The position numbers and the translations under genes were made by a program. Below, piece after piece: positions 1 through 64,000 of a stretch of DNA of 64,000 nucleotides (the stretch's first letter is position 1; every line of letters starts with the position of its first letter). The stretch is from an uncultured Gemmatimonadales bacterium (lineage in GTDB: Bacteria; Gemmatimonadota; Gemmatimonadetes; Gemmatimonadales; GWC2-71-9), in assembly GCA_963779755.1 (NCBI GenBank), contig CAVZZO010000001.1:288001-352000 (forward strand), given 5' to 3'. The notes under the pieces are model-generated. The model saw only the letters and a program-made list of their open reading frames with translations. It had not been told where the DNA came from and did no database searches.

Positions 1-1
1 G

Positions 2-94
2 TCGGACGCGCTCGAGGCCATGGCCGCCATGCTGCGCGAGGAAGGCGTACAGGAGGTGGTGGTTCCGAAGCTGGGGCAGAGCTTCGAGCTCTGA
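2..94 (+). CDS. 3' end of a truncated CDS (possibly MBL-fold/beta-CASP hydrolase C-terminus)
   Basis: Open frame SDALEAMAAMLREEGVQEVVVPKLGQSFEL* at window edge; ending resembles beta-CASP family C-termini. Confidence 0.35.
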   Translation, partial: SDALEAMAAMLREEGVQEVVVPKLGQSFEL

Positions 95-138
95 CCCCGC
101 TTGTCAGCGGTTCCCGGGAGGCTAGGTTCACTGTCCCG

Positions 139-729
139 ATGCGGTTCTCGATTCGTCGCCTGCTGCTCGCGCTCCTGCTCCTCGGCGCCCTGGCCTATCT
201 GGTCGCCTTCATTGCCGTGGTGGTGGTGAGCCGGCAGGACCAGCGCCGGCCCGCCGATGCCATCGTGGTCCTCGGTGCCGCCCAGTACAACGGCCACCCC
301 TCCCCGGTCCTGCGCGCCCGGCTGGACCACGCCCGCCTGCTCTACCGGCAGGGCCTGGCCCCGCTCATTATCGTGACCGGCGGCATCGGCACCGGCGACC
401 GCGAAAGCGAGGCGACCGTCGGCCGCCGCTATCTGGTGGGCCAGGGCGTCCCCGATTCGGCGATCGCGGTACGCCCCGAAGGGCGTTCCACCGAAGCGTC
501 CATGCATTCGGTGGCCGCCTATCTTCGCGATCGCGACCTGAGCCCCGTCCTGCTGGTCAGCGATCCCTTCCACATGCTGCGCCTGCGGCTCGAAGCACGT
601 AGCGAACGCCTCGACGCCTACACCTCTCCCACCCGCACCAGTCCCATTTCCGAAAGCCACCGGCTCGAGCTGGGCTACCTGGCGGCCGAAGCGCTCAAGA
701 CCCCGGTGGCCTGGATCCGGAGCTGGTAG
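139..729 (+). CDS. YdcF/DUF218 family membrane-anchored protein
   Basis: N-terminal TM; DAIVVLGA, RARLD, IIVTGG, SEA, E-GRST, LVSDPFHMLR motifs. Confidence 0.9.
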   Translation: MRFSIRRLLLALLLLGALAYLVAFIAVVVVSRQDQRRPADAIVVLGAAQYNGHPSPVLRARLDHARLLYRQGLAPLIIVTGGIGTGDRESEATVGRRYLVGQGVPDSAIAVRPEGRSTEASMHSVAAYLRDRDLSPVLLVSDPFHMLRLRLEARSERLDAYTSPTRTSPISESHRLELGYLAAEALKTPVAWIRSW

Positions 730-745
730 TAACCCGGACCGCCCC

Positions 746-1282
746 ATGACTCTCGTCGCTTCCCGGCGCGTCTATACCGGCCGCGTCCTCAATCTGGATC
801 TCGACACGGTGCGCTTCCCCGACGGCTCCAGCGGAGAGTTGGAGATGATCCGGCATTCCGGCGCGGCCGCCGTGCTGCCGCTGCTCGCCGGCCTCGACAG
901 CTCGGATCCACCGGTGGTGCTGCTGCGCCAGTTCCGCCACGCGGCCGACGGATACGTCTGGGAGATCCCCGCCGGACGCCTGGAACCCGGGGAAGCGCCC
1001 CAGGCCTGCGCCCGCCGCGAGCTGGAAGAGGAAGCCGGCTTCCAGGCCGCTACGCTCACCCCTCTGACATGGATCTACACCACACCAGGATTCACCGACG
1101 AGCGCATCCACCTCTTCGCCGCCACCGGCCTCTCCCCTACCCCGCATCGGCGCGATCCGGATGAGTTCATGGAGGTTCACACCCTGCCCTGGAGCGAGGT
1201 GCTGGAACTCGCGCGGAAGGGAGAGATCCGGGACGGCAAGACTCTGACTGCCATCCTCTTTGTAGAAAGTTTTATGCGCTAA
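746..1282 (+). CDS. NUDIX hydrolase (ADP-ribose pyrophosphatase-like)
   Basis: Nudix box GRLEPGEAPQACARRELEEEAG; QFRHA and DGKT motifs. Confidence 0.9.
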   Translation: MTLVASRRVYTGRVLNLDLDTVRFPDGSSGELEMIRHSGAAAVLPLLAGLDSSDPPVVLLRQFRHAADGYVWEIPAGRLEPGEAPQACARRELEEEAGFQAATLTPLTWIYTTPGFTDERIHLFAATGLSPTPHRRDPDEFMEVHTLPWSEVLELARKGEIRDGKTLTAILFVESFMR

Positions 1283-1406
1283 CATTGCACATTTCGGTGA
1301 CTCCGATGTAGCTTGTCTATCCCGCGCTGCGGCTCCGCCCGCCCATTCTGGGTCAAGCCGAGGCGCCTGTACAAGGCTCTCACTCGTCTCTGGACGGAGG
1401 TTCGCA

Positions 1407-2030
1407 ATGACCGGCTTTTCGACCCGCCCGGTAATGCGGCGATCCGTCCCCGGGGGCGAGGCAAGGGGTGAGGCGGAGCTCGTGGCCGCGCACCTGGCCG
1501 GCGACCCTGCTGCCTTCCCTGCCCTGGCAACCCGCTATCGCCGCCGCCTGCTTCACTTCGTGCACCGGATGATCCACGACCGCGAACGGGCGGAGGACCT
1601 GGTTCAGGAAGCCCTGGTGCGGATGCACCGGCACCTCCATCGCTTCGACCCCAGCCGCAAATTCACCACCTGGGTCTATACCATCGCCTCGAATCTCGCC
1701 AAGAATGAGCTGCGAAACCGGGCGCGTAATCCGCTGGTCTTCCCCGAGTCGGCCACCGCGGCCGGGGAGACGCCCCGCAGCCTGCAACTGGAGGATCCGT
1801 CGTCCCGACCCGATCGGGTGTATCAGCGTCGCTATCTGCGGGAAGCGGTCGAGCGGTGCATTGCGGGGCTTCCCGAACACCACCGGGAAGTATTCGTCCT
1901 GCGGGAAATGGAGGGACGGAGCTATGAGGACATTGCGGACATCACTGGTTGCCGGCTCGGTACCGTGAAGAGCCGGCTGAACCGCGCGCGTCAGGCGTTC
2001 GCGACGGCGGTGGCGCCGTATCTCGATTGA
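1407..2030 (+). CDS. ECF-type RNA polymerase sigma-70 factor
   Basis: Region 2 (AEDLVQEA, FTTWVYTIASN) and region 4 (LREMEGRSYEDIADI...GTVKSRLNRAR); GGAGG RBS. Confidence 0.92.
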   Translation: MTGFSTRPVMRRSVPGGEARGEAELVAAHLAGDPAAFPALATRYRRRLLHFVHRMIHDRERAEDLVQEALVRMHRHLHRFDPSRKFTTWVYTIASNLAKNELRNRARNPLVFPESATAAGETPRSLQLEDPSSRPDRVYQRRYLREAVERCIAGLPEHHREVFVLREMEGRSYEDIADITGCRLGTVKSRLNRARQAFATAVAPYLD

Positions 2031-2039
2031 TGCCGGGCG

Positions 2040-2807
2040 TCAGGCCACCTCGGCGACCGCCGCCATCAACCGCTCCAGCGCGCCCGGAAGCAGGGTGTCC
2101 ATCCCAGCCGCGGTGGCCGGATCGAGCCCCCAGCCGAAGCCCTGCACACCCAGGGTGCGGAGGCCGCCGGCCCCGGTAAACGCCCGCAGCTCGAGCACGC
2201 CGCTGATATCGTCCCAGGTCGTGGAGATCTCCCGGCCGGTATCGGCCAGGACCTCGCCCGACATCCGCCGGCCATCCCACAACACCAGGTCCGAATACCC
2301 GCCCGGTACTCCCATGCTGCCCTGCTGCACCAGCCAGCGGGACAGTTCCGGTGCCTGCCGGAAGAAAGGATGCAGCCGCTCGAAGGTGAACCGCGCCGTC
2401 CGGAAGCACTGAAACCGCCGAGGTGACTCGCCAAAGTGACCTTCCAGATACACGCGCAGCGCCGCCAGGGCCAGAATCCATCCGGAGCGCACCCCCTCGA
2501 CTTCATCCTGCCGCTGCGGCTCCACCGGCAAGCCGCCTTGAGCCAGCTGGATCCGGGTCCCCCGCCCCGCCGGGCTCAGGTGCACGTCGATCTCTCCCGG
2601 CTCCGGCGTGCTCACCCCCAGCACCAGCCGGTCGAATGGCGTAGCCTCGATGGTGTGCCAGCCGGGGCCCCCACCCGGGGGATCCATCAGCCATTGCCGC
2701 TGCAGCTCCGGCTCGGTCCAGGCGCGCCAGGCCTGTTCGATCGGAGCACGGGCAGTCACTTCCGCCTGAATGGTGCGCCGGGTCGTGACGTCGAGGCGGC
2801 CCTTCAT
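2040..2807 (-). CDS. SRPBCC/AHSA1-like (START fold) protein, probably two domains
   Basis: APIEQAWRAWTEPELQRQW and GW...L..YLE motifs; overlaps upstream HTH gene by 4 nt. Confidence 0.75.
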   Translation of the reverse strand: MKGRLDVTTRRTIQAEVTARAPIEQAWRAWTEPELQRQWLMDPPGGGPGWHTIEATPFDRLVLGVSTPEPGEIDVHLSPAGRGTRIQLAQGGLPVEPQRQDEVEGVRSGWILALAALRVYLEGHFGESPRRFQCFRTARFTFERLHPFFRQAPELSRWLVQQGSMGVPGGYSDLVLWDGRRMSGEVLADTGREISTTWDDISGVLELRAFTGAGGLRTLGVQGFGWGLDPATAAGMDTLLPGALERLMAAVAEVA

Positions 2808-3403
2808 GAGTTGTCTCCTCCGGTAGCGGGGGGCGGTCCGGGATCGGCGGGGTACAACGCCAGGATCAGGTTCCAGCGCTCCAGCACCGGACCGGAACCG
2901 GGGGCGGTCGTATGCTTCCGCACCGCAGCCACAATGGCCGCGCCCAGATCCCGCCGGAAGGCGTCACACGCTGCGGCCCTCGCAAAGGCGAGACGCGAGA
3001 GCTGCACATAGGAGGTGCGGCCCTCGGGCAGGCCGGCCAACTCGGCCTGGGCTCGCAGCATCGCGGAACTGGTCGCGGCGACGGTCGCGGAAGTCTCCCG
3101 GGCCTGCGCACCGGAGAGAGGTCCGAGCAGCGACGGGTGCAGGGCATAGCTCCGGGCGCTGGCCTGATAACGCCGCTCCACCAGGTTCCGTCTGCGCCGG
3201 GTGCCGGCGGGCCGGAGGAAGCCCGCCGCCGCCAACGCGCTCACATGATAGTTCACCTTCTGGCGGGAAAGCCCCAGTTTCCGGCCCAGCTCGCTGGCGG
3301 AGACCGGTTGGCGGGCGAGGCTCAGGATGCGGAGCCGCAGCGGCTGGAGCAGCACTACCGCCCGTCGCAGCTCGACGATGTGTTCCAGAGGAGATATCTC
3401 CAT
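2804..3403 (-). CDS. ArsR/HTH_20 winged-helix transcriptional regulator
   Basis: PLRLRILSL, SASELGRKLGLSRQKVNYHVSALAAAG. Confidence 0.85.
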   Translation of the reverse strand: MEISPLEHIVELRRAVVLLQPLRLRILSLARQPVSASELGRKLGLSRQKVNYHVSALAAAGFLRPAGTRRRRNLVERRYQASARSYALHPSLLGPLSGAQARETSATVAATSSAMLRAQAELAGLPEGRTSYVQLSRLAFARAAACDAFRRDLGAAIVAAVRKHTTAPGSGPVLERWNLILALYPADPGPPPATGGDNS

Positions 3404-3440
3404 TGACAGACTATTCTGTCTGGAAAAATAATTCTGTCAA
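3403..3440. promoter_or_regulatory. Nested inverted-repeat operator/promoter of the HTH-SRPBCC operon
   Basis: TTGACAGA(3403-3410)...TCTGTCAA(3433-3440) plus inner GACAGA-N4-TCTGTC (3405-3420); TTGACA on the minus strand. Confidence 0.7.
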
Positions 3441-3490
3441 TAGACGACCCCGCGCTTTCACCGCCGTCACCGACACGATAGGTTTGTCGG

Positions 3491-4543
3491 ATGCCCGCCC
3501 ATTCCTTTGATGACCTGCAGCGAGCGCTCAAAACCGGAGCTCTGAAGCCGGTCTACTACTTCCATGGGCCGGAAGAGGTGCTCAAGGGCGAGATGGTCCA
3601 GCAGATTATCGGCATCCTGCTCGACCCCTCACTGCGGGATTTCAATCTCGACCAGCGCTCCGCGGCCGGCATGGATCCCGAAGCGCTGCACTCCCTGCTC
3701 AACACCCTGCCCATGATGGCCGACCGGCGCCTGGTCATCCTGGCCGAGATAGACCAGATTCGCCGCAAGCCGAAAACCCGTGCCGTTCTCGAGCGTTATC
3801 TCCAGCAGCCGGCGCAGCAGACCGTCCTGGTACTGGTCCAGCCGGGGGACGCCAAGCCCGATGCCGACATGGTCCGCTCCGCCTGGGCGGTGGAGTTCGC
3901 CCCGCTCCCGCCGGCGCGCGCGCTCCGCTGGCTGGCGCTGCAGGCGGAGCGGCGGTCGCTCGAACTGGAGCCCGGGGCGGCGGAGCATCTGCTGGACGTC
4001 ACCGGCAACGACCTCGCGGCGCTTACCTCGGAGCTGGACAAGCTGGCCGCGCTCGACCGCAGCGGGCCGCTGACGCTCGAGGACGTCGGCCGTCTGCTCG
4101 GCGTCCGTCATGGCGAGACCCTGCAGGATTGGCGTGACGCCATCTTCGACGGCCGGGCCGCCCAGGCGGCGGCCATGATCGGGGCGCTGCTGCAGCAGTC
4201 CGGCATGAGCGGCGTCAGGATGGTGAGCATGGTCGGAACCACGCTGGTGGGCGTAGGACTGGCGCGCGCGCATTTCGACCGCGGTACCCGGGGCCGGGCG
4301 CTGCAGGCGGCGCTTTTCGCCACCCTGCGCCGGCTGCGGCCGTTCGGCCTGCCCCAATGGGGGCCGGAAACTACCCGCTGGAGCAAATGGGCGGAGAGCT
4401 GGCCCGCCCTCCGGATTGCGCGCGCGGTGAGCGATGCCCTGGCCGCCGACCGCCGGCTCAAGGCCACCAGAATTTCCGACGAGCGCGGAGTACTGACGGA
4501 TCTCGTCTTCCGGTTGAGCGCACGAGTGAAGGAGGCAGCATGA
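3491..4543 (+). CDS. holA: DNA polymerase III subunit delta
   Basis: PVYYFHGPE, LNTLPMMADRRLVIL, ELDKLA, DRRLKA motifs. Confidence 0.9.
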   Translation: MPAHSFDDLQRALKTGALKPVYYFHGPEEVLKGEMVQQIIGILLDPSLRDFNLDQRSAAGMDPEALHSLLNTLPMMADRRLVILAEIDQIRRKPKTRAVLERYLQQPAQQTVLVLVQPGDAKPDADMVRSAWAVEFAPLPPARALRWLALQAERRSLELEPGAAEHLLDVTGNDLAALTSELDKLAALDRSGPLTLEDVGRLLGVRHGETLQDWRDAIFDGRAAQAAAMIGALLQQSGMSGVRMVSMVGTTLVGVGLARAHFDRGTRGRALQAALFATLRRLRPFGLPQWGPETTRWSKWAESWPALRIARAVSDALAADRRLKATRISDERGVLTDLVFRLSARVKEAA

Positions 4544-5376
4544 TGCGGGACGGTCGGGTGACCTGGGCTGGTATGGTACTGGCGCTTGCATTGGTGCTGT
4601 TGTCGGCGACGGGATCACGGCTCCAGGCACAGGAGGACAGCCGCCTGGTGGCGGCGGTGCGCCTGGCGCAGGACGGCCAGGGCGATTCCGCCCGTGCCCT
4701 GGTGCGACAGCTCCTGACCACGACCCCGGCCGCCGACACGCTTTATCCTCAGATCGTCTATACCATGGGGCTGGTGGCGCGGGACGCCGATGAGCGGAAC
4801 CGCGACTTCCGCCGGGTCACCGTCGAGTTCGCCAGCTCCTCCTGGGCCGACGATGCGCTGCTCGGGCTGGCCTGGAGCGAATTCGCCGCGGGCAATGCCG
4901 TGGGCGCCGCGCGCGACCTCGAGCGGCTCAGTGCTGATTACCCCCTGAGTCCATTGCTGCCTACCGCGGCCTATTGGGCGGCCCGGAGCTACTTCGAATT
5001 GAACCAGCCCGATACCGCCTGCGCCTGGCTGGCCCGGGGCCTGAGCGGGGCGGGGAATGATGTCGAGTTGAAGAACCGGCTCGACTTCTACGCCCCGCGC
5101 TGTGCGCCCGGCGCCTCGGCGGGCGGCGCCGCCGCTCCCGGTGCCCCCGCGACGGGCGGGTTCAGCGTGCAGGTCGCGGCGGTGGGTACCCAGACTGCCG
5201 CCGCCACCCTCCTGGCCTCGCTGAAACAGGCCGGCTACCAGGGGCGAATCGTCCACGAGTCCGGCCTGTACAAGGTGCGGACTACCGTCTTTCCCGATCG
5301 GGACAAGGCGCAGGCCGCCCAGGCCCGTATCCGGCAGCAGCTGGGCGGTGCGCCCTTCCTGGTCGAAGAGCCGTGA
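4540..5376 (+). CDS. Exported TPR + C-terminal SPOR domain protein
   Basis: Signal peptide, TPR-like helices (YPLSPLLPTAAYW), SPOR motif FSVQVAAV...LYKVR; ATGA overlap with holA. Confidence 0.8.
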   Translation: MMRDGRVTWAGMVLALALVLLSATGSRLQAQEDSRLVAAVRLAQDGQGDSARALVRQLLTTTPAADTLYPQIVYTMGLVARDADERNRDFRRVTVEFASSSWADDALLGLAWSEFAAGNAVGAARDLERLSADYPLSPLLPTAAYWAARSYFELNQPDTACAWLARGLSGAGNDVELKNRLDFYAPRCAPGASAGGAAAPGAPATGGFSVQVAAVGTQTAAATLLASLKQAGYQGRIVHESGLYKVRTTVFPDRDKAQAAQARIRQQLGGAPFLVEEP

Positions 5377-7961
5377 CGGCTCGCGCCACCGAGCCGGCCG
5401 GCACGCCCCTGCTGCAGCAGTACCGCGAGATCAAATCGCGGCACCGCGATGCCATCCTGTTCTTCCGGATGGGCGATTTCTACGAGATGTTCTTCGACGA
5501 CGCCGAAATCGCCTCTCGCGACCTCAAGATCACCCTCACCTCCAGGGGCGACGGGGTGCCGCTCGCCGGGGTACCGGTCAAGGCGGCGGCCGACTATCTG
5601 CGCCAGCTGCTGGCCCAGGGCCACCGGGTAGCCATCTGTGAACAGGTCGAGGATCCGCGTCTGGCGCGCGGCATCGTCAAACGGGAGGTCGTGGAGACTC
5701 TCACCCCCGGAGCGCTGCTGGAGGACGCCTTCCTCGCCGGCAGCAGGAACAACTACCTGGCCGCCATGGCGCCGCTGGGCGACCGCATCGGGCTCGCCGT
5801 TGCCGACCTCAGCACCGGCGAATTCGTGCTGGAGAGTCTCGATCCCGCCGACCAGGGCGAGGCCCTGACCCGGTTCGCTCCTGCCGAGCTGGTGCTGCCG
5901 CAGGGCTTCGAGCCGCCGGCCGACTGCGTGGCGTTGCGCACCCCGCGCGAGAGATGGGAGTTCGATCCAGGCCAGGCGGAAGCCGATCTGCGCGAACGCT
6001 TCGGACTTGCCAGTCTGGACGGCCTCGGGCTGGGCCCGGATGATCAGGCGGCGCTGGGGGCCGCGGGGGCGTTGCTGCGGTATCTCTCCGAATTGCAGCC
6101 GGCCGGCATTCCGCATCTCAACCGGCCGGTGCTGCGGCGGGCCGAAGGGCACCTCTGGCTGGACGAGATGACCCGCCGGAACCTCGAGCTGGTAGAACCG
6201 TTGCGCGCCGGAACCCGGGGGGCCACGCTGCTGGAAACCCTGGATCACACCGTTACCCCCATGGGCGCCCGGCTGCTGCGCCGCTGGGTGATGTCGCCCC
6301 TGTGCGACGCGGCGGCGATCCGCTTCCGGCTCGATGCCGTGGAGGTCCTGGCGGGCGACGGCCCCGGCCGCGAGCGCCTGCGCGAAGCCCTGGCGGGTGT
6401 CCGCGATCTCGAGCGCCTGGCCGGCCGCGCGGCGGCGGGGCGGGCGAACCCCCGGGAGTTGGGCGGCCTGCGCGACTCCCTCCAGCGCCTCCCCGACGTG
6501 CTGGAGGCCCTCTCCGGCCTGCGCGTCGGCGAACGCAGCGAGGCGCTGGCCGGCGCCATCGATTCCTTTGACCTCCATGCCGAGCTGGCGAGCCTGCTCG
6601 GCGCCGCTCTCGCCGACCGGCTGCCGGCCACGCTGAGTGAGGGCGAGGTGATCCGGCCGGGCTACGACGGAGAGCTGGACGAGCTCCGCGGCCTGCGCGA
6701 GGGCGGCAAGCAGTACATTGCCGCGCTGCAGCAACGGGAGCGCGACCGCACCGGCATTCCCAGCCTCAAGGTGGGGTACAACAAGGTCTTCGGGTATTAC
6801 CTCGAGGTGACTCACGCGCACAGCGCCCGGGTGCCCGCGGAGTACGAGCGGCGGCAGACCCTGGCCAACGCCGAGCGCTACGTCACGCCGGAGCTGAAGG
6901 AGTACGAGGCCAAGGTACTGGGGGCCGAAGATCGCATCGGGACCCGCGAGGCGGAGCTGTTCCAGGCGCTGCGGCAACGGGCCGGCGGCGTCGCGGCGGC
7001 CCTGCAGCAGAGCGGGCGGACGCTGGCCCGTCTGGATGTCTGGTCATCCCTGGCGGAGGTGGCGGTGGGCCAGGCCTACGTGCGGCCCGAGGTGGACGGC
7101 GAGTTCGGGCTGCGCCTGCGCGCCGGCCGGCACCCGGTGATTGAACGGCTCATGCCCCGCGAGTCGTTCATCCCCAACGACGTGCTCTTCGAGGCCGGGG
7201 CGCGTGTCCTGCTGGTAACGGGCCCCAACATGGCCGGTAAGTCCACCATCCTGCGGCAGATCGGCCTCTGCGTGGTGCTGGCCCAGATGGGCTCGTTCGT
7301 GCCCGCGGCCGAGGCCCGGATCGGCCTGGTGGATCGTCTCTTCACCCGGGTCGGGGCCAGCGACAACCTGGCGCGGGGTCAGTCCACCTTCATGGTGGAA
7401 ATGAGCGAGACCAGCGCGATCCTGCACAACGCTACCGCCCGCAGCCTGGTACTGCTCGATGAGATCGGCCGGGGCACCTCCACCTATGACGGCGTGGCGA
7501 TCGCCTGGGCGGTCACCGAACACCTGCACGACCGCGTAGGCTGCAAGACCATGTTCGCCACCCATTACCACGAGCTCATGCAGCTGCCCGAACGGCTGCA
7601 GCACGCGCGCAACCTGAACGTCGCGGTGCGCGAGCAGGAGGGCAGGGTGGTGTTCCTGCACCGGCTGGAACCCGGGGGGACCGATCAGTCGTATGGCATT
7701 CACGTGGCGCAGCTGGCCGGGTTGCCCGACGGCGTGCTGGCCCGGGCCCGGGAGGTGCTCCACACGCTGGAAGGCGATCACCGGGTCCTGCCGGGCCCGC
7801 CGCCGGTGATCGACCCGGCCCAGCTGCAGCTCTTCCGCCCGCCGGCCGATCCCGATCCCATGCTGGAAGAGCTGCGGGCAATCGACGTGAACTCTCTCAC
7901 TCCGCTGGAGGCGCTCAACCGCCTGGCTGAGCTCACCCGGCGCGCCGGAAAGCGCCCATGA
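5373..7961 (+). CDS. mutS: DNA mismatch repair protein MutS
   Basis: TPLLQQY, FFRMGDFYEMF, TGPNMAGKST, STFMVEM, DEIGRGTST, ATHYHEL; C-terminal clamp motif QLQLF. Confidence 0.98.
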   Translation: MTARATEPAGTPLLQQYREIKSRHRDAILFFRMGDFYEMFFDDAEIASRDLKITLTSRGDGVPLAGVPVKAAADYLRQLLAQGHRVAICEQVEDPRLARGIVKREVVETLTPGALLEDAFLAGSRNNYLAAMAPLGDRIGLAVADLSTGEFVLESLDPADQGEALTRFAPAELVLPQGFEPPADCVALRTPRERWEFDPGQAEADLRERFGLASLDGLGLGPDDQAALGAAGALLRYLSELQPAGIPHLNRPVLRRAEGHLWLDEMTRRNLELVEPLRAGTRGATLLETLDHTVTPMGARLLRRWVMSPLCDAAAIRFRLDAVEVLAGDGPGRERLREALAGVRDLERLAGRAAAGRANPRELGGLRDSLQRLPDVLEALSGLRVGERSEALAGAIDSFDLHAELASLLGAALADRLPATLSEGEVIRPGYDGELDELRGLREGGKQYIAALQQRERDRTGIPSLKVGYNKVFGYYLEVTHAHSARVPAEYERRQTLANAERYVTPELKEYEAKVLGAEDRIGTREAELFQALRQRAGGVAAALQQSGRTLARLDVWSSLAEVAVGQAYVRPEVDGEFGLRLRAGRHPVIERLMPRESFIPNDVLFEAGARVLLVTGPNMAGKSTILRQIGLCVVLAQMGSFVPAAEARIGLVDRLFTRVGASDNLARGQSTFMVEMSETSAILHNATARSLVLLDEIGRGTSTYDGVAIAWAVTEHLHDRVGCKTMFATHYHELMQLPERLQHARNLNVAVREQEGRVVFLHRLEPGGTDQSYGIHVAQLAGLPDGVLARAREVLHTLEGDHRVLPGPPPVIDPAQLQLFRPPADPDPMLEELRAIDVNSLTPLEALNRLAELTRRAGKRP

Positions 7962-8356
7962 CCCGACGCTGGCTCTGTCTCCTGCTCCTGCTGCCGGCCT
8001 GTGACGGCCGGGCCGATCGCGATGCGGTCTCGGCACGCCCGCCCGACGGCCCGGACAACGCGCCGCCGGTGGCCCTCAACGCCGATAACCCGGTGACCTA
8101 TCCGCCCGACCTCTACGCCCGCGGCGTGGAGGGCGAAGTGAGGCTCCAGCTCTATGTCGACAGTTCGGGGACGGTGGTGCCGGACAGCACGCGCGTCGCG
8201 CAATCCAGCGGCTATCCCGCCCTTGATTCGGCCGCGGTGGCCGATGCCCCCCGGCTGCGGTTTTCGCCGGCGCTGCGGAACGGCAGGCCGGTGGCGGCCA
8301 CCTTCTTGCAACCCATACGCTTTCACCACCCCCAACGGGGAGGAAGCACTCCGTGA
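7958..8356 (+). CDS. TonB C-terminal domain lipoprotein
   Basis: Lipobox LLPAC; YP..GVEGEVRL, SSGYPALDSAA, RFSPALRNGRPV. Confidence 0.85.
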   Translation: MTRRWLCLLLLLPACDGRADRDAVSARPPDGPDNAPPVALNADNPVTYPPDLYARGVEGEVRLQLYVDSSGTVVPDSTRVAQSSGYPALDSAAVADAPRLRFSPALRNGRPVAATFLQPIRFHHPQRGGSTP

Positions 8357-9741
8357 GCCCACAGCACCTCGCACCCTATGACTCGGTGCTGGACACCATC
8401 GGGTGGACGCCGCTCATCCGCCTCAACCGGGTGACCGCCGGCCTGCGCACCCCGGTCTACGGCAAGGCGGAATACACCAATCCTGGAGCCTCGGTCAAGG
8501 ACCGGATCGGGCTCCGCATCATCGAAGCCGCCGAGCGCGCGGGGGAGCTGCGGCCCGGCGGCACGGTGGTGGAGGGAACCTCGGGGAATACCGGCGTCGG
8601 CCTGGCGATTGCCGCCGCCATCAAGGGCTACCGCTGCATCTTCACCCTGCCCGACAAGATGTCGCAGGAGAAGGTCCGGCTGCTCAAGGCCTATGGCGCC
8701 GAGGTCGTCGTGGTACCCACCGCGGTGCCGCCCGATCATCCGGACAACTACGTGATGAAGGCCAAACAGATCGTCAAGGACACCCCGGGCGCGGTGTTCG
8801 CCAACCAGTTCTACAACCAGCACAACCCGGAGGCGCATTACGCCACGACCGGCCCCGAAATCTGGGAACAGACCGGCGGCCGGGTGACGCATCTGGTGGC
8901 CGGCGCCGGCACCGGCGGCACGGTGAGCGGGGCAGGGAAGTACCTGAAGGAACAGAACCCCGCCATTCGCGTCATCGCCGGCGACCCGGTCGGCAGTCTC
9001 TACACCGGATACGCGCAGACCCAGACCCTGGGCGAGGGCCATCCGTACAAGGTCGAGGGCATCGGTGGCGACAAGGTCCCCAGCACCATCTGGTTCGATC
9101 AGATCGACGAGTTCCGCCAAGTTCCCGACCGCGACGCCCTGGTGATGGCGCGCCGGCTGGCGCGCGAGGAAGGATTGCTGGTGGGGGGCAGCAGCGGCCT
9201 CAACGTGGTGCTCGCGCTGCAGTTGGCGCAGGAAGCGAACGATGCCGACGCCCTGGTCGTCACCTTCTTCTGCGACACCGGCGAGCGCTACCTCTCGAAA
9301 ATCTTCAATGACGAGTGGATGCGGGAAAACCAGATGCTCGAGGCGCCCCGCACCACCGTGCTGGACCTGATCGGGGCGCGCACCAGCAAGGCCCCTGCGC
9401 TGGTGAGCGTCGCTCCCGCCTCGGCGGTGCGGCAGGCGCTCAACCTGATGCACACCTGGGAAGTCAGCCAGATCCCCGTCATGGACGGCGAGCGTTGCGT
9501 CGGCGGGCTGATCGAAGGAAACCTGATGCTCCACGCCCTGGAGCAGCCGGCCCTGCTGGAGCGCCCGGTGCGCGAGGTGATGGAACCCGCCTTCCCCGTG
9601 CTGGAAGCCGACACGCCGGCGGAACACCTGGGGCCGCTCCTCAGCCGGGAGACGCCGGCCGCTCTGGTCCGGCAGAACGGTAAAGTGGTGGGGATCGTGA
9701 GCCGGTACGACCTGCTGCAGGAACTGATCGCCAGCCGATGA
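8353..9741 (+). CDS. Cystathionine beta-synthase (PLP enzyme with CBS domains)
   Basis: NPGASVKDR, TSGNTG, GTGGT, CDTGERYLSK, C-terminal CBS pair. Confidence 0.9.
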   Translation: MSPQHLAPYDSVLDTIGWTPLIRLNRVTAGLRTPVYGKAEYTNPGASVKDRIGLRIIEAAERAGELRPGGTVVEGTSGNTGVGLAIAAAIKGYRCIFTLPDKMSQEKVRLLKAYGAEVVVVPTAVPPDHPDNYVMKAKQIVKDTPGAVFANQFYNQHNPEAHYATTGPEIWEQTGGRVTHLVAGAGTGGTVSGAGKYLKEQNPAIRVIAGDPVGSLYTGYAQTQTLGEGHPYKVEGIGGDKVPSTIWFDQIDEFRQVPDRDALVMARRLAREEGLLVGGSSGLNVVLALQLAQEANDADALVVTFFCDTGERYLSKIFNDEWMRENQMLEAPRTTVLDLIGARTSKAPALVSVAPASAVRQALNLMHTWEVSQIPVMDGERCVGGLIEGNLMLHALEQPALLERPVREVMEPAFPVLEADTPAEHLGPLLSRETPAALVRQNGKVVGIVSRYDLLQELIASR

Positions 9742-10775
9742 CCATGCGTGTAACGGTCCTGGCCGGAGGGACCTCGTCGGAACGGGATGTATCGCTCGCT
9801 TCCGCCGTCCAGGTTGTTGCGGCGCTGCGGCAGTGTGGCCATCTGGTGTCGGTTGTGGACACCGCTCGCGGTTTCATACCTGAGCGGGAGGAAGCCGGGC
9901 TCCTGCGGGCCTCTGTCGGGGTTACTCCCCCCAACCCGGCGGTCCTGCGTGACCTGGAGCGGGGGGTTCTCCTGTCCAGCCTCCAGGATCTGGCGGTGGT
10001 CCGGGAGGCCGACGTGCTGTTTCTGGCACTGCACGGGGGCCGGGGGGAGGATGGCACGCTTCAGGCTTTGCTGGAGATCGTCGGGGTGCCCTATACCGGC
10101 AGCGGGCCACTGGGTAGCGGCCTCGCCATGGACAAGGACATCTCCAAGCGGCTCTTCACGCTGGCGGGGGTTCCCACGCCGGCATGGCGCATGATCCCGG
10201 TCACAGCAACGGCCGTCGCACGGGAGCTAGAATGGCCGGTAGTGGTCAAACCGTCCCGAGAAGGATCCACGGTGGGTCTTTCGGTCGTTCCAGACGAAGA
10301 CGGGCTCGAGCCGGCCATCCAGCTGGCGGCGCAGTACGATGACGAGGTCATGGTGGAAAAGTTCGTGCCCGGCAGGGAGTTGACGGTCGGTATCCTGGAC
10401 GGGGAAGCCCTCCCTGCGGGGGAGATTATCCCGCGGCACGAGATTTTCGATTATGAGTGCAAGTACACGCCCGGCATGTCCCAGGAGATCTTCCCGGCCG
10501 ACCTGCCGGCGGCGGTTCACCGGGAATGCGGCCGCCTTGCGCTGGCCGCGCATCAGGCTCTGAAACTCGGCAGCTATTCCCGGGTAGATTTCAGGTTGAC
10601 GCCCGACGGCCACCTGTTGTGCCTGGAGGCAAACACCCTGCCCGGCCTGACATCCGCCAGCCTGTTGCCGCAGGCGGCACAGGCGGCCGGCATTTCATTT
10701 CCGGAGTTGTGTCAGCGGATCTGCCGCAGCGCGCGGCGGCCGACCCGGCACCCGCAACGTAGGGGTACGGACTGA
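9738..10775 (+). CDS. ddl: D-alanine--D-alanine ligase
   Basis: GGTSSERDVS, LHGGRGEDG, MDK, VKPSREGS, FDYECKY, LEANTLPG. Confidence 0.95.
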   Translation: MTMRVTVLAGGTSSERDVSLASAVQVVAALRQCGHLVSVVDTARGFIPEREEAGLLRASVGVTPPNPAVLRDLERGVLLSSLQDLAVVREADVLFLALHGGRGEDGTLQALLEIVGVPYTGSGPLGSGLAMDKDISKRLFTLAGVPTPAWRMIPVTATAVARELEWPVVVKPSREGSTVGLSVVPDEDGLEPAIQLAAQYDDEVMVEKFVPGRELTVGILDGEALPAGEIIPRHEIFDYECKYTPGMSQEIFPADLPAAVHRECGRLALAAHQALKLGSYSRVDFRLTPDGHLLCLEANTLPGLTSASLLPQAAQAAGISFPELCQRICRSARRPTRHPQRRGTD

Positions 10776-10779
10776 TCGC

Positions 10780-11625
10780 ATGAACGGCTCGCTCTTCCCC
10801 CGGCCGACGCCATGGGTGACCAGGCTGATCGCCGCAAACGTGGTGATGCAGCTGCTGCTGGCCACCGTGTTTACGGCGCCCGGTGTGCTGGACGGGCTGC
10901 AGTTCGCTCCCGGCTCCGCCCTGACGCAGCCCTGGACGTTCGTGACCTACATGTTCGTTCATGCCGGCCTGCTCCACCTCGCCGGAAACATGCTGGCGCT
11001 GTATTTCTTCGGTACGCCGGTCGAGAGCCGCATGGGCGGCGGGGCCTTCGTGTTCTATTACCTGCTCTGCGGGGTAGGCGCGGCGGTATTCTCCCTCGCC
11101 CTTTCGGGCATCTGGCACGTCAGCCCCTTCCTGGGCGCCTCGGGCGCGGTCCTGGGCGTGGCGCTCGCCTTCGCCATCTACTGGCCCGATGCAGAAGTCT
11201 ACATCTTCCCCATCCCCTTCCCGATCCGGGCCAAGACCCTGGTGGCGGTGCTGGCGCTGGCCTCGGCGTTCTTCGGACTGGTTCTGCGGAACACCGAAGC
11301 GGGGCACATCGCGCACCTGGCCCACCTGGGCGGCATCATCTTCGGCTATCTCTACTTCCGCTTCCACGCCCTGGCCCAGCGGGCTCCGGCGGCCTCGCCG
11401 CGCCAGGTGGAGCACGTGGTCATGGTCCAGTCGCCCGCGCGCGACGCCGAGCGGGCGCCCGCCAACCAGATCCATCGGCCAGAACCGAACGACGGTGAGC
11501 TGCTGTCGGCCGAGCTGGACCGGGTGCTGGACAAGATCAGCGAACGCGGCCTGGGCGGCTTGACGCCCGAAGAGCGCCGCTTCCTGGACGAGATGGCCCG
11601 GCGAAAGCGGCGCGGCCACTCCTGA
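10780..11625 (+). CDS. Rhomboid family intramembrane serine protease with C-terminal soluble domain
   Basis: HLAGNM, GASG, AHLAHLGG; tail ELDRVLDKISERGLGGLTPEE. Confidence 0.92.
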   Translation: MNGSLFPRPTPWVTRLIAANVVMQLLLATVFTAPGVLDGLQFAPGSALTQPWTFVTYMFVHAGLLHLAGNMLALYFFGTPVESRMGGGAFVFYYLLCGVGAAVFSLALSGIWHVSPFLGASGAVLGVALAFAIYWPDAEVYIFPIPFPIRAKTLVAVLALASAFFGLVLRNTEAGHIAHLAHLGGIIFGYLYFRFHALAQRAPAASPRQVEHVVMVQSPARDAERAPANQIHRPEPNDGELLSAELDRVLDKISERGLGGLTPEERRFLDEMARRKRRGHS

Positions 11626-11675
11626 TCTCCGCTTTCCCGCTTGCGCCTGGTGCGGCCCGGTGAATATTTGGCCGC

Positions 11676-12620
11676 GTGCTGATCAATCTCCTGCCGGCAT
11701 TCCTCTCCGTTCTCGACGCCGCCGACCCTGCCGCGGCCTACCGTCAATACCTCGATAATCACGCGCCGGTCCTGCGCGCCTACTGGCACAACTACGTGAT
11801 GGACCCGGACAGCCAGCCCGCGGGAGACCTGATACGCCAGACGATCGAGGCCGACCGGTCGGATCTCTGGGCGCTCATCGCATCGAGAGATATCCCGGCA
11901 CTGGCTGAAGACGCCCTGGCGCGGGCCCAGGAGACCCTCGGCATGGACCGGCCGGTCGACTGCTACCTCATGGTCGGCATGGGAGCGGCCAATGCGGGCG
12001 AGCTGGTGGTGGCAGGACAGGGTGCGCTCTTCATCGCACTGGAGCACTTCACCGGCCGGGCCAACCCCGAGACCTTCGGCCTGGGGCTCTCTCCAGAGCT
12101 GATCCCGCTCTGGATCGCTCACGAGTGCGCTCATCTCGTGCGCTACACCTCAGCCGAAAGCCGGAGCCCGCTGCGCGAGCTGATTGCCGCCATGGGCGGC
12201 TATTACGACTACTGGGAGACGGGGAGCCGCGCCTGTCTGCGCGAGCTGCTGCTCAACGAGGGCCTGGCGGTACACGCCAGCCAGGCCGTGTGCCCGGGCC
12301 TGCCGGCGCCGGAGTACTTCGGTTACGGGCGGCGGCAATATCATCGCCTGCGCGAAATGGAAGCGTTCCTCCTCCGGACCGCTGAACCGGAGCTGGACCG
12401 GGCCGCTCTGGGACTGAGACTGCGCTATCTCTCCGGGGGGATGAGCTCGCAGGCCCGGCTGGTAGGGGGGCGGGTGCTGCCGGAGCGCTCGGGCTATTAC
12501 CTGGGCTACCGCATGGCGGAGGCGCTGGTGGCCGAGCGCGGCGTCCCGGCGGCGCTGCGGGCGGAGACGAATGAGTTCCAGAGGGCACAGGGGGTGATCG
12601 AAGACCCGCAGAGCGCCTGA
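11676..12620 (+). CDS. Putative Zn-dependent peptidase (gluzincin, DUF2268-like)
   Basis: HECAH, downstream NEGLA, and GYYLGY motifs. Confidence 0.65.
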   Translation: MLINLLPAFLSVLDAADPAAAYRQYLDNHAPVLRAYWHNYVMDPDSQPAGDLIRQTIEADRSDLWALIASRDIPALAEDALARAQETLGMDRPVDCYLMVGMGAANAGELVVAGQGALFIALEHFTGRANPETFGLGLSPELIPLWIAHECAHLVRYTSAESRSPLRELIAAMGGYYDYWETGSRACLRELLLNEGLAVHASQAVCPGLPAPEYFGYGRRQYHRLREMEAFLLRTAEPELDRAALGLRLRYLSGGMSSQARLVGGRVLPERSGYYLGYRMAEALVAERGVPAALRAETNEFQRAQGVIEDPQSA

Positions 12621-12648
12621 GAGATCTTCCCGCCGAGGCTTCGGTTGC

Positions 12649-13233
12649 TCACGGGCCGATCTCGAAGACATCGGCGTGCGTCCACCACCGGCTTTCGGGA
12701 AATCTCCTTCCCAACTCCTTCCAGTAGCGCCGCAGATAGTCCAGGTCCGCCTTGTCCCGGTAATACCCGGCGACCCCCGCCCAGTAGAGCGCCTCGGCAC
12801 TGACCGGCGCCGGCGGCTCCAGATCGGCGACCGCCCGGAAACGCTCGTGGGCCTCGGCGTTGCAGCGTCGCAGCAGTTCCACCTTCCCCAGCGCCACCTG
12901 CAGCTCGGCCAGGAAATCGCGCGGAGGCTGGTAGCCCAGGAACCGCCGGACCTCCTGTTCCCGATGATCCAGCACCACGAACCCGGGAGACCAGAGGACC
13001 CGATAACGGCGTAGCACGGGCAGCACGGCCGGGTCGCGATCGGCCAGGCTCAGCGAGACGGGCACAACCTCCCGTGAGAGGAACCGCCGGACTGCATCGT
13101 CAGGATACGTCACGGTATCCATCGCCCGGCAACCCATTCACCCGGGTGCCGTAAGGGCGATGACCATGGGGCGTTCGTCGCGCACCGCCAGCTCCCGCGC
13201 GCTCTCGAGCCGTGAATGCCAGGGGATCGTCAT
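12649..13233 (-). CDS. Candidate selenoprotein: thioredoxin-like UxxC domain + TPR-like tail (194 aa with UGA read as Sec32)
   Basis: ATG 13233 with GGAGG RBS gives MTIPWHSRLESARELAVRDERPMVIALTAPG-(TGA 13138-13140)-MGCRAMDTVTYPD, in frame with ORF 12649..13137. Confidence 0.8.
13086..13130 (-). promoter_or_regulatory. Bacterial SECIS-like hairpin
   Basis: GGATAC-CGTGAC-GTATCC stem-loop starting 18 nt after the UGA; lower stem GCCGGGC/GTCCGGC. Confidence 0.65.
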
Positions 13234-13269
13234 GGTCCGTCCTCCCTCCCGTCTTTCTCCCGCCCTTCT

Positions 13270-14592
13270 CTACTTCCCCACACAGAAGCTCGAAAACAAC
13301 CGGTCCAGCACCTGCTCGATATCTACGGTGCCGATCAGCGCGGCCAGATGCTCGGTTGCCTCGCGCACCTGATGGGCGGCGAGCACGGCGTCCCCACCCG
13401 GCTCCAGATGCGGCGCGGCGTGGTCCAGTGCCTGAGCGGCCCGTTCCAGGCCGACCCGGTGCCGCTCCCGGGTGAGCACCGGCTCGAGATCCAGATACTG
13501 CCCCGGTTCGGCGAACAGCAGCTCCACGCAGCGCCGCCGCAGCCGGTCCAGACCGTTCCCGCTCACCACGGAGACGCCGAGCTCGCCGTCCGGAACGGCG
13601 GCGAGGTCCGTCTTGGTCCGCACCAGCAGCGTCCGCGGGCCCAGCAACGCCCTCTCCGCCTCCTCGGGAGCGCGCCCGCTCTCGACGCAGAGCAGGACCA
13701 GGTCGGCGCCACCCAGAAAGCGGCGGCTCATGGCCACCCCCATCCGGTCTACTTCCTCGCTGAACTCCGCCAGCCCGGCGGTATCCACCAGCCGGACCGG
13801 CCAGCCGGAGAAATCGGTGTCACTCTCCACGGCGTCGCGCGTGGTGCCCGGCGTGGCGGACACCAGCACCCGGTCGCTCCCCAGCAGGGCGTTGAACAGC
13901 GAGGACTTGCCGGCATTGGGCCGGCCGGCGATCACCACGACGGCGCCTTCCCGTACCCGCTGGCCCGCCGGAGCGGTCCGCAACAGCCCGGCAACGCTCC
14001 CGCGGACCTCCCGCCAGGCCGCTCGCAGGCGATCGGCGGAGACCGGCCCGTCGTCCTCTTCGGGGAAATCCACGTCGTAGCTGAGGAGTGCCTGCAACTC
14101 CACCAGTTTCAGCCGCAACTCCTCCAGGCGCCGCGAGAGTCCTCCGTCGAGCTGGTGCAGGGCCAGCCTGGCCTGGGCGGGCGCGCCGGCATCGATCAGA
14201 TCCCCCACCGCCTCGGCCTGCACCAGGTCCAGCTTGCCGTTGAGAACCGCGCGGCGGGTGAACTCGCCCGGGGCGGCGGCCCGGGCACCGGCGGCCTGGA
14301 GTGCGGCCAGCACGGCTGCCGGCGCGACCGCTCCCCCATGGCAGATCAGCTCCACCATGGGCTCGCCGGTATAGCTCGCCGGGGCCCGGTAGGCCAGATA
14401 GATCCCCCGGTCGATCGCCTGGCCGGCCGGGGTGCGGAAACCGGCCAGCCGGGCCGTGCGCGGCGGGTCGGGGGAGAACCCCTCGATGACCCGCGCGGCG
14501 ACGCCGAAGGCGTCGGCGCCGGAGAGGCGCACGACCGCAAGCGCAGACCGCCCCGGCGGGGTTGCCAGGGCGGTAATCGGGTCGGAGAGCAT
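13270..14592 (-). CDS. mnmE: tRNA modification GTPase MnmE
   Basis: DPITALATPPG, GEFTRRA, GRPNAGKSSL, GTTRD, DTAG, C-terminal FCVGK. Confidence 0.97.
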   Translation of the reverse strand: MLSDPITALATPPGRSALAVVRLSGADAFGVAARVIEGFSPDPPRTARLAGFRTPAGQAIDRGIYLAYRAPASYTGEPMVELICHGGAVAPAAVLAALQAAGARAAAPGEFTRRAVLNGKLDLVQAEAVGDLIDAGAPAQARLALHQLDGGLSRRLEELRLKLVELQALLSYDVDFPEEDDGPVSADRLRAAWREVRGSVAGLLRTAPAGQRVREGAVVVIAGRPNAGKSSLFNALLGSDRVLVSATPGTTRDAVESDTDFSGWPVRLVDTAGLAEFSEEVDRMGVAMSRRFLGGADLVLLCVESGRAPEEAERALLGPRTLLVRTKTDLAAVPDGELGVSVVSGNGLDRLRRRCVELLFAEPGQYLDLEPVLTRERHRVGLERAAQALDHAAPHLEPGGDAVLAAHQVREATEHLAALIGTVDIEQVLDRLFSSFCVGK

Positions 14593-14602
14593 GGGTGGGC
14601 CT

Positions 14603-16264
14603 CTACCCCTTCGGGTTCGGCGGCTTGGGTGGCTGCTTCCGCAGCCGTTCCTGGGAGATCCACCACTGCTGGGGGATGCTCACGAGGTTGCTGACCGAAT
14701 AATACAGGTTGAGTCCCGACGCGAAGTTGGCGAACAGCACGGTCATGACGACCGGCATCGCGTAGAGCATGATCTTGGTCTGCGGGTTGGGCTGCATGCC
14801 GCGCTGGGCGATCTTGTTCAGCACGTACATGGAGACGCCCATGATGACCGGGATGATGTAGTACGGATCCCGGCCCGACAGATCGTGCAGCCAGAGGAAA
14901 GGCGTGCCGCGCAGCTCGATGGTGGAGTCGAAGACGAAGAACAGCGCGAAGAGCACCGGGAGCGGGATGAACAGCGGCAGGCATCCCCCCAGCGGATTCA
15001 CGTTGTGTTCCTTGTACAGCTTGAACATCTCCTGCTGCAGCTTCTGCGGATTCTCCTTGTATTTGTCCTGGATCGCCTTCAGTTCGGGCTGGATGGCCTG
15101 CATTGCCATGCTGGAACGCATGGCCTTCTGGTTGAGGGGCCAGAGGACGACCCGCACCACGATGCCGAAGATGATCAGCACGATGCCGTAGGCGATGTGC
15201 AGATGCTGGTGCATCCAGACCAGCGTCCAGCGAACCGCCAGCGCCACCGGACGGATGACCGTCCGGAACCCGGGCCAGCCGTAGGGGTTCACATCGTCGA
15301 AGTCGTGACCGATCTGGCCCAGCCGGGAATACTCCATCGGCCCCGCATAGGCGCTGTAATGGAACGCGCCGGCGGGCCCGATCGGCATGCTGAGCTCGAC
15401 ATCGGCCTTGGAAGGCTGCTTGCCGGCGTTGGGCGCGGGGGTGGCCGTGACGCCGGTGATCCGCGGCTGGGTGCTGTCCAGCGCGAAGATGGCGGTGACG
15501 AAGTACTTGGACTTCACCGCGACCCATTCGAACGGCCCGTCCAGGGTCTTTATTTCCCCGGCTTTGAGCTTGGAAAACGGCGTGGCCTGGGTGCCGCTGG
15601 CCTTGGTCACCACCGCGAGCGAGCGATGCAGCTGGGAGGAGTCCGCCTCGGTGTTCCGGATGCCGGGCCCGAGGCCGATCAGCAGGACGCCGCCGTTGGG
15701 GCCCAGGCCATGTACGGTGCCTTCGACATCGAAGAGGTAGCGGTCGGGCAGGAAACGGTAGGTCAGCTCGGCCGAGACGCCCTGGCGGGAGGCGGAGAGC
15801 CGCAGGGTGGCCGGCGCGGTGACGTTGAGCTGCGTCGTGGACGGCGTAAAGGTCCATCGGTCCAGCCGCAGCGTGTCCTTCCCCACCAGCAGCTTGAGCC
15901 CGAGGAGATCGCTGTCGGGGTGCAGCAACTGCACCGCCGAATCGGCCCGCCCCGGGGCCATGGAGCGGAACTGGGGCAGCACGGCACGGATCAGGCGCCC
16001 GCCCAGCGTGCTCACGTCGTACTGGTAGAGCTGGCTGCTGGCGTGGACCGTGTCGGCCGGAACGGTATCGGGCGCGCCCGGCGTGGAGACCGGAGCCGGC
16101 GCACTGACCTGCGGAGCCGGGACAGCGACCGGGACCGTCGCATTGGTGTCCGGAGCCGCCGCAGCCGGCGGCCGGACCGGACGCGACGTGGGCTTGAGCA
16201 GGAAGGTCGGTACGATCGCGATGAGCATCATCAACACGATCGCCCAGATAATACGACGGTCCAT
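14603..16264 (-). CDS. yidC: Membrane protein insertase YidC
   Basis: WVAVKSKYF, YAGP, LWPL, QPELKAIQ, NPLGGCLP, DPYY, GLNLYY. Confidence 0.97.
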   Translation of the reverse strand: MDRRIIWAIVLMMLIAIVPTFLLKPTSRPVRPPAAAAPDTNATVPVAVPAPQVSAPAPVSTPGAPDTVPADTVHASSQLYQYDVSTLGGRLIRAVLPQFRSMAPGRADSAVQLLHPDSDLLGLKLLVGKDTLRLDRWTFTPSTTQLNVTAPATLRLSASRQGVSAELTYRFLPDRYLFDVEGTVHGLGPNGGVLLIGLGPGIRNTEADSSQLHRSLAVVTKASGTQATPFSKLKAGEIKTLDGPFEWVAVKSKYFVTAIFALDSTQPRITGVTATPAPNAGKQPSKADVELSMPIGPAGAFHYSAYAGPMEYSRLGQIGHDFDDVNPYGWPGFRTVIRPVALAVRWTLVWMHQHLHIAYGIVLIIFGIVVRVVLWPLNQKAMRSSMAMQAIQPELKAIQDKYKENPQKLQQEMFKLYKEHNVNPLGGCLPLFIPLPVLFALFFVFDSTIELRGTPFLWLHDLSGRDPYYIIPVIMGVSMYVLNKIAQRGMQPNPQTKIMLYAMPVVMTVLFANFASGLNLYYSVSNLVSIPQQWWISQERLRKQPPKPPNPKG

Positions 16265-16279
16265 TTACCGGATCACAGA

Positions 16280-16543
16280 TCAGGGAACAGGGTCAACACC
16301 GCCGGGGTGCCACGGATGGCAGCGCGCCAGGCGTCGCACGCCCAGCCACCCGCCCCGCAGGACTCCGTAGCGCCGCACCGCTTCCAGCGTATACTGCGAA
16401 CAGGACGGCGTGAAGCGGCAGCTGGGGGGCAGGAGCGGCGACAGGACTACCTGATACGCCCGGATCAGCAGGGCCACCGCCCGACGCGGCAGCAGCACCA
16501 GTCGCCGCACGCTCAGCGGCCCGGCGATACGATCCGGCTCCAT
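16280..16543 (-). CDS. yidD: Membrane protein insertion efficiency factor
   Basis: [31 protein letters not shown]. Confidence 0.95.
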
Positions 16544-16863
16544 GACTCCAGCTCATTCCGCAGCGCTCCGAATCCGGCCTGGTAGGCCGGCGGACGCGCG
16601 CGGATCACGACATCCCGGGCCGGCTGCCGGCTCTGGAGATTCCGCCGCCAGATTTCCCGCAGACGCCGGCGCAAACGATTGCGGGCCACCGCGGAGGACT
16701 GATAGCGGGGAACGATCAGTCCGATCCGAGGGTGGCCCGCCGCGTTGTCCGCCCAGATCACGTCGAGGTGCTCCGTCCGGTGCCGCCGGCCGCCAGCCAG
16801 AACCCGCCGGATGTCCGAGGCCCGCGCGAGCCGCCAGGCCCGCGGAAGCCTCTCCGGCGTCAG
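16513..16863 (-). CDS. rnpA: Ribonuclease P protein component (probable CTG start)
   Basis: [43 protein letters not shown]; lies between rpmH and yidD. Confidence 0.9.
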
Positions 16864-17021
16864 GCGCCTCCGTGCTTCGACGGCAGCGAGATCGCGAGCC
16901 GCTTCCGGCCCTTCTTGCGGCGACGGGACAGGACCTGCCGGCCCCAGCGATCCGCCATCCGGGCTCGAAAACCATGCTTGTTGATGCGCCGCCTGTTGCG
17001 CGGCCGATACGACGGTTTCAT
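16860..17021 (-). CDS. rpmH: 50S ribosomal protein L34 (not in ORF track)
   Basis: [61 protein letters not shown]. Confidence 0.97.
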
Positions 17022-17082
17022 GCGTTCCGTTATCCTCCCAAGAGCCCGGGAAGCTACCTACCAGACGCGGTTTCGGTCAAGG

Positions 17083-17111
17083 TTGACTTTTCCACATGGA
17101 GCCCGTACTAT
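17083..17111 (+). promoter_or_regulatory. dnaA sigma70 promoter with an overlapping DnaA box
   Basis: TTGACT-17 nt-TACTAT; TTTTCCACA at 17088-17096. Confidence 0.8.
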
Positions 17112-17151
17112 CGTGCGCCCTTGCGAAGCCTCCCACCGTCATCCGAGTACG

Positions 17152-18538
17152 ATGCAGTTGTCCGCCAAAGAGGCATGGAAGCGTATTCTGGAAGACGCAC
17201 ATCGCGAACTTCCCGAGCATACGATCCGAACCTGGCTGGAGCCCACCGAACCGATCGCGCTGGACGACGATCGGCTGGTGCTGGGCGCCCCCGATCATTT
17301 CGCCGCCGAGTGGAATGAGTCGAAGCATGCGGGGCTGCTCGCCAAGCTCGCCGAGCCGGTCCTGGGACGGCCCACCAAGGTGGTCTTCCAGGTGCAGGAA
17401 GACCGGCAGCGCCGCCCCCAGATGGATTTTTTTGTGGCCCCCCCGCCCCCGGCGGGGGGCAGGCACGGCGCAGCGCTCCCGCACGCAGCCGCTCAACGAG
17501 CGCTACACCTTTGACACGTTCGTCATCGGCAAGTCCAACGAGTTGGCCGCCGCCGCCGCCCATGCCGTAGCCCAGGCGCCGGGCAAGACCTACAATCCCC
17601 TGTTCATCTACGGCGCCACCGGGCTGGGCAAGACCCACCTGATGCAGGCGATTGCCCATGCGGTGACCGAGCGGACACCGGGGACCCAGGTGCTCTACGT
17701 AGGCGCCGAGCAGTTCATCAACGAAGTCATCGAGAGCATCCACAGCCGGACCATGCCGGAGTTCCGGCGCCGCTACCGCACGGATGTAGACCTCTTCCTG
17801 GTGGACGACGTGCATTTCCTGGAAGGCAAGGAAATGACCCAGGAGGAGTTCTTTCATACATTTAACGCGCTGTACGAGGCCAAGAAGCAGATCGTCCTGA
17901 CCTCCGACCGCCCGCCCAAGGAAATTCCCGGGCTGGAGGCGCGCCTGGTCAGCCGGTTCGAATGGGGCATGGTGGCCGATATCGGCCAGCCCGACCTGGA
18001 GCACCGGATTGCCATCCTGCGGAAGAAGCAGGAACAGGACCATCTGGAGCTGACCATTCCCGACGATGTGCTTCGCTTCATCGCGGGACACGTCCGCTCC
18101 AGCGTGCGGGAGCTCGAGGGCTGCATCATCAAGCTGCTGCTCTACGCCTCGCTGAAGCACCGGGAAGTTTCCATCGAACTGGCCCGCGAGGCGCTGGCAG
18201 ATAAGATTAGAGTGGGCGAGGATGGCGCCGGCGCCGCGTCGCGGGCGTTGCCCACGATCGACAAGGTCCAGGAGGTCGTCGCCCGCCGCTGGGGCGTCAC
18301 GCCCGAGGGACTGCGCTCAAAGGCGCGGATCAAGTCGCTGACGGTGCCGCGCCAGATCGCCATGTTCCTGGCGCGCGACCTCCTGCAGATGCAACTGGTG
18401 GAAATCGGGATGGCGTTCGGCGGCCGCGATCACTCCACTGTGATTCACAGTGTGGACAAAGTCCAGCGGCAGATGGCCCGGGATCGCGGCCTCCGCGAGC
18501 GAATCGAGCTTGCGCGACAGGAGTTGTCCGCGCCATAA
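17152..18538 (+). CDS. dnaA: Chromosomal replication initiator DnaA, frameshifted in the domain II linker (~17427-17459)
   Basis: Domain I MQLSAKEAW...TWLEP in frame 1; YTFDTFVIG, YNPLFIYG..GLGKTHL, FHTFN, RELEG, FGGRDHSTVIHS in frame 2. Confidence 0.95.
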
Positions 18539-18762
18539 TCGCCGCGGCGTATGTGTACGGCTGGGGAGATGGGGAGAACCGCAACAACGCCCCCCGCTTT
18601 TCCAGACCCGCCCACACGCCGTCGACACGGTCGGAACGAGTCAGCCGTTGCAGGGGCCGGCAGTTGGCGCTGCCGTCCACATATCCAGAGCCTCTACTAC
18701 TATTACTAGTCTTTTCTAATAGAGTATTAGTAGTTAGTTCTCGCGCCGCGCAGAGGAGCCGC
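18539..18762. other. Putative replication origin oriC (dnaA-dnaN intergenic)
   Basis: Degenerate DnaA boxes, tandem CCGTCCACA/ATATCCAGA followed by CTA-CTA-CTA-TTA-CTA trios and an AT-rich tract 18694-18740. Confidence 0.8.
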
Positions 18763-19875
18763 ATGAAGTTCACGATTACCCGTGAGCAACTCCAGGAAGG
18801 TCTCGTCGCCGTGGCAGCCAGCGTCCCGGCCAAGACCACACTGCCCGTCCTCAGCAACATCCTGGTCGAGGCCTCGGGCGACGGACTGCGCCTCTCCGGA
18901 ACGGATCTCGATATCGGGGTGAGCACGACCGTGCCCGCCAGCGTGGACCAGGAGGGCGCGATCACTCTCCCGGCCCGCAAGCTGGTCGAGATCGTCCGCG
19001 AGCTCCCCAGCGCCGCCATCCGCTTCACCAGCTCGGGCGAGCAGCGTGTCACCATCGAGTGCGGCCGGACCAAGTTCCGCCTGCTGGGGCTTCCGCGGGA
19101 GGAATTCCCCGCCTTTCCCTCGGTCAAGTTCGAGAACGCCTGGCGCAGCTCGGCCGGCGACCTGCAGAAACTGATCAGCCATGTCGCTTTTGCCGCGAGC
19201 ACCGAGGAAAGCCGCCCCATCCTGAACGGCGTGCTCTGGGAGCTGCGCCCGGAGCGCATGCGCATGGTTGCCACCAACGGCCACCGGCTGGCCCGGATGG
19301 ACGTGCCCGCCAGGTCTTCCGGCACCGAGCAGTCGGATCTCATCGTGCCCCCCAAAGCGCTGGAGCAGATCCGGCGGCTCTTCCCGGCCGAGGACGACAT
19401 CGAGATCGCCCGGAGCGAAAACCACCTCGGGTTCCGCTCCACCAGCACCCAGGTCTATACCCGGCTCATCGAAGGGCCCTATCCCAACTATGAGCAGGTC
19501 ATCCCCCGGGAGAATGACAAGGCCGCGACGGGCGACAAGGCCGCGCTCTCCAGCGCCCTCCGCCGCATGAGCATCGTGGCCAGCGACCAGACCCACCGCA
19601 TCCGCATGCAGTTCGCCAGCGGCAGCTGCAAGCTGTCGGTGCAGACTCCGGACCTGGGCGAGGCGCAGGAAGAGGTGAACGTCACCTATGAAGGCGATCC
19701 GCTCGAGATCGGCTTCAATGCCGCCTATATGCTGGAGATCATGAAATTCATGCCCACCGATGAGGTCCGGCTGACCTTCAAGGGGCCCGAGCGCGCCGCT
19801 ACCTGCGAGCCGGTGGGCTGGGACGATCCGGCGAGCTACCTGACACTGGTGATGCCGCTCAGGCTGGTGGACTAG
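18763..19875 (+). CDS. dnaN: DNA polymerase III beta sliding clamp
   Basis: MKFTI, LPVLSNIL, GTDLD, VATNGHRLA, RLIEGPYPNY, IGFNAAY, LVMPLRL; GAGGAG RBS. Confidence 0.97.
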   Translation: MKFTITREQLQEGLVAVAASVPAKTTLPVLSNILVEASGDGLRLSGTDLDIGVSTTVPASVDQEGAITLPARKLVEIVRELPSAAIRFTSSGEQRVTIECGRTKFRLLGLPREEFPAFPSVKFENAWRSSAGDLQKLISHVAFAASTEESRPILNGVLWELRPERMRMVATNGHRLARMDVPARSSGTEQSDLIVPPKALEQIRRLFPAEDDIEIARSENHLGFRSTSTQVYTRLIEGPYPNYEQVIPRENDKAATGDKAALSSALRRMSIVASDQTHRIRMQFASGSCKLSVQTPDLGEAQEEVNVTYEGDPLEIGFNAAYMLEIMKFMPTDEVRLTFKGPERAATCEPVGWDDPASYLTLVMPLRLVD

Positions 19876-20842
19876 TCGAGGAATCAGGAACGCGGGAATC
19901 GGGAATCAGGGTGTCAGGGCGGCCTTCCGGAGATGGAGGGCCGTTTTCACTCCCCTCCATTCCCGAATCCCGATTCCCCGCCCCTTCCGGACTCGGTACG
20001 GAATCCGGAGACGGCAGAACCTCCGGAATCGCTTCAACATCCGGCACGAACTCCAGATCGGGGGCCGGCGGAATTTCCACCTGCTCCCCCCGCATCCGTC
20101 GCAGAATCAGATTCTGCCGCCAGCGCATCCGGCCGGGGTGAAAGTCGGGGTTGGATCGCAGCGGAAACGGCAGCTCTCCGGCCAGCGCCGCCGCCTGTTC
20201 CTGGGTCAGCCTCGAGGCCGGCCGGTGGAAGTAGTACCGGCTGGCGGCCTCGACGCCCCAGATGTCCGCCCCCAGCTCGGCGCTATTGAGATACAGCTCC
20301 AGGATCCGCGGCTTGTCGAGGGCCGCCTCCAGCCGGAGGGCGGTGACCGCCTCCTTCACTTTCCGCAGCGGATTACGTGAGGGCGACAGATAGAGATTCT
20401 TCGCCAGCTGCTGGGTGATGGTGCTGGCGCCCCGCAGAGCGTCGCGATGCTCCCAGGCGTGGTCCACCAGCCGGCGCAGCGTCCGGCGGTCGCGGGGAGA
20501 GTTCCAGCTGAAGCTGTCGCGCTGATAACCGATGGCGTGGAGAATGGCGAGGTAGTCGATCCCATGATGCTGCCAGAACCGGTCGTCCTCGCCCGTGGTG
20601 GCGGCCTGCCGCATTGCGGGGGCGATCGAGTCCAGCGGGATCGGCTGGTAAAGCCGCGGCCCCTCGCGGCCCATTTCGCCCCGGGCCGGCTCTTGTCCGC
20701 TCCGCATGGCCATGAACGCGGTTTCTGCCGGCCAGTGCGAACGGAACCAGACCGGGGGAGGCCAGACTGCCAGCAGCCAGAGGAGAAAAATCAGGACGGC
20801 GGCGCCGAGGCCGCGCGCGGCCAGGGACAGCGCGCGCCGCAC
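19859..20842 (-). CDS. mtgA: Monofunctional peptidoglycan transglycosylase
   Basis: EDDRFWQHHG, GASTITQQLAKNLYL, RKVKEA, ILELYLN, GVEAASRYYF. Confidence 0.88.
   Translation of the reverse strand: MRRALSLAARGLGAAVLIFLLWLLAVWPPPVWFRSHWPAETAFMAMRSGQEPARGEMGREGPRLYQPIPLDSIAPAMRQAATTGEDDRFWQHHGIDYLAILHAIGYQRDSFSWNSPRDRRTLRRLVDHAWEHRDALRGASTITQQLAKNLYLSPSRNPLRKVKEAVTALRLEAALDKPRILELYLNSAELGADIWGVEAASRYYFHRPASRLTQEQAAALAGELPFPLRSNPDFHPGRMRWRQNLILRRMRGEQVEIPPAPDLEFVPDVEAIPEVLPSPDSVPSPEGAGNRDSGMEGSENGPPSPEGRPDTLIPDSRVPDSSTSPPA
19878..19981. repeat. Inverted heptamer (GGGAATC-like) repeat arrays
   Basis: ggaatca-ggaacgc-gggaatc-gggaatc and attcccg-aatcccg-attcccc. Confidence 0.6.
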
Positions 20843-20846
20843 GGGA

Positions 20847-21719
20847 TCAGGGCAGGAGGGTCAGCCGGGCGCGGCCGCGGATCTGCGCCGGGACGGTCTG
20901 GCCCACATCGGGAAGCGTCAGCGTCAGGGAGGCGGAATCGGCCACGGATGCCTCTACCAGGCGCCCATCCAGGGCGACGGAATGGGTGCCGGCGACGTGC
21001 CCCCGGCCCTCGACCGTCATGTCCTGGCCGAACCAGTTGCCGCTACCTGTAACGGCATAGTCTCCCTGGCTTTCGATCTGCAGGGCCGGCGCGTCGGCGA
21101 CCGCCAGGTACCCCTGCGCCGTGAACCGGCTCTGCCGGACCTCGGTGGCATCGAAGCGGGCCAGAGCGCGGAAGGGAATCTCCAGCGAGTCCTGCCAGGT
21201 CATCCCCGGCCGCGCGCCCTCCGGCGGCAACACCGGGAAGAGCGTATACAGCAGCGGCTCCAATTGCTCGACCATGAGGGAGGAGCGATCGGCCGTCAGC
21301 CCGGAGAGCCGGCCCCACCTGGTCATCTGGCCGGTCCAGGCCGCTCCCACGGCGCTGTCGGCCAGCGCCTGGAGGGCGCTGTCCGGTTGGGTCAGGCTGA
21401 CCGAATCGAGGCTCAGCCGGAGGTTCATGGGCGCGCTGCCGGCCTCCCGCAGCGTCACATAGCTGGTCCGGACGATGGTCTGGTTCTGTGTGGTGCCGTC
21501 CGGCATGCCCAGGGAGAGACTGTCGGTGGTATCAATGCGATACCGGGCCTCGACCGGGCGATAAAGAATCACCACCCGGTCGGGCACGGAGATCTCCGGT
21601 CGGGGCGCCGGGCCGCCGGCGGGGCGCTCGCCGGTCCCCCCGCTGGAGGACGAGGCGGCACACCCAGCTACCAGGCAGAGCGCCGTGATGACCGGCGCGA
21701 TACGGAAAGGCAAGGGCAT
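20847..21719 (-). CDS. Hypothetical beta-rich lipoprotein
   Basis: Lipobox LVAGC; similar to the neighbouring ORF. Confidence 0.7.
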   Translation of the reverse strand: MPLPFRIAPVITALCLVAGCAASSSSGGTGERPAGGPAPRPEISVPDRVVILYRPVEARYRIDTTDSLSLGMPDGTTQNQTIVRTSYVTLREAGSAPMNLRLSLDSVSLTQPDSALQALADSAVGAAWTGQMTRWGRLSGLTADRSSLMVEQLEPLLYTLFPVLPPEGARPGMTWQDSLEIPFRALARFDATEVRQSRFTAQGYLAVADAPALQIESQGDYAVTGSGNWFGQDMTVEGRGHVAGTHSVALDGRLVEASVADSASLTLTLPDVGQTVPAQIRGRARLTLLP

Positions 21720-21724
21720 CGGAG

Positions 21725-22504
21725 CTACTGGAGCAGCGTCACCGTGGAGCTGGTGGTGGTCTTCATGGGAATATTCTGGGGGAACTGCGGCGAGCTCAGC
21801 TGCAGGTCCGCGCTGCCGCTGGCTTCACCGCCCAGATACCGCCCGTCGCTGGCGACATAATAGGTGGCGGTGCCCTGGCCCGTGCCCGACATGGTGATGC
21901 CGCCCTGCAGCTCGCCGGTGTACGCCTGGCTCGCCGCCGTGAGCACCTTCAGAGCCTGGGTGCCCTGCACCGTCTCCCGGCCCGCCACGCTGAAGTTGGT
22001 GATGGTCCGGACCGCCAGGCTGGAGTTCTCGTCCTGGAAGGTATGGTCGGTGGTGTCGGTCCAGGTGTCGCCCGACTTGGCGCCGTTCTTCACCCGGGGG
22101 AGGAAATTCGCCACCATCTGCTGCAGCTGATCGGGAGCCCCGGAATCGCCCACCGCGGTGAGCCCGGTGGTCTTTCCGTCGGGCGTCAGCAGGCCGTGCC
22201 AGCTCGCGCCCCAGGCGCTGTCCAGCGTCTCTCTGGCCTGCGGCGGCGGCGGCGTGGTGCTGTCGAACGTGATCGAATCGATGGTGATGGTGATCGCCTT
22301 GCCGCCGGTGGTGTCTTCCTGCACCAGGGTCATGAAATAGGAGGATTTCATGCTGTTCCGCTGCTCCGGCTGGCCCACCGGAGAGAGGTCGATGACCTGC
22401 TCCACCGAGGTGTCCACCCGGTAGTGCGAGGTTGCCGGCGCGGACCGGGAAGAGCCGAACAACACCAGCCCGCCGAAGAGGGCCAGCAGGGAACGAGAAG
22501 CCAT
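21725..22504 (-). CDS. Hypothetical exported beta-rich protein (paralog of 20847-21719)
   Basis: Signal peptide; shared YR.DT, DS..GA.W.G, LP....G.TW.D, DGR motifs. Confidence 0.7.
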   Translation of the reverse strand: MASRSLLALFGGLVLFGSSRSAPATSHYRVDTSVEQVIDLSPVGQPEQRNSMKSSYFMTLVQEDTTGGKAITITIDSITFDSTTPPPPQARETLDSAWGASWHGLLTPDGKTTGLTAVGDSGAPDQLQQMVANFLPRVKNGAKSGDTWTDTTDHTFQDENSSLAVRTITNFSVAGRETVQGTQALKVLTAASQAYTGELQGGITMSGTGQGTATYYVASDGRYLGGEASGSADLQLSSPQFPQNIPMKTTTSSTVTLLQ

Positions 22505-22540
22505 GATACCTGCCTTGAGTAGAGGGCCGACCGGGCCTCC

Positions 22541-22762
22541 TCAGGAGGCCTGGTGATTCCTGGTCTTGCCGAAGACGGCGACGATCTCGTCGGCGTCGCT
22601 GGTAATGCGCAGCAGCTTCCATCCGCGGCGCAGCATGTCCGTGCGCCAGCCGGCCACCTTCTGCCATTCATCGGCGCCGGCGCGGAATACCCGCAGGTGA
22701 GCTACCTGCTCCCATTCCGCGGGATACGGCTGCGCGTCTCCCTTGTCTCTGCCTTCAGTCAT
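22541..22762 (-). CDS. Small hypothetical protein
   Basis: 73 aa ORF with GC-rich codon usage, co-oriented with neighbours; GWKLL motif. Confidence 0.6.
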   Translation of the reverse strand: MTEGRDKGDAQPYPAEWEQVAHLRVFRAGADEWQKVAGWRTDMLRRGWKLLRITSDADEIVAVFGKTRNHQAS

Positions 22763-22844
22763 GGCCGGACGCCGTGAGATCGCCGGGGAAAGTTACCGGG
22801 CGGCCCGGTGGGAGCAACCCGGGCCGCCGGTATGAGGGGGAAAC

Positions 22845-23260
22845 GGAGGGCAGGGCCGTAAGCCGAGTTCTGTTCCTCCGGGCAGGAGCCCGAAAGGATG
22901 GTCATCTCTCTGGGATGGCTGTCGCCAGCCACCTCTAGCAGCCTACCCGCGGCTGCCGCCAGGCTCGCGCCTGGCGGGGGTCGGTGCGGGCCGCACCTCG
23001 CCGCCTATTTGGCCTTGCTCCGGCTGGGGGTTACCCTGCCACCGCTGTTGCCAGCGGTGCGGTGGGCTCTTACCCCACCTTTTCACCCTTACCCCGCCCC
23101 CGTGCCTCGCGGCCCGGGTTAGAGGCGGTATGTTTTCTGTGGCCCTTTCCGTCGCCTGATCGGCGCCCAGGCGTTACCTGGCAGCCTTGCCCTGTGGAGC
23201 TCGGACTTTCCTCGAGCCCCCGCCGAAGCGGGGGCCCGCGACCATCGCACCCTGCCTTCC
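22845..23260 (-). ncRNA. rnpB: RNase P RNA (type A)
   Basis: Minus strand GAGGAAAGTCCGAGCTCC, GCCACAGAAAACATACCGCC, GGGTGAAAAGGTGGGGTAAGAGCCCACC, ACAGAACTCGGCTTAC; P1 GGAAGGCAGGG/CCCTGCCCTCC. Confidence 0.97.
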
Positions 23261-23285
23261 GTGTGGGGAAATATAGCGGCCGGGC

Positions 23286-26200
23286 CTATCCGGCGCCGGT
23301 GGTGCGGGCCAGGCCCAACTGAGCCTGGCGCAGATACAGCCGGTAGGCGGGATCCGCCGATTTCCACTGGGCCAGGGCGGCGCGATACTCGTCGGCGGCG
23401 GCGTTCCGGCGCCCCAGTTCCTCGTAGGCCCGGCCCCGGATCAGATGCACCCGTCCCAGCAGGCCCCAGCGGGAGTCGAACCCGCGGGTAGAGAGGGCGG
23501 CGGGCTCGAACCCCTGCAGGATATCCAGGGTGCGCTGGTAATCGCCCAGTCCCAGATAGACGAGGCCCAGCAGGGGCCGCTGGTCGCCGAGGCCCATGCC
23601 CTTGGTACTGGCGGAGTCCGCCTCCGCCAGTACCCGGCGGGCGCTGTCGCGCGCTCCCTGGCTCAGGGCCAGCAGGGCCCGGATGACCCGGGGCAGTGGC
23701 TCTCCCGACAGCGCCTGCAGCTCGCTGAGCGCGGTCGGGTCGTCGGCGCCCACCAGCAGTTCCACCGCCGCCGGGGTGCCGGCCTGCGCGATCTCCCCCC
23801 GTCTGGGCCGCGGGGCGGAACGCGCCTCCTCGGCCGCCGTCTGCCAGAGGGTCCGTAACTGGGCGGCCGGGCCGCCGGCATTGGCGTACAGTGCCGAGAC
23901 CGCCAGCAGGTGATAGTGCTCCATGTCCATCCCGGCGCCCGGATGATAGAGCATCCGGCGGACCTCATCTCCCAGGTTCAGGGCGCGCCGGGCATACCGC
24001 AGGTCGCCCAGGTAGGCAAAGACATTGGCGGCCGAGTTGACGTCCACGAAGCTGGCGGGCGAGGCGCCCGCGAAATCGGCGCTCCGCACCGAATCGAGCG
24101 CCGCCCGCAGCAGCCGGGCTGCGGCATCGATATCCCCCGCCTGGAACCGGATCCGGCCCTCGACGAACTGCAGTTCGGGATGCGGGCCGGGATCCAGGGT
24201 TCGGACCCGGCTTAGCTCATTCAGCGCTGCCTCGGAGTTGCCGGTGGCCGCCAGGGCCTCCATGAGCGCCAGGTGCGCCCGCGGCGTCTCCGGCTGCCGC
24301 GCCACCCAGGTGCGGCCCCGGGCCACCGCCTCGGCCCCGGCCCGGCGGACGGCCTCGCTCAGTCGCGAGCTGTCCAGTAGCGCCCGCCCCGAGGGTTCCC
24401 GGGCGGGAACGAACGAATCGGGGGTGACCAGCGCATACGGCGAGTAGGGGCGGCCGGCGGTGGTCAACATCGTCATGATGTGATCGTACGCCAGCGAATA
24501 TCCCGGATCGAGAGTCAGCGCCCGCTCGAAGGCCCGGAGCGAGTTGGTCCAATGGGTCACCGGAGCCGCCGTGCTGGTGTCGTGGAACCAGGCGTCACCC
24601 AATCCGTACCAGGCGTCGGCATCCCGGCTGTCGCGGGAGAGCAGCGCCTGGTAGAGCCCGCGCGCGGTGGTGTAGTCTCCTTCGAGGAAGGTGCGGTACG
24701 CGTCCACCATGGTGCGCTCCCGCTGGGGCAGCCGGTCGCTGAAGCGGGTCGCGGCCTGGATGGCGGCGGAGCCGGCGGAGTCGTTCTGCCCCACCATCCA
24801 GCCCCGGGTCAGTGCCAGGCGATAGTATGCCAGCGCAAAGGTGCTGTCGGCGGCGATCGCCCGGCGCAGTTCCTGGTCGGCGTCTTCCAGACTCCACTGG
24901 TTGAGGGCATCGATGCCGCGCAGGTAGGCCCGGTAAGCCTCCAGCGATGAGGTGGTCATCTGTGCCAGGCCGGCCCGCACTCCTCCGGGCGCGCCGGAGA
25001 GATCCAGCAGGCGGCCGGCCAGCCGGTCGAACAGGGGCCGGACATCCTCGCCCGGCGTGCCGCTCACCTCCGCCACGTCGATCCGGCGCCCGGTGGCCAC
25101 GTCGAAGACCCGCGCCGCCAGGAAGAGCGAATCGCCGGCCGCGGTGTAATTCCCCAGCACCACCGTCGCGGCTCCCGCCTCGCGGGCCAGCTGCCGGGCG
25201 CGATCCAGCCCGATATCGTCTGCCACCCGGAGTCCCGCGTGGGACAACAGGTCATGCATGCGCTCGTGGTCCACCACGCTGAGGTCGTTCCACTGGGACA
25301 TCGTGAGGGAAAGCATGTTCACGCTTCCCTCGCGCAGCCATTCGAGCGAGGGCTGCTCTCGCAGATTGTCGAACGGCAGGATGAGCAGGGAACGACGCGC
25401 GTCGCCCTTGCCGGCAGCGGCCGAGCGGAAGCGGAGCCAGCCCAATCCGCCCGCCAGCAGCAGCAGGACTACCGCCATCGCCGCCAGCAGCGCGCCGCGC
25501 CGCGGGCGCTGCGGTACCCGCGTCTGCCGCAGCGCCTCTGACATTTCCAGCCCGCTCTGCCAGCGCTTGCCGGGCGCTTTCTCCAGCGCCCGCATGATCA
25601 CCGCGGCCAGAACGGGGGGTGTGCCCGGCCGGACCCGGCTCAAGGGGCGGGGCCGGTCGTTGAGCTGCATGGAGATGACCGCGGCGCTGGAGGGGCCCCG
25701 GAAAGGCGGAAATCCGGCGATGGATTCGTAGGACACCAGCCCCAGACTGTACAGGTCGCTGCGGGCATCCACCGCTTCTCCCGCCGCCTGTTCCGGACTC
25801 ATGTAGGTCGGTGTGCCCACGGCCACGCCCTGGCCAGTATCGGGGGAGCCCGGATCGGCTTCCAGAAACCGGGCAATGCCGAAGTCCGCCAGCAGGGCCC
25901 GCCCGGTCGCGCTCTCCAGCAGGATGTTCTCGGGCTTGACGTCCCGGTGGACCAGGCCGGCCGTCCCGGCGGCATGGAGCGCTTCGGCGATCTGACCGGT
26001 GATCCGCGCCGCATCGCCGGGTGGCAGCCGCCCCTCCCGGTTCAGCCGCTGGCGCAGGCTCTCCCCGGGTACGTGGTCCATTACATAGTAGAGGAATCCG
26101 GTCGCCTCGCCCGCAGCATGGACGGCCACGATGTTGGGGTGGCGCAGCCGGGCGATCATCCTGGCCTCGGCCAGGAACCGGTGGGTGATCGACGGATGGA

Positions 26201-26363
26201 CCGCCAGGTCGGGGTGCATCACCTTGACGGCGACCTGACGGTCCAGGGTCAGGTCCCGGGCCAGGAACACCAGCCCCATACCCCCGCGCCCGAGCTCGCG
26301 CTCGATCCGGTAATTCGGACCCAGCGCCGCTCCCAGTCGAGCCGCCAGTTCGCTGTGTTCCAT
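23286..26363 (-). CDS. Ser/Thr protein kinase with TM segment and TolB-N/TPR extracytoplasmic region
   Basis: GRGGMG, VAVK, HRDVKPEN, DFG, GTPTYMSPEQ; TM ALLAAMAVVLLLLAGGLGW; ILPFDN and TPRs; start MEHSELAARL. Confidence 0.9.
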   Translation of the reverse strand: MEHSELAARLGAALGPNYRIERELGRGGMGLVFLARDLTLDRQVAVKVMHPDLAVHPSITHRFLAEARMIARLRHPNIVAVHAAGEATGFLYYVMDHVPGESLRQRLNREGRLPPGDAARITGQIAEALHAAGTAGLVHRDVKPENILLESATGRALLADFGIARFLEADPGSPDTGQGVAVGTPTYMSPEQAAGEAVDARSDLYSLGLVSYESIAGFPPFRGPSSAAVISMQLNDRPRPLSRVRPGTPPVLAAVIMRALEKAPGKRWQSGLEMSEALRQTRVPQRPRRGALLAAMAVVLLLLAGGLGWLRFRSAAAGKGDARRSLLILPFDNLREQPSLEWLREGSVNMLSLTMSQWNDLSVVDHERMHDLLSHAGLRVADDIGLDRARQLAREAGAATVVLGNYTAAGDSLFLAARVFDVATGRRIDVAEVSGTPGEDVRPLFDRLAGRLLDLSGAPGGVRAGLAQMTTSSLEAYRAYLRGIDALNQWSLEDADQELRRAIAADSTFALAYYRLALTRGWMVGQNDSAGSAAIQAATRFSDRLPQRERTMVDAYRTFLEGDYTTARGLYQALLSRDSRDADAWYGLGDAWFHDTSTAAPVTHWTNSLRAFERALTLDPGYSLAYDHIMTMLTTAGRPYSPYALVTPDSFVPAREPSGRALLDSSRLSEAVRRAGAEAVARGRTWVARQPETPRAHLALMEALAATGNSEAALNELSRVRTLDPGPHPELQFVEGRIRFQAGDIDAAARLLRAALDSVRSADFAGASPASFVDVNSAANVFAYLGDLRYARRALNLGDEVRRMLYHPGAGMDMEHYHLLAVSALYANAGGPAAQLRTLWQTAAEEARSAPRPRRGEIAQAGTPAAVELLVGADDPTALSELQALSGEPLPRVIRALLALSQGARDSARRVLAEADSASTKGMGLGDQRPLLGLVYLGLGDYQRTLDILQGFEPAALSTRGFDSRWGLLGRVHLIRGRAYEELGRRNAAADEYRAALAQWKSADPAYRLYLRQAQLGLARTTGAG

Positions 26364-26603
26364 AGACTTGGCGCCGCCGGTCACAGGCTCGTGCCCGCCC
26401 GTCGGGGGCGGGGGTGATCTTCTGATAAAATAGGGCCCGGCCGCGGGGCGGCCAGAGCCAGTACTCGATAGATGATGGATACGACCCGAAGGTTGCCCGC
26501 GCGCCGGCGCACCAGGATGCGCGTTTCGTACTGCTGGGGACGGTTGAAGGGGAGTTGACACGCACGGGCTAGCGTCGCCCAACCCTCTCACCCCCTTCGT
26601 CCC

Positions 26604-27515
26604 ATGGGCCACTATGCCAATCCCGCAGCCGGACACCCGCCAGCCCGGTATGTCGCCGCGGTCCTGACCCCCGCCGAGCGCGCCCGGGTGGATGCCGCCG
26701 GGCAGGGGTGCTTCCGGGTGCTCCATCGCGATTCCATCCCCGAAGCCATCCGGGCCGTCCGGGAGCGCGCGGTGGCCGCTGTCCTGGTATCCGTACACCA
26801 CCGGGACGGCTCCCGCCCCGATGCGCTTACCAGCCTGGTCCGGGATTTTCCCGGCCTGCCGACGCTGGCTCTGGTGAGTCGCCAGGATGCCGTCGCCTCG
26901 GAGGCGCTGCTCCGGTTCGGAGCATCCGGCTGCCGCGACGTGATCGACGTGACCTCCGCGGCCGGCTGGCAGCGGCTGCGGGAGCTGATCGCCCAGCCGG
27001 GTACCGCTTCCAGCGCCCGGATTCAGGCTCCGCTCTTCGAAGCGGCCCCGCTGACCGCCGATGGCCGGGTGTTCTTCGAAGCGATGATCCGGCTGGCTCC
27101 TTCGGTGGTCACGGTCCGGCAGCTGGCGCGGCGGGTGCACATCCGGCCCAGCACGCTCATGTCGCGCTTCGTCCGCAGCCGGCTGCCGTCGCCCAAGAGC
27201 TACCTCGCGGGCATTCGCCTGCTGCACGCCGCGCTGTTGTTCGAAACGCCGGGCCTCTCGGTGGCGGATGTCGCCTACCGGCTGGAGTACTCCTCACCCC
27301 AGAGCTTCGGACGCCATCTCCGGTCCATGCTGGGGCTCACCTCCACCGAGTTCCGGCGGCGGTTTCCCTTTCCGGTGGCGATCCAGCGGTTCCTGTCGCT
27401 GATGATCCGTCCCTATGGGGCCGTCCTGCGGGAATTCCATCCTCTGGCGGGCACCCGGCCGGCGCCGGGGCGGGAGATGCGGATCAGCGGAGGCCCAGGC
27501 TGCTCGCGGTCGTGA
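26604..27515 (+). CDS. AraC-family HTH regulator with receiver-like N-terminus
   Basis: SVADVAYRLEYSSPQSFGRHLRSMLGLTSTEFRRR. Confidence 0.85.
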   Translation: MGHYANPAAGHPPARYVAAVLTPAERARVDAAGQGCFRVLHRDSIPEAIRAVRERAVAAVLVSVHHRDGSRPDALTSLVRDFPGLPTLALVSRQDAVASEALLRFGASGCRDVIDVTSAAGWQRLRELIAQPGTASSARIQAPLFEAAPLTADGRVFFEAMIRLAPSVVTVRQLARRVHIRPSTLMSRFVRSRLPSPKSYLAGIRLLHAALLFETPGLSVADVAYRLEYSSPQSFGRHLRSMLGLTSTEFRRRFPFPVAIQRFLSLMIRPYGAVLREFHPLAGTRPAPGREMRISGGPGCSRS

Positions 27516-28029
27516 GGGCATGCACCGCGTAGCCGGCTTCCACCAGCCGGCGGCGTCCGCCTTCTTCCCGATCGACCACCGCGAGCACGCCCAGCACCGT
27601 TCCCCCGGCGGTTTCCAGGGTCGCGATGGCTTCCAGGGCGGAGCCGCCCGACGTGATGACATCCTCCACCACCACCACCGCGTCGCCCGGGCGGAAATTC
27701 CCCTCGATCCGGCGGCCGGTTCCGTGGTCCTTGGGAGCCTTGCGTACACTGAAGGCGTCGATGGGGGTTCCGGCGGCGGCGCTGGCGCCGGCAATGGCGT
27801 AGGCGACCGGATCGGCGCCCATGGTGAGCCCACCGATCACCCGGGGTGCCCACCTTTCCCGCGCCAGCGCCTCCAGCCCCAGCCGCCCGATCAGCTGCTG
27901 CCCCTCGGCCGACATGGTGGCGAGCCGGGCGTCGATGTAGTAGGGGCTGCGCGCCCCCGAGGCCAGCACGAAATCTCCCCGGCGGACGGAGCGTTCCAGC
28001 AGCAGAGCCTCGAGCGCCCCGGCGCTCAC
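27484..28029 (-). CDS. pyrE: Orotate phosphoribosyltransferase
   Basis: GDFVLASG..SPYYID, VRKAPKDHG, VVVEDVITSGGS. Confidence 0.95.
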   Translation of the reverse strand: MSAGALEALLLERSVRRGDFVLASGARSPYYIDARLATMSAEGQQLIGRLGLEALARERWAPRVIGGLTMGADPVAYAIAGASAAAGTPIDAFSVRKAPKDHGTGRRIEGNFRPGDAVVVVEDVITSGGSALEAIATLETAGGTVLGVLAVVDREEGGRRRLVEAGYAVHALTTASSLGLR

Positions 28030-28922
28030 GGGCGGCGGCGGAACAGGCCGGAAAACAACCCGCTCTTTGCTCCCTTGTCGTCGCGGATGGCTGTGCAGAG
28101 CGCCTGGACAAACGCGTCTATCGATTTGTAGCGCCTGGACAAATCGCGTTCGAGGCCCTGCATGATGGCCGCCTCGACCTCCGGCGCGAAGCGGAGCCCT
28201 TTCGCCGCCTGGTTGAGCGGCAGGGGCGGCTGGGTGAGCAGCTGCTGAAACAGCTCACGGGGCGAGCGGCCGGTGTACGGCAGGACGCCCACCAGGAGAT
28301 AATACGCGATCGTCGCCAGGCTGTAGACGTCGGCCTGCTCATTGACCAGTTCGCCGCTTAGCGCTTCGGGCGCGACGTACTGCAGCGTTCCGACGAAAAA
28401 CCCGGTTCGGGTGAGCCGCTCTTCGGGGGCGGCATCGGCGTCCCGGGCGATGCCGAAATCCAGCAGCTTGGCCGTCCGGGTGGCCGGGTCGTACATGATG
28501 TTGGCCGGCTTGAGATCGCGATGAATGATCCCGCGGCCGTGCGCCGAGCTGAGCGCCGCGCCCAGTTGCTCGATGATCGACGCGACCAGCTCCGGCGCCA
28601 GCTGCCCCGAGCGGGTGGCGAAGGTGGCGAGGGGCTCGCCCGGCGCCCACTCGAGCGCCAGATAGTAGATCCCGTCCGTCTCGCCGAAATCGAAGGTGCG
28701 GACGATATTGGGGTGATCCACCCGGGCACCGTACTCGGCCTCGCGCAGAAACCGCTTGACGGCCGTCGGATCCTGGCTCAGCCGGGGGCGCAGCACCTTG
28801 ACCGCCGCCACCCCGCGCTGGGGGTGCTCGGCACGATAGACGGACGCCGTCCCTCCCTCGCCAACGTGCTCGAGAAGACGATATCCTGAGATGGTCCGGC
28901 CGACCAGATTCTCTTGCGCCAT
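28026..28922 (-). CDS. Stand-alone Ser/Thr protein kinase
   Basis: GEGGTA, AVK, HRDLKPAN, DFG, GTLQYVAPE. Confidence 0.92.
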   Translation of the reverse strand: MAQENLVGRTISGYRLLEHVGEGGTASVYRAEHPQRGVAAVKVLRPRLSQDPTAVKRFLREAEYGARVDHPNIVRTFDFGETDGIYYLALEWAPGEPLATFATRSGQLAPELVASIIEQLGAALSSAHGRGIIHRDLKPANIMYDPATRTAKLLDFGIARDADAAPEERLTRTGFFVGTLQYVAPEALSGELVNEQADVYSLATIAYYLLVGVLPYTGRSPRELFQQLLTQPPLPLNQAAKGLRFAPEVEAAIMQGLERDLSRRYKSIDAFVQALCTAIRDDKGAKSGLFSGLFRRRP

Positions 28923-28974
28923 GGGAATTGGCCAAGGTACTCTCTGCCGGTGGCCGCAGCAAGGCGCCGTCGGG

Positions 28975-29004
28975 TTGACGCCCCCGAAGGCGGACCGCTA
29001 ACGT
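28975..29004 (+). promoter_or_regulatory. Putative sigma70 promoter for GWxTD-polA-pilin
   Basis: TTGACG-18 nt-TAACGT. Confidence 0.5.
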
Positions 29005-29045
29005 TCCACGTGTTGCGAAAATGTGACAATCCACCCGGGGGAGCC

Positions 29046-30395
29046 GTGTTCCGTCGTTGGGCAGCGTGCGCCGCACTCGGCGCGGTAGTCGCGGGGTGCG
29101 GCAGCTGGCAGCGGGTCGGCAGCAATCCTCCGCCCGATGTGACCGCGTCCGTCACCCAGTTGTTCGATATGGCTTCGGTATATCACCGCCTGGGCCGTCT
29201 GGCCGTGGGCGGTGCCCTGCCGTTTGTCGGCACCGTGGTCTACGCCGCCGGCCCGGGCGATACCACCATGGCCCTGCTCGGGCTCTCGCTGGAAAACCGG
29301 GTCCTCAGTTTTACCCGCGACAGCACCGGCTTCGTCGCGCACTACCACGTCGATATCCACGCCACCGGCCGCGATTCCAGTACCGTGAGCTCGGCGCGCG
29401 ACGAAACCGTCCGGGCGCCGACCTACAACGAAACGCTGCGCAACGACGAGAGCGTGGTTTTCCAGCAGGAGCTGCACCTCACGCCGGGCGACTACCACCT
29501 GAGCGTTCAGGTGCGCGATCTCACCTCGTCACAGCACAGCGAGGCCGCGCTCGACCTCACCGTCCCGGCGTACTCGTCCGGTACCACCTCCGAGCCGATC
29601 GTCGCCTACGCGGTGACCGGCCGGGAGCGCCAGTCCGATTCGCTGCAGATCATTCTCAACCCCCGCGGCACCGTCTCCTACGGCAGCGACACGCTTCTGG
29701 CCTACATCGAAGGCTACCAGATGCGGCCCAACCAGGCCGTGCCCATGGAAATCAGGGACCAGAACGACGACCTCATCTTCCGCGATTCCCTTCATTTTGC
29801 CGGCGGGCAGGAGGTCGAGGGCCAGGTGGTGCGGCTGACCCCCGACAGCGCCCCGCTGGGCGAGCTCAAGCTGGTGGTAGGCAGCGGCGACGCACGGCGG
29901 GAAACCTCGGCCATCGTCTCCCTCTCGTCGGACTGGGTGGTCACGAACTACGAGGACATGATCAGCCTGCTACGCTACTTCGGACATCAGGACGAGCTCA
30001 AGGCGCTGCGCGACGCGCCCCCGGCCGACCGGGCCCGGCTCTGGCGGGAGTTCTATCACAAGAGCGATCCCCTTCCGACCACGCCCGGCAACGAAGCGCT
30101 CGATCTCTATTTCTCCCGGCTCGCCGTGGCCGACCGGCGGTTCCGCGATGAAGGGGTGGCCGGCTGGCGCACCGACCGGGGCGAGGTCTACATCCAGCTG
30201 GGGGAGCCGGACGAAGTCTACGATGCCAGCGCCACGGTGCAGGGGTTGGGCCGGGTCATCCGCTGGGTCTACGTGGACGAGCGGCTCTCGCTCATCTTCC
30301 AGGACGAGACCGGCTTCGGACGGTTCAGGCTCTCCACCACCTCGCGCGCGGAGTTCGAGCGGGCCGTGGACCGGCAGCGGCGGCGGACGGGTTAG
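29046..30395 (+). CDS. GWxTD domain lipoprotein
   Basis: Lipobox VVAGC after GTG start; DPLPTTPGNE, GWRTDRGEVYIQLGEPD. Confidence 0.88.
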   Translation: MFRRWAACAALGAVVAGCGSWQRVGSNPPPDVTASVTQLFDMASVYHRLGRLAVGGALPFVGTVVYAAGPGDTTMALLGLSLENRVLSFTRDSTGFVAHYHVDIHATGRDSSTVSSARDETVRAPTYNETLRNDESVVFQQELHLTPGDYHLSVQVRDLTSSQHSEAALDLTVPAYSSGTTSEPIVAYAVTGRERQSDSLQIILNPRGTVSYGSDTLLAYIEGYQMRPNQAVPMEIRDQNDDLIFRDSLHFAGGQEVEGQVVRLTPDSAPLGELKLVVGSGDARRETSAIVSLSSDWVVTNYEDMISLLRYFGHQDELKALRDAPPADRARLWREFYHKSDPLPTTPGNEALDLYFSRLAVADRRFRDEGVAGWRTDRGEVYIQLGEPDEVYDASATVQGLGRVIRWVYVDERLSLIFQDETGFGRFRLSTTSRAEFERAVDRQRRRTG

Positions 30396-30404
30396 CCGCC
30401 CGCC

Positions 30405-33170
30405 ATGGCGAACCACGATCCACCGCAGTTCTTCCTGATCGATGGCTACGCGCTGATCTACCGCGCGTTCTTCGCCATGATCGCCCGTCCGCTCAAGACC
30501 TCGCGGGGCGAGAACACCTCGGCGGCCTGGGGCGTGGCCAACTTCCTCCTGCGGCTGCGGGAGAAGTATCGCCCCGATTATCTCGCCTGGGTCAACGACG
30601 CGGGCGATTCGTTCCGCACCGAGGTCTACCCCGAGTACAAGTCCACCCGCGAAAAACTGGATGACGAGTTGCAGGCCGACTTCGACCGCTCGGTGGAGCA
30701 CATCCGCGAGCTGCTCGAGGCCTTCCGCGTGCCCCTGGTGGCGCTGGAAGGCTATGAGGCCGACGACGTGATCGGCTGCCTGGCGCGCGAAGGCGCCGGC
30801 CGCGGCTGGCAGGTGGTCATCGTCTCCGGCGACAAGGATTTCTATCAGTTGATCGGGCCCCGCGTCGCGCTGCTCAATCCGGGCCGGGGCGGCCCGGCCG
30901 GCGTGGACGAACAATGGGTGGATGAATCCAACGCGGTCGAGCGGCTGGGCGTGCCGCCGTCCCAGGTGGCCGATTACCTGGCTCTGGTAGGCGACAGCTC
31001 GGACAACGTGCCGGGCGTGAAGGGGATCGGGGCCAAGGGCGCCGTCACCCTGCTGCGGGAATACGGCGATCTGGAACAGCTGCTGGCACACGCCGCGGAG
31101 ATCAAGGGGAAACGCCCGCGCGAAGCCCTGCTGGCCCAGGGCGACGCCGCCCGCCTGTCACGGCGGCTGGTGACGATCCAGTGCGATCTGCCGGTAGGGG
31201 TCGAGCTGGATACGCTGGCGGTGCAGCCGCCGGACCAGACAGCCGCGGCACGGGTGCTGTCGGAGCTGGAGTTCTACACCCTGGTGCCTCAGGTGGGCCT
31301 CCAGGAGGCGGAGCCGGCTCCGGTGGTGGCGGGGCAGCCCGAACCCCGGGTGATCACCGACCCCGCCGAGCTGTTCGGCCTGGCCGCGCGGCTGCGGCAG
31401 GCCCCGGTGGTGGCGCTCAAGACGGAAGGATCCGCCCCCGACCCCCGCGAAGCCGACCTGCTCGGCCTGTCGCTGGCGGTCTCGCCCGGGGAGAGCTGGT
31501 ATCTCCCGTTCGGGCACCGCCAGCCCGGAGAGCTGCTCGACAGCGGCGCCACCCTTCTCAACCTGCCGCCGCTGGGCACGGCGGCCTGCCGGCCGGTGGC
31601 CGAAGTGCTGCGCGACGCCGCGGTGCCGAAAGCGGGGCACGATCTCAAGTATGACTGGCAGGTCCTGCGCGGCCAGGGCGTAGAGCTGGCCGGCGCGAGC
31701 TACGATGCGCTGCTCGCCAGTTTCGTCCTCGATCCCGGCCGCCGCTCCCATACCATCGACACGCTCAGCCTGGATCATCTGGGCCGTCCGATTCGCTCGC
31801 TGAGCGATGTCATCGGGCGGGGGCGGTCGCAGGTCCCCTTCGCCGAGCTGCCGGTGACCGATGCCGCCGCCTATGGGTGCGCCTGCGCGGCGACGGTCCT
31901 GGCGCTGCGGGAGCATTTCGCCCAGCCGCTGCGGCAGCAGGAACTGCTGCCGCTGCTGGAGGAGATCGAACTGCCGCTCATCGAGGTGCTGGTCGATATG
32001 GAATGGGCCGGGATTGCCATCGACCGGGACTTCTTTCAGCGCCTCTCGGGTGAGCTGGCGGACGATCTGCGGCGCCTGGAACGCCGCATTCTCGAGGTCG
32101 CGGGAGGCGAGTGCAACCTCAATTCTCCCCGGCAGCTCGCCGCCCTGCTGTTCGAGAGGCTGCAGCTGCCCGTGGTCAAGAAGACCAAGACGGGGCCGTC
32201 CACCGACGCGGACGTCCTGCAGCAACTGGCCGGCATGGGCCATGAAATCCCCCAGCTCATTCTGGACTACCGCGAGCTGGAGAAGCTGCGCTCCACGTAT
32301 GTCGATGTGCTGCCATCGCGGGTGAATCCCCGGACCGGACGGATCCATACCAGCTTCAACCAGACCGGGGCGGCGACGGGGCGCCTCTCCTCCTCCGAGC
32401 CCAACCTGCAGAACATTCCCGTGCGCTCGGAACGGGGCGGGGCGATCCGCCGCGGGTTCGTGGCGGCCCCGGGGTGCCGGTTCGTGGTCGCGGACTATTC
32501 CCAGATCGAGCTGCGGCTCATTGCGCATCTCTCGGAAGACCCGGCCTTCATCGAGGCCTTCCGGCGGGGCGGGGACATTCATGTCCAGACGGCGGCGGTG
32601 ATCTTCAGTGTGCCGGCGGAGCAGGTCACACCGCAGATGCGGGCGCAGGCCAAGACTATCAACTTCGCGACCATCTATGGCCAGGGGCCGTTCGCCCTCA
32701 GCCGGCAGCTGGGGATTTCCATGGAGGAGGCGCGCGCGTTCATCGCACAGTACTTTGAACGCTTCGCGGGCGTCCATGCGTACCGCGAGCGGATGGTCCA
32801 CCTGGCCCGGGAGCGGGGCTACGTCGAAACCATCTTCGGGCGGCGGCGCTACATTCCCGAGGTCAGGGACCGCAACTTCAACGTCCGGGCCTTCGGCGAG
32901 CGCACCGCCGCCAACTCTCCGGTGCAGGGTTCGGCGGCCGACCTGATCAAGATCGCCATGCGAAATATTCACCAGGCACTGAAGGGCATTCCCGGGGGCG
33001 GCCGCATGCTCCTGCAGGTGCATGACGAGCTGCTGTTCGAGTCACCCGAAGCCGAAGCCTCCGCGCTGGCCGAGCTGGTAACCCGGCATATGCAGGAAGC
33101 CGTGGCGCTGCGCGTCCCGCTGGTGGTGGAGGTCGGGATCGGCCCCAACTGGCTGGAAGCGAAGCATTGA
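30405..33170 (+). CDS. polA: DNA polymerase I
   Basis: LIDGYALIYRAF, GYEADD, GDSSDNVPGVKGIG, TGRLSSSEPNLQNIP, DYSQIELR, LQVHDEL. Confidence 0.98.
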   Translation: MANHDPPQFFLIDGYALIYRAFFAMIARPLKTSRGENTSAAWGVANFLLRLREKYRPDYLAWVNDAGDSFRTEVYPEYKSTREKLDDELQADFDRSVEHIRELLEAFRVPLVALEGYEADDVIGCLAREGAGRGWQVVIVSGDKDFYQLIGPRVALLNPGRGGPAGVDEQWVDESNAVERLGVPPSQVADYLALVGDSSDNVPGVKGIGAKGAVTLLREYGDLEQLLAHAAEIKGKRPREALLAQGDAARLSRRLVTIQCDLPVGVELDTLAVQPPDQTAAARVLSELEFYTLVPQVGLQEAEPAPVVAGQPEPRVITDPAELFGLAARLRQAPVVALKTEGSAPDPREADLLGLSLAVSPGESWYLPFGHRQPGELLDSGATLLNLPPLGTAACRPVAEVLRDAAVPKAGHDLKYDWQVLRGQGVELAGASYDALLASFVLDPGRRSHTIDTLSLDHLGRPIRSLSDVIGRGRSQVPFAELPVTDAAAYGCACAATVLALREHFAQPLRQQELLPLLEEIELPLIEVLVDMEWAGIAIDRDFFQRLSGELADDLRRLERRILEVAGGECNLNSPRQLAALLFERLQLPVVKKTKTGPSTDADVLQQLAGMGHEIPQLILDYRELEKLRSTYVDVLPSRVNPRTGRIHTSFNQTGAATGRLSSSEPNLQNIPVRSERGGAIRRGFVAAPGCRFVVADYSQIELRLIAHLSEDPAFIEAFRRGGDIHVQTAAVIFSVPAEQVTPQMRAQAKTINFATIYGQGPFALSRQLGISMEEARAFIAQYFERFAGVHAYRERMVHLARERGYVETIFGRRRYIPEVRDRNFNVRAFGERTAANSPVQGSAADLIKIAMRNIHQALKGIPGGGRMLLQVHDELLFESPEAEASALAELVTRHMQEAVALRVPLVVEVGIGPNWLEAKH

Positions 33171-33196
33171 AACGGATCGTTCCGGAGGAGGCCGCG

Positions 33197-33583
33197 ATGA
33201 ACCGGCGCACCCGTGCGGGATATACCATCATCGAAATCCTCATAGTCCTGCTGGTCGTGGGCATCCTCGCCCTGCTGGCACTGCCGCGCCTGCAGAACCA
33301 GAAGGAGAGGGCAACCTTCGCGAGTATGGAGTCGGACCTGCGGAATCTGGCCACCGCGGAGGAGAGCTACCTCTTCAGCAAGGGCACCTACACCACGGAC
33401 CTCGTAGCGCTCCAGGTGACCCTGAGTCCCGGCAATGTGCTGGTGGTGAACGAGGCGACCGATGCCGGCTGGTCCGCAACGGCGACCCATGTGCCGGCAG
33501 TTACCAAGATCTGCTATCTCTTCCACGGGGCCGCCACCCCGGTTGGGTCGGCGGTCAATGAGGGGGTCATCAGCTGCAGCTAG
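33197..33583 (+). CDS. Type IV pilin-like protein
   Basis: Prepilin motif G|YTIIEILIVLLVVGILALLALP; C-terminal Cys pair; GGAGGAG RBS. Confidence 0.85.
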   Translation: MNRRTRAGYTIIEILIVLLVVGILALLALPRLQNQKERATFASMESDLRNLATAEESYLFSKGTYTTDLVALQVTLSPGNVLVVNEATDAGWSATATHVPAVTKICYLFHGAATPVGSAVNEGVISCS

Positions 33584-35826
33584 CGGCCCCGCACGCCGGG
33601 CCACCAGTTCCACCGGCCGGCCAGATGCATGAAGGCCGGCACCAGCACCATCCGCACGATCGTCGCATCCAGCAGCACCGCCAGGGCCAGCCCGAAGCCC
33701 AGGAACTGCATCGCCAGAACCCGGGCGAAGGCAAAGACCCCGAAGACGATGATCATGATGAGCGCGGCCGAGGTGATCACCGAGGCGGTGGCGCTCAAGC
33801 CCTCCATGGTGGCCTGACTATTGCGGCCCGTTTTGTCGAACGCCTCCCTGATCCGGGTCAGCAGGAAGACTTCATAGTCCATACTGAGGCCGAACACGAC
33901 GGCGAAGACCAGCACCGGCACTACCACATAGATGGCGGATGTCGGCCCCCCCAGCCCGAAGAGGCGGCTGCCCCACCCGTGCTGGAAGACCAGCACCGTT
34001 ACGCCGAAGGTGGCGCTGACCGAGAGCGTGTTCATCACGACGGCCTTGAGGGGCACCAGGAGCGACTTGAACGCGAGGGCCAGCATGATGCTGGTAGTGA
34101 GCAGAATGAGCAGGACCATCATGGGGAAGCGTCCCAGCAGGTCCTTCTGCAGGTCCACGTTGGCCGCGGCGTAGCCGCCGACCAGCACGGTGGCGCCGGC
34201 CAGGCCCCTGATCTCGCTCTGGGCGACCCGCCGCGTCCGGCGCACCAGGTCCATCGAGGAGGTCAGCGAGGTGGTATCGGCCGGCACCACATCCAGCAGG
34301 GTGGCCCGGCCGTCGCGGCTGAGATACGCGTCCAGAAATCCCGGGAACTGCTCCCGGGCCGCAGGCAGGTCGCTGTAGAGCACGGAGTAGCCCAGGACCG
34401 AGCGGCTGGCGCGCAGGTCCACGATGCTTCGCACCCGGTCGACCCGGGGATCGGCCTGGAGAGAATCGGAAAGCGCCATCAGGGCGCGCAGGTGCGCGGC
34501 GCTCACCGCCCGCTGTCCCGCCGGAAACCGCACCATGACGCGGACCGGCTGGATGACGCCGGCCACGCCCATCCTGCTCAGCACTTCGGCCCCGGCCCCC
34601 GACTCGGTGCCCTGCGGCCACCAGTTGTGCGAGGGAAGGCCGATGCGGATCCAGAACAGCGGCGCGCTCATGATGGCGATGGCGGTGCCCCCCAGTGTGA
34701 GCGCCCGCCAGGGATGGCGGCTCAGGCTCCGGGCCCATTTCTCCCAGATGCGGGGAGCGTGGTACCAGGCGAGCCGCCGGGCCACGGCGCGGGGAAAGTC
34801 GATGTGCCGGCCCAGGAGTGCCAGCAGGGCGGGCAGCAGCGTCACCGACAGGGTGACCGCTACCAGGACCACGATGAGCCCGCCCACGCCCACGCTGCGC
34901 GTCTCCACCAGCGGTGTGGTGAGTAGCGCGGCAAAGCCCACCAGGACGGTGAGGCCCGAGGTGAGCACCGCGGCCCCGGCGGTGTGCAGGGTGCGGATTG
35001 CGGCGTCCCGCCGGGAGAGGCCGCGGTTCAGCTCCTCCCGGAACCGGGTAACGATGAGCAGCGAATAGTCGATGCCGACGCCCAGGCCGATCATCGTGGT
35101 CATGTTGAGCACGAAGATCGACATCGGCATCACCCGCGCGACCAGCGAAATGATGGCCAGGCTGATGGTGATCGCCAGAAAGCCCACCAGCAGGGGCAGG
35201 GTGGCGGCGACCAGGGCGCCGAAGGCGAATACCAGGACCACCAGGGTCAGCGGCAGCGAGAACAGCTCGCCCCGCACGCTGTCCTGGGCGGTCACCCGCC
35301 GGACGTCGTGGTCCAGGGGCGAGCGGCCGGTGACCAGTGCGGTATAGCGCGAGCCCGCCGGCGCGGCCGCCAGGGCCGACCGGACCGCCGCGCGTGCCGG
35401 CTCCACCAGCGCCCCCACACTGTCGGGGTTGGGAGCGCGTAGCGCCGCCAGCAGAAAGGTGGTGTGCTGGTCCCGGCTCAGAAACGTGGAATCGCCGGTG
35501 GTGTAGAACGACACGACGCCCTGGATGTAAGGCTGGCGCTCGAGCGCGGCGATGATCGAATCGGCCACCGCATGGCCGGCGGGGGCGGTGAGACTGTCCG
35601 GGCCCTGCAGGGTGACGGCAAAGAACTCGCTCAGCGGGTGGCTGAAGCCTTCCCGCAGCAGCGCCTCCGCCGCGTCCGATTCTGTGGGCCGGTGGCTGCC
35701 GCCCCGGGTGTTGAGAACCTCCTGGACGTGGCGCGCGTAGTGCAATGACGCGAGCGTCACGACCGCCCAGCAGGCGATGGTGGCCCAGCGATAACGAACG
35801 AGGATGCGGGCGAGGTAACGAAGCAT
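33580..35826 (-). CDS. MMPL/RND family transporter
   Basis: GLGVGIDYSLL..RFREE, FGLSMDYEVFLL, LLDATIVRMVLVPA, GRWNWW. Confidence 0.93.
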   Translation of the reverse strand: MLRYLARILVRYRWATIACWAVVTLASLHYARHVQEVLNTRGGSHRPTESDAAEALLREGFSHPLSEFFAVTLQGPDSLTAPAGHAVADSIIAALERQPYIQGVVSFYTTGDSTFLSRDQHTTFLLAALRAPNPDSVGALVEPARAAVRSALAAAPAGSRYTALVTGRSPLDHDVRRVTAQDSVRGELFSLPLTLVVLVFAFGALVAATLPLLVGFLAITISLAIISLVARVMPMSIFVLNMTTMIGLGVGIDYSLLIVTRFREELNRGLSRRDAAIRTLHTAGAAVLTSGLTVLVGFAALLTTPLVETRSVGVGGLIVVLVAVTLSVTLLPALLALLGRHIDFPRAVARRLAWYHAPRIWEKWARSLSRHPWRALTLGGTAIAIMSAPLFWIRIGLPSHNWWPQGTESGAGAEVLSRMGVAGVIQPVRVMVRFPAGQRAVSAAHLRALMALSDSLQADPRVDRVRSIVDLRASRSVLGYSVLYSDLPAAREQFPGFLDAYLSRDGRATLLDVVPADTTSLTSSMDLVRRTRRVAQSEIRGLAGATVLVGGYAAANVDLQKDLLGRFPMMVLLILLTTSIMLALAFKSLLVPLKAVVMNTLSVSATFGVTVLVFQHGWGSRLFGLGGPTSAIYVVVPVLVFAVVFGLSMDYEVFLLTRIREAFDKTGRNSQATMEGLSATASVITSAALIMIIVFGVFAFARVLAMQFLGFGLALAVLLDATIVRMVLVPAFMHLAGRWNWWPGVRGR

Positions 35827-35934
35827 GGCGAATGTGTCGGACGCCGGCGCGGGCCGGCGGCGGGCCAATCTTAGACGCGCCGGGAGCTGGATGCTAGCGG
35901 TGGCCCCCGGGCGCGGGGCATATTAGGGAGGCCT

Positions 35935-36687
35935 ATGCGGTATCTGCTGCCCCTGCTCATCCTGCTGCTCCTGGTGCTCATTGTGCGGGACCACCTGCCG
36001 GCGGGCTCCGGCCCCCGGGTGGCTCCGCCGGGTGTGGTGCGCTCCGGCGAGGGCGCCCGGGCCGGCGCCGACCTGCGGCTTGCGCCCGACAGCTCGGGCC
36101 TCCGGCTGCGGAGCGCCATCCGTGCCAGCCTCACCATGGAAGGTACGGGGATCTACCTCGACAGCCTGCTGCTGACGGCCGATTCGGTGCTTCGCCGCTG
36201 GCCCGACCCGCTCCCCCGGCTCCTGCACGTCGCCATCGTGACCGGCGGGCCCGACCTCTACGGTCCGCGCATGCTGGACATGGTTCGCGAGGCTCTCGAC
36301 GAATGGGAGCAGCTCGGCGTTGGGCTGCAATTCGATTTCGCCGCCGACAGCAGTCACGCCGACATCGTGGTCCGCTGGGTCGACCACTTCCCCATCGACC
36401 GGACGGGGCAGACCGACCTCACCTGGGACCAGAACGGCCGGATCCGGCACGCGTCCGTCTCGCTGGCCGTACGCGACATGCGGGGTCGGCCCCTGCCGGA
36501 TGCCGCTCTGCGCGCGGTGGCGGTGCACGAGATCGGCCATGCCCTCGGGCTGCCGCACTCCGCCAGCGCCGGCGATGTAATGTTCCCCGAGCCGCGGACG
36601 GTCGATCTCTCCAGCCGCGACCGCCGGAGCGTCCGGCTGTTGTACCGGCTTCCCGCCGGCTCCATCCGGGACAACCCGCTGCCCTGA
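35935..36687 (+). CDS. Matrixin-family (metzincin) metalloprotease
   Basis: HEIGHALGLPHS plus Met-turn DVMFP. Confidence 0.9.
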   Translation: MRYLLPLLILLLLVLIVRDHLPAGSGPRVAPPGVVRSGEGARAGADLRLAPDSSGLRLRSAIRASLTMEGTGIYLDSLLLTADSVLRRWPDPLPRLLHVAIVTGGPDLYGPRMLDMVREALDEWEQLGVGLQFDFAADSSHADIVVRWVDHFPIDRTGQTDLTWDQNGRIRHASVSLAVRDMRGRPLPDAALRAVAVHEIGHALGLPHSASAGDVMFPEPRTVDLSSRDRRSVRLLYRLPAGSIRDNPLP

Positions 36688-37835
36688 TGCGCACCGCCCC
36701 CGGTATTCTGCTGGCCCTCCTGCTGGCCGGGCCGCTGCGCGCCCAGTCGTTCGACGCGGCCGACTCGGCCGTGCGGGCCGGCGTCCGGGCCGGGATCTAT
36801 CCCGGAGCGGTGCTGGTCATCGGGCGTGGTGACACCATCCTGCACGCCCGCGGGTTTGGGCATCTGACCTGGTCGTCCCGCAGCGCCACCCCCCGTCCGG
36901 GCGCGACACTCTATGACCTTGCTTCCCTGACCAAGGTCGTCGCCGCCACCGGCGCCGCGCTGCTCCTGGTGGACCAGGGCAAGCTGCTGCTCGATGTGCC
37001 GGTCTCCCGCTATCTGCCGCGCTGGCGTGGCGGCGCCCGGGACCTGGTCACCGTTCGCATGCTGCTGAATCACACCAGCGGCCTGCGCCCCTGGGCGCCC
37101 TACTTCCGCGAGGCGCGCAGCCGGGACGGCGCGCTGGCCCTGCTTTACGACGAAACCCCGCGGTACCCGCCCGGCAGCCGCAGCGAATACAGCGATCTCA
37201 ACGCCATGCTGCTCGGCCTGGTGGTCGAGAAGGCCTCCGGCATGACGCTCGACCGCTATACCGCCGAGGCGCTGTTCCGCCCGCTTGGCATGACCCGGAC
37301 CACCTTCCGTCCCGGCGCCGAGTTCCGGGGCCGGATCGCCCCCACCGGGTTGTGGCACGGGCATCCGGTTTACCAGGTAAACGACCAGAACGCCGCGCGG
37401 CTGGGCGGCGTCTCCGGTCACGCCGGGCTCTTTTCGACCGGACTGGACCTGGCGCGCTACGCCCAGTGGTGGCTGCACCAGGGGATGGCGGGAAACCGCC
37501 GGCTGGTTTCCGCCGGCGTAATGCAGAGCTTCCTCGCGCCCGATCCGGAGGCCGGCACCCGGTTGCTCGGATGGGATTCCCCCGATCCGGAAGAGACCGA
37601 CGTCTCCAGTTTCGGTTCGCTGCTCTCCACCGCGTCGTACGGCCATACCGGGTGGACCGGGACGGAGATGTGGATCGACCCGGCACGGAATCTCTTCGTG
37701 ATCTTCCTGACCAACCGCAGTTATCATCCCCGCACCTCGCGGTCGATCAGCCGCCTGCGCGCCGTTCGGGCCTCCGTCGCCGACGCGACGGTCCGGGCCG
37801 CCGCCGGCTGCGTGGTGGCCAGCGCCACCTGCTGA
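36687..37835 (+). CDS. Exported serine hydrolase, beta-lactamase family
   Basis: ASLTK, LLNHTSG, YSD, GHAGLFS, GHTGWTG, LTNR. Confidence 0.9.
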   Translation: MRTAPGILLALLLAGPLRAQSFDAADSAVRAGVRAGIYPGAVLVIGRGDTILHARGFGHLTWSSRSATPRPGATLYDLASLTKVVAATGAALLLVDQGKLLLDVPVSRYLPRWRGGARDLVTVRMLLNHTSGLRPWAPYFREARSRDGALALLYDETPRYPPGSRSEYSDLNAMLLGLVVEKASGMTLDRYTAEALFRPLGMTRTTFRPGAEFRGRIAPTGLWHGHPVYQVNDQNAARLGGVSGHAGLFSTGLDLARYAQWWLHQGMAGNRRLVSAGVMQSFLAPDPEAGTRLLGWDSPDPEETDVSSFGSLLSTASYGHTGWTGTEMWIDPARNLFVIFLTNRSYHPRTSRSISRLRAVRASVADATVRAAAGCVVASATC

Positions 37836-37888
37836 GCGGCGCCGTTATCTTTCCTTCTCAGGCCGCCGCGCGGCCGGAAGGAGCGACC

Positions 37889-38188
37889 ATGCTGAACGAG
37901 GAGTACATCCGGAAGGCACTGCGGGCGGTCAAGGATCCCGAGCTGAACCTGAACATTGTGGACCTGGGTCTGGTCTACACTGTCCAGGTCAGCGCCGAGG
38001 GCGATGTGCAGGTGGAGATGACCCTCACCTCGCCGGGGTGCCCCGCCGGTCCCGAGATCGTCACCGATGTCAACCACACCATTCGCGATCTGGACGGCGT
38101 GCGCTCGGTCGACGTGGAGATCGTCTGGGAGCCCTACTGGACCCCGGAGCGTATCGATCCGCGGGTACGGGCCTTTCTGGGCGGCTGA
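37889..38188 (+). CDS. DUF59/SufT-like metal-sulfur cluster assembly factor
   Basis: DPELNLNIVDLGLVY, MTLTSPGCP, VWEPYWT. Confidence 0.92.
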   Translation: MLNEEYIRKALRAVKDPELNLNIVDLGLVYTVQVSAEGDVQVEMTLTSPGCPAGPEIVTDVNHTIRDLDGVRSVDVEIVWEPYWTPERIDPRVRAFLGG

Positions 38189-38194
38189 TCGCCC

Positions 38195-39358
38195 TTACAC
38201 GCCGGTCAGCGCCCGCAGCAGCGCGGGGCCGGTCACCGCCGCCTGCCACTGGCGCAATTCGGGAACGGCGGCCAATTCTTCCATCGAGTGCGGCTCGGCC
38301 CGGGCAATGGCCTCCAGTGTTCCGTTGGGGCAGAGCACCCCCGGCGCCAGGTCCACCTGCTGGGCCAGCGCATTCCGGGCCACCTTGAGCCGCTCCAGCC
38401 GCTCCTGCAGCGCGGGATCGGGCGCGGGCCGTCGCCCCCGTACCAGCTTCGGTACCTCCGCCTCCGGGGTCTCCAGCCCGGCGCGAACGGCCTGCAGCAA
38501 CTCCTTCCCCCGCCGGGAAACCGTATCCGCACCGATCCCCTTGATGGCGCCCAGCGCGGAGGGCGTCTGCGGCTGCTCCCGCGCGAGCGCCAGGAGCGCG
38601 TCGTTGCTCAAGACCCGGAACGCAGCCCGATCCTGCCGCCGGGCCAGATCCTCCCGCCAGCGGTAGACCTCCCGCAGGACGGCGGTCTGGTGACCGCGCA
38701 GCTGCCTTGATCCCTTGACTCTCCAGAACCCCTCGGTATCGTCCGGCGGCGTCCAGCGGAGCGTCTCCAGGCGGCGGAATTCCTCCTGCGCCCAGGCCAG
38801 CCGGGTGGCCTCCCGCAGCCGCTCGCGCAGGATGTCCCGGAGCGACGGCAGATAGCTGGTATCCATGGCGGCGTAGGCCAGCATGTCCGCCGAGAGAGGT
38901 CGGCGGGACCAGTCGGCCCGCTGGAAGCGCTTGTCCAGCCGCACGCCGAGGTGTTTCTCCAGCAGCGCCGCCAGCCCAACGCCCGGCTCATTGAGCAGTT
39001 GGGCCGCAATTCTCGTATCGAAGATGTTGCTGGCACGAAAACCGTAATCGCGATGGAGCAGGCGAAGGTCGTAGTCCGCATCGTGAAAGACGAGCTCGAC
39101 CGCCGGGTCGGCCAGCAGGGTCCCGAGCGGGCCGAGCTCGGTTACCGGCAGCGGGTCGATGACGGCGGTAGTGGATCGTGTGGATAGCTGGATCAGGTAG
39201 ACCCGGTCGTGGAACTTGTGGAAGCTGGCGGCTTCTGTGTCGAGGGCGAGCAGCGGCAGGCCCGCGATTTCCCCGAAAAAATGGCGAACATCCTGGTCGG
39301 TCTGGATGTACCGGGGTGAGGGCGCTTCGGTGTCTGCGGAGGGCATCTTTCCCGTCAT
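38195..39358 (-). CDS. rnd: Ribonuclease D (DEDD exonuclease + HRDC domains)
   Basis: ALDTE, LIQLST, FHDADYDL, FDTRIAA, ADWSRRPL, YAAMD. Confidence 0.9.
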   Translation of the reverse strand: MTGKMPSADTEAPSPRYIQTDQDVRHFFGEIAGLPLLALDTEAASFHKFHDRVYLIQLSTRSTTAVIDPLPVTELGPLGTLLADPAVELVFHDADYDLRLLHRDYGFRASNIFDTRIAAQLLNEPGVGLAALLEKHLGVRLDKRFQRADWSRRPLSADMLAYAAMDTSYLPSLRDILRERLREATRLAWAQEEFRRLETLRWTPPDDTEGFWRVKGSRQLRGHQTAVLREVYRWREDLARRQDRAAFRVLSNDALLALAREQPQTPSALGAIKGIGADTVSRRGKELLQAVRAGLETPEAEVPKLVRGRRPAPDPALQERLERLKVARNALAQQVDLAPGVLCPNGTLEAIARAEPHSMEELAAVPELRQWQAAVTGPALLRALTGV

Positions 39359-39507
39359 TTGCGAAACCTCGCGGGGTCGCGCGTCCCAGGCAACGGTCTC
39401 TTTAGAGTACACGGCTAAGTCAGTGGCGAGACACTAACGCGACAGTCACTGCTACCGGAAGGTTCATGGCGCCGCTACCTTAGCCACCACCGCCACCGGG
39501 AGGTTTC

Positions 39508-40710
39508 ATGCGGGACGTGGACCTGCGGGTCTACCCCGATCAGTGCGATGCCTTTGACCATCTCAATCAGGCCGCTTCACTGGCGCTGTTCGAGCGAGCC
39601 CGCTGGGAGATGCTGGCGCGCGGCCCGGGCATGGACCTCTTTGCACGGGCCGGTACCTGGCCGGTTGTCCGGAAGACCACGATCGAATACCACGCCCCTG
39701 CGCTCGCCGGCGATGTGCTCCGCTTCTCCCAGACGCTGCTGCATCATGGCCGCACCAGCTTCACCATGAGGCAGACCGCCCGGCGCCTGGGCGATGATCT
39801 GCTGATCGCCGCCGCGGAGTTCGTGCTGGTCTGTGTGGACCGGAGCGGTCGGCCGGTGCCGGTGCCGGAGGAGCTGGGGCGGTTCATGGAAACGGCGGGC
39901 GCCGCTTCGGGGCAGCCGCAGCGGCTCACGGTGAACGGAGTCAGCCTGGCGGTGGAGTTGGCCGGCGAAGGCCCCGCCCTTCTTTACATCCACGGCTTCC
40001 CGCTGGACCGGACTATATGGCGCCATCAGCTTGCGGGGATCCCTCACTGGCGGGGGCTGGCGCCGGATCTTCGCGGCCTGGGGCAGTCCGCCGCGCCCGA
40101 TCTGGGTTACAGCATGGGGACCTACGCCGCCGACCTGGCTGCCCTGCTCGATACCCTGGGTATCGAGCAGGTGGTGCTCTGCGGACTGTCCATGGGCGGT
40201 TATGTGGCGTTCGAGTTCCTGCGGCGCTACCGCGAGCGGGTGCGTGGAGTGGTGCTCATTTCCACCCGGGCGGAAGCCGATACGCCGGAAAGCCGGCGAA
40301 CGCGCGATGCGAGTGCCGCGCTGGTGCGGGAGCGGGGGGCCGCAGCCCTGGCGGAGCAGATGTTACCCGGCATGCTGGCGCCGGCGAGCCTGCAGACCCG
40401 GCCGGAGATCGCCGCCGATCTCCGGCGCTTGATGGGGGCCGCGCCCGTTCCGGGCATCGTGGGCGCCCTGGCGGCCATGCGCGACCGGCCCGACAGCCGA
40501 CCCCTGCTTCCCTCGCTCGAGGCCTTGCCGGCGCTGGTTCTCGCCGCGGAAGAAGACCAGATCATCGGACTGGAGAGCGCCCGGGCCATGGCCGAGGCCA
40601 TTCCCCAGGCCAGCCTCCGGATCATCCCCGGGGCGGGGCACGTCTGCACCCTGGAGCAGCCGGGGGCGGTGAACGGCGCGCTGCTGGACTTCCTGAGAGG
40701 GCTGGAATGA
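39508..40710 (+). CDS. Hotdog thioesterase fused to alpha/beta hydrolase
   Basis: DAFDHLNQA..FERARW (4HBT-like); HGFP, DLRGLG, GLSMGG, GAGH. Confidence 0.85.
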   Translation: MRDVDLRVYPDQCDAFDHLNQAASLALFERARWEMLARGPGMDLFARAGTWPVVRKTTIEYHAPALAGDVLRFSQTLLHHGRTSFTMRQTARRLGDDLLIAAAEFVLVCVDRSGRPVPVPEELGRFMETAGAASGQPQRLTVNGVSLAVELAGEGPALLYIHGFPLDRTIWRHQLAGIPHWRGLAPDLRGLGQSAAPDLGYSMGTYAADLAALLDTLGIEQVVLCGLSMGGYVAFEFLRRYRERVRGVVLISTRAEADTPESRRTRDASAALVRERGAAALAEQMLPGMLAPASLQTRPEIAADLRRLMGAAPVPGIVGALAAMRDRPDSRPLLPSLEALPALVLAAEEDQIIGLESARAMAEAIPQASLRIIPGAGHVCTLEQPGAVNGALLDFLRGLE

Positions 40711-40855
40711 AACCGCGCCGCAGAGAGGGCCGTACGGACTGAAGCGGTGGTGTGGCAGGCCGCCGTGGCAGTACCTCCCTTCCGGACGGCCCCGGGGTCG
40801 CGGCCACGCAGTACGACCTCGCGGGCCGCTCTCTTTTCAGCAGAAGGCAAAGAAA

Positions 40856-40885
40856 CAAGGCAGGGAACACGGGTTCCCTGCCTTG
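40856..40885. terminator. Intrinsic, probably bidirectional, terminator
   Basis: Perfect 13-bp stem CAAGGCAGGGAAC-ACGG-GTTCCCTGCCTTG with T/A-rich flanks between convergent genes. Confidence 0.8.
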
Positions 40886-40920
40886 CTCGTCTTTTCTCTT
40901 GCCGCTGTCTCTCCAGAGCG

Positions 40921-41184
40921 CTACTTCTGCGGCGGTCCCGGCGGATTATCCCCGGCAAAGACGTCACGGTTCCTGGCGATATAGGATTCCCACTGCGGCG
41001 GCACGTCCTCTTCGGGGAAGATGGCTGTCACCGGGCACTCCGGCTCGCAGGCCCCGCAGTCGATGCACTCGTCCGGGTGAATGTAGAGCATGTCCTCACC
41101 TTCATAGATGCAGTCGACCGGACAGACATCTACGCAGGCGCGGTCCTTGACGCCGATACAGGGTTCGGCAATTACGTACGTCAT
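40921..41184 (-). CDS. FdxA-type (7Fe/8Fe) ferredoxin
   Basis: [28 protein letters not shown]...[21 protein letters not shown]. Confidence 0.95.
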
Positions 41185-41311
41185 CTGACCTGCTCCTCCG
41201 AAGAAAGCGCCCGGGGGGATGCTCAGGGCGCGGGCGGAAGATTTATACGACGGCCGGGTAGGCAACGCAAGGGGGCGGCCGGGACAACAAACGGCCGCTT
41301 ATCTTCTGCCC

Positions 41312-43359
41312 ATGCGTCTCGCCGCCTCCGCGGTTCTCTGCTGCCTGCTCCTCGTGGCCGGCCCAGAGGCTCGCGCGCAGAGCTGCCCCTCGGGGCCCAC
41401 CGCGCTGGTGCTCTCCGGCGGGGGCGCCAAGGGGCTGGCCCATATCGGGGTGCTCCGGGTGCTGGACAGCCTCGGCGTGCGCCCGGACCTGGTGGTCGGC
41501 ACCAGCATGGGGGCCATTATCGGCGGCCTCTATGCCAGCGGGTATTCGGCCCGGGAGATCGATTCTCTGAGCCGGGCGCTCCCGCTGGGGCGGTTTTTCC
41601 GGCCCTACCAGCCCAGCGCTCCCTCGGCCCTCGGCATGCTCCAGCCATTCGTGGTCTGGGAGCGCCGGGGGGAGCATTCGTGCTGCAGCGCTCGGCGGCG
41701 GACGAGCCGGCCATCAATGCCCTGCTGAACGCCGGTCTGCTCCGCGGGAATCTGCTGGCCCGGGGATCGTTTGATTCTCTGCCGATCCGGTTCCGGGCGG
41801 TCGCCACGGACCTGCGTACCGGAGAGCCGGTGGTGTTTTCCACGGGCGATCTGGCCCGCGCCGTTCGTGCCAGTGCCGCCATCCCCCTGCTCTTCGATCC
41901 GGTGCGCCAGGATGGACGCTACCTGGGCGACGGAGGCCTTTCGGCCAATGTGCCGGTCGGCATCGCCCGCGACGCCGGCGCCGCGCGGGTGATTGTCAGC
42001 TACACCACCGAGCGCGTTCCCGATTCGTTGAACCTGCTCTCGCCCGTGGTCCTGGCCGATCAGCTGATCCGGCTGCTGTTCCGGCAGCCGCCGGATTCGC
42101 TCGGGGCCGCCGACATCGCCATCCACCCCGATGTGGAGGGCTTTCAGAGCCTCAACTTCGGGCGGCAATCGGTCGACAGCCTGATCGACCGCGGGTACCA
42201 GGCCGCTCGCGAGAGCCTTCAGGCTGCTCGTTGCCTGCCCCGTGGCCCCGTCTCCGGACGGGCCCTTCCTACCCGAGTCGGCACCGTGCAGCTGCGGGAC
42301 GTGCGCATGGGAGACACGACCTATCTGCCCCGGATGGTGGGGGTGCACGATCACGGCCCATTGGAGTGGCGCGAGCTGGAACGGCGTCTGCTGCGCCTGG
42401 GCTCGAGCGAGGTGTATGATGCCGTCTGGCTCAACCCTCGCGGAAGCCGCGACACCGTGGATTTCGACCTGCAGCCCCGGTATCCGGCAAAGTGGGTCAT
42501 TGCGCTCGGGCTGGTGTACGACAACGATCTGGGAGCCCGCGCCTGGATAGGGACCGTCGATCGCAGCCTGCTCGGCCGGGAAACCGAGGGAAGCGCCACG
42601 CTCATGCTGGGCGAGTTGCGGCAGGAGCTCGACGCCGGCCTGCGGTATCGCAGCCTCGGAGTGCGATATCCAGTCCCAGCGCTGACGCTGGAGCTGGGCC
42701 GCGAAGCGGTGAGACGATTCGACAGCAACGGCGACGAGCTGCCCATCCTCCGGATTCACGAGGCCCTGGGCACCGCCGGGCTGGAAGGAGATCTGGGCCG
42801 GGGGTGGCGCGCGTTTCTGGGGGCGGAAGCCCACGTGTGGGAGGAGCCCGGCCGGCATGGCCTCAGCGCCGTCGGAGCGCGGCTCCGGCTCAGCAAGACC
42901 GGCCGCAGCGCCGAGCCGCTGTTCCGGCTGGAAGGGGACGAGACCACGGCTTACGGCCGGCTGCTGGCCGAAGGAGTTCTGAGCATCCGCCTGAGCCGCC
43001 TCACCATTCGTCCGCGCCTGCGTTACGGCTACGGCCGCCAGCTTCCTCCGCAGCTGGCCTTCTCTCTTGGCGGCGACGAGGGGTTTCCCGGCCTCCATAT
43101 CGGGGAGTTGCGCGGCGAGCGCGAGGCCCTGGGCGCGCTGGAGCTGAGCTATCCCATTGCCGGTCCCGTCCTCTTCCGGACCGAAGGGATGGTGGGCCGG
43201 ATCACCAGCGGGGGCGGCCTCTTTCCCGGCGGCACCTGGCGCACCGGTATTCGGGTCGGATTCGGCGTCGAGACTTCACTGGGGCCGATCCGGGTGGAAT
43301 ATGGTATCAGCGATGGGGGCCGGGAGGCGATCTTCCTGCGGGTAGGGCGCTGGTTCTGA
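41312..43359 (+). CDS. Patatin-like phospholipase with C-terminal beta-barrel (PlpD/type Vd-like), frameshifted at G run 41667-41672
   Basis: Signal peptide, GGGAKG and GTSMG in frame 2; DGG and BamA-like C-terminus (LGPIRVEYG...VGRWF) in frame 1. Confidence 0.8.
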
Positions 43360-43424
43360 CACATCCCGGGCCCCGGCGCTAAATTCAGCGGGGCCGTCCC
43401 GCCCCTCTCCTCGTAGCGGATGCC

Positions 43425-45065
43425 ATGATCTCCATGCCGCGCTTTCAGCCGAGCGTCGTCCTGGCCGTTGCCCTCCTGCTGGCGGTGCCGGCTCGGGTGG
43501 CGCAGGCGCGCCAGCAGGACACGACGCAGGCCGCCGCCGATACGGTGTCGGTCCCCGCCGGCGCGCCGGTCATTTTCGAGGGCGATACCCTCTTCTTCCT
43601 CTATGGCCGCCTGGGGCCGTTCGGCCCCGCCGAACGGGCGGCGGGGGTTGCCCGGCGGCTGCGGGCCGACGCGCATACCACCGGGCTCCGCGACTCGGTG
43701 ACGGTGGCCGAGCACGAAGGCGTTGTGGAGGTGCTGCTGGGAGACGAGGTGTTGATGACGGTGCTGGCGGCCGATGCCGAGGCCGCCGCAACCACACGGC
43801 TCCTGCTGGCGGACTTCTATGGCGGAAAGATCCGCAGTGCCCTCCAGTCGGCCAGTGCGCGCTGGAGTCTGAAGGCGCTCCTGCTGGGGGGCCTCCTTAC
43901 CCTCCTCGCTACCGGTGCGCTCCTCCTGCTGCTCCGGCTGTTGCGGTGGTTCTTCCCCCGGGTTTACGGGAAGCTCGAATCCTGGCGCCAGACCCGGATC
44001 CCTTCCATCCGGGTGCAGCGGCTGGAGCTCATTTCGTCCAGCCGGATCACTGATTTCCTGATGGTCGGCGCGCGGGCGGTGCGGGTCGTGCTGACCGTCG
44101 TGCTCTTCTATTTCTACGTCCCGCTGGTTCTCAGCTTCTTCCCCTGGACCCAGCGGCTTGCCGGCCGGATCGTCGGCTACGTGACCGGTCCCCTGCAGCA
44201 GGTCTGGCTCAGTCTCGTCGGTTACCTGCCCAACCTGTTCTTCATCGCGGTCATCGTCCTGGTGACGCGATATGCCATCGCGGTCATTCATTTCTTCTTC
44301 CGCGCCGTCGAATCAGGAACCATCACCTTCCGGGGATTTCACCGGGACTGGGCGGAGCCCACCTTCAAGATCGTCCGGTTTCTGGTCATCGCGTTCTCCC
44401 TGGTGGTGTTGTTTCCCTATCTTCCGGGCGCCCAGTCGGATGCCTTCAAGGGCATCTCGATCTTTCTGGGCGTGCTGTTCAGCCTCGGCTCGTCGTCCGC
44501 CGTTTCCAACATCGTCTCGGGCGTGGTGCTGACCTACACCCGGGCCTTCCAGGCCGGCGACCGGGTCCAGATCGGGGAGACGATGGGCGACGTGCTGGAA
44601 CGGACGCTTCTGGTCACGCGGTTGCGCACCATCAAGAATGTCGAGGTCACGATTCCCAACGGCATGGTGTTGGGGAGCCACATTCTGAACTACACCAGCG
44701 AGGCGGCGACCCGGGGGCTCATCCTGCATACCACCGTCACGATCGGCTACGACGCCGAGTGGCGGCAGGTGCACCAGCTGCTGATCGATGCCGCCCTGGC
44801 CACCGACCAGGTCCTGGCCGACCCGGCGCCCTTCGTGCTGCAGACCGCGCTGGGCGATTTCTTCGTCTCCTATGAGCTGAACGCCACCACCCGGGCGGCG
44901 GGAAAGATGATCCAGCTCTATTCCGACCTGCATCGCAACATCCAGGACCGGTTCAACGCGGCGGGGGTGGAGATCATGTCGCCGCACTACCGGTCTATCC
45001 GAGACGGCAATGCTCCGGCGATGCCAGCGGGGACCAGAGATAAGGGAGAAGGGACAAGGGCATGA
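43425..45065 (+). CDS. MscS family mechanosensitive channel
   Basis: SNIVSGVVL, GDRVQIG, IPNG, TVTIGYD, FNAAGVEIMSPHY. Confidence 0.92.
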   Translation: MISMPRFQPSVVLAVALLLAVPARVAQARQQDTTQAAADTVSVPAGAPVIFEGDTLFFLYGRLGPFGPAERAAGVARRLRADAHTTGLRDSVTVAEHEGVVEVLLGDEVLMTVLAADAEAAATTRLLLADFYGGKIRSALQSASARWSLKALLLGGLLTLLATGALLLLLRLLRWFFPRVYGKLESWRQTRIPSIRVQRLELISSSRITDFLMVGARAVRVVLTVVLFYFYVPLVLSFFPWTQRLAGRIVGYVTGPLQQVWLSLVGYLPNLFFIAVIVLVTRYAIAVIHFFFRAVESGTITFRGFHRDWAEPTFKIVRFLVIAFSLVVLFPYLPGAQSDAFKGISIFLGVLFSLGSSSAVSNIVSGVVLTYTRAFQAGDRVQIGETMGDVLERTLLVTRLRTIKNVEVTIPNGMVLGSHILNYTSEAATRGLILHTTVTIGYDAEWRQVHQLLIDAALATDQVLADPAPFVLQTALGDFFVSYELNATTRAAGKMIQLYSDLHRNIQDRFNAAGVEIMSPHYRSIRDGNAPAMPAGTRDKGEGTRA

Positions 45066-45102
45066 CCATCCCCTGTCCCTTCTGCCTTGTCCCTGGTCCC
45101 CG
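45028..45102. repeat. Inverted heptamer (AGGGACA-like) arrays forming a long hairpin between convergent genes
   Basis: ggggacc-agagata-agggaga-agggaca / tgtccct-tctgcct-tgtccct-ggtcccc. Confidence 0.7.
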
Positions 45103-45113
45103 CTCTTGCCGCT

Positions 45114-45686
45114 CTACAGCAGTCCCGTAAGGGGCGTCGCATAGGTCGCGGTGCGCGGCTCCGGGACGCCATAGCGGCCGTCGGCCGCATAGAGCCGTTC
45201 CCACACGCTCCGGAAACAGAAAGGATCGAGACCGTGGGGACGGTCCACCGTGAGGACGCCGTCCAGGTGGTCGATCTCGTGCTGCAGCAACTCTGCTTCC
45301 GGCCCCTCGAAGTCGGCGGTCTGCCAGTCTCCCCGCCCGTCCTGATAGTTGACCCGGACTCGATAAGCCCGGCTCACCCGCACCAGCAGGTCGGGAATGG
45401 AGAAACAGTCGTCCCAGACGTCGAAATCCTCATTGCCCACGTCGACGATTTCGGGGTTGATCATCGCGAGCGGCCGGGCCAGCTCGAGGTAGATCATCCG
45501 CACCGGCGCCCCGATCTGCGGGGCCGCCAGACCCCGGCCGCGGCCGTGGCGGGCGCGCAGGCCGCGAAGGGTATCGCGCAGGTCGTCGAGGATGATACGA
45601 ACCGCCGACGAACGGGGCCGGCTGATCGGCTCGCATCGGGACCGCAGTATGGGATCGCCCAGCAGTCGGACGGGATGCTCGCTCAT
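45114..45686 (-). CDS. def: Peptide deformylase
   Basis: GDPILR, GRGLAAPQIG, INP, DDCFS (variant of EGCLS), QHEIDHLDG. Confidence 0.9.
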   Translation of the reverse strand: MSEHPVRLLGDPILRSRCEPISRPRSSAVRIILDDLRDTLRGLRARHGRGRGLAAPQIGAPVRMIYLELARPLAMINPEIVDVGNEDFDVWDDCFSIPDLLVRVSRAYRVRVNYQDGRGDWQTADFEGPEAELLQHEIDHLDGVLTVDRPHGLDPFCFRSVWERLYAADGRYGVPEPRTATYATPLTGLL

Positions 45687-45983
45687 GGGTACGTTCCGGA
45701 AAAGGCCTCTGCTCCTGCCCGCAATCTTGTGCCTTTCATGGAGGCGTACAATACCCCTCCACCAGGCTGAAGCGGAGCACACCATCCGCCGCCGCCGCCC
45801 CCACAACCTAAGTACATGTCCCGCTGCAGCTTGGCGAACTGCCGGAGAGGCGGCACCGGCCAATAGTAGTTGTTATAGATACTACTTATGAGACCCCGTT
45901 GACGCCGTTCTGCTGATCCATCGCCTGATAGTATCGCCACAAGTCTTTGCTTGATTACATCTTACGGATTCGCACCAAAAACA

Positions 45984-46023
45984 CAACAATATGTTGACAA
46001 ATGGGGTGCACCTCCCTTAGGCT
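45984..46023 (+). promoter_or_regulatory. suf operon promoter with a palindromic operator
   Basis: CAACA-ATA-TGTTG overlapping TTGACA (45994-45999), 18 nt spacer, TAGGCT. Confidence 0.65.
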
Positions 46024-46032
46024 TCTGGCCGT

Positions 46033-46757
46033 ATGGAAGCCTCTGCACCGAAGCCTCGAGAGGGCGTGTCCCTGCCGGTCGGCCATCGCGGCCGTCGGGC
46101 CGATATCCTCCTCGAGCTGAAGCGGGCGGGTGGTCTCACCGCCAGGGACCTGGCGGGGCTGCTGGATCTGTCGCTGAATGCCGTCCGGCACCACCTGAAG
46201 GAGCTGGAAGCCAGCGGTGTGGTCGAGTACCGGCGCGAGCGGCGCGGCGTGGGTGCGCCCTCCCACACCTATGCCCTGACGGCGTCGGGAGAGGCCCTCT
46301 TCCCCCGCCGGTCGGAAGAGCTGGTCGGCCAGATTCTCGACTTCGCCGCCTCGGCCCAGGGGGTTCGAGGGGCCATCGTGGCGGCCCTGGAAGACCGCTA
46401 TGTGCAGATGGCCGATCGTCTCGAGTCGGAGTTGAGCGGCGCGAATGCCAATACCCGTCTCGAAGCCGTGGCCCGCGTGCTGGAAGACGAAGGCTACATG
46501 GCGGAATGGTCGGTGGCCGACGGCCGGATCCGGCTGACGGAGCACCATTGTGCGGTGCGCACCGTCGCCGAGCGCTTCCCCGAGCTGTGCGAAGCGGAGG
46601 CGCGGTTTCTGGAGCAGGTCCTGGGTGCCGGCGTGGAGCGGCGGCTGCACATCCTGGACGGTTGCCGGGCCTGTGAATATCACATCCGGTTCGATGCCGC
46701 CGGGCCCGACGGCGATGCCGGCGGCCCGCCGGCCGATTCTCAGCAGGCGGAACCGGC

Positions 46758-46761
<4 letters not shown>
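46033..46761 (+). CDS. sufR: SufR-like Fe-S sensing HTH regulator
   Basis: N-terminal wHTH ([10 protein letters not shown]), C-terminal HHC...ELCEAE...CRAC; upstream of sufB. Confidence 0.8.
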
Positions 46762-48230
<1,469 letters not shown>

Positions 48231-48231
48231 G

Positions 48232-48304
48232 ACAGTAAGTGGGGGTAAGCGGTGAGCAGTACGCGGGTGCTCCCGCTCACCGCTTACTGCTCACCGTTCA
48301 CCGA
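48232..48304. repeat. Inverted heptamer (GGTGAGC-like) arrays between sufB and sufC
   Basis: ggtaagc-ggtgagc-agtacgc / ccgctca-ccgctta-ctgctca-ccgttca. Confidence 0.7.
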
Positions 48305-48320
48305 CCAAGGAGTCAGACGA

Positions 48321-49066
<746 letters not shown>

Positions 49067-49070
<4 letters not shown>

Positions 49071-50377
49071 CCGGTACCTACCTCGACGACGCCGTCCGAA
49101 CCTCCGAAGGCGCCGGCATCCGGTTGCCCGCCTGGGCGCAGGCCCTGCGCGAGGAGGGGCGCGAGGCGTTCGGCCGCAAGGGCTTCCCCACCACCCGCGA
49201 CGAAGACTGGAAGTTCACCAGCGTGAATGCGCTGGCGCAGAGTTCCTTCCCCCGCTCCCCGGAGGCGGCCCCGGTCCTGCGGCCCGCCGGCCTGGCCCCG
49301 GCGCTGTTCGGCGAATCGGGCTGGCTCGAGTTGGTGTTCGTCAACGGGCGGCATCAGCCCCAGCTGGGCACCGGCAGCATGCCGGAGGGCCTCGAGGTGA
49401 TGAGCCTGCGCCAGGCCATGGACCGGGACCATCCGGTGGTCAGGCGGTACCTGGGGCAGCTGGCTCGCGCCGCGGCCGGCGGGTTTACGGCCCTGAATGC
49501 CGCCTACCTGGAGGACGGGGCCTTCGTGCGCGTTCCGGCCGGTGTGGCACTGCCCGGGCCGGTGCACCTGGTCTTTCTCACGGATGAGGCGGGCGAGCAG
49601 GGCTCGAGTCACCCCCGCAACCTCCTGGTGCTGGAGCGGGGAGCGGAGGCCGCCGTAGTGGAGACGTATCTCTCCCTGGGCACGGAGGCCGCCTACTTCT
49701 GCAACGCCGTAACCGAAGCGGTGGTGGGAGACAACGCCCGGCTCCAGCACCTGAAGATCCAGCGGGAAAACGAGGCGGCGTTCCACGTGGGCACCGCCGA
49801 GGTGCGCCAGGGGCGGGACAGCGCCTATACCTCCTTCTCCTTCGCCACCGGTGGCCGGCTGAGCCGGACCAATATCTATACGGTCATGGAGGGTGAAGGG
49901 GCCGAGTGTGTGATGAACGGCCTCTACCTTCCGCACGGCCACCAGCATATCGACCATCAGACGCGGATCGAGCACGCGGCCCCCCGCTGCGCCAGTCGCG
50001 AGGTCTACAAGGGCATTCTCGAGGGCCGCGGGCACGCGGTATTCAACGGGAAGGTCTATGTCCGCGCGGAGGCGCAGCAGACCGACGGCAAGCAGACCAA
50101 CAAGAACCTGTTGCTCTCCGAGCATGCCCGGGTCGATACCAAGCCGCAGCTCGAGATCTTCGCCGACGACGTCAAGTGCACTCATGGCGCTACGGTCGGC
50201 CGCCTGGACCCGCTCTCCGTGTTCTATCTCGAGAGCCGGGGGATCCCCTCGCCGGCGGCGCGGCGGATCCTCACCTACGGGTTTGCCGCCGAGGTGATCG
50301 AAACCGTATCACTGCCCGCCGTGCGCGACCGGCTCGAGCGGCTGGTGTTCGAGCGCCTGGAGGCAGACGCCGGCTGA
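49067..50377 (+). CDS. sufD: Fe-S cluster assembly protein SufD
   Basis: [34 protein letters not shown]. Confidence 0.95.
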
Positions 50378-50395
50378 GAGGAAGGCCCATTGGTC

Positions 50396-51643
50396 ATGAC
50401 TGCCACGGGTAACCCGCCCAAACCCGAATCCGCTATCCCCGGCGTCCGGGAGGATTTTCCCATCCTGGCCACCCGGGTGCACGGACACCCCCTGGTCTAC
50501 CTCGATAACGCCGCGACCACCCAGAAGCCGCAGCCGGTGCTTGATGCCCTGCTGGGGTTCTACACCAGAGAGAACGCCAACATCCACCGTGGGGTGCACC
50601 AGCTGAGCGAAAAGGCCACCCTGGCGTTCGAGGCCGTCCGGGCCCGGGTCCGGCGGTTCGTCAACGCCCGGGACAGCCGGGAAATCGTCTTCCTGCGCGG
50701 CGCGACCGAGGCGGTGAATCTGGTGGCGTTTTCCTGGGGCCGCGCCAACGTCCATGAGGGCGATGAGCTGGTCGTTTCCGGGATGGAGCACCACTCGAAC
50801 TTCGTCCCCTGGCAGATCCTGGCCCGCGACACCGGGGCCACGCTGCGGATTCTGGCGGTTCAGGAGGACGGAACGCTCGATCTGGACCAGGCGCGGCGCC
50901 TGATCGGCGAGCGGACCCGCCTGGTGGCGGTGGCGCACGTCTCCAACGTGCTGGGAACCATCAACCCGGTCCGGCAGTTGGCCGACCTGGCGCATGCGGC
51001 CGGCGCGCTGATTCTGGTGGACGGCGCGCAGGCGGCGGTGCATGTGCCTGTGGATGTGGAGGCGCTGGGCGCCGATTTCTTCGTTTGCTCCGGGCACAAG
51101 ATGCTGGGGCCCACCGGCAGCGGCTTTCTCTACGGACGGGCCGGTCTGCTGGAGGCGATGCCGCCCTGGCAGACCGGCGGCGGGATGATCTCGCGGGTGG
51201 GCCTGGAGAAGACCACGTTTGCTCCCATTCCCCAGCGATTCGAGGCGGGTACGCCCGCGATCGGCGAGGTCATCGGGCTTGGCGCCGCGATAGACTATCT
51301 CGCCGGCGTCGGGTTCGAAGCCATCACGCGGCACGAGCGCGATCTCCTGGCCTACGCCCATGAGCGGCTGGCCCGGGTGCCCGGCCTGCGCATCTTCGGG
51401 ACAGCCGCGGAGAAGACCGGGGTGGTATCCTTCGCCCTGGAAGGGTGCCACCCTCACGATATCGGCACCATTCTCGACCGCGAGGGCGTGGCCATCCGGG
51501 CGGGGCATCATTGTGCCCAGCCCCTGATGGAGCGCTTCGGGGTGCCGGCCATGGCCAGGGCTTCGTTCTGTCTCTACAACAACCGACAGGACGTGGACGC
51601 GCTGGTGCACGGACTGGAGCGGGTCCGGAAGGTCCTGGGCTGA
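50396..51643 (+). CDS. sufS: Cysteine desulfurase SufS
   Basis: YLDNAATTQKP, ANIHRG, DGAQ, SGHK, RAGHHCA. Confidence 0.96.
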   Translation: MTATGNPPKPESAIPGVREDFPILATRVHGHPLVYLDNAATTQKPQPVLDALLGFYTRENANIHRGVHQLSEKATLAFEAVRARVRRFVNARDSREIVFLRGATEAVNLVAFSWGRANVHEGDELVVSGMEHHSNFVPWQILARDTGATLRILAVQEDGTLDLDQARRLIGERTRLVAVAHVSNVLGTINPVRQLADLAHAAGALILVDGAQAAVHVPVDVEALGADFFVCSGHKMLGPTGSGFLYGRAGLLEAMPPWQTGGGMISRVGLEKTTFAPIPQRFEAGTPAIGEVIGLGAAIDYLAGVGFEAITRHERDLLAYAHERLARVPGLRIFGTAAEKTGVVSFALEGCHPHDIGTILDREGVAIRAGHHCAQPLMERFGVPAMARASFCLYNNRQDVDALVHGLERVRKVLG

Positions 51644-52110
51644 TGGCGGAACTCGACGAGCTGTACCAGTCGGTCATCCTCGACCATAACCGCAATCCCC
51701 GGAACTTCCGGCAGATCCCGGATGCCGCGGGTGAGGCGGAGGGCTACAATCCGCTCTGCGGCGACCAGCTCAAGGTCTGGCTGCAGACCGAGGGGGACCG
51801 CATCACCGACGTGAGCTTCGAGGGGAGCGGATGCGCCATCTCCCGGGCCTCGGCCTCGATGATGACCGCGGCGGTGAAGGGCAAGACCCGAGCCGAGGTC
51901 GAGGCGATGTTCGAGCTGTTTCACCGGCTTGTCACGGGCCGCCTGCCGCCCGACCAGCAGCGCTCGGCGCTGGGCAAGCTCGCGGTCTTCGCCGGGGTGT
52001 CGGAGTTCCCCATCCGGGTGAAGTGCGCCAGCCTGGCCTGGCATGCGCTGAAGGCCGCGCTGGCAGGCAGGCAGGCGGTCAGCACCGACACGGTGGACGA
52101 GGAGCGGTAG
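51643..52110 (+). CDS. sufU: SUF system SufU
   Basis: LYQSVILDH, NPLCGD, GCAISRASAS, RVKCA. Confidence 0.95.
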   Translation: MAELDELYQSVILDHNRNPRNFRQIPDAAGEAEGYNPLCGDQLKVWLQTEGDRITDVSFEGSGCAISRASASMMTAAVKGKTRAEVEAMFELFHRLVTGRLPPDQQRSALGKLAVFAGVSEFPIRVKCASLAWHALKAALAGRQAVSTDTVDEER

Positions 52111-52165
52111 TCCCGGTCGTCAGTTGTGAACCTCTGGATATTGGTCGCTCAGACTGGAGTGGAAA

Positions 52166-52597
52166 ATGCCGTACGATGAACGCTTGGTCGCGCCCATGCG
52201 CGCGGAAGTCACCGACATGGGAGTCCGCGAGCTCCGCACTCCCGAAGAGGTCGACAGGGTGTTGGGGGATGCGCCCGGCACCGTGCTGGTCTTCGTGAAT
52301 TCTGTCTGCGGCTGCGCGGCCGGGAATGCCCGGCCGGCGCTGCGACAGGCCCTGAAACACGGGACGGTCCCCCAGAGCACCGTCAGCGTCTTCGCGGGGC
52401 AGGATACCCAAGCGACGCAGCGCGCCCGGCAGTACTTCGCCCAGTATCAGCCCAGCTCGCCCAGCTTTGCCCTGCTGCGCGAGGGCGAGCCGGTGGCCAT
52501 GGTCCACCGGCACCAGATCGAAGGCCAGCCCCCCGAAGCAGTCGCCCGGCGGCTGACGGATATCTTCGACAAGTTCTGCGCGGCGGAGGTCGGATGA
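52166..52597 (+). CDS. BrxA/BrxB family bacilliredoxin
   Basis: VNSVCGCAAGNARP, VFAGQD, PSSPS, RHQIEG. Confidence 0.92.
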   Translation: MPYDERLVAPMRAEVTDMGVRELRTPEEVDRVLGDAPGTVLVFVNSVCGCAAGNARPALRQALKHGTVPQSTVSVFAGQDTQATQRARQYFAQYQPSSPSFALLREGEPVAMVHRHQIEGQPPEAVARRLTDIFDKFCAAEVG

Positions 52598-52881
52598 GCG
52601 GGCACGTCTTTCACCCGGGCCATGACGCCCTGCATGGCGTCACGGTCGTCCTGGAGACGACCGGCATACGCACCTACGTCGGCCGCTTCGACAAACGCGA
52701 GGCCGGCGTAGTGCACCTGTTGCAGGTCGGCATTCATGAGTCGGCCTCGGCGCCGGAACCGCGCGAGGCTTACCTGCGGCAGGCGGATGAATTCGGTGTC
52801 AGGGTGGATCGGCCGCACGTGACCGTGCCGGAGTCCGAGATCGTCCGCATCACGCCGCTGGGAGAGTTCGCGGCCGGGTAA
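52594..52881 (+). CDS. Small hypothetical protein, possible Sm/LSm-like fold with His-rich N-terminus
   Basis: ATGA overlap with brx; GVTVVLET...YVG and HVTVPESEIVRI patterns. Confidence 0.65.
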   Translation: MSGHVFHPGHDALHGVTVVLETTGIRTYVGRFDKREAGVVHLLQVGIHESASAPEPREAYLRQADEFGVRVDRPHVTVPESEIVRITPLGEFAAG

Positions 52882-52907
52882 GGGCCGGAACGGCCAGGGA
52901 AAACAGC

Positions 52908-52952
52908 AGGGGAATCTGGGAAGCTCACTTTCCCGGGTTCCCCTTTCTTTTT
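52908..52952 (+). terminator. Intrinsic terminator ending the suf-brx operon
   Basis: AGGGGAATCTGGGAAG/TTTCCCGGGTTCCCCT stem followed by TTCTTTTT. Confidence 0.75.
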
Positions 52953-53040
52953 CCCGCGGTCGGCACGATCGAGAGCCCCCGGCTATCTTCTTGCCGTACT
53001 CCGGCGTAAATACACGTTTCGCCTCCGGCCAGGACGGGCC

Positions 53041-53991
53041 ATGTCTGCCAACGTTCTCGAATTGTCGCACGTCACCAAGCGCTATTCCGGTCATGTGGCA
53101 GTCGATGACTTGGATCTCGCGGTCCCCGCGGGCGGAATCTTCGGGCTGCTGGGGCCGAACGGGGCGGGGAAGACGACCACCATCCGGATGATCATGAACA
53201 TCCTGACTCCGGATGACGGAACGGTCACCCTGTTCGGGGGCGGCGGGTCGGGCCGGGACTATTCCAACCGGATCGGCTACCTGCCCGAGGAACGCGGCCT
53301 CTATCCCAGGATGAAGGTGCTGGACCAGCTCACCTTCCTGGGCGAAACCAAGGGCATCAAGCGCGCCACGGCCGCCGGGCGGGCGAAGCACTGGCTCGAG
53401 CGGCTGGGACTCGCCGAGTGGGGCCAGCGCAAGGTACAGGATCTCTCCAAGGGCATGCAGCAGAAGGTCCAGTTCATCGGCGCCCTGATGCACGAGCCGG
53501 ATCTGGTCATTCTGGATGAGCCCTTCAGCGGCCTGGATCCGGTGAACAGCCAGGTCATGAAGGATATCGTGGTGGAGACCGCCCGCTCCGGGCGCACCGT
53601 CATCTTCTCCACCCACATCATGGAGCAGGCGGAGCGGATGTGCGACCGGATCGCCATCATCGCCCGCGGGCGCAAGGTGCTGGATGGCACGCTGACGGAG
53701 ATCAAGCGTTCGACCGGTCATCTCAACGTGATGCTCGCCTTCAGCCGGGAACCGTCCCTGGCCCGGCCGGTCCTTCAGAATCGCAGCCTGATTGGCCGCA
53801 TCGACGATTACGGCTCCAGTGCCGAGGTCGAGCTGGCCCCCGGCGCCGATGCGGAGCAGCTGCTGCGCGATCTGGTCGCGACGGGTGTCGGCCTCAGCCG
53901 CTTCGAGGTGGTGGAGCCTTCTCTCCAGTCCATCTTCATCGCCCGTGTCGGCGCCGATGCGGCGGCTGCGCCGGCAGAGGTTTCGGCATGA
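53041..53991 (+). CDS. ABC-2 exporter ATP-binding subunit
   Basis: GPNGAGKTT, YLPEERGLY, LSKGMQQK, LDEPFSGLD. Confidence 0.93.
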   Translation: MSANVLELSHVTKRYSGHVAVDDLDLAVPAGGIFGLLGPNGAGKTTTIRMIMNILTPDDGTVTLFGGGGSGRDYSNRIGYLPEERGLYPRMKVLDQLTFLGETKGIKRATAAGRAKHWLERLGLAEWGQRKVQDLSKGMQQKVQFIGALMHEPDLVILDEPFSGLDPVNSQVMKDIVVETARSGRTVIFSTHIMEQAERMCDRIAIIARGRKVLDGTLTEIKRSTGHLNVMLAFSREPSLARPVLQNRSLIGRIDDYGSSAEVELAPGADAEQLLRDLVATGVGLSRFEVVEPSLQSIFIARVGADAAAAPAEVSA

Positions 53992-55304
53992 ACAAACTCT
54001 GGGCCATCATCCGGCGGGAATTCCTTGCACGGGTGCAGAGTCGGGCGTTTGTCATCAGCACGGTCCTCGGCCCGGTGATCATGGGCGTCTTCTTCATCCT
54101 GCCGGTGGTGCTGACCAACCGGAATACCGGGGCGAAGCATATCGCGGTGGTGGATGCCAGCGCCCAGGGGGTGGGGGGGCGGGTTGCCGAGGCCTTGGGG
54201 GCGGAACGGCGGGGCAGCGATTCCGCCGGCGCGTTACGCTATTCGGTCGTGCGGGTGGATGCCCGGGGACGGCTGGAGCAGGTGCGCGATTCCCTGGTCG
54301 CGCTCACCGGCCTGCCCCGGAAGCAGGAGCGGGCAGGGCTGAACGGCATCCTGATCGTGACCGACTCCGGGCTGGCCAGCGGGCGACTGCTCTATCTGGG
54401 TGACAACGTCGGCAGTCCGCAGCAGATGCGCCAGCTGGAGCTGGCCCTCAATCCGGTGCTCCTGGCTGTCCGCCTGGAGCAGGCAGGGGTGGATCCGGCG
54501 GTCGTCCGCGAGGCGTCCGGGGGCGTGGATCTCGAAACCGCCAAGGTGGTGGACGGGAGGCTGACGGGAGTCAGCGGCGAGGCGTCCTTTGCCCTCGCCT
54601 ATGGGATGCTGTTCGTGCTCTACATAGCGCTCCTGCTCTACGGCATCCAGGTCATGAACTCCATCATCGAGGAGAAGAACACCCGGGTGGTGGAGGTGCT
54701 GGTGTCGAGCGTGACCCCACTGCAGCTGATGCTGGGTAAGGTGATCGGGGTTGGCTCGGCCGGGCTGCTGCAACTGGCGATCTGGGTCGGCTCGGCCATG
54801 TACATCACCGCCAATCTTGCGGCGATCACCCGGGGGTTTGGCGCCAGTCCGGCAACCGCCGGGTCGATGTCCGTCCCGGTCATCACCCCGGAGCTCCTGA
54901 TCGTCTTTCTGCTCTTCTTCGTGCTCGGCTTCTTCCTGTATTCCGCCGCCTACGCGGCGGTCGGCGCCATGTGCAACTCCACTCAGGAGGCGCAGCAGTC
55001 CTCCGTCATCGTGACCATGTTCGTGGCGGTGGGATTCCTGCTGGTGATCTCGATGCTGGGAGAACCCGACAGCGTCCTGGCGCAGGGCCTGAGCTTCGTG
55101 CCCTTCTTCGCTCCACTGCTGGTGCCGGTGCGCTACTCGATCGCGCCTATCCCTCTGGGGCAGCTGCTCGGCTCTGTCGGCTCGACCATCCTGGGGGTGC
55201 TGGCGGTGGCCTGGGTCGCCTCCCGGATCTACCGGGTGGGCATCCTGAGTTACGGCAAGCGTCCCGGCCTCAGGACGCTGGCACGCTGGATCCGGACGGG
55301 ATGA
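53988..55304 (+). CDS. ABC-2 exporter permease (YhaP/NatB-like)
   Basis: IIRREF, EEKNTRVVEVLVSS, MLGKVIG, IYRVGIL; multiple TMs. Confidence 0.9.
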   Translation: MNKLWAIIRREFLARVQSRAFVISTVLGPVIMGVFFILPVVLTNRNTGAKHIAVVDASAQGVGGRVAEALGAERRGSDSAGALRYSVVRVDARGRLEQVRDSLVALTGLPRKQERAGLNGILIVTDSGLASGRLLYLGDNVGSPQQMRQLELALNPVLLAVRLEQAGVDPAVVREASGGVDLETAKVVDGRLTGVSGEASFALAYGMLFVLYIALLLYGIQVMNSIIEEKNTRVVEVLVSSVTPLQLMLGKVIGVGSAGLLQLAIWVGSAMYITANLAAITRGFGASPATAGSMSVPVITPELLIVFLLFFVLGFFLYSAAYAAVGAMCNSTQEAQQSSVIVTMFVAVGFLLVISMLGEPDSVLAQGLSFVPFFAPLLVPVRYSIAPIPLGQLLGSVGSTILGVLAVAWVASRIYRVGILSYGKRPGLRTLARWIRTG

Positions 55305-55317
55305 GACGAGCTCCCGG

Positions 55318-55926
55318 TCAGGGCGCCGCGGTATCCGGAGGGGATGCGGGCATTTCCGATTCCGCGGAAAACGCTGGGTGCCCGTTCGCATCCACCCCGA
55401 AGCCCGACTGGGTCTTGCCCAGCCTGTCGGCGAACACCAGCGTGGAGGACTCGTCCGGGGCGAGCCCCAGCACGGTGCGCGTACGGCCGTTGCGGTCGGC
55501 AAACGCCATCGTTGCCGTCTCGTCGGCCAGCAGGCCAAGCACGGCGCGGGAGTGGCCGGCGCTGTCGGCGAGCACCAGGCCGGTAGAGCCGTCGGCCATC
55601 AGGGCCACGCTGATCCGGTCGCGCCCTCTGATGTCCTTGAGCAGCAGGCGGGGCTCGCCCTCGCTGGTGAGGCCAAACATTCCGCGAATCGTGCCATGCG
55701 CGTCGCGCAGTACGAAATTCTGCGCGTCCACCGATTGCCGGATGGTTCCGGGGAACCCGGCCCGCGCGTAGACGACCACCAGCGCGGCCGCGATTCCGAG
55801 AACCGCCGTGGTGCCGATCAGGGCCAGCACACTGAGGCGTCGGGAGCGGCGGCTCTCGCTTTCCGCAGTGATCAGGCGCAAGAGTAGATCCTGCGGAATA
55901 TGCGAGCGCGAGGCCGTGTCCGTCAT
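55318..55926 (-). CDS. Membrane-anchored protein with ~23-aa beta-hairpin repeats
   Basis: One TM, then repeats L.D..G..R..[LF]GL..[DE]; ATGA overlap with DUF192 gene. Confidence 0.7.
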   Translation of the reverse strand: MTDTASRSHIPQDLLLRLITAESESRRSRRLSVLALIGTTAVLGIAAALVVVYARAGFPGTIRQSVDAQNFVLRDAHGTIRGMFGLTSEGEPRLLLKDIRGRDRISVALMADGSTGLVLADSAGHSRAVLGLLADETATMAFADRNGRTRTVLGLAPDESSTLVFADRLGKTQSGFGVDANGHPAFSAESEMPASPPDTAAP

Positions 55927-56318
55927 GGGCTCCTCCTGAGATCCTGTTGGGCCGGGGCGGGAGTTACCGGCTGCCAGGCCAGGCGGTCTCCCGCCATCGT
56001 CCCGCTGCGGCAAATAGTTCCGTCAGGCACCTCCAGCGCCGAGCGGGCGGTGCGGTGCCATTTCGTGCGGGAGGCAGGACCCAGGCCTTCGTAGGTGGCG
56101 ACCACCGTGCCGGAAGAGTCCACGAACAGCACATCCAGCCTCGTCCGCAGTCCCAGCGTGTGCACCGCCTGGCAGGGGGTAATGAGCAATCCCCCGCCTT
56201 CCGGCAACGAGCCACGCCCGATCAAGCCCCGGAGTCGTGCCCACCATCGATCGGCCACACCGATGCGGCCTCCCAGACAGGTGGACCGGCTGACGTTGCG
56301 GACCTCCAGCCACTGCAT
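55923..56318 (-). CDS. DUF192 family protein
   Basis: VADRWWARLRGLIG, PCQAVHT, LDVLFVD, ALEVP.G. Confidence 0.85.
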   Translation of the reverse strand: MQWLEVRNVSRSTCLGGRIGVADRWWARLRGLIGRGSLPEGGGLLITPCQAVHTLGLRTRLDVLFVDSSGTVVATYEGLGPASRTKWHRTARSALEVPDGTICRSGTMAGDRLAWQPVTPAPAQQDLRRSP

Positions 56319-57244
56319 CAGAACGACTTGAGCGAGCTGACCAGAAGGAGGACCGCCGGACCGAGCACCACCACGAACATCGCCGGAAATTCAAAAAACA
56401 CGAGCGGAAAGACCAGCTTGACTGTGGTCTTGGCCCCGGCTTCCTCCGCCCGCTGCCGCCGTTTGGTACGCAGGGTGTCGGCATGTACCCGGAGGGCCTG
56501 GGCGATAGAGGTGCCGAAGCGGTCGGTCTGGATCAGCATGGTGACCAGGGAGGTAACCTCCGTCACGCCGGTGCGATCCGCCAGGTGCCGCAGGGCATCT
56601 TCCCGGGGAGTGCCCGCCCGGATCTCGAGATTCACCAGCATGAGCTGCTGGCTGGTCACCGGGCTCAGCGCGCCGATCTCCTCCGCCACCCGAAGCATCG
56701 CCTGGTTCAATCCGAGCCCGGCCTCAACGCACACGACCAGCAGATCAAAGACGTCCGGCAGTGCACGCTCGATTTCCCGCTGCCGGCTGCGTACCCGCTG
56801 GCGCAGCAGGAACACCGGCGCCACCCAACCCATGGCCACGAGCCACAACATGATTCCCAGGAGCTGGAACATGCTGCCACGGAGCGGAAGCGCCACCAGG
56901 CCCAGGAGCCCCAGGCCGAGGACCAGACCGACCCGGATTCCCCAGTAGATCGCAGGTGCGTTCGGCCCGTGATAACCGGCCTGCAGCAACAGCCGGCGCA
57001 CCGCCGGCAGGTCGGCCCGTCGCTCGCTCAGTCGTTCGCCGAGCGCCAGCAGGAGGTTATTGATCCGCTCGGCCTGCTTGCGCCGCTCGCGCCGCCGCCG
57101 CACTTCCAGGGGCAGATCCGCCTCCTCCCGGAACTGGTCCAGCCGCTGGGCCAACTCGTTGGGGGGAGCGGCGAGCGTCTGGGACAGGAAGAGCACCAGA
57201 GAGAAGGCCGAAATGGCGATGCAGAAGATCGCGACATAGAGCAT
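56318..57244 (-). CDS. tadC: Tad pilus inner-membrane protein TadC
   Basis: LPDVFDLLVVCVEAGLG, QTDRFGTSIA, AEEAGAK..VKLVFP. Confidence 0.92.
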   Translation of the reverse strand: MLYVAIFCIAISAFSLVLFLSQTLAAPPNELAQRLDQFREEADLPLEVRRRRERRKQAERINNLLLALGERLSERRADLPAVRRLLLQAGYHGPNAPAIYWGIRVGLVLGLGLLGLVALPLRGSMFQLLGIMLWLVAMGWVAPVFLLRQRVRSRQREIERALPDVFDLLVVCVEAGLGLNQAMLRVAEEIGALSPVTSQQLMLVNLEIRAGTPREDALRHLADRTGVTEVTSLVTMLIQTDRFGTSIAQALRVHADTLRTKRRQRAEEAGAKTTVKLVFPLVFFEFPAMFVVVLGPAVLLLVSSLKSF

Positions 57245-57249
57245 GGGCG

Positions 57250-58227
57250 CTACACCTCGATCGAAATGATCCGGCGGATCCAGAGAAATCCGCAGATCTG
57301 CATGATGACCGCCGAGGTCAGCATGAGCCGGCCCATCGGCTCGGTGAAGAGCAGCCGGATGTAGGTCGGATCCAGCAGGTAGATCACCCCGCCCACCACC
57401 GGCGGTAGCACGGCAAGGATGTACCCGCTCATCCTGCCCTGGGCGGTATACACCCGCAACTGGCGGCGGAGGGTGAAGCGCGATCGGATGGTAGCGGCGA
57501 TATTGTCCAGCGTCTCGGCCAGGTTCCCGCCGACCTCGTGCTGGACCAGCATGGCGGTGGTGAGAATCCGGACGTCCACCGTGGGAACGCGGTCCACGAG
57601 GGAGAGGAGGGTGTCTTCAAAGGGAATGCCGAACCGTTGCTCCTCGGCTACCCGGCGGAATTGACCCGCGACCGGCTCCGGGGATTCATCGCCCACCATT
57701 CGCAGGCCCATGGAGAGCGGATGACCCGCCCGGACGGCGCGCGTCAGCAGGTCGATCGCTTCGGGCAGCTGCTCCTCGACGGCGGCGAGGCGGCGGGCCC
57801 GCCTCCGAAACGCGATCATGGTCGGGATGAGCCCGACGATCAGCCCGATGAGAAGGGCAACCGTCGTGGCCTGTGAGACCAGCGCTGCGGCCAGCGCGGC
57901 GCCCACGCCCAGGCCAAGAGACAAGCCGAGGAACCCCCCGAGCTCCAGCGGGAGTTCTGCCTGCTTCAACAGAGCCGCGAGGTCGGACGCCCGGGGCAGC
58001 CGGCTGAGCAGGATGTCCAGCCGGGAATAGCGCTTGCTCGGCCGGAGGATGGACGTGCCCGGATCGCCGGTTCCCAGCGGGTCGGCGAGGGTGCGAAAGC
58101 TCCGCCGGATGTCCCGCTCTCGCCGGTATTCCCCCCACCACTGGATCAGGAGGACCGCCGCCACCGCTCCCAGGGTGACGGTCAGGAACATCGCGGCGGA
58201 CGACCGCCAGACCTGATTGCCGATCAT
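57250..58227 (-). CDS. tadB: Tad pilus inner-membrane protein TadB
   Basis: [30 protein letters not shown]. Confidence 0.92.
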
Positions 58228-59609
58228 CGCTCGCTGCGGGCCGCGTTGTCGAACAGGAGGGCGGGCAGGTCGATACCGTGGGCCAGGAGGCGCTCGGCGA
58301 AGCGGGGACGAACACCCGTCGCCGCGAAGCGGCCCTGTATGGTGCCGTCCTTGGCCACGCCGGTGCGCTCGAAGCGGAAGATATCCTGCATGGTGACCAC
58401 GTCGCCTTCCATGCCCACTAGCTCGGCCAGGGTGATGACCTTCCGCGTGCCGTCCGGCAGGCGGGTCAACTGAATCACCACCTGGATGGCGCTGGCGATT
58501 TGCTGGCGTACGGCGCGATCGGGCAGGTTCAGGTTGGCCATGGAAACCATGGTCTCGAGGCGGCTGAGCGCCTCCCGGGTGCCGTTGGCGTGCAAGGTGG
58601 TGAGGGAGCCGTCGTGCCCCGTGTTCATTGCCTGCAGCATGTCGATGGCCTCGGACCCGCGTACCTCGCCCACGATGATGCGATCGGGCCGCATGCGGAG
58701 CGCGTTGATCACCAGCATTCGTTGGGTCACCTCTCCATGGGCTTCGATGTTGGGCGGCCGCGTTTCCAGGCGAACGACATGAGGCTGCTGCAACTGCAGT
58801 TCGGCCGAATCTTCGACGGTGATGATGCGCTCGGTCACCGGAATGAACGAGGACAGCACATTGAGCAGGGTGGTCTTCCCGCTGCCGGTCCCACCGGAAA
58901 TCAGTACGTTGAGCCTCGCCTTGACGATGCTGCGCAGCAGGGTCAGCATGTTGGGAGTGAGGCTGTTGTTGCGAACGAGATCCTCGCCGCTCAGGGTGTC
59001 GCGCTTGAACCGGCGAATCGACACATGCGGTCCGTCGACGGCCAGCGGCCGGATGATGGCGTTGACGCGGGAACCGTCGGGGAGTCGCGCATCCACCATG
59101 GGCGAGGAATCGTCGATCCGGCGCCCCACGGCCGATACGATGCGATCGATCACCCTGAGCAGATGCCGATCGTCCTGGAAGCGGACGTCGGTCGGCTCCA
59201 GCATGCCCCGGCGCTCCACATACACCTGCCGGTGGGTGTTGACCAGGATATCGGAAACTTCCGGGTCCTGGAGCAGCGGCTCGATCGGTCCATACCCGAA
59301 GATTTCGTCCAGCACCTGGCTGACCAGCAGCTCGCGCTCGTCGAAGTTCAGGGGCACGGTTTCGGAGAGCAGAAGCTCCTGCACCACGCGCTGGATGACC
59401 TCGCCGGCTTCGGGGCGCTGCATCTTTTCCAGATTCGACAGATTCAGGCGTTCCAGCAGCCGCCGGTGGATCCGGGCCTTGAGGTCGAGCATGGCGGAAG
59501 GATCGGCATGCTTCCCGGGCTCGCCGTGTTCGGCGGTTTCCCAGGGGAGCTGCGGGGCTTCCCGCTCCGCGCCGGCGCCGTCGGGCGAGGGATTAGTCGG
59601 CATTGCCAC
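58224..59609 (-). CDS. cpaF: Tad pilus ATPase CpaF/TadA
   Basis: [44 protein letters not shown]. Confidence 0.96.
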
Positions 59610-60837
59610 GAGTGGTGTCCTTCCGTCGCATGAGCGACCCGAGTCGATGGACCAGGCTGGGGCGGTCCTGCCGCCGCTTGACCCCGTCCTGGGCGGGGGA
59701 GTCCAGCACGGCCGCCGTCATCTCCCGGAGATCGCGGCTATAGCGTGAGCTCCCGTTGAGCACCACCGGCTTGCCGGTATTCAACGCATGTGCCACCGGC
59801 TGGTATTCGTTGGCCAGACGCCAGAACACCGTGGTGCCGACGGATCGTTCGATTTCGGCAACGGAAATCGGGTCCTGTTGCGACTGCCGATTCACGACCA
59901 GGCGGAATTGTTCATCCCAGTTCCGCATACGCTGCCGGAGCAGGGGCAGAAACCGCTGGACATTCCGCAGCGAGGGCAGATCGACGGTGGTCATCATGAA
60001 CAACTGGTCGGCAGACTCGAAGACCGCCAGGGCGGTCGGCGAGAACGCGGTGACATCGACCACGATCTGTTCGTAATGGTCGCGAAGAAAGAGGAGGAGC
60101 CGTCGAACCTGATCCGGTGTGACCGTCAGCGCCTTTTCGGGGTGAAAGGGGGCCGACAGGAGGTGCACCCCGGAGGAGTGGTGCTCGACGTAGGACTCGA
60201 GCAGCTCGCCGTCGAGGCGGTGAAAGTTCTGCACCACATCGAGGAAGGTGTATCGGGGCCGGAGGCCCAGGGCCAGCGCCGCCTCTCCCAGATGGGGGTC
60301 CAGATCCAGCAGCAGGGTGCTGCGGGAGGTGATCTGGTAGGCCAGAATGGCGAAATTCACGGCCGTCGTCGTGACGCCGGTACCGCCTTTGGCTCCGAAG
60401 AAGGCAAAGGAGCGCCCGGGCTGCTGCTGCAGGTCAGCCCCATGGCCGAGCTTCTGGTACACCCGCTCCAGCGTCGCTCGCACCGTCTCCACGTCATGGG
60501 GCGGGGTCAAATACTCGGAAATACCGACCCGCATCGCCTGAAGCAGGAACTCCGGAGCGGGCGCCGGGCCGAATCCGAGGAGCCGGACCTTCGGAGCCGA
60601 CTCGACCAGTGTCGCCGCCAGATGCAAGCCCAGGTCGCTTTCCCGGCTCAGATCGAGCAGCACAAGGTCCGGGGCAAGCTTGCGCAGCTCCCGGACGTTC
60701 GCGTCGCTCAATCGGGAATAGGGAGCTTCGATCTCCATCTCGACGCGCACGATGTTCCCGGCGGCATGGCGCACGGTTTCGCGCAGGGCCGGGTCGCTCG
60801 AGAGGATCGCGGCGCGGAGGGGCTGGGGAGCGGGCAT
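59593..60837 (-). CDS. cpaE: CpaE/TadZ (receiver-like + MinD-like ATPase)
   Basis: [23 protein letters not shown]. Confidence 0.9.
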
Positions 60838-60854
60838 GGGCGAGTTCGTTTCCC

Positions 60855-62027
60855 TCAGCGGATGAGCCGGGGAACCTTGGCGAGGGTCGCGCTGGTGCTG
60901 CCGGAGCTCCCCGGCAGGCCAGTGGCGAAGTACATGAACCGCCCCACTACAGGCGATCCCTGCCCGGGCTGAACCCCCTCGAGAAAGAAGAGGGCAAAAT
61001 TGTTGAAGCGTATCTGCAGGTTGCCGCCGCCCTGAATGCCGGCGATCTGGCTCGGATCGAAGAGCCCGATGGTGAGCACCCGGGGGCTGTTGGCCCCTGA
61101 GCCATAGGCCGAGTTGATCACCTGGCTGGTGCTGGCGTCCCAGGTGGCCCCGGGGTCCAGCGCGATCAGATCTCTGACCGCCTGCTGCGTGGGGCCCACC
61201 ATGTTGCCGTTCTCGATGTCGTAGGGGACGTTCAGCTGGATCTGGGCCGGATTGCAGGTACCGAAATTGTTCCTGTAGTCCGCGGCGCCGTTACTGGTGC
61301 CGATGCGCCAGGGGTAGAAGAATCCGCTGGTCAGCGACTGGCTCGGATCCTGAGCCTTCATGATGATCGGGCGTCCCACGTCATCGCTGTACCCGGTCCC
61401 GTTGCGGAACGAGCTGCCGTATCCGGTGGCTGTGGTGCTTCCCGGAGCATAGCGGGCGTAGACATCTCCCTGGCCGGGTTCGTAGGCCCATCCCTCGGTC
61501 GCATCCCAGACCCGGTCGGAATTCGCGTCCTGCCCCCCGGGGCCGGTGCTCGATTCGTACCAGATATCGGGCACCGCCAGCGGCGCCAGGCAGGTTCCGA
61601 TGCCCGCCGGCCCGGCCTCGGCTGTGGCGCTGGCCCCGATGGCCACCGACCGGATGCCGAAGATGCGGGCGAACCAGGTGGCCACGGAGGCGCGGTTGAC
61701 GACGACCTGCACGGTGTCCTGCCAGACCGTCACCGTTACCTCGGTACTCGAGTCGATTGCGGTGCCCCGCATGGTGTTGCGGGCGGCGTACTCCATGGCG
61801 CGGTCGTGGGCGGCGACGAACGGGTTGGAGGGAGGAAGCACGTTGATGAACGCGGAAACGCCCGCCAGGGCCGCCGCATCGGCCGCGCGCTGGGCCTCTC
61901 CGCGCGTGTCGTACAGCATGCCCAGATCGATGGCCAGGGCAAGCATGGCAATCAGCATGGCGGAGAGAACGGCCATGAGCACCATGGTCGCACCGCGCTC
62001 ATTCCTCCAGGCTGCAGGATCAGTCAT
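60855..62027 (-). CDS. TadG-like pilus assembly protein
   Basis: ERGATMVL..LAIDLG, AQRAADAAALAG; GGAGG RBS. Confidence 0.8.
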   Translation of the reverse strand: MTDPAAWRNERGATMVLMAVLSAMLIAMLALAIDLGMLYDTRGEAQRAADAAALAGVSAFINVLPPSNPFVAAHDRAMEYAARNTMRGTAIDSSTEVTVTVWQDTVQVVVNRASVATWFARIFGIRSVAIGASATAEAGPAGIGTCLAPLAVPDIWYESSTGPGGQDANSDRVWDATEGWAYEPGQGDVYARYAPGSTTATGYGSSFRNGTGYSDDVGRPIIMKAQDPSQSLTSGFFYPWRIGTSNGAADYRNNFGTCNPAQIQLNVPYDIENGNMVGPTQQAVRDLIALDPGATWDASTSQVINSAYGSGANSPRVLTIGLFDPSQIAGIQGGGNLQIRFNNFALFFLEGVQPGQGSPVVGRFMYFATGLPGSSGSTSATLAKVPRLIR

Positions 62028-62055
62028 TCGTCCTCCATGCCCCGGTCGCGGCCGG

Positions 62056-63372
62056 TCAGGGCTTGCCGCCCGGCGTTCCTTCCGCCGGCTGCTTGAGTGA
62101 TCCAACCCATTTCCAGTGGTCCGTCTCGCCCGTGGGGAGCGCGGGCATCGCATCCATGGGCTGTACCAGCCGCGGAGTGACAATGACCACGAGCTCGGAG
62201 CGGTTCTGGCGGATATCGCGAGACTTGAAGAGCTCTCCCAGAATCGGGAGATCGCCCAGGATGGGAATCTTGGTGACGTTCTTCAAAGTCGAATTGTCCA
62301 GCAGACCCGCGATCGCCAGATGCTGGCCGGGCATGAGCTCGATATCGGTCTCTGCACGCCGCGTGAGCAGGCTGGGGATGGTAAAGCCGCTGATCACCAG
62401 CGCGTTCGCGAAATCGAGCGAGGACACTTCGGGCGCCAGGTGCAGCCGGATCGCTCCGCCGCGGACCAGGTTGGGCGTGAAGCGGAGCCGGACCCCGAAC
62501 TCCTTGAAGACAATGATGACGGCATTGTTGTTGGTGCCGCCCTGGACACTGGGATAGGGAAACTCACCGCCGGCCAGGAAGTACGCCTCTTTGCCGGGGA
62601 GCGTGAGCAGGTTCGGCTCGGCCAGGGTGCGCAGCTCTCCCTTGCTGGAGAGGGCCCGGAACAGAGCGTGGAGCGAATCGCCGCCGCTCAGGAGCGACAG
62701 CGTGAGCTGCCCGTCGGAGAGGCTCTCGCCGAACCAGTCGCCTTTATCGTTGAGGAGATGCGGGTTCAGCGTGGCAATCTGGGTGGACAACCGGCGCATG
62801 GCGGAACGGTTGATCTCCGCGATCCGGACCTCGAGCAGGATCTGGACCGACGGCGGGGCGCTCAGGTTGTCGACGATGGTTGCGCCCGTTGCCTTGGCAA
62901 TGTCGACCGCCTGAGCGGCGGCTTCGGCATTGGTGAGGCGGCCGCTCAGCGTCACGGAGTTGCCGCTCGCGCTGACGGAGATGCTTTCGCCCGGCATCTG
63001 GGTCCGGAGCGTTCGCTCGAGCGCCGCGGCGTCGGGCGTGACCTCGACGGCGTAGAGCCGGGGGTTTCCCGCCTGGTCCCAGAGGAGCAGGCTGGTGGAG
63101 CCCAGGGTCTTCCCGTTCACCACCAGCTCGGTGGGTGATACGATGACCGCTTCGGCCACGTTTGGATTGCCCACCGAAAAGCGCTGCAGCGGCGAGCCGT
63201 TAACCAGCAGCAGCGACCCGCCGGCCGAGACGGAGAGCGTGCGCTGCGGCTGGTCGATCACCTGCTGCGCACCGAGCGGCAACGGGCGCCATCCGGCCAG
63301 CAACAGGAGCGCACATGGGACGGCGAATATCCAGTTCTTCCGGCGTCGGTGTCGCTCTGGAGAGAAGATCAT
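62056..63372 (-). CDS. cpaC: Tad pilus secretin CpaC/RcpA
   Basis: LAEPNL, FLAGGEFP, FKEFGVRL, APEVSSLD, KIPILGDLPILGELF, ELVVIVTP. Confidence 0.93.
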   Translation of the reverse strand: MIFSPERHRRRKNWIFAVPCALLLLAGWRPLPLGAQQVIDQPQRTLSVSAGGSLLLVNGSPLQRFSVGNPNVAEAVIVSPTELVVNGKTLGSTSLLLWDQAGNPRLYAVEVTPDAAALERTLRTQMPGESISVSASGNSVTLSGRLTNAEAAAQAVDIAKATGATIVDNLSAPPSVQILLEVRIAEINRSAMRRLSTQIATLNPHLLNDKGDWFGESLSDGQLTLSLLSGGDSLHALFRALSSKGELRTLAEPNLLTLPGKEAYFLAGGEFPYPSVQGGTNNNAVIIVFKEFGVRLRFTPNLVRGGAIRLHLAPEVSSLDFANALVISGFTIPSLLTRRAETDIELMPGQHLAIAGLLDNSTLKNVTKIPILGDLPILGELFKSRDIRQNRSELVVIVTPRLVQPMDAMPALPTGETDHWKWVGSLKQPAEGTPGGKP

Positions 63373-63388
63373 GAGATGGACCGGCTCC

Positions 63389-64000
63389 TTATTCCGGTGT
63401 CGGCCGGCCCGCGCCGAATCGTGTGATGGTACGCTGGCCTCCCATGAAGCCTTCGACCACGGTCGCCCGGGCTTCGGGCGTCGGTGTCGGGACCATCCGG
63501 ACGCGTCGCGGCCCACTGGGCCGGGGTGTCGGCCGGGCGCCCAGGAGCGCCGCGAGGGTTGCGCCGGACGTCGCGACCTGGACGGTGTCGAGGGCAGGGC
63601 GCAGAGCCATCTGAATCCGGCCTTCATTGGATGCGAGGGCGAGCATCTCCGCATCGGCCGGCGTGGCGAGCAAGGTGATGACGGTGACGGTCTTGGGCTT
63701 CTCGTCCGTGCCCCGCTCGACCGACTGGCCGGCGGCCAGGACCACCATGTTCTGCAGAATGACCCGGGTGGAGACGTTCCGTTCGCCACCGCCGCCGGAC
63801 AGGGTCACCATGACATCGACCCGGGTGCCGGGCAGGACGAACCCCGCGACCCCGACGATTTCATCGACCCGGACGCTCACCGCGCGCATGCCTACGGGTA
63901 TGGCCACCGGCAGTCCGCCCCCGGCTCCCTGCCCCGCCAGCTTGGACGCCAGCAGCGGCTCATTGGTCTGCACCGGGGCGATGACCCCATGGCCGACCGC
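63389..64000 (-). CDS. cpaB: Flp pilus assembly protein CpaB (5' truncated by window)
   Basis: GMRAVSVRV, GVAGFVLPG.RVDV, ILQN. Confidence 0.92.
   Translation of the reverse strand, partial: AVGHGVIAPVQTNEPLLASKLAGQGAGGGLPVAIPVGMRAVSVRVDEIVGVAGFVLPGTRVDVMVTLSGGGGERNVSTRVILQNMVVLAAGQSVERGTDEKPKTVTVITLLATPADAEMLALASNEGRIQMALRPALDTVQVATSGATLAALLGARPTPRPSGPRRVRMVPTPTPEARATVVEGFMGGQRTITRFGAGRPTPE

Follow-up and report, generated by a model that had tools for sequence, protein, structure and literature searches.

A thioredoxin-fold gene with a predicted selenocysteine codon and a TPR-like tail in an uncultured Gemmatimonadales bacterium

The window analysed here, a stretch of 64,000 nucleotides from an uncultured Gemmatimonadales bacterium, raises the question of whether a TGA codon directly upstream of an annotated reading frame ends translation or is decoded as selenocysteine (Sec). 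The longest open reading frame under translation table 11 lies on the minus strand at 12649-13137, encodes 162 amino acids and begins MGCRAMDTVTYP. Between this frame and an ATG at 13233, which is 36 nt past the stop codon of the preceding mnmE gene, the sole in-frame stop is the TGA at 13140-13138. Translation from the ATG through this codon to the terminator at 12651-12649, also a TGA, yields a minus-strand product of 194 amino acids, MTIPWHSRLESARELAVRDERPMVIALTAPG-U-MGC-RAMDTVTYP..., in which 31 sense codons precede the first TGA. A sequence-only reading of the locus had proposed an in-frame ATG 32 codons upstream of the called frame together with a ribosome-binding site, and both were found, the ATG at 13233-13231 and GGGAGGGAGG ahead of it. 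The single TGA had been assigned to the first position of a CxxC-type motif followed by a cis-Pro-like WSP, and the minus strand indeed encodes ...LTAPG-U-MG-C-RAMDTVTYP... and, further on, W81-S82-P83. It had also been expected that standard pipelines would shorten the gene; the window's own protein in the collection (P0002) is 157 amino acids long. The coordinates of the features are collected in Table 1.

Table 1. Position of the predicted selenoprotein gene and its parts in the window
Feature	Coordinates	Strand	Evidence
Full coding sequence, 194 aa, predicted Sec at codon 32	12652..13233	-	Translation; domain matches and confident fold only with the N-terminal 31 residues
Shine-Dalgarno-like GGGAGGGAGG, 7-nt spacer to ATG 13233	13241..13250	-	Sequence
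UGA predicted to be read as Sec (U32), first residue of the U-M-G-C redox motif	13138..13140	-	Aligned TGA/Cys codons
Cys35, putative resolving Cys of UxxC	13129..13131	-	Invariant column in 54-sequence alignment A2; within helix 33-42
Predicted SECIS hairpin GGAUAC-CGUGAC-GUAUCC	13103..13120	-	17 nt after UGA; conserved in subfamily A
Thioredoxin-fold domain, about residues 1-122, DsbD-gamma/DsbH/Thioredoxin_7-like	12868..13233	-	Pfam, PDB profile search, Foldseek, VIA
cis-Pro candidate P83	12987-12985	-	No variation in either protein alignment
C-terminal helical TPR-like domain, about residues 123-194	12652..12867	-	Model helices, PDB profile search, fold comparison

When the 31 upstream codons were restored, the protein passed the Pfam cut-off of 27 for both Thioredoxin_2 (PF13098, 38.3 bits) and Thioredoxin_7 (PF13899, 32.2 bits), which bears out the thioredoxin-like N terminus proposed upstream of the TGA. 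An AlphaFold model calculated from a 54-sequence alignment (A2) reached a pLDDT of 96.6 and a pTM of 0.92. In this model strand 23-28, encoded upstream of the UGA, sits in the thioredoxin sheet, U32 is at the start of helix 33-42, and P83 precedes strand 84-88. G34, C35 and P83 are invariant in A2, and position 32 is at least 90% conserved. The two features by which a thioredoxin fold was recognised are both present: a CxxC-type motif where the active-site helix begins, and a conserved Pro ahead of strand 3. The 194-residue protein is probably cytoplasmic, because it has no N-terminal extension able to hold a signal peptide.

These data bear on one alternative, that the UGA terminates a 31-codon leader and that a 'TPR protein' of 157-162 amino acids is made separately from Met33 or Met38. 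ATG codons do follow directly after the UGA (M33 and M38), and gene callers choose them. Nevertheless, conservation in frame extends over the 31 upstream residues, which supply strand 1 and helix 1 of the thioredoxin fold, and a protein without them would miss the active-site nucleophile and part of the sheet. The Cys-form homologues, moreover, are single full-length proteins. We consider separate translation very unlikely as the main use of the locus; termination by-products may form if Sec insertion is inefficient.

Homologous DNA loci were collected from 301 genomes of the phylum, 17 of which had a match, and from the GTDB species collection, from which the best 80 of 110 relatives were taken, giving 98 loci. 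The codon could be aligned in 94 of these, as TGA in 89 and as a Cys codon in 5. The other four are partial or decayed copies that do not align at the Sec codon. Removal of six duplicates left 88 distinct loci, and in this set, which includes the best 80 of 110 GTDB relatives, the aligned codon is TGA in 83 and TGC or TGT in 5. The Cys/TGA pairing that had been anticipated at codon 32 is therefore present among the homologues. Two of the 83 TGA loci (L027 and L028) come from genomes flagged as unpublished; L028 is the same as the public L067 over the stretch compared, and the conclusions are independent of both. A start codon could be placed 26-46 codons upstream of the TGA or Cys codon in all 91 complete loci, often preceded by a purine-rich, GGAGG-like motif resembling a ribosome-binding site, and the total length of the homologous proteins is 187-211 amino acids. 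According to record titles, Sec forms occur in Gemmatimonadota, Acidobacteriota (Thermoanaerobaculia, Vicinamibacteria and Bryobacteraceae), Myxococcota, Bacillota, Planctomycetota and Ca. Eisenbacteria, and the Cys forms belong to Chitinophagaceae (three), Longimicrobiaceae (one) and Gemmatimonadales (one).

Two relatives have decayed. L040 (G153) is reduced to a stretch that matches residues 122-190, with mnmE and DUF2268 intact on either side, and L039 (G213) carries an in-frame TAG and lacks a recognisable N-terminal part. Such decay, together with a single in-frame stop inside an otherwise intact domain, is what could be cited for a pseudogene in the window, with the TGA at 13140-13138 as a sequencing or assembly error or a recent nonsense mutation. 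Against this, 82 further distinct loci, spread over several phyla, have TGA at the corresponding codon, and a conserved hairpin follows it. A public DNA contig of 174 nt from one soil-metagenome run spans 13003-13176, including the TGA, with one differing letter whose position is not given. No difference is listed at the TGA itself, which answers the proposed read check in favour of the codon, although this is weak evidence, as the contig may derive from the source sample. We give the pseudogene explanation almost no weight. The search of public runs listed no RNA data sets containing the gene.

The Sec forms seen in protein databases are stored in one of two ways: cut short at the N terminus under names such as 'hypothetical' or 'tetratricopeptide repeat' protein, or with Trp in place of Sec. 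A word-indexed search returned 66 relatives, most of them 150-165 amino acids long with about 78-81% query coverage and starting at MDTVTYP or MGC; four full-length relatives from this search carry CLGC, CKGC, CSGC or CGGS at the site. Among the best 150 cluster representatives of an exhaustive search, 87 start just after position 32, as truncated calls would. Position 32 is spanned with Cys in 49 and with Ser in three, W, V and L occur there once each, and eight are other fragments. A profile search found 2,459 database clusters of the family combining a thioredoxin fold with a TPR-like tail (Trx+TPR) at E <= 1e-10. None of the source names among the matches listed contains the word 'selenoprotein'. 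Trp at the Sec position (for example AAPMWSGC; P0218-P0220) was seen in 9 of 105 newly listed matches and in 1 of the 150 representatives, and these entries look like the work of gene callers reading TGA as Trp.

Entries with W at position 32 could also be taken at face value: a near-cognate tRNA or an altered genetic code would then give Trp or Cys at the UGA. TGA is, however, a normal stop in these organisms, because the gene itself and many of its homologues end on it. True full-length homologues have Cys, never a conserved Trp, at this position, a complete Sec machinery is present (see below), and a switch of code by gene callers is the best explanation for the W entries. Read-through of this kind is exceedingly improbable. 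The Trx+TPR family reveals a systematic annotation error in the databases, which would be put right across many genomes of soil bacteria by a family model that makes an exception for Sec.

In bacteria, SECIS elements lie just 3' of the UGA. The sequence-only reading had described a perfect hairpin here, and its geometry proved correct: the stem begins at the 18th nucleotide after the UGA (a 17-nt spacer) and G is the second loop base. Stem GGAUAC (13120-13115), loop CGUGAC (13114-13109) and stem GUAUCC (13108-13103) make up six base pairs and a six-nucleotide loop. A bacterial SECIS, as described in PMC1088965, is a stem-loop that directly follows the UGA on its 3' side and has G in a small apical loop; as far as that description goes, the window hairpin has this form, with its 6-bp stem and the loop CGUGAC 17 nt after the UGA. 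By itself, the hairpin carries little evidential weight. A perfect stem of at least 6 bp that begins 8-22 nt downstream and has G at one of the first two loop positions was found at 3.7% of random sites and likewise after 3.7% of the 48,571 TGA triplets on contig C1; because of this background rate the window hairpin was not relied on by itself. In a sequence encoding M-D-T-V-T-Y-P, the three synonymous choices that the hairpin requires would coincide in about 2.8% of cases, as the product of their codon fractions in the genome (GAT 0.32, ACG 0.29, TAT 0.30). The minimum-free-energy fold of the 76-nt region has a z-score of -0.74, which is not informative, and an Rfam scan of 12600-13300 at E up to 10 gave nothing on the hairpin and only a chance sRNA match. 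The significance of the predicted element comes from comparison with homologues.

The Sec loci fall into two subfamilies. Subfamily A (20 distinct loci including that of the window) has the pattern PGU(L/M/G/Y)GC followed by M(D/G/R)xVTYP and, by record titles, is found in Gemmatimonadota, Acidobacteriota, Planctomycetota and Bacillota. The window hairpin recurs at the same offset in all 20 loci, with 119 of 120 stem cells paired; the lone exception is a C-A mismatch in L026, a close relative. Pairs 22:37 and 23:36 are changed on both sides in L051 (GCGUGC/GUACGC), where these changes track the amino-acid changes D to R and P to A, so that both double-sided changes stem from one sequence. At pair 25:34, A-U alternates with G-U. 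Only 4 of 500 shuffles matched the observed pairing, and when the partners were slid by 1-3 columns 25-60% of cells paired. The loop is CGUGAC in 19 of the 20 loci; in Escherichia coli the fdhF SECIS loop uses a G-U pair of bases for SelB contact. Nucleotide conservation in subfamily A is in part due to conservation of the peptide MD(T/A)VTYP. No hairpin of this type is present in any of the five Cys forms, which use GUGACCUAC-type codons, but the Cys forms differ in MD(T/A)VTYP residues too, so the missing hairpin is not a pure synonymous-site contrast. The proposed covariation check thus came out positive, with compensatory change in Sec forms and the hairpin missing from Cys forms.

Subfamily B (63 distinct loci) shares about 30% identity with the window protein and has the pattern AAPxUxGCARL(D/E)AEVYP. 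Its hairpin, CUCGGC-UGGAN-GCCGAG, begins 10 nt after the UGA, and all six pairs are formed in 61 of the 63 loci. Among the 69 rows, third codon positions 15, 18 and 21 of the stem never vary, and positions 27 and 30 are identical in 68. These frozen positions include a rare GCU Ala codon, and third positions just outside the stem vary among three or four bases. One locus, L079, shows a compensated change from a G-C to an A-U pair. Conservation of this sort in the two subfamilies is the signature that would be expected of functional bacterial SECIS elements. The UGA stands at one and the same codon in both, and the hairpins differ in sequence and distance, from the subfamily B form at +10 nt (L027-L121) to GGAURC-CGUGAC-GUAUCC at +17 nt in subfamily A (L025-L064). 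It seems that the SECIS was rebuilt within the coding sequence between the subfamilies, and two SECIS designs on one protein scaffold offer a natural pair for studying how such elements move within coding sequence.

The genome (4.23 Mb in four contigs, 68.5% G+C) was searched for the Sec machinery, and selA, selB, selC and selD, which the sequence-only reading had named for this check, were all found. SelA (526 bits), SelB (325 bits) and SelD (378 bits) score above their curated cut-offs, the selD gene with one in-frame TGA, and a tRNA-Sec with anticodon TCA is present. The tRNA-Sec gene was found twice, with identical scores, in each case close to a contig end (G000 C3:5596-5689, plus strand, and C4:2521-2614, minus strand); the two may be a repeat or an assembly overlap and not two real copies. 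Another selenoprotein gene in this genome is selD itself (G000 C1:921618-922538, minus strand; locus L010), with the motif SHGAG-U-ACK and a hairpin, GCUCGGC-GCC-GCCGAGC, that begins 8 nt after its UGA. Just upstream of selD is a tandem GGACGGCAGGAC-type repeat, which would encode (GRQDGRTA)n if translated.

Presence of selA was compared with the form of the codon in other genomes. All five tested genomes with a TGA form have selA above cut-off. Four of the five Cys-form genomes have no selA above cut-off, and in the fifth selA is split over two frames. This last genome is that of the Cys-form locus L056, where selA is found at G304 C10:19554-20880 as two consecutive pieces in different frames that cover model positions 2-244 and 243-454. 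The arrangement suggests that selA has suffered a frameshift here, in a genome where the family member is a Cys form.

The proposal of a Sec-encoding thioredoxin-fold gene is supported by the Sec/Cys pairing, the conserved hairpin and the presence of selA, selB, selC and selD, and nothing that the sequence-only reading had named as counter-evidence was found. On these comparisons of sequence, the gene is very probably a genuine Sec-encoding gene with a functional SECIS, and Sec insertion is predicted. Translation would start at ATG 13233 and proceed through one gene, 13233-12652 on the minus strand. The mRNA hairpin at 13120-13103 would recruit the SelB-GTP-Sec-tRNA(Sec) complex to the UGA at 13140-13138, and Sec would be inserted there instead of termination. 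We infer that this insertion really takes place at U32. Sec32, at the N terminus of the active-site helix, would be the attacking nucleophile and Cys35 would resolve it by forming a selenenylsulfide, and the TPR-like helical domain would most likely dock a substrate or partner protein. Fold and motif suggest that the protein acts as a thiol/selenol-disulfide oxidoreductase. Our confidence in a specific redox or client-docking role is lower than that in the Sec-encoding gene.

The C-terminal part of the protein had been described as a TPR-like tail. This description was upheld by the PDB profile search and by the fold, but not by Pfam, where TPR_16 reached 15.3 bits against a cut-off of 32.7. 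In the model, strand 84-88 is followed by helices 104-121, 125-136, 145-160, 164-177 and 182-187. The profile search matched the tail to the TPR domain of YbgF (2xev, E 1.9e-9) and to CpoB (6g5s, E 7.9e-8). It superimposed on BamD (5efr) with Z 12.0 and rmsd 2.9 over 90 residues (103-192), and on FLU-TPR (4yvq) with Z 10.2; between helical domains, matches with Z values in this range can arise from a common arrangement. Precomputed Pfam matches to TPR exist for some relatives, and a natural Cys homologue, P0068, falls in generic 'thioredoxin family' clusters of the ESM Atlas, some with TPR. The PDB comparison found no solved chain with both domains in the same arrangement.

UxxC thioredoxin-fold selenoproteins are the largest known class, and in this respect the window protein is of an already known and fairly ordinary kind. 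The conserved domain cd02953 denotes DsbD-gamma. The window protein resembles a family of UxxC selenoproteins named 'Thiol:disulfide interchange protein' or 'Trx-like 2', for which Table 1 of PMC13188914 gives PF13098 and the representative WP_011366075.1, and Table 2 of PMC2398784 gives cd02953. Like that family as described there, it has UxxC, passes PF13098 and contains a DsbD-gamma-like domain; it also has a TPR-like tail, and no signal peptide or membrane part. In the parts of the two papers compared, the family descriptions have no TPR tail, and the word 'TPR' has no occurrence in PMC13188914. The window protein probably belongs to this class, the comparison being with the family by its description.

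Among proteins of known structure, the thioredoxin domain is close to the C-terminal domain of DsbD (2fwe, 1uc7, 1vrs) and to DsbH (2ju5), which belong to the same thioredoxin-fold subtype with CxxC at the helix N terminus. DsbD was matched by the PDB profile search (E 1.9e-16) and by Foldseek (2fwe, E 4e-7), with a TM score of 0.71 on the target. VIA Z scores were 12.6-13.4, the highest for 2ju5 (Z 13.4, rmsd 2.0 over 117 residues), and a Thermus thioredoxin is also near. Unlike the window protein, the DsbD domain and DsbH are periplasmic, use Cys and have no TPR tail; identity is 18-22%, and the window protein does not reach the DsbD NCBIfam model (27.4 bits against a cut-off of 330).

The chaperedoxin CnoX/YbbN (3qou, 3qdn) shares the order of parts, being cytoplasmic with an N-terminal thioredoxin fold followed by a C-terminal TPR-type helical domain. 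The TPR tail of CnoX is a model for bringing client proteins to a redox site, and by analogy the tail of the window protein may be a docking module. YbbN, however, has about 285 amino acids, and superposition of the whole chain on YbbN/CnoX was poor (Foldseek TMq 0.38-0.40, rmsd 11-12 Å). With 3qdn only the thioredoxin domain aligns well (Z 9.8 over residues 2-116). The matches of the searches made include no Sec form of CnoX.

Weak local similarity round the active site was found to the NCBIfam models of three thioredoxin-like selenoproteins, VPGUxxT (NF041382/NF041383), Trx7/PDZ (NF041199) and TsoB (NF045694). The PGU motif is shared with VPGUxxT, but the window motif is UxxC and not UxxT, and the domain partners differ from those of all three. 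The window protein and five relatives scored far below the cut-offs of NF041383, NF041382, NF041199 and NF045694 (for example 36.9 against 805, and 11.6-33.9 against 275), and none of the NCBIfam models attained its cut-off with the window protein or with these relatives. No description of a Trx+TPR selenoprotein was found in the open-access literature searched, and the Trx+TPR family as such has a fair chance of being uncatalogued. The fuller proposal is of an uncatalogued cytoplasmic Trx+TPR 'seleno-chaperedoxin' family of about 190 amino acids that is Sec-dominant (83 of 88 species-level loci, Gemmatimonadota to Eisenbacteria), is missing from NCBIfam and from the 2026 compendium, and has had its SECIS rebuilt at 10 versus 17 nt with the UGA fixed; we advance this only tentatively and consider it rather doubtful as a whole. 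Knowledge of Sec decoding is unchanged by the window selenoprotein. It does extend the selenoproteomes of Gemmatimonadota and Acidobacteriota, which have been little studied, by a Sec-dominant redox protein.

The neighbourhood of the gene was compared across the family. Upstream on the same strand are mnmE and yidC (window 13270-16264). The plus strand carries a rhomboid protease gene and one for a predicted Zn protease of DUF2268 (window 10780-12620), both of which converge with the selenoprotein gene. In close Gemmatimonadales orthologues the gene always lies between mnmE and the DUF2268 gene, in either orientation, and only there are the flanks kept. When 101 ORFs flanking 53 loci of the wider family were scanned with Pfam, no recurrent partner gene emerged; the matches were scattered (ABC1 kinase, CtaG, PhzF and others), and no pathway clue came from a conserved neighbour in this wider set. 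In one clade (L025, L026 and L048) the gene is inverted relative to the window and L042-L047, and is co-directional with DUF2268 instead of mnmE, which points to local inversion of a single gene. Elsewhere in the window, a bacterial RNase P RNA of class A was detected on the minus strand at 22843-23258 (263.8 bits).
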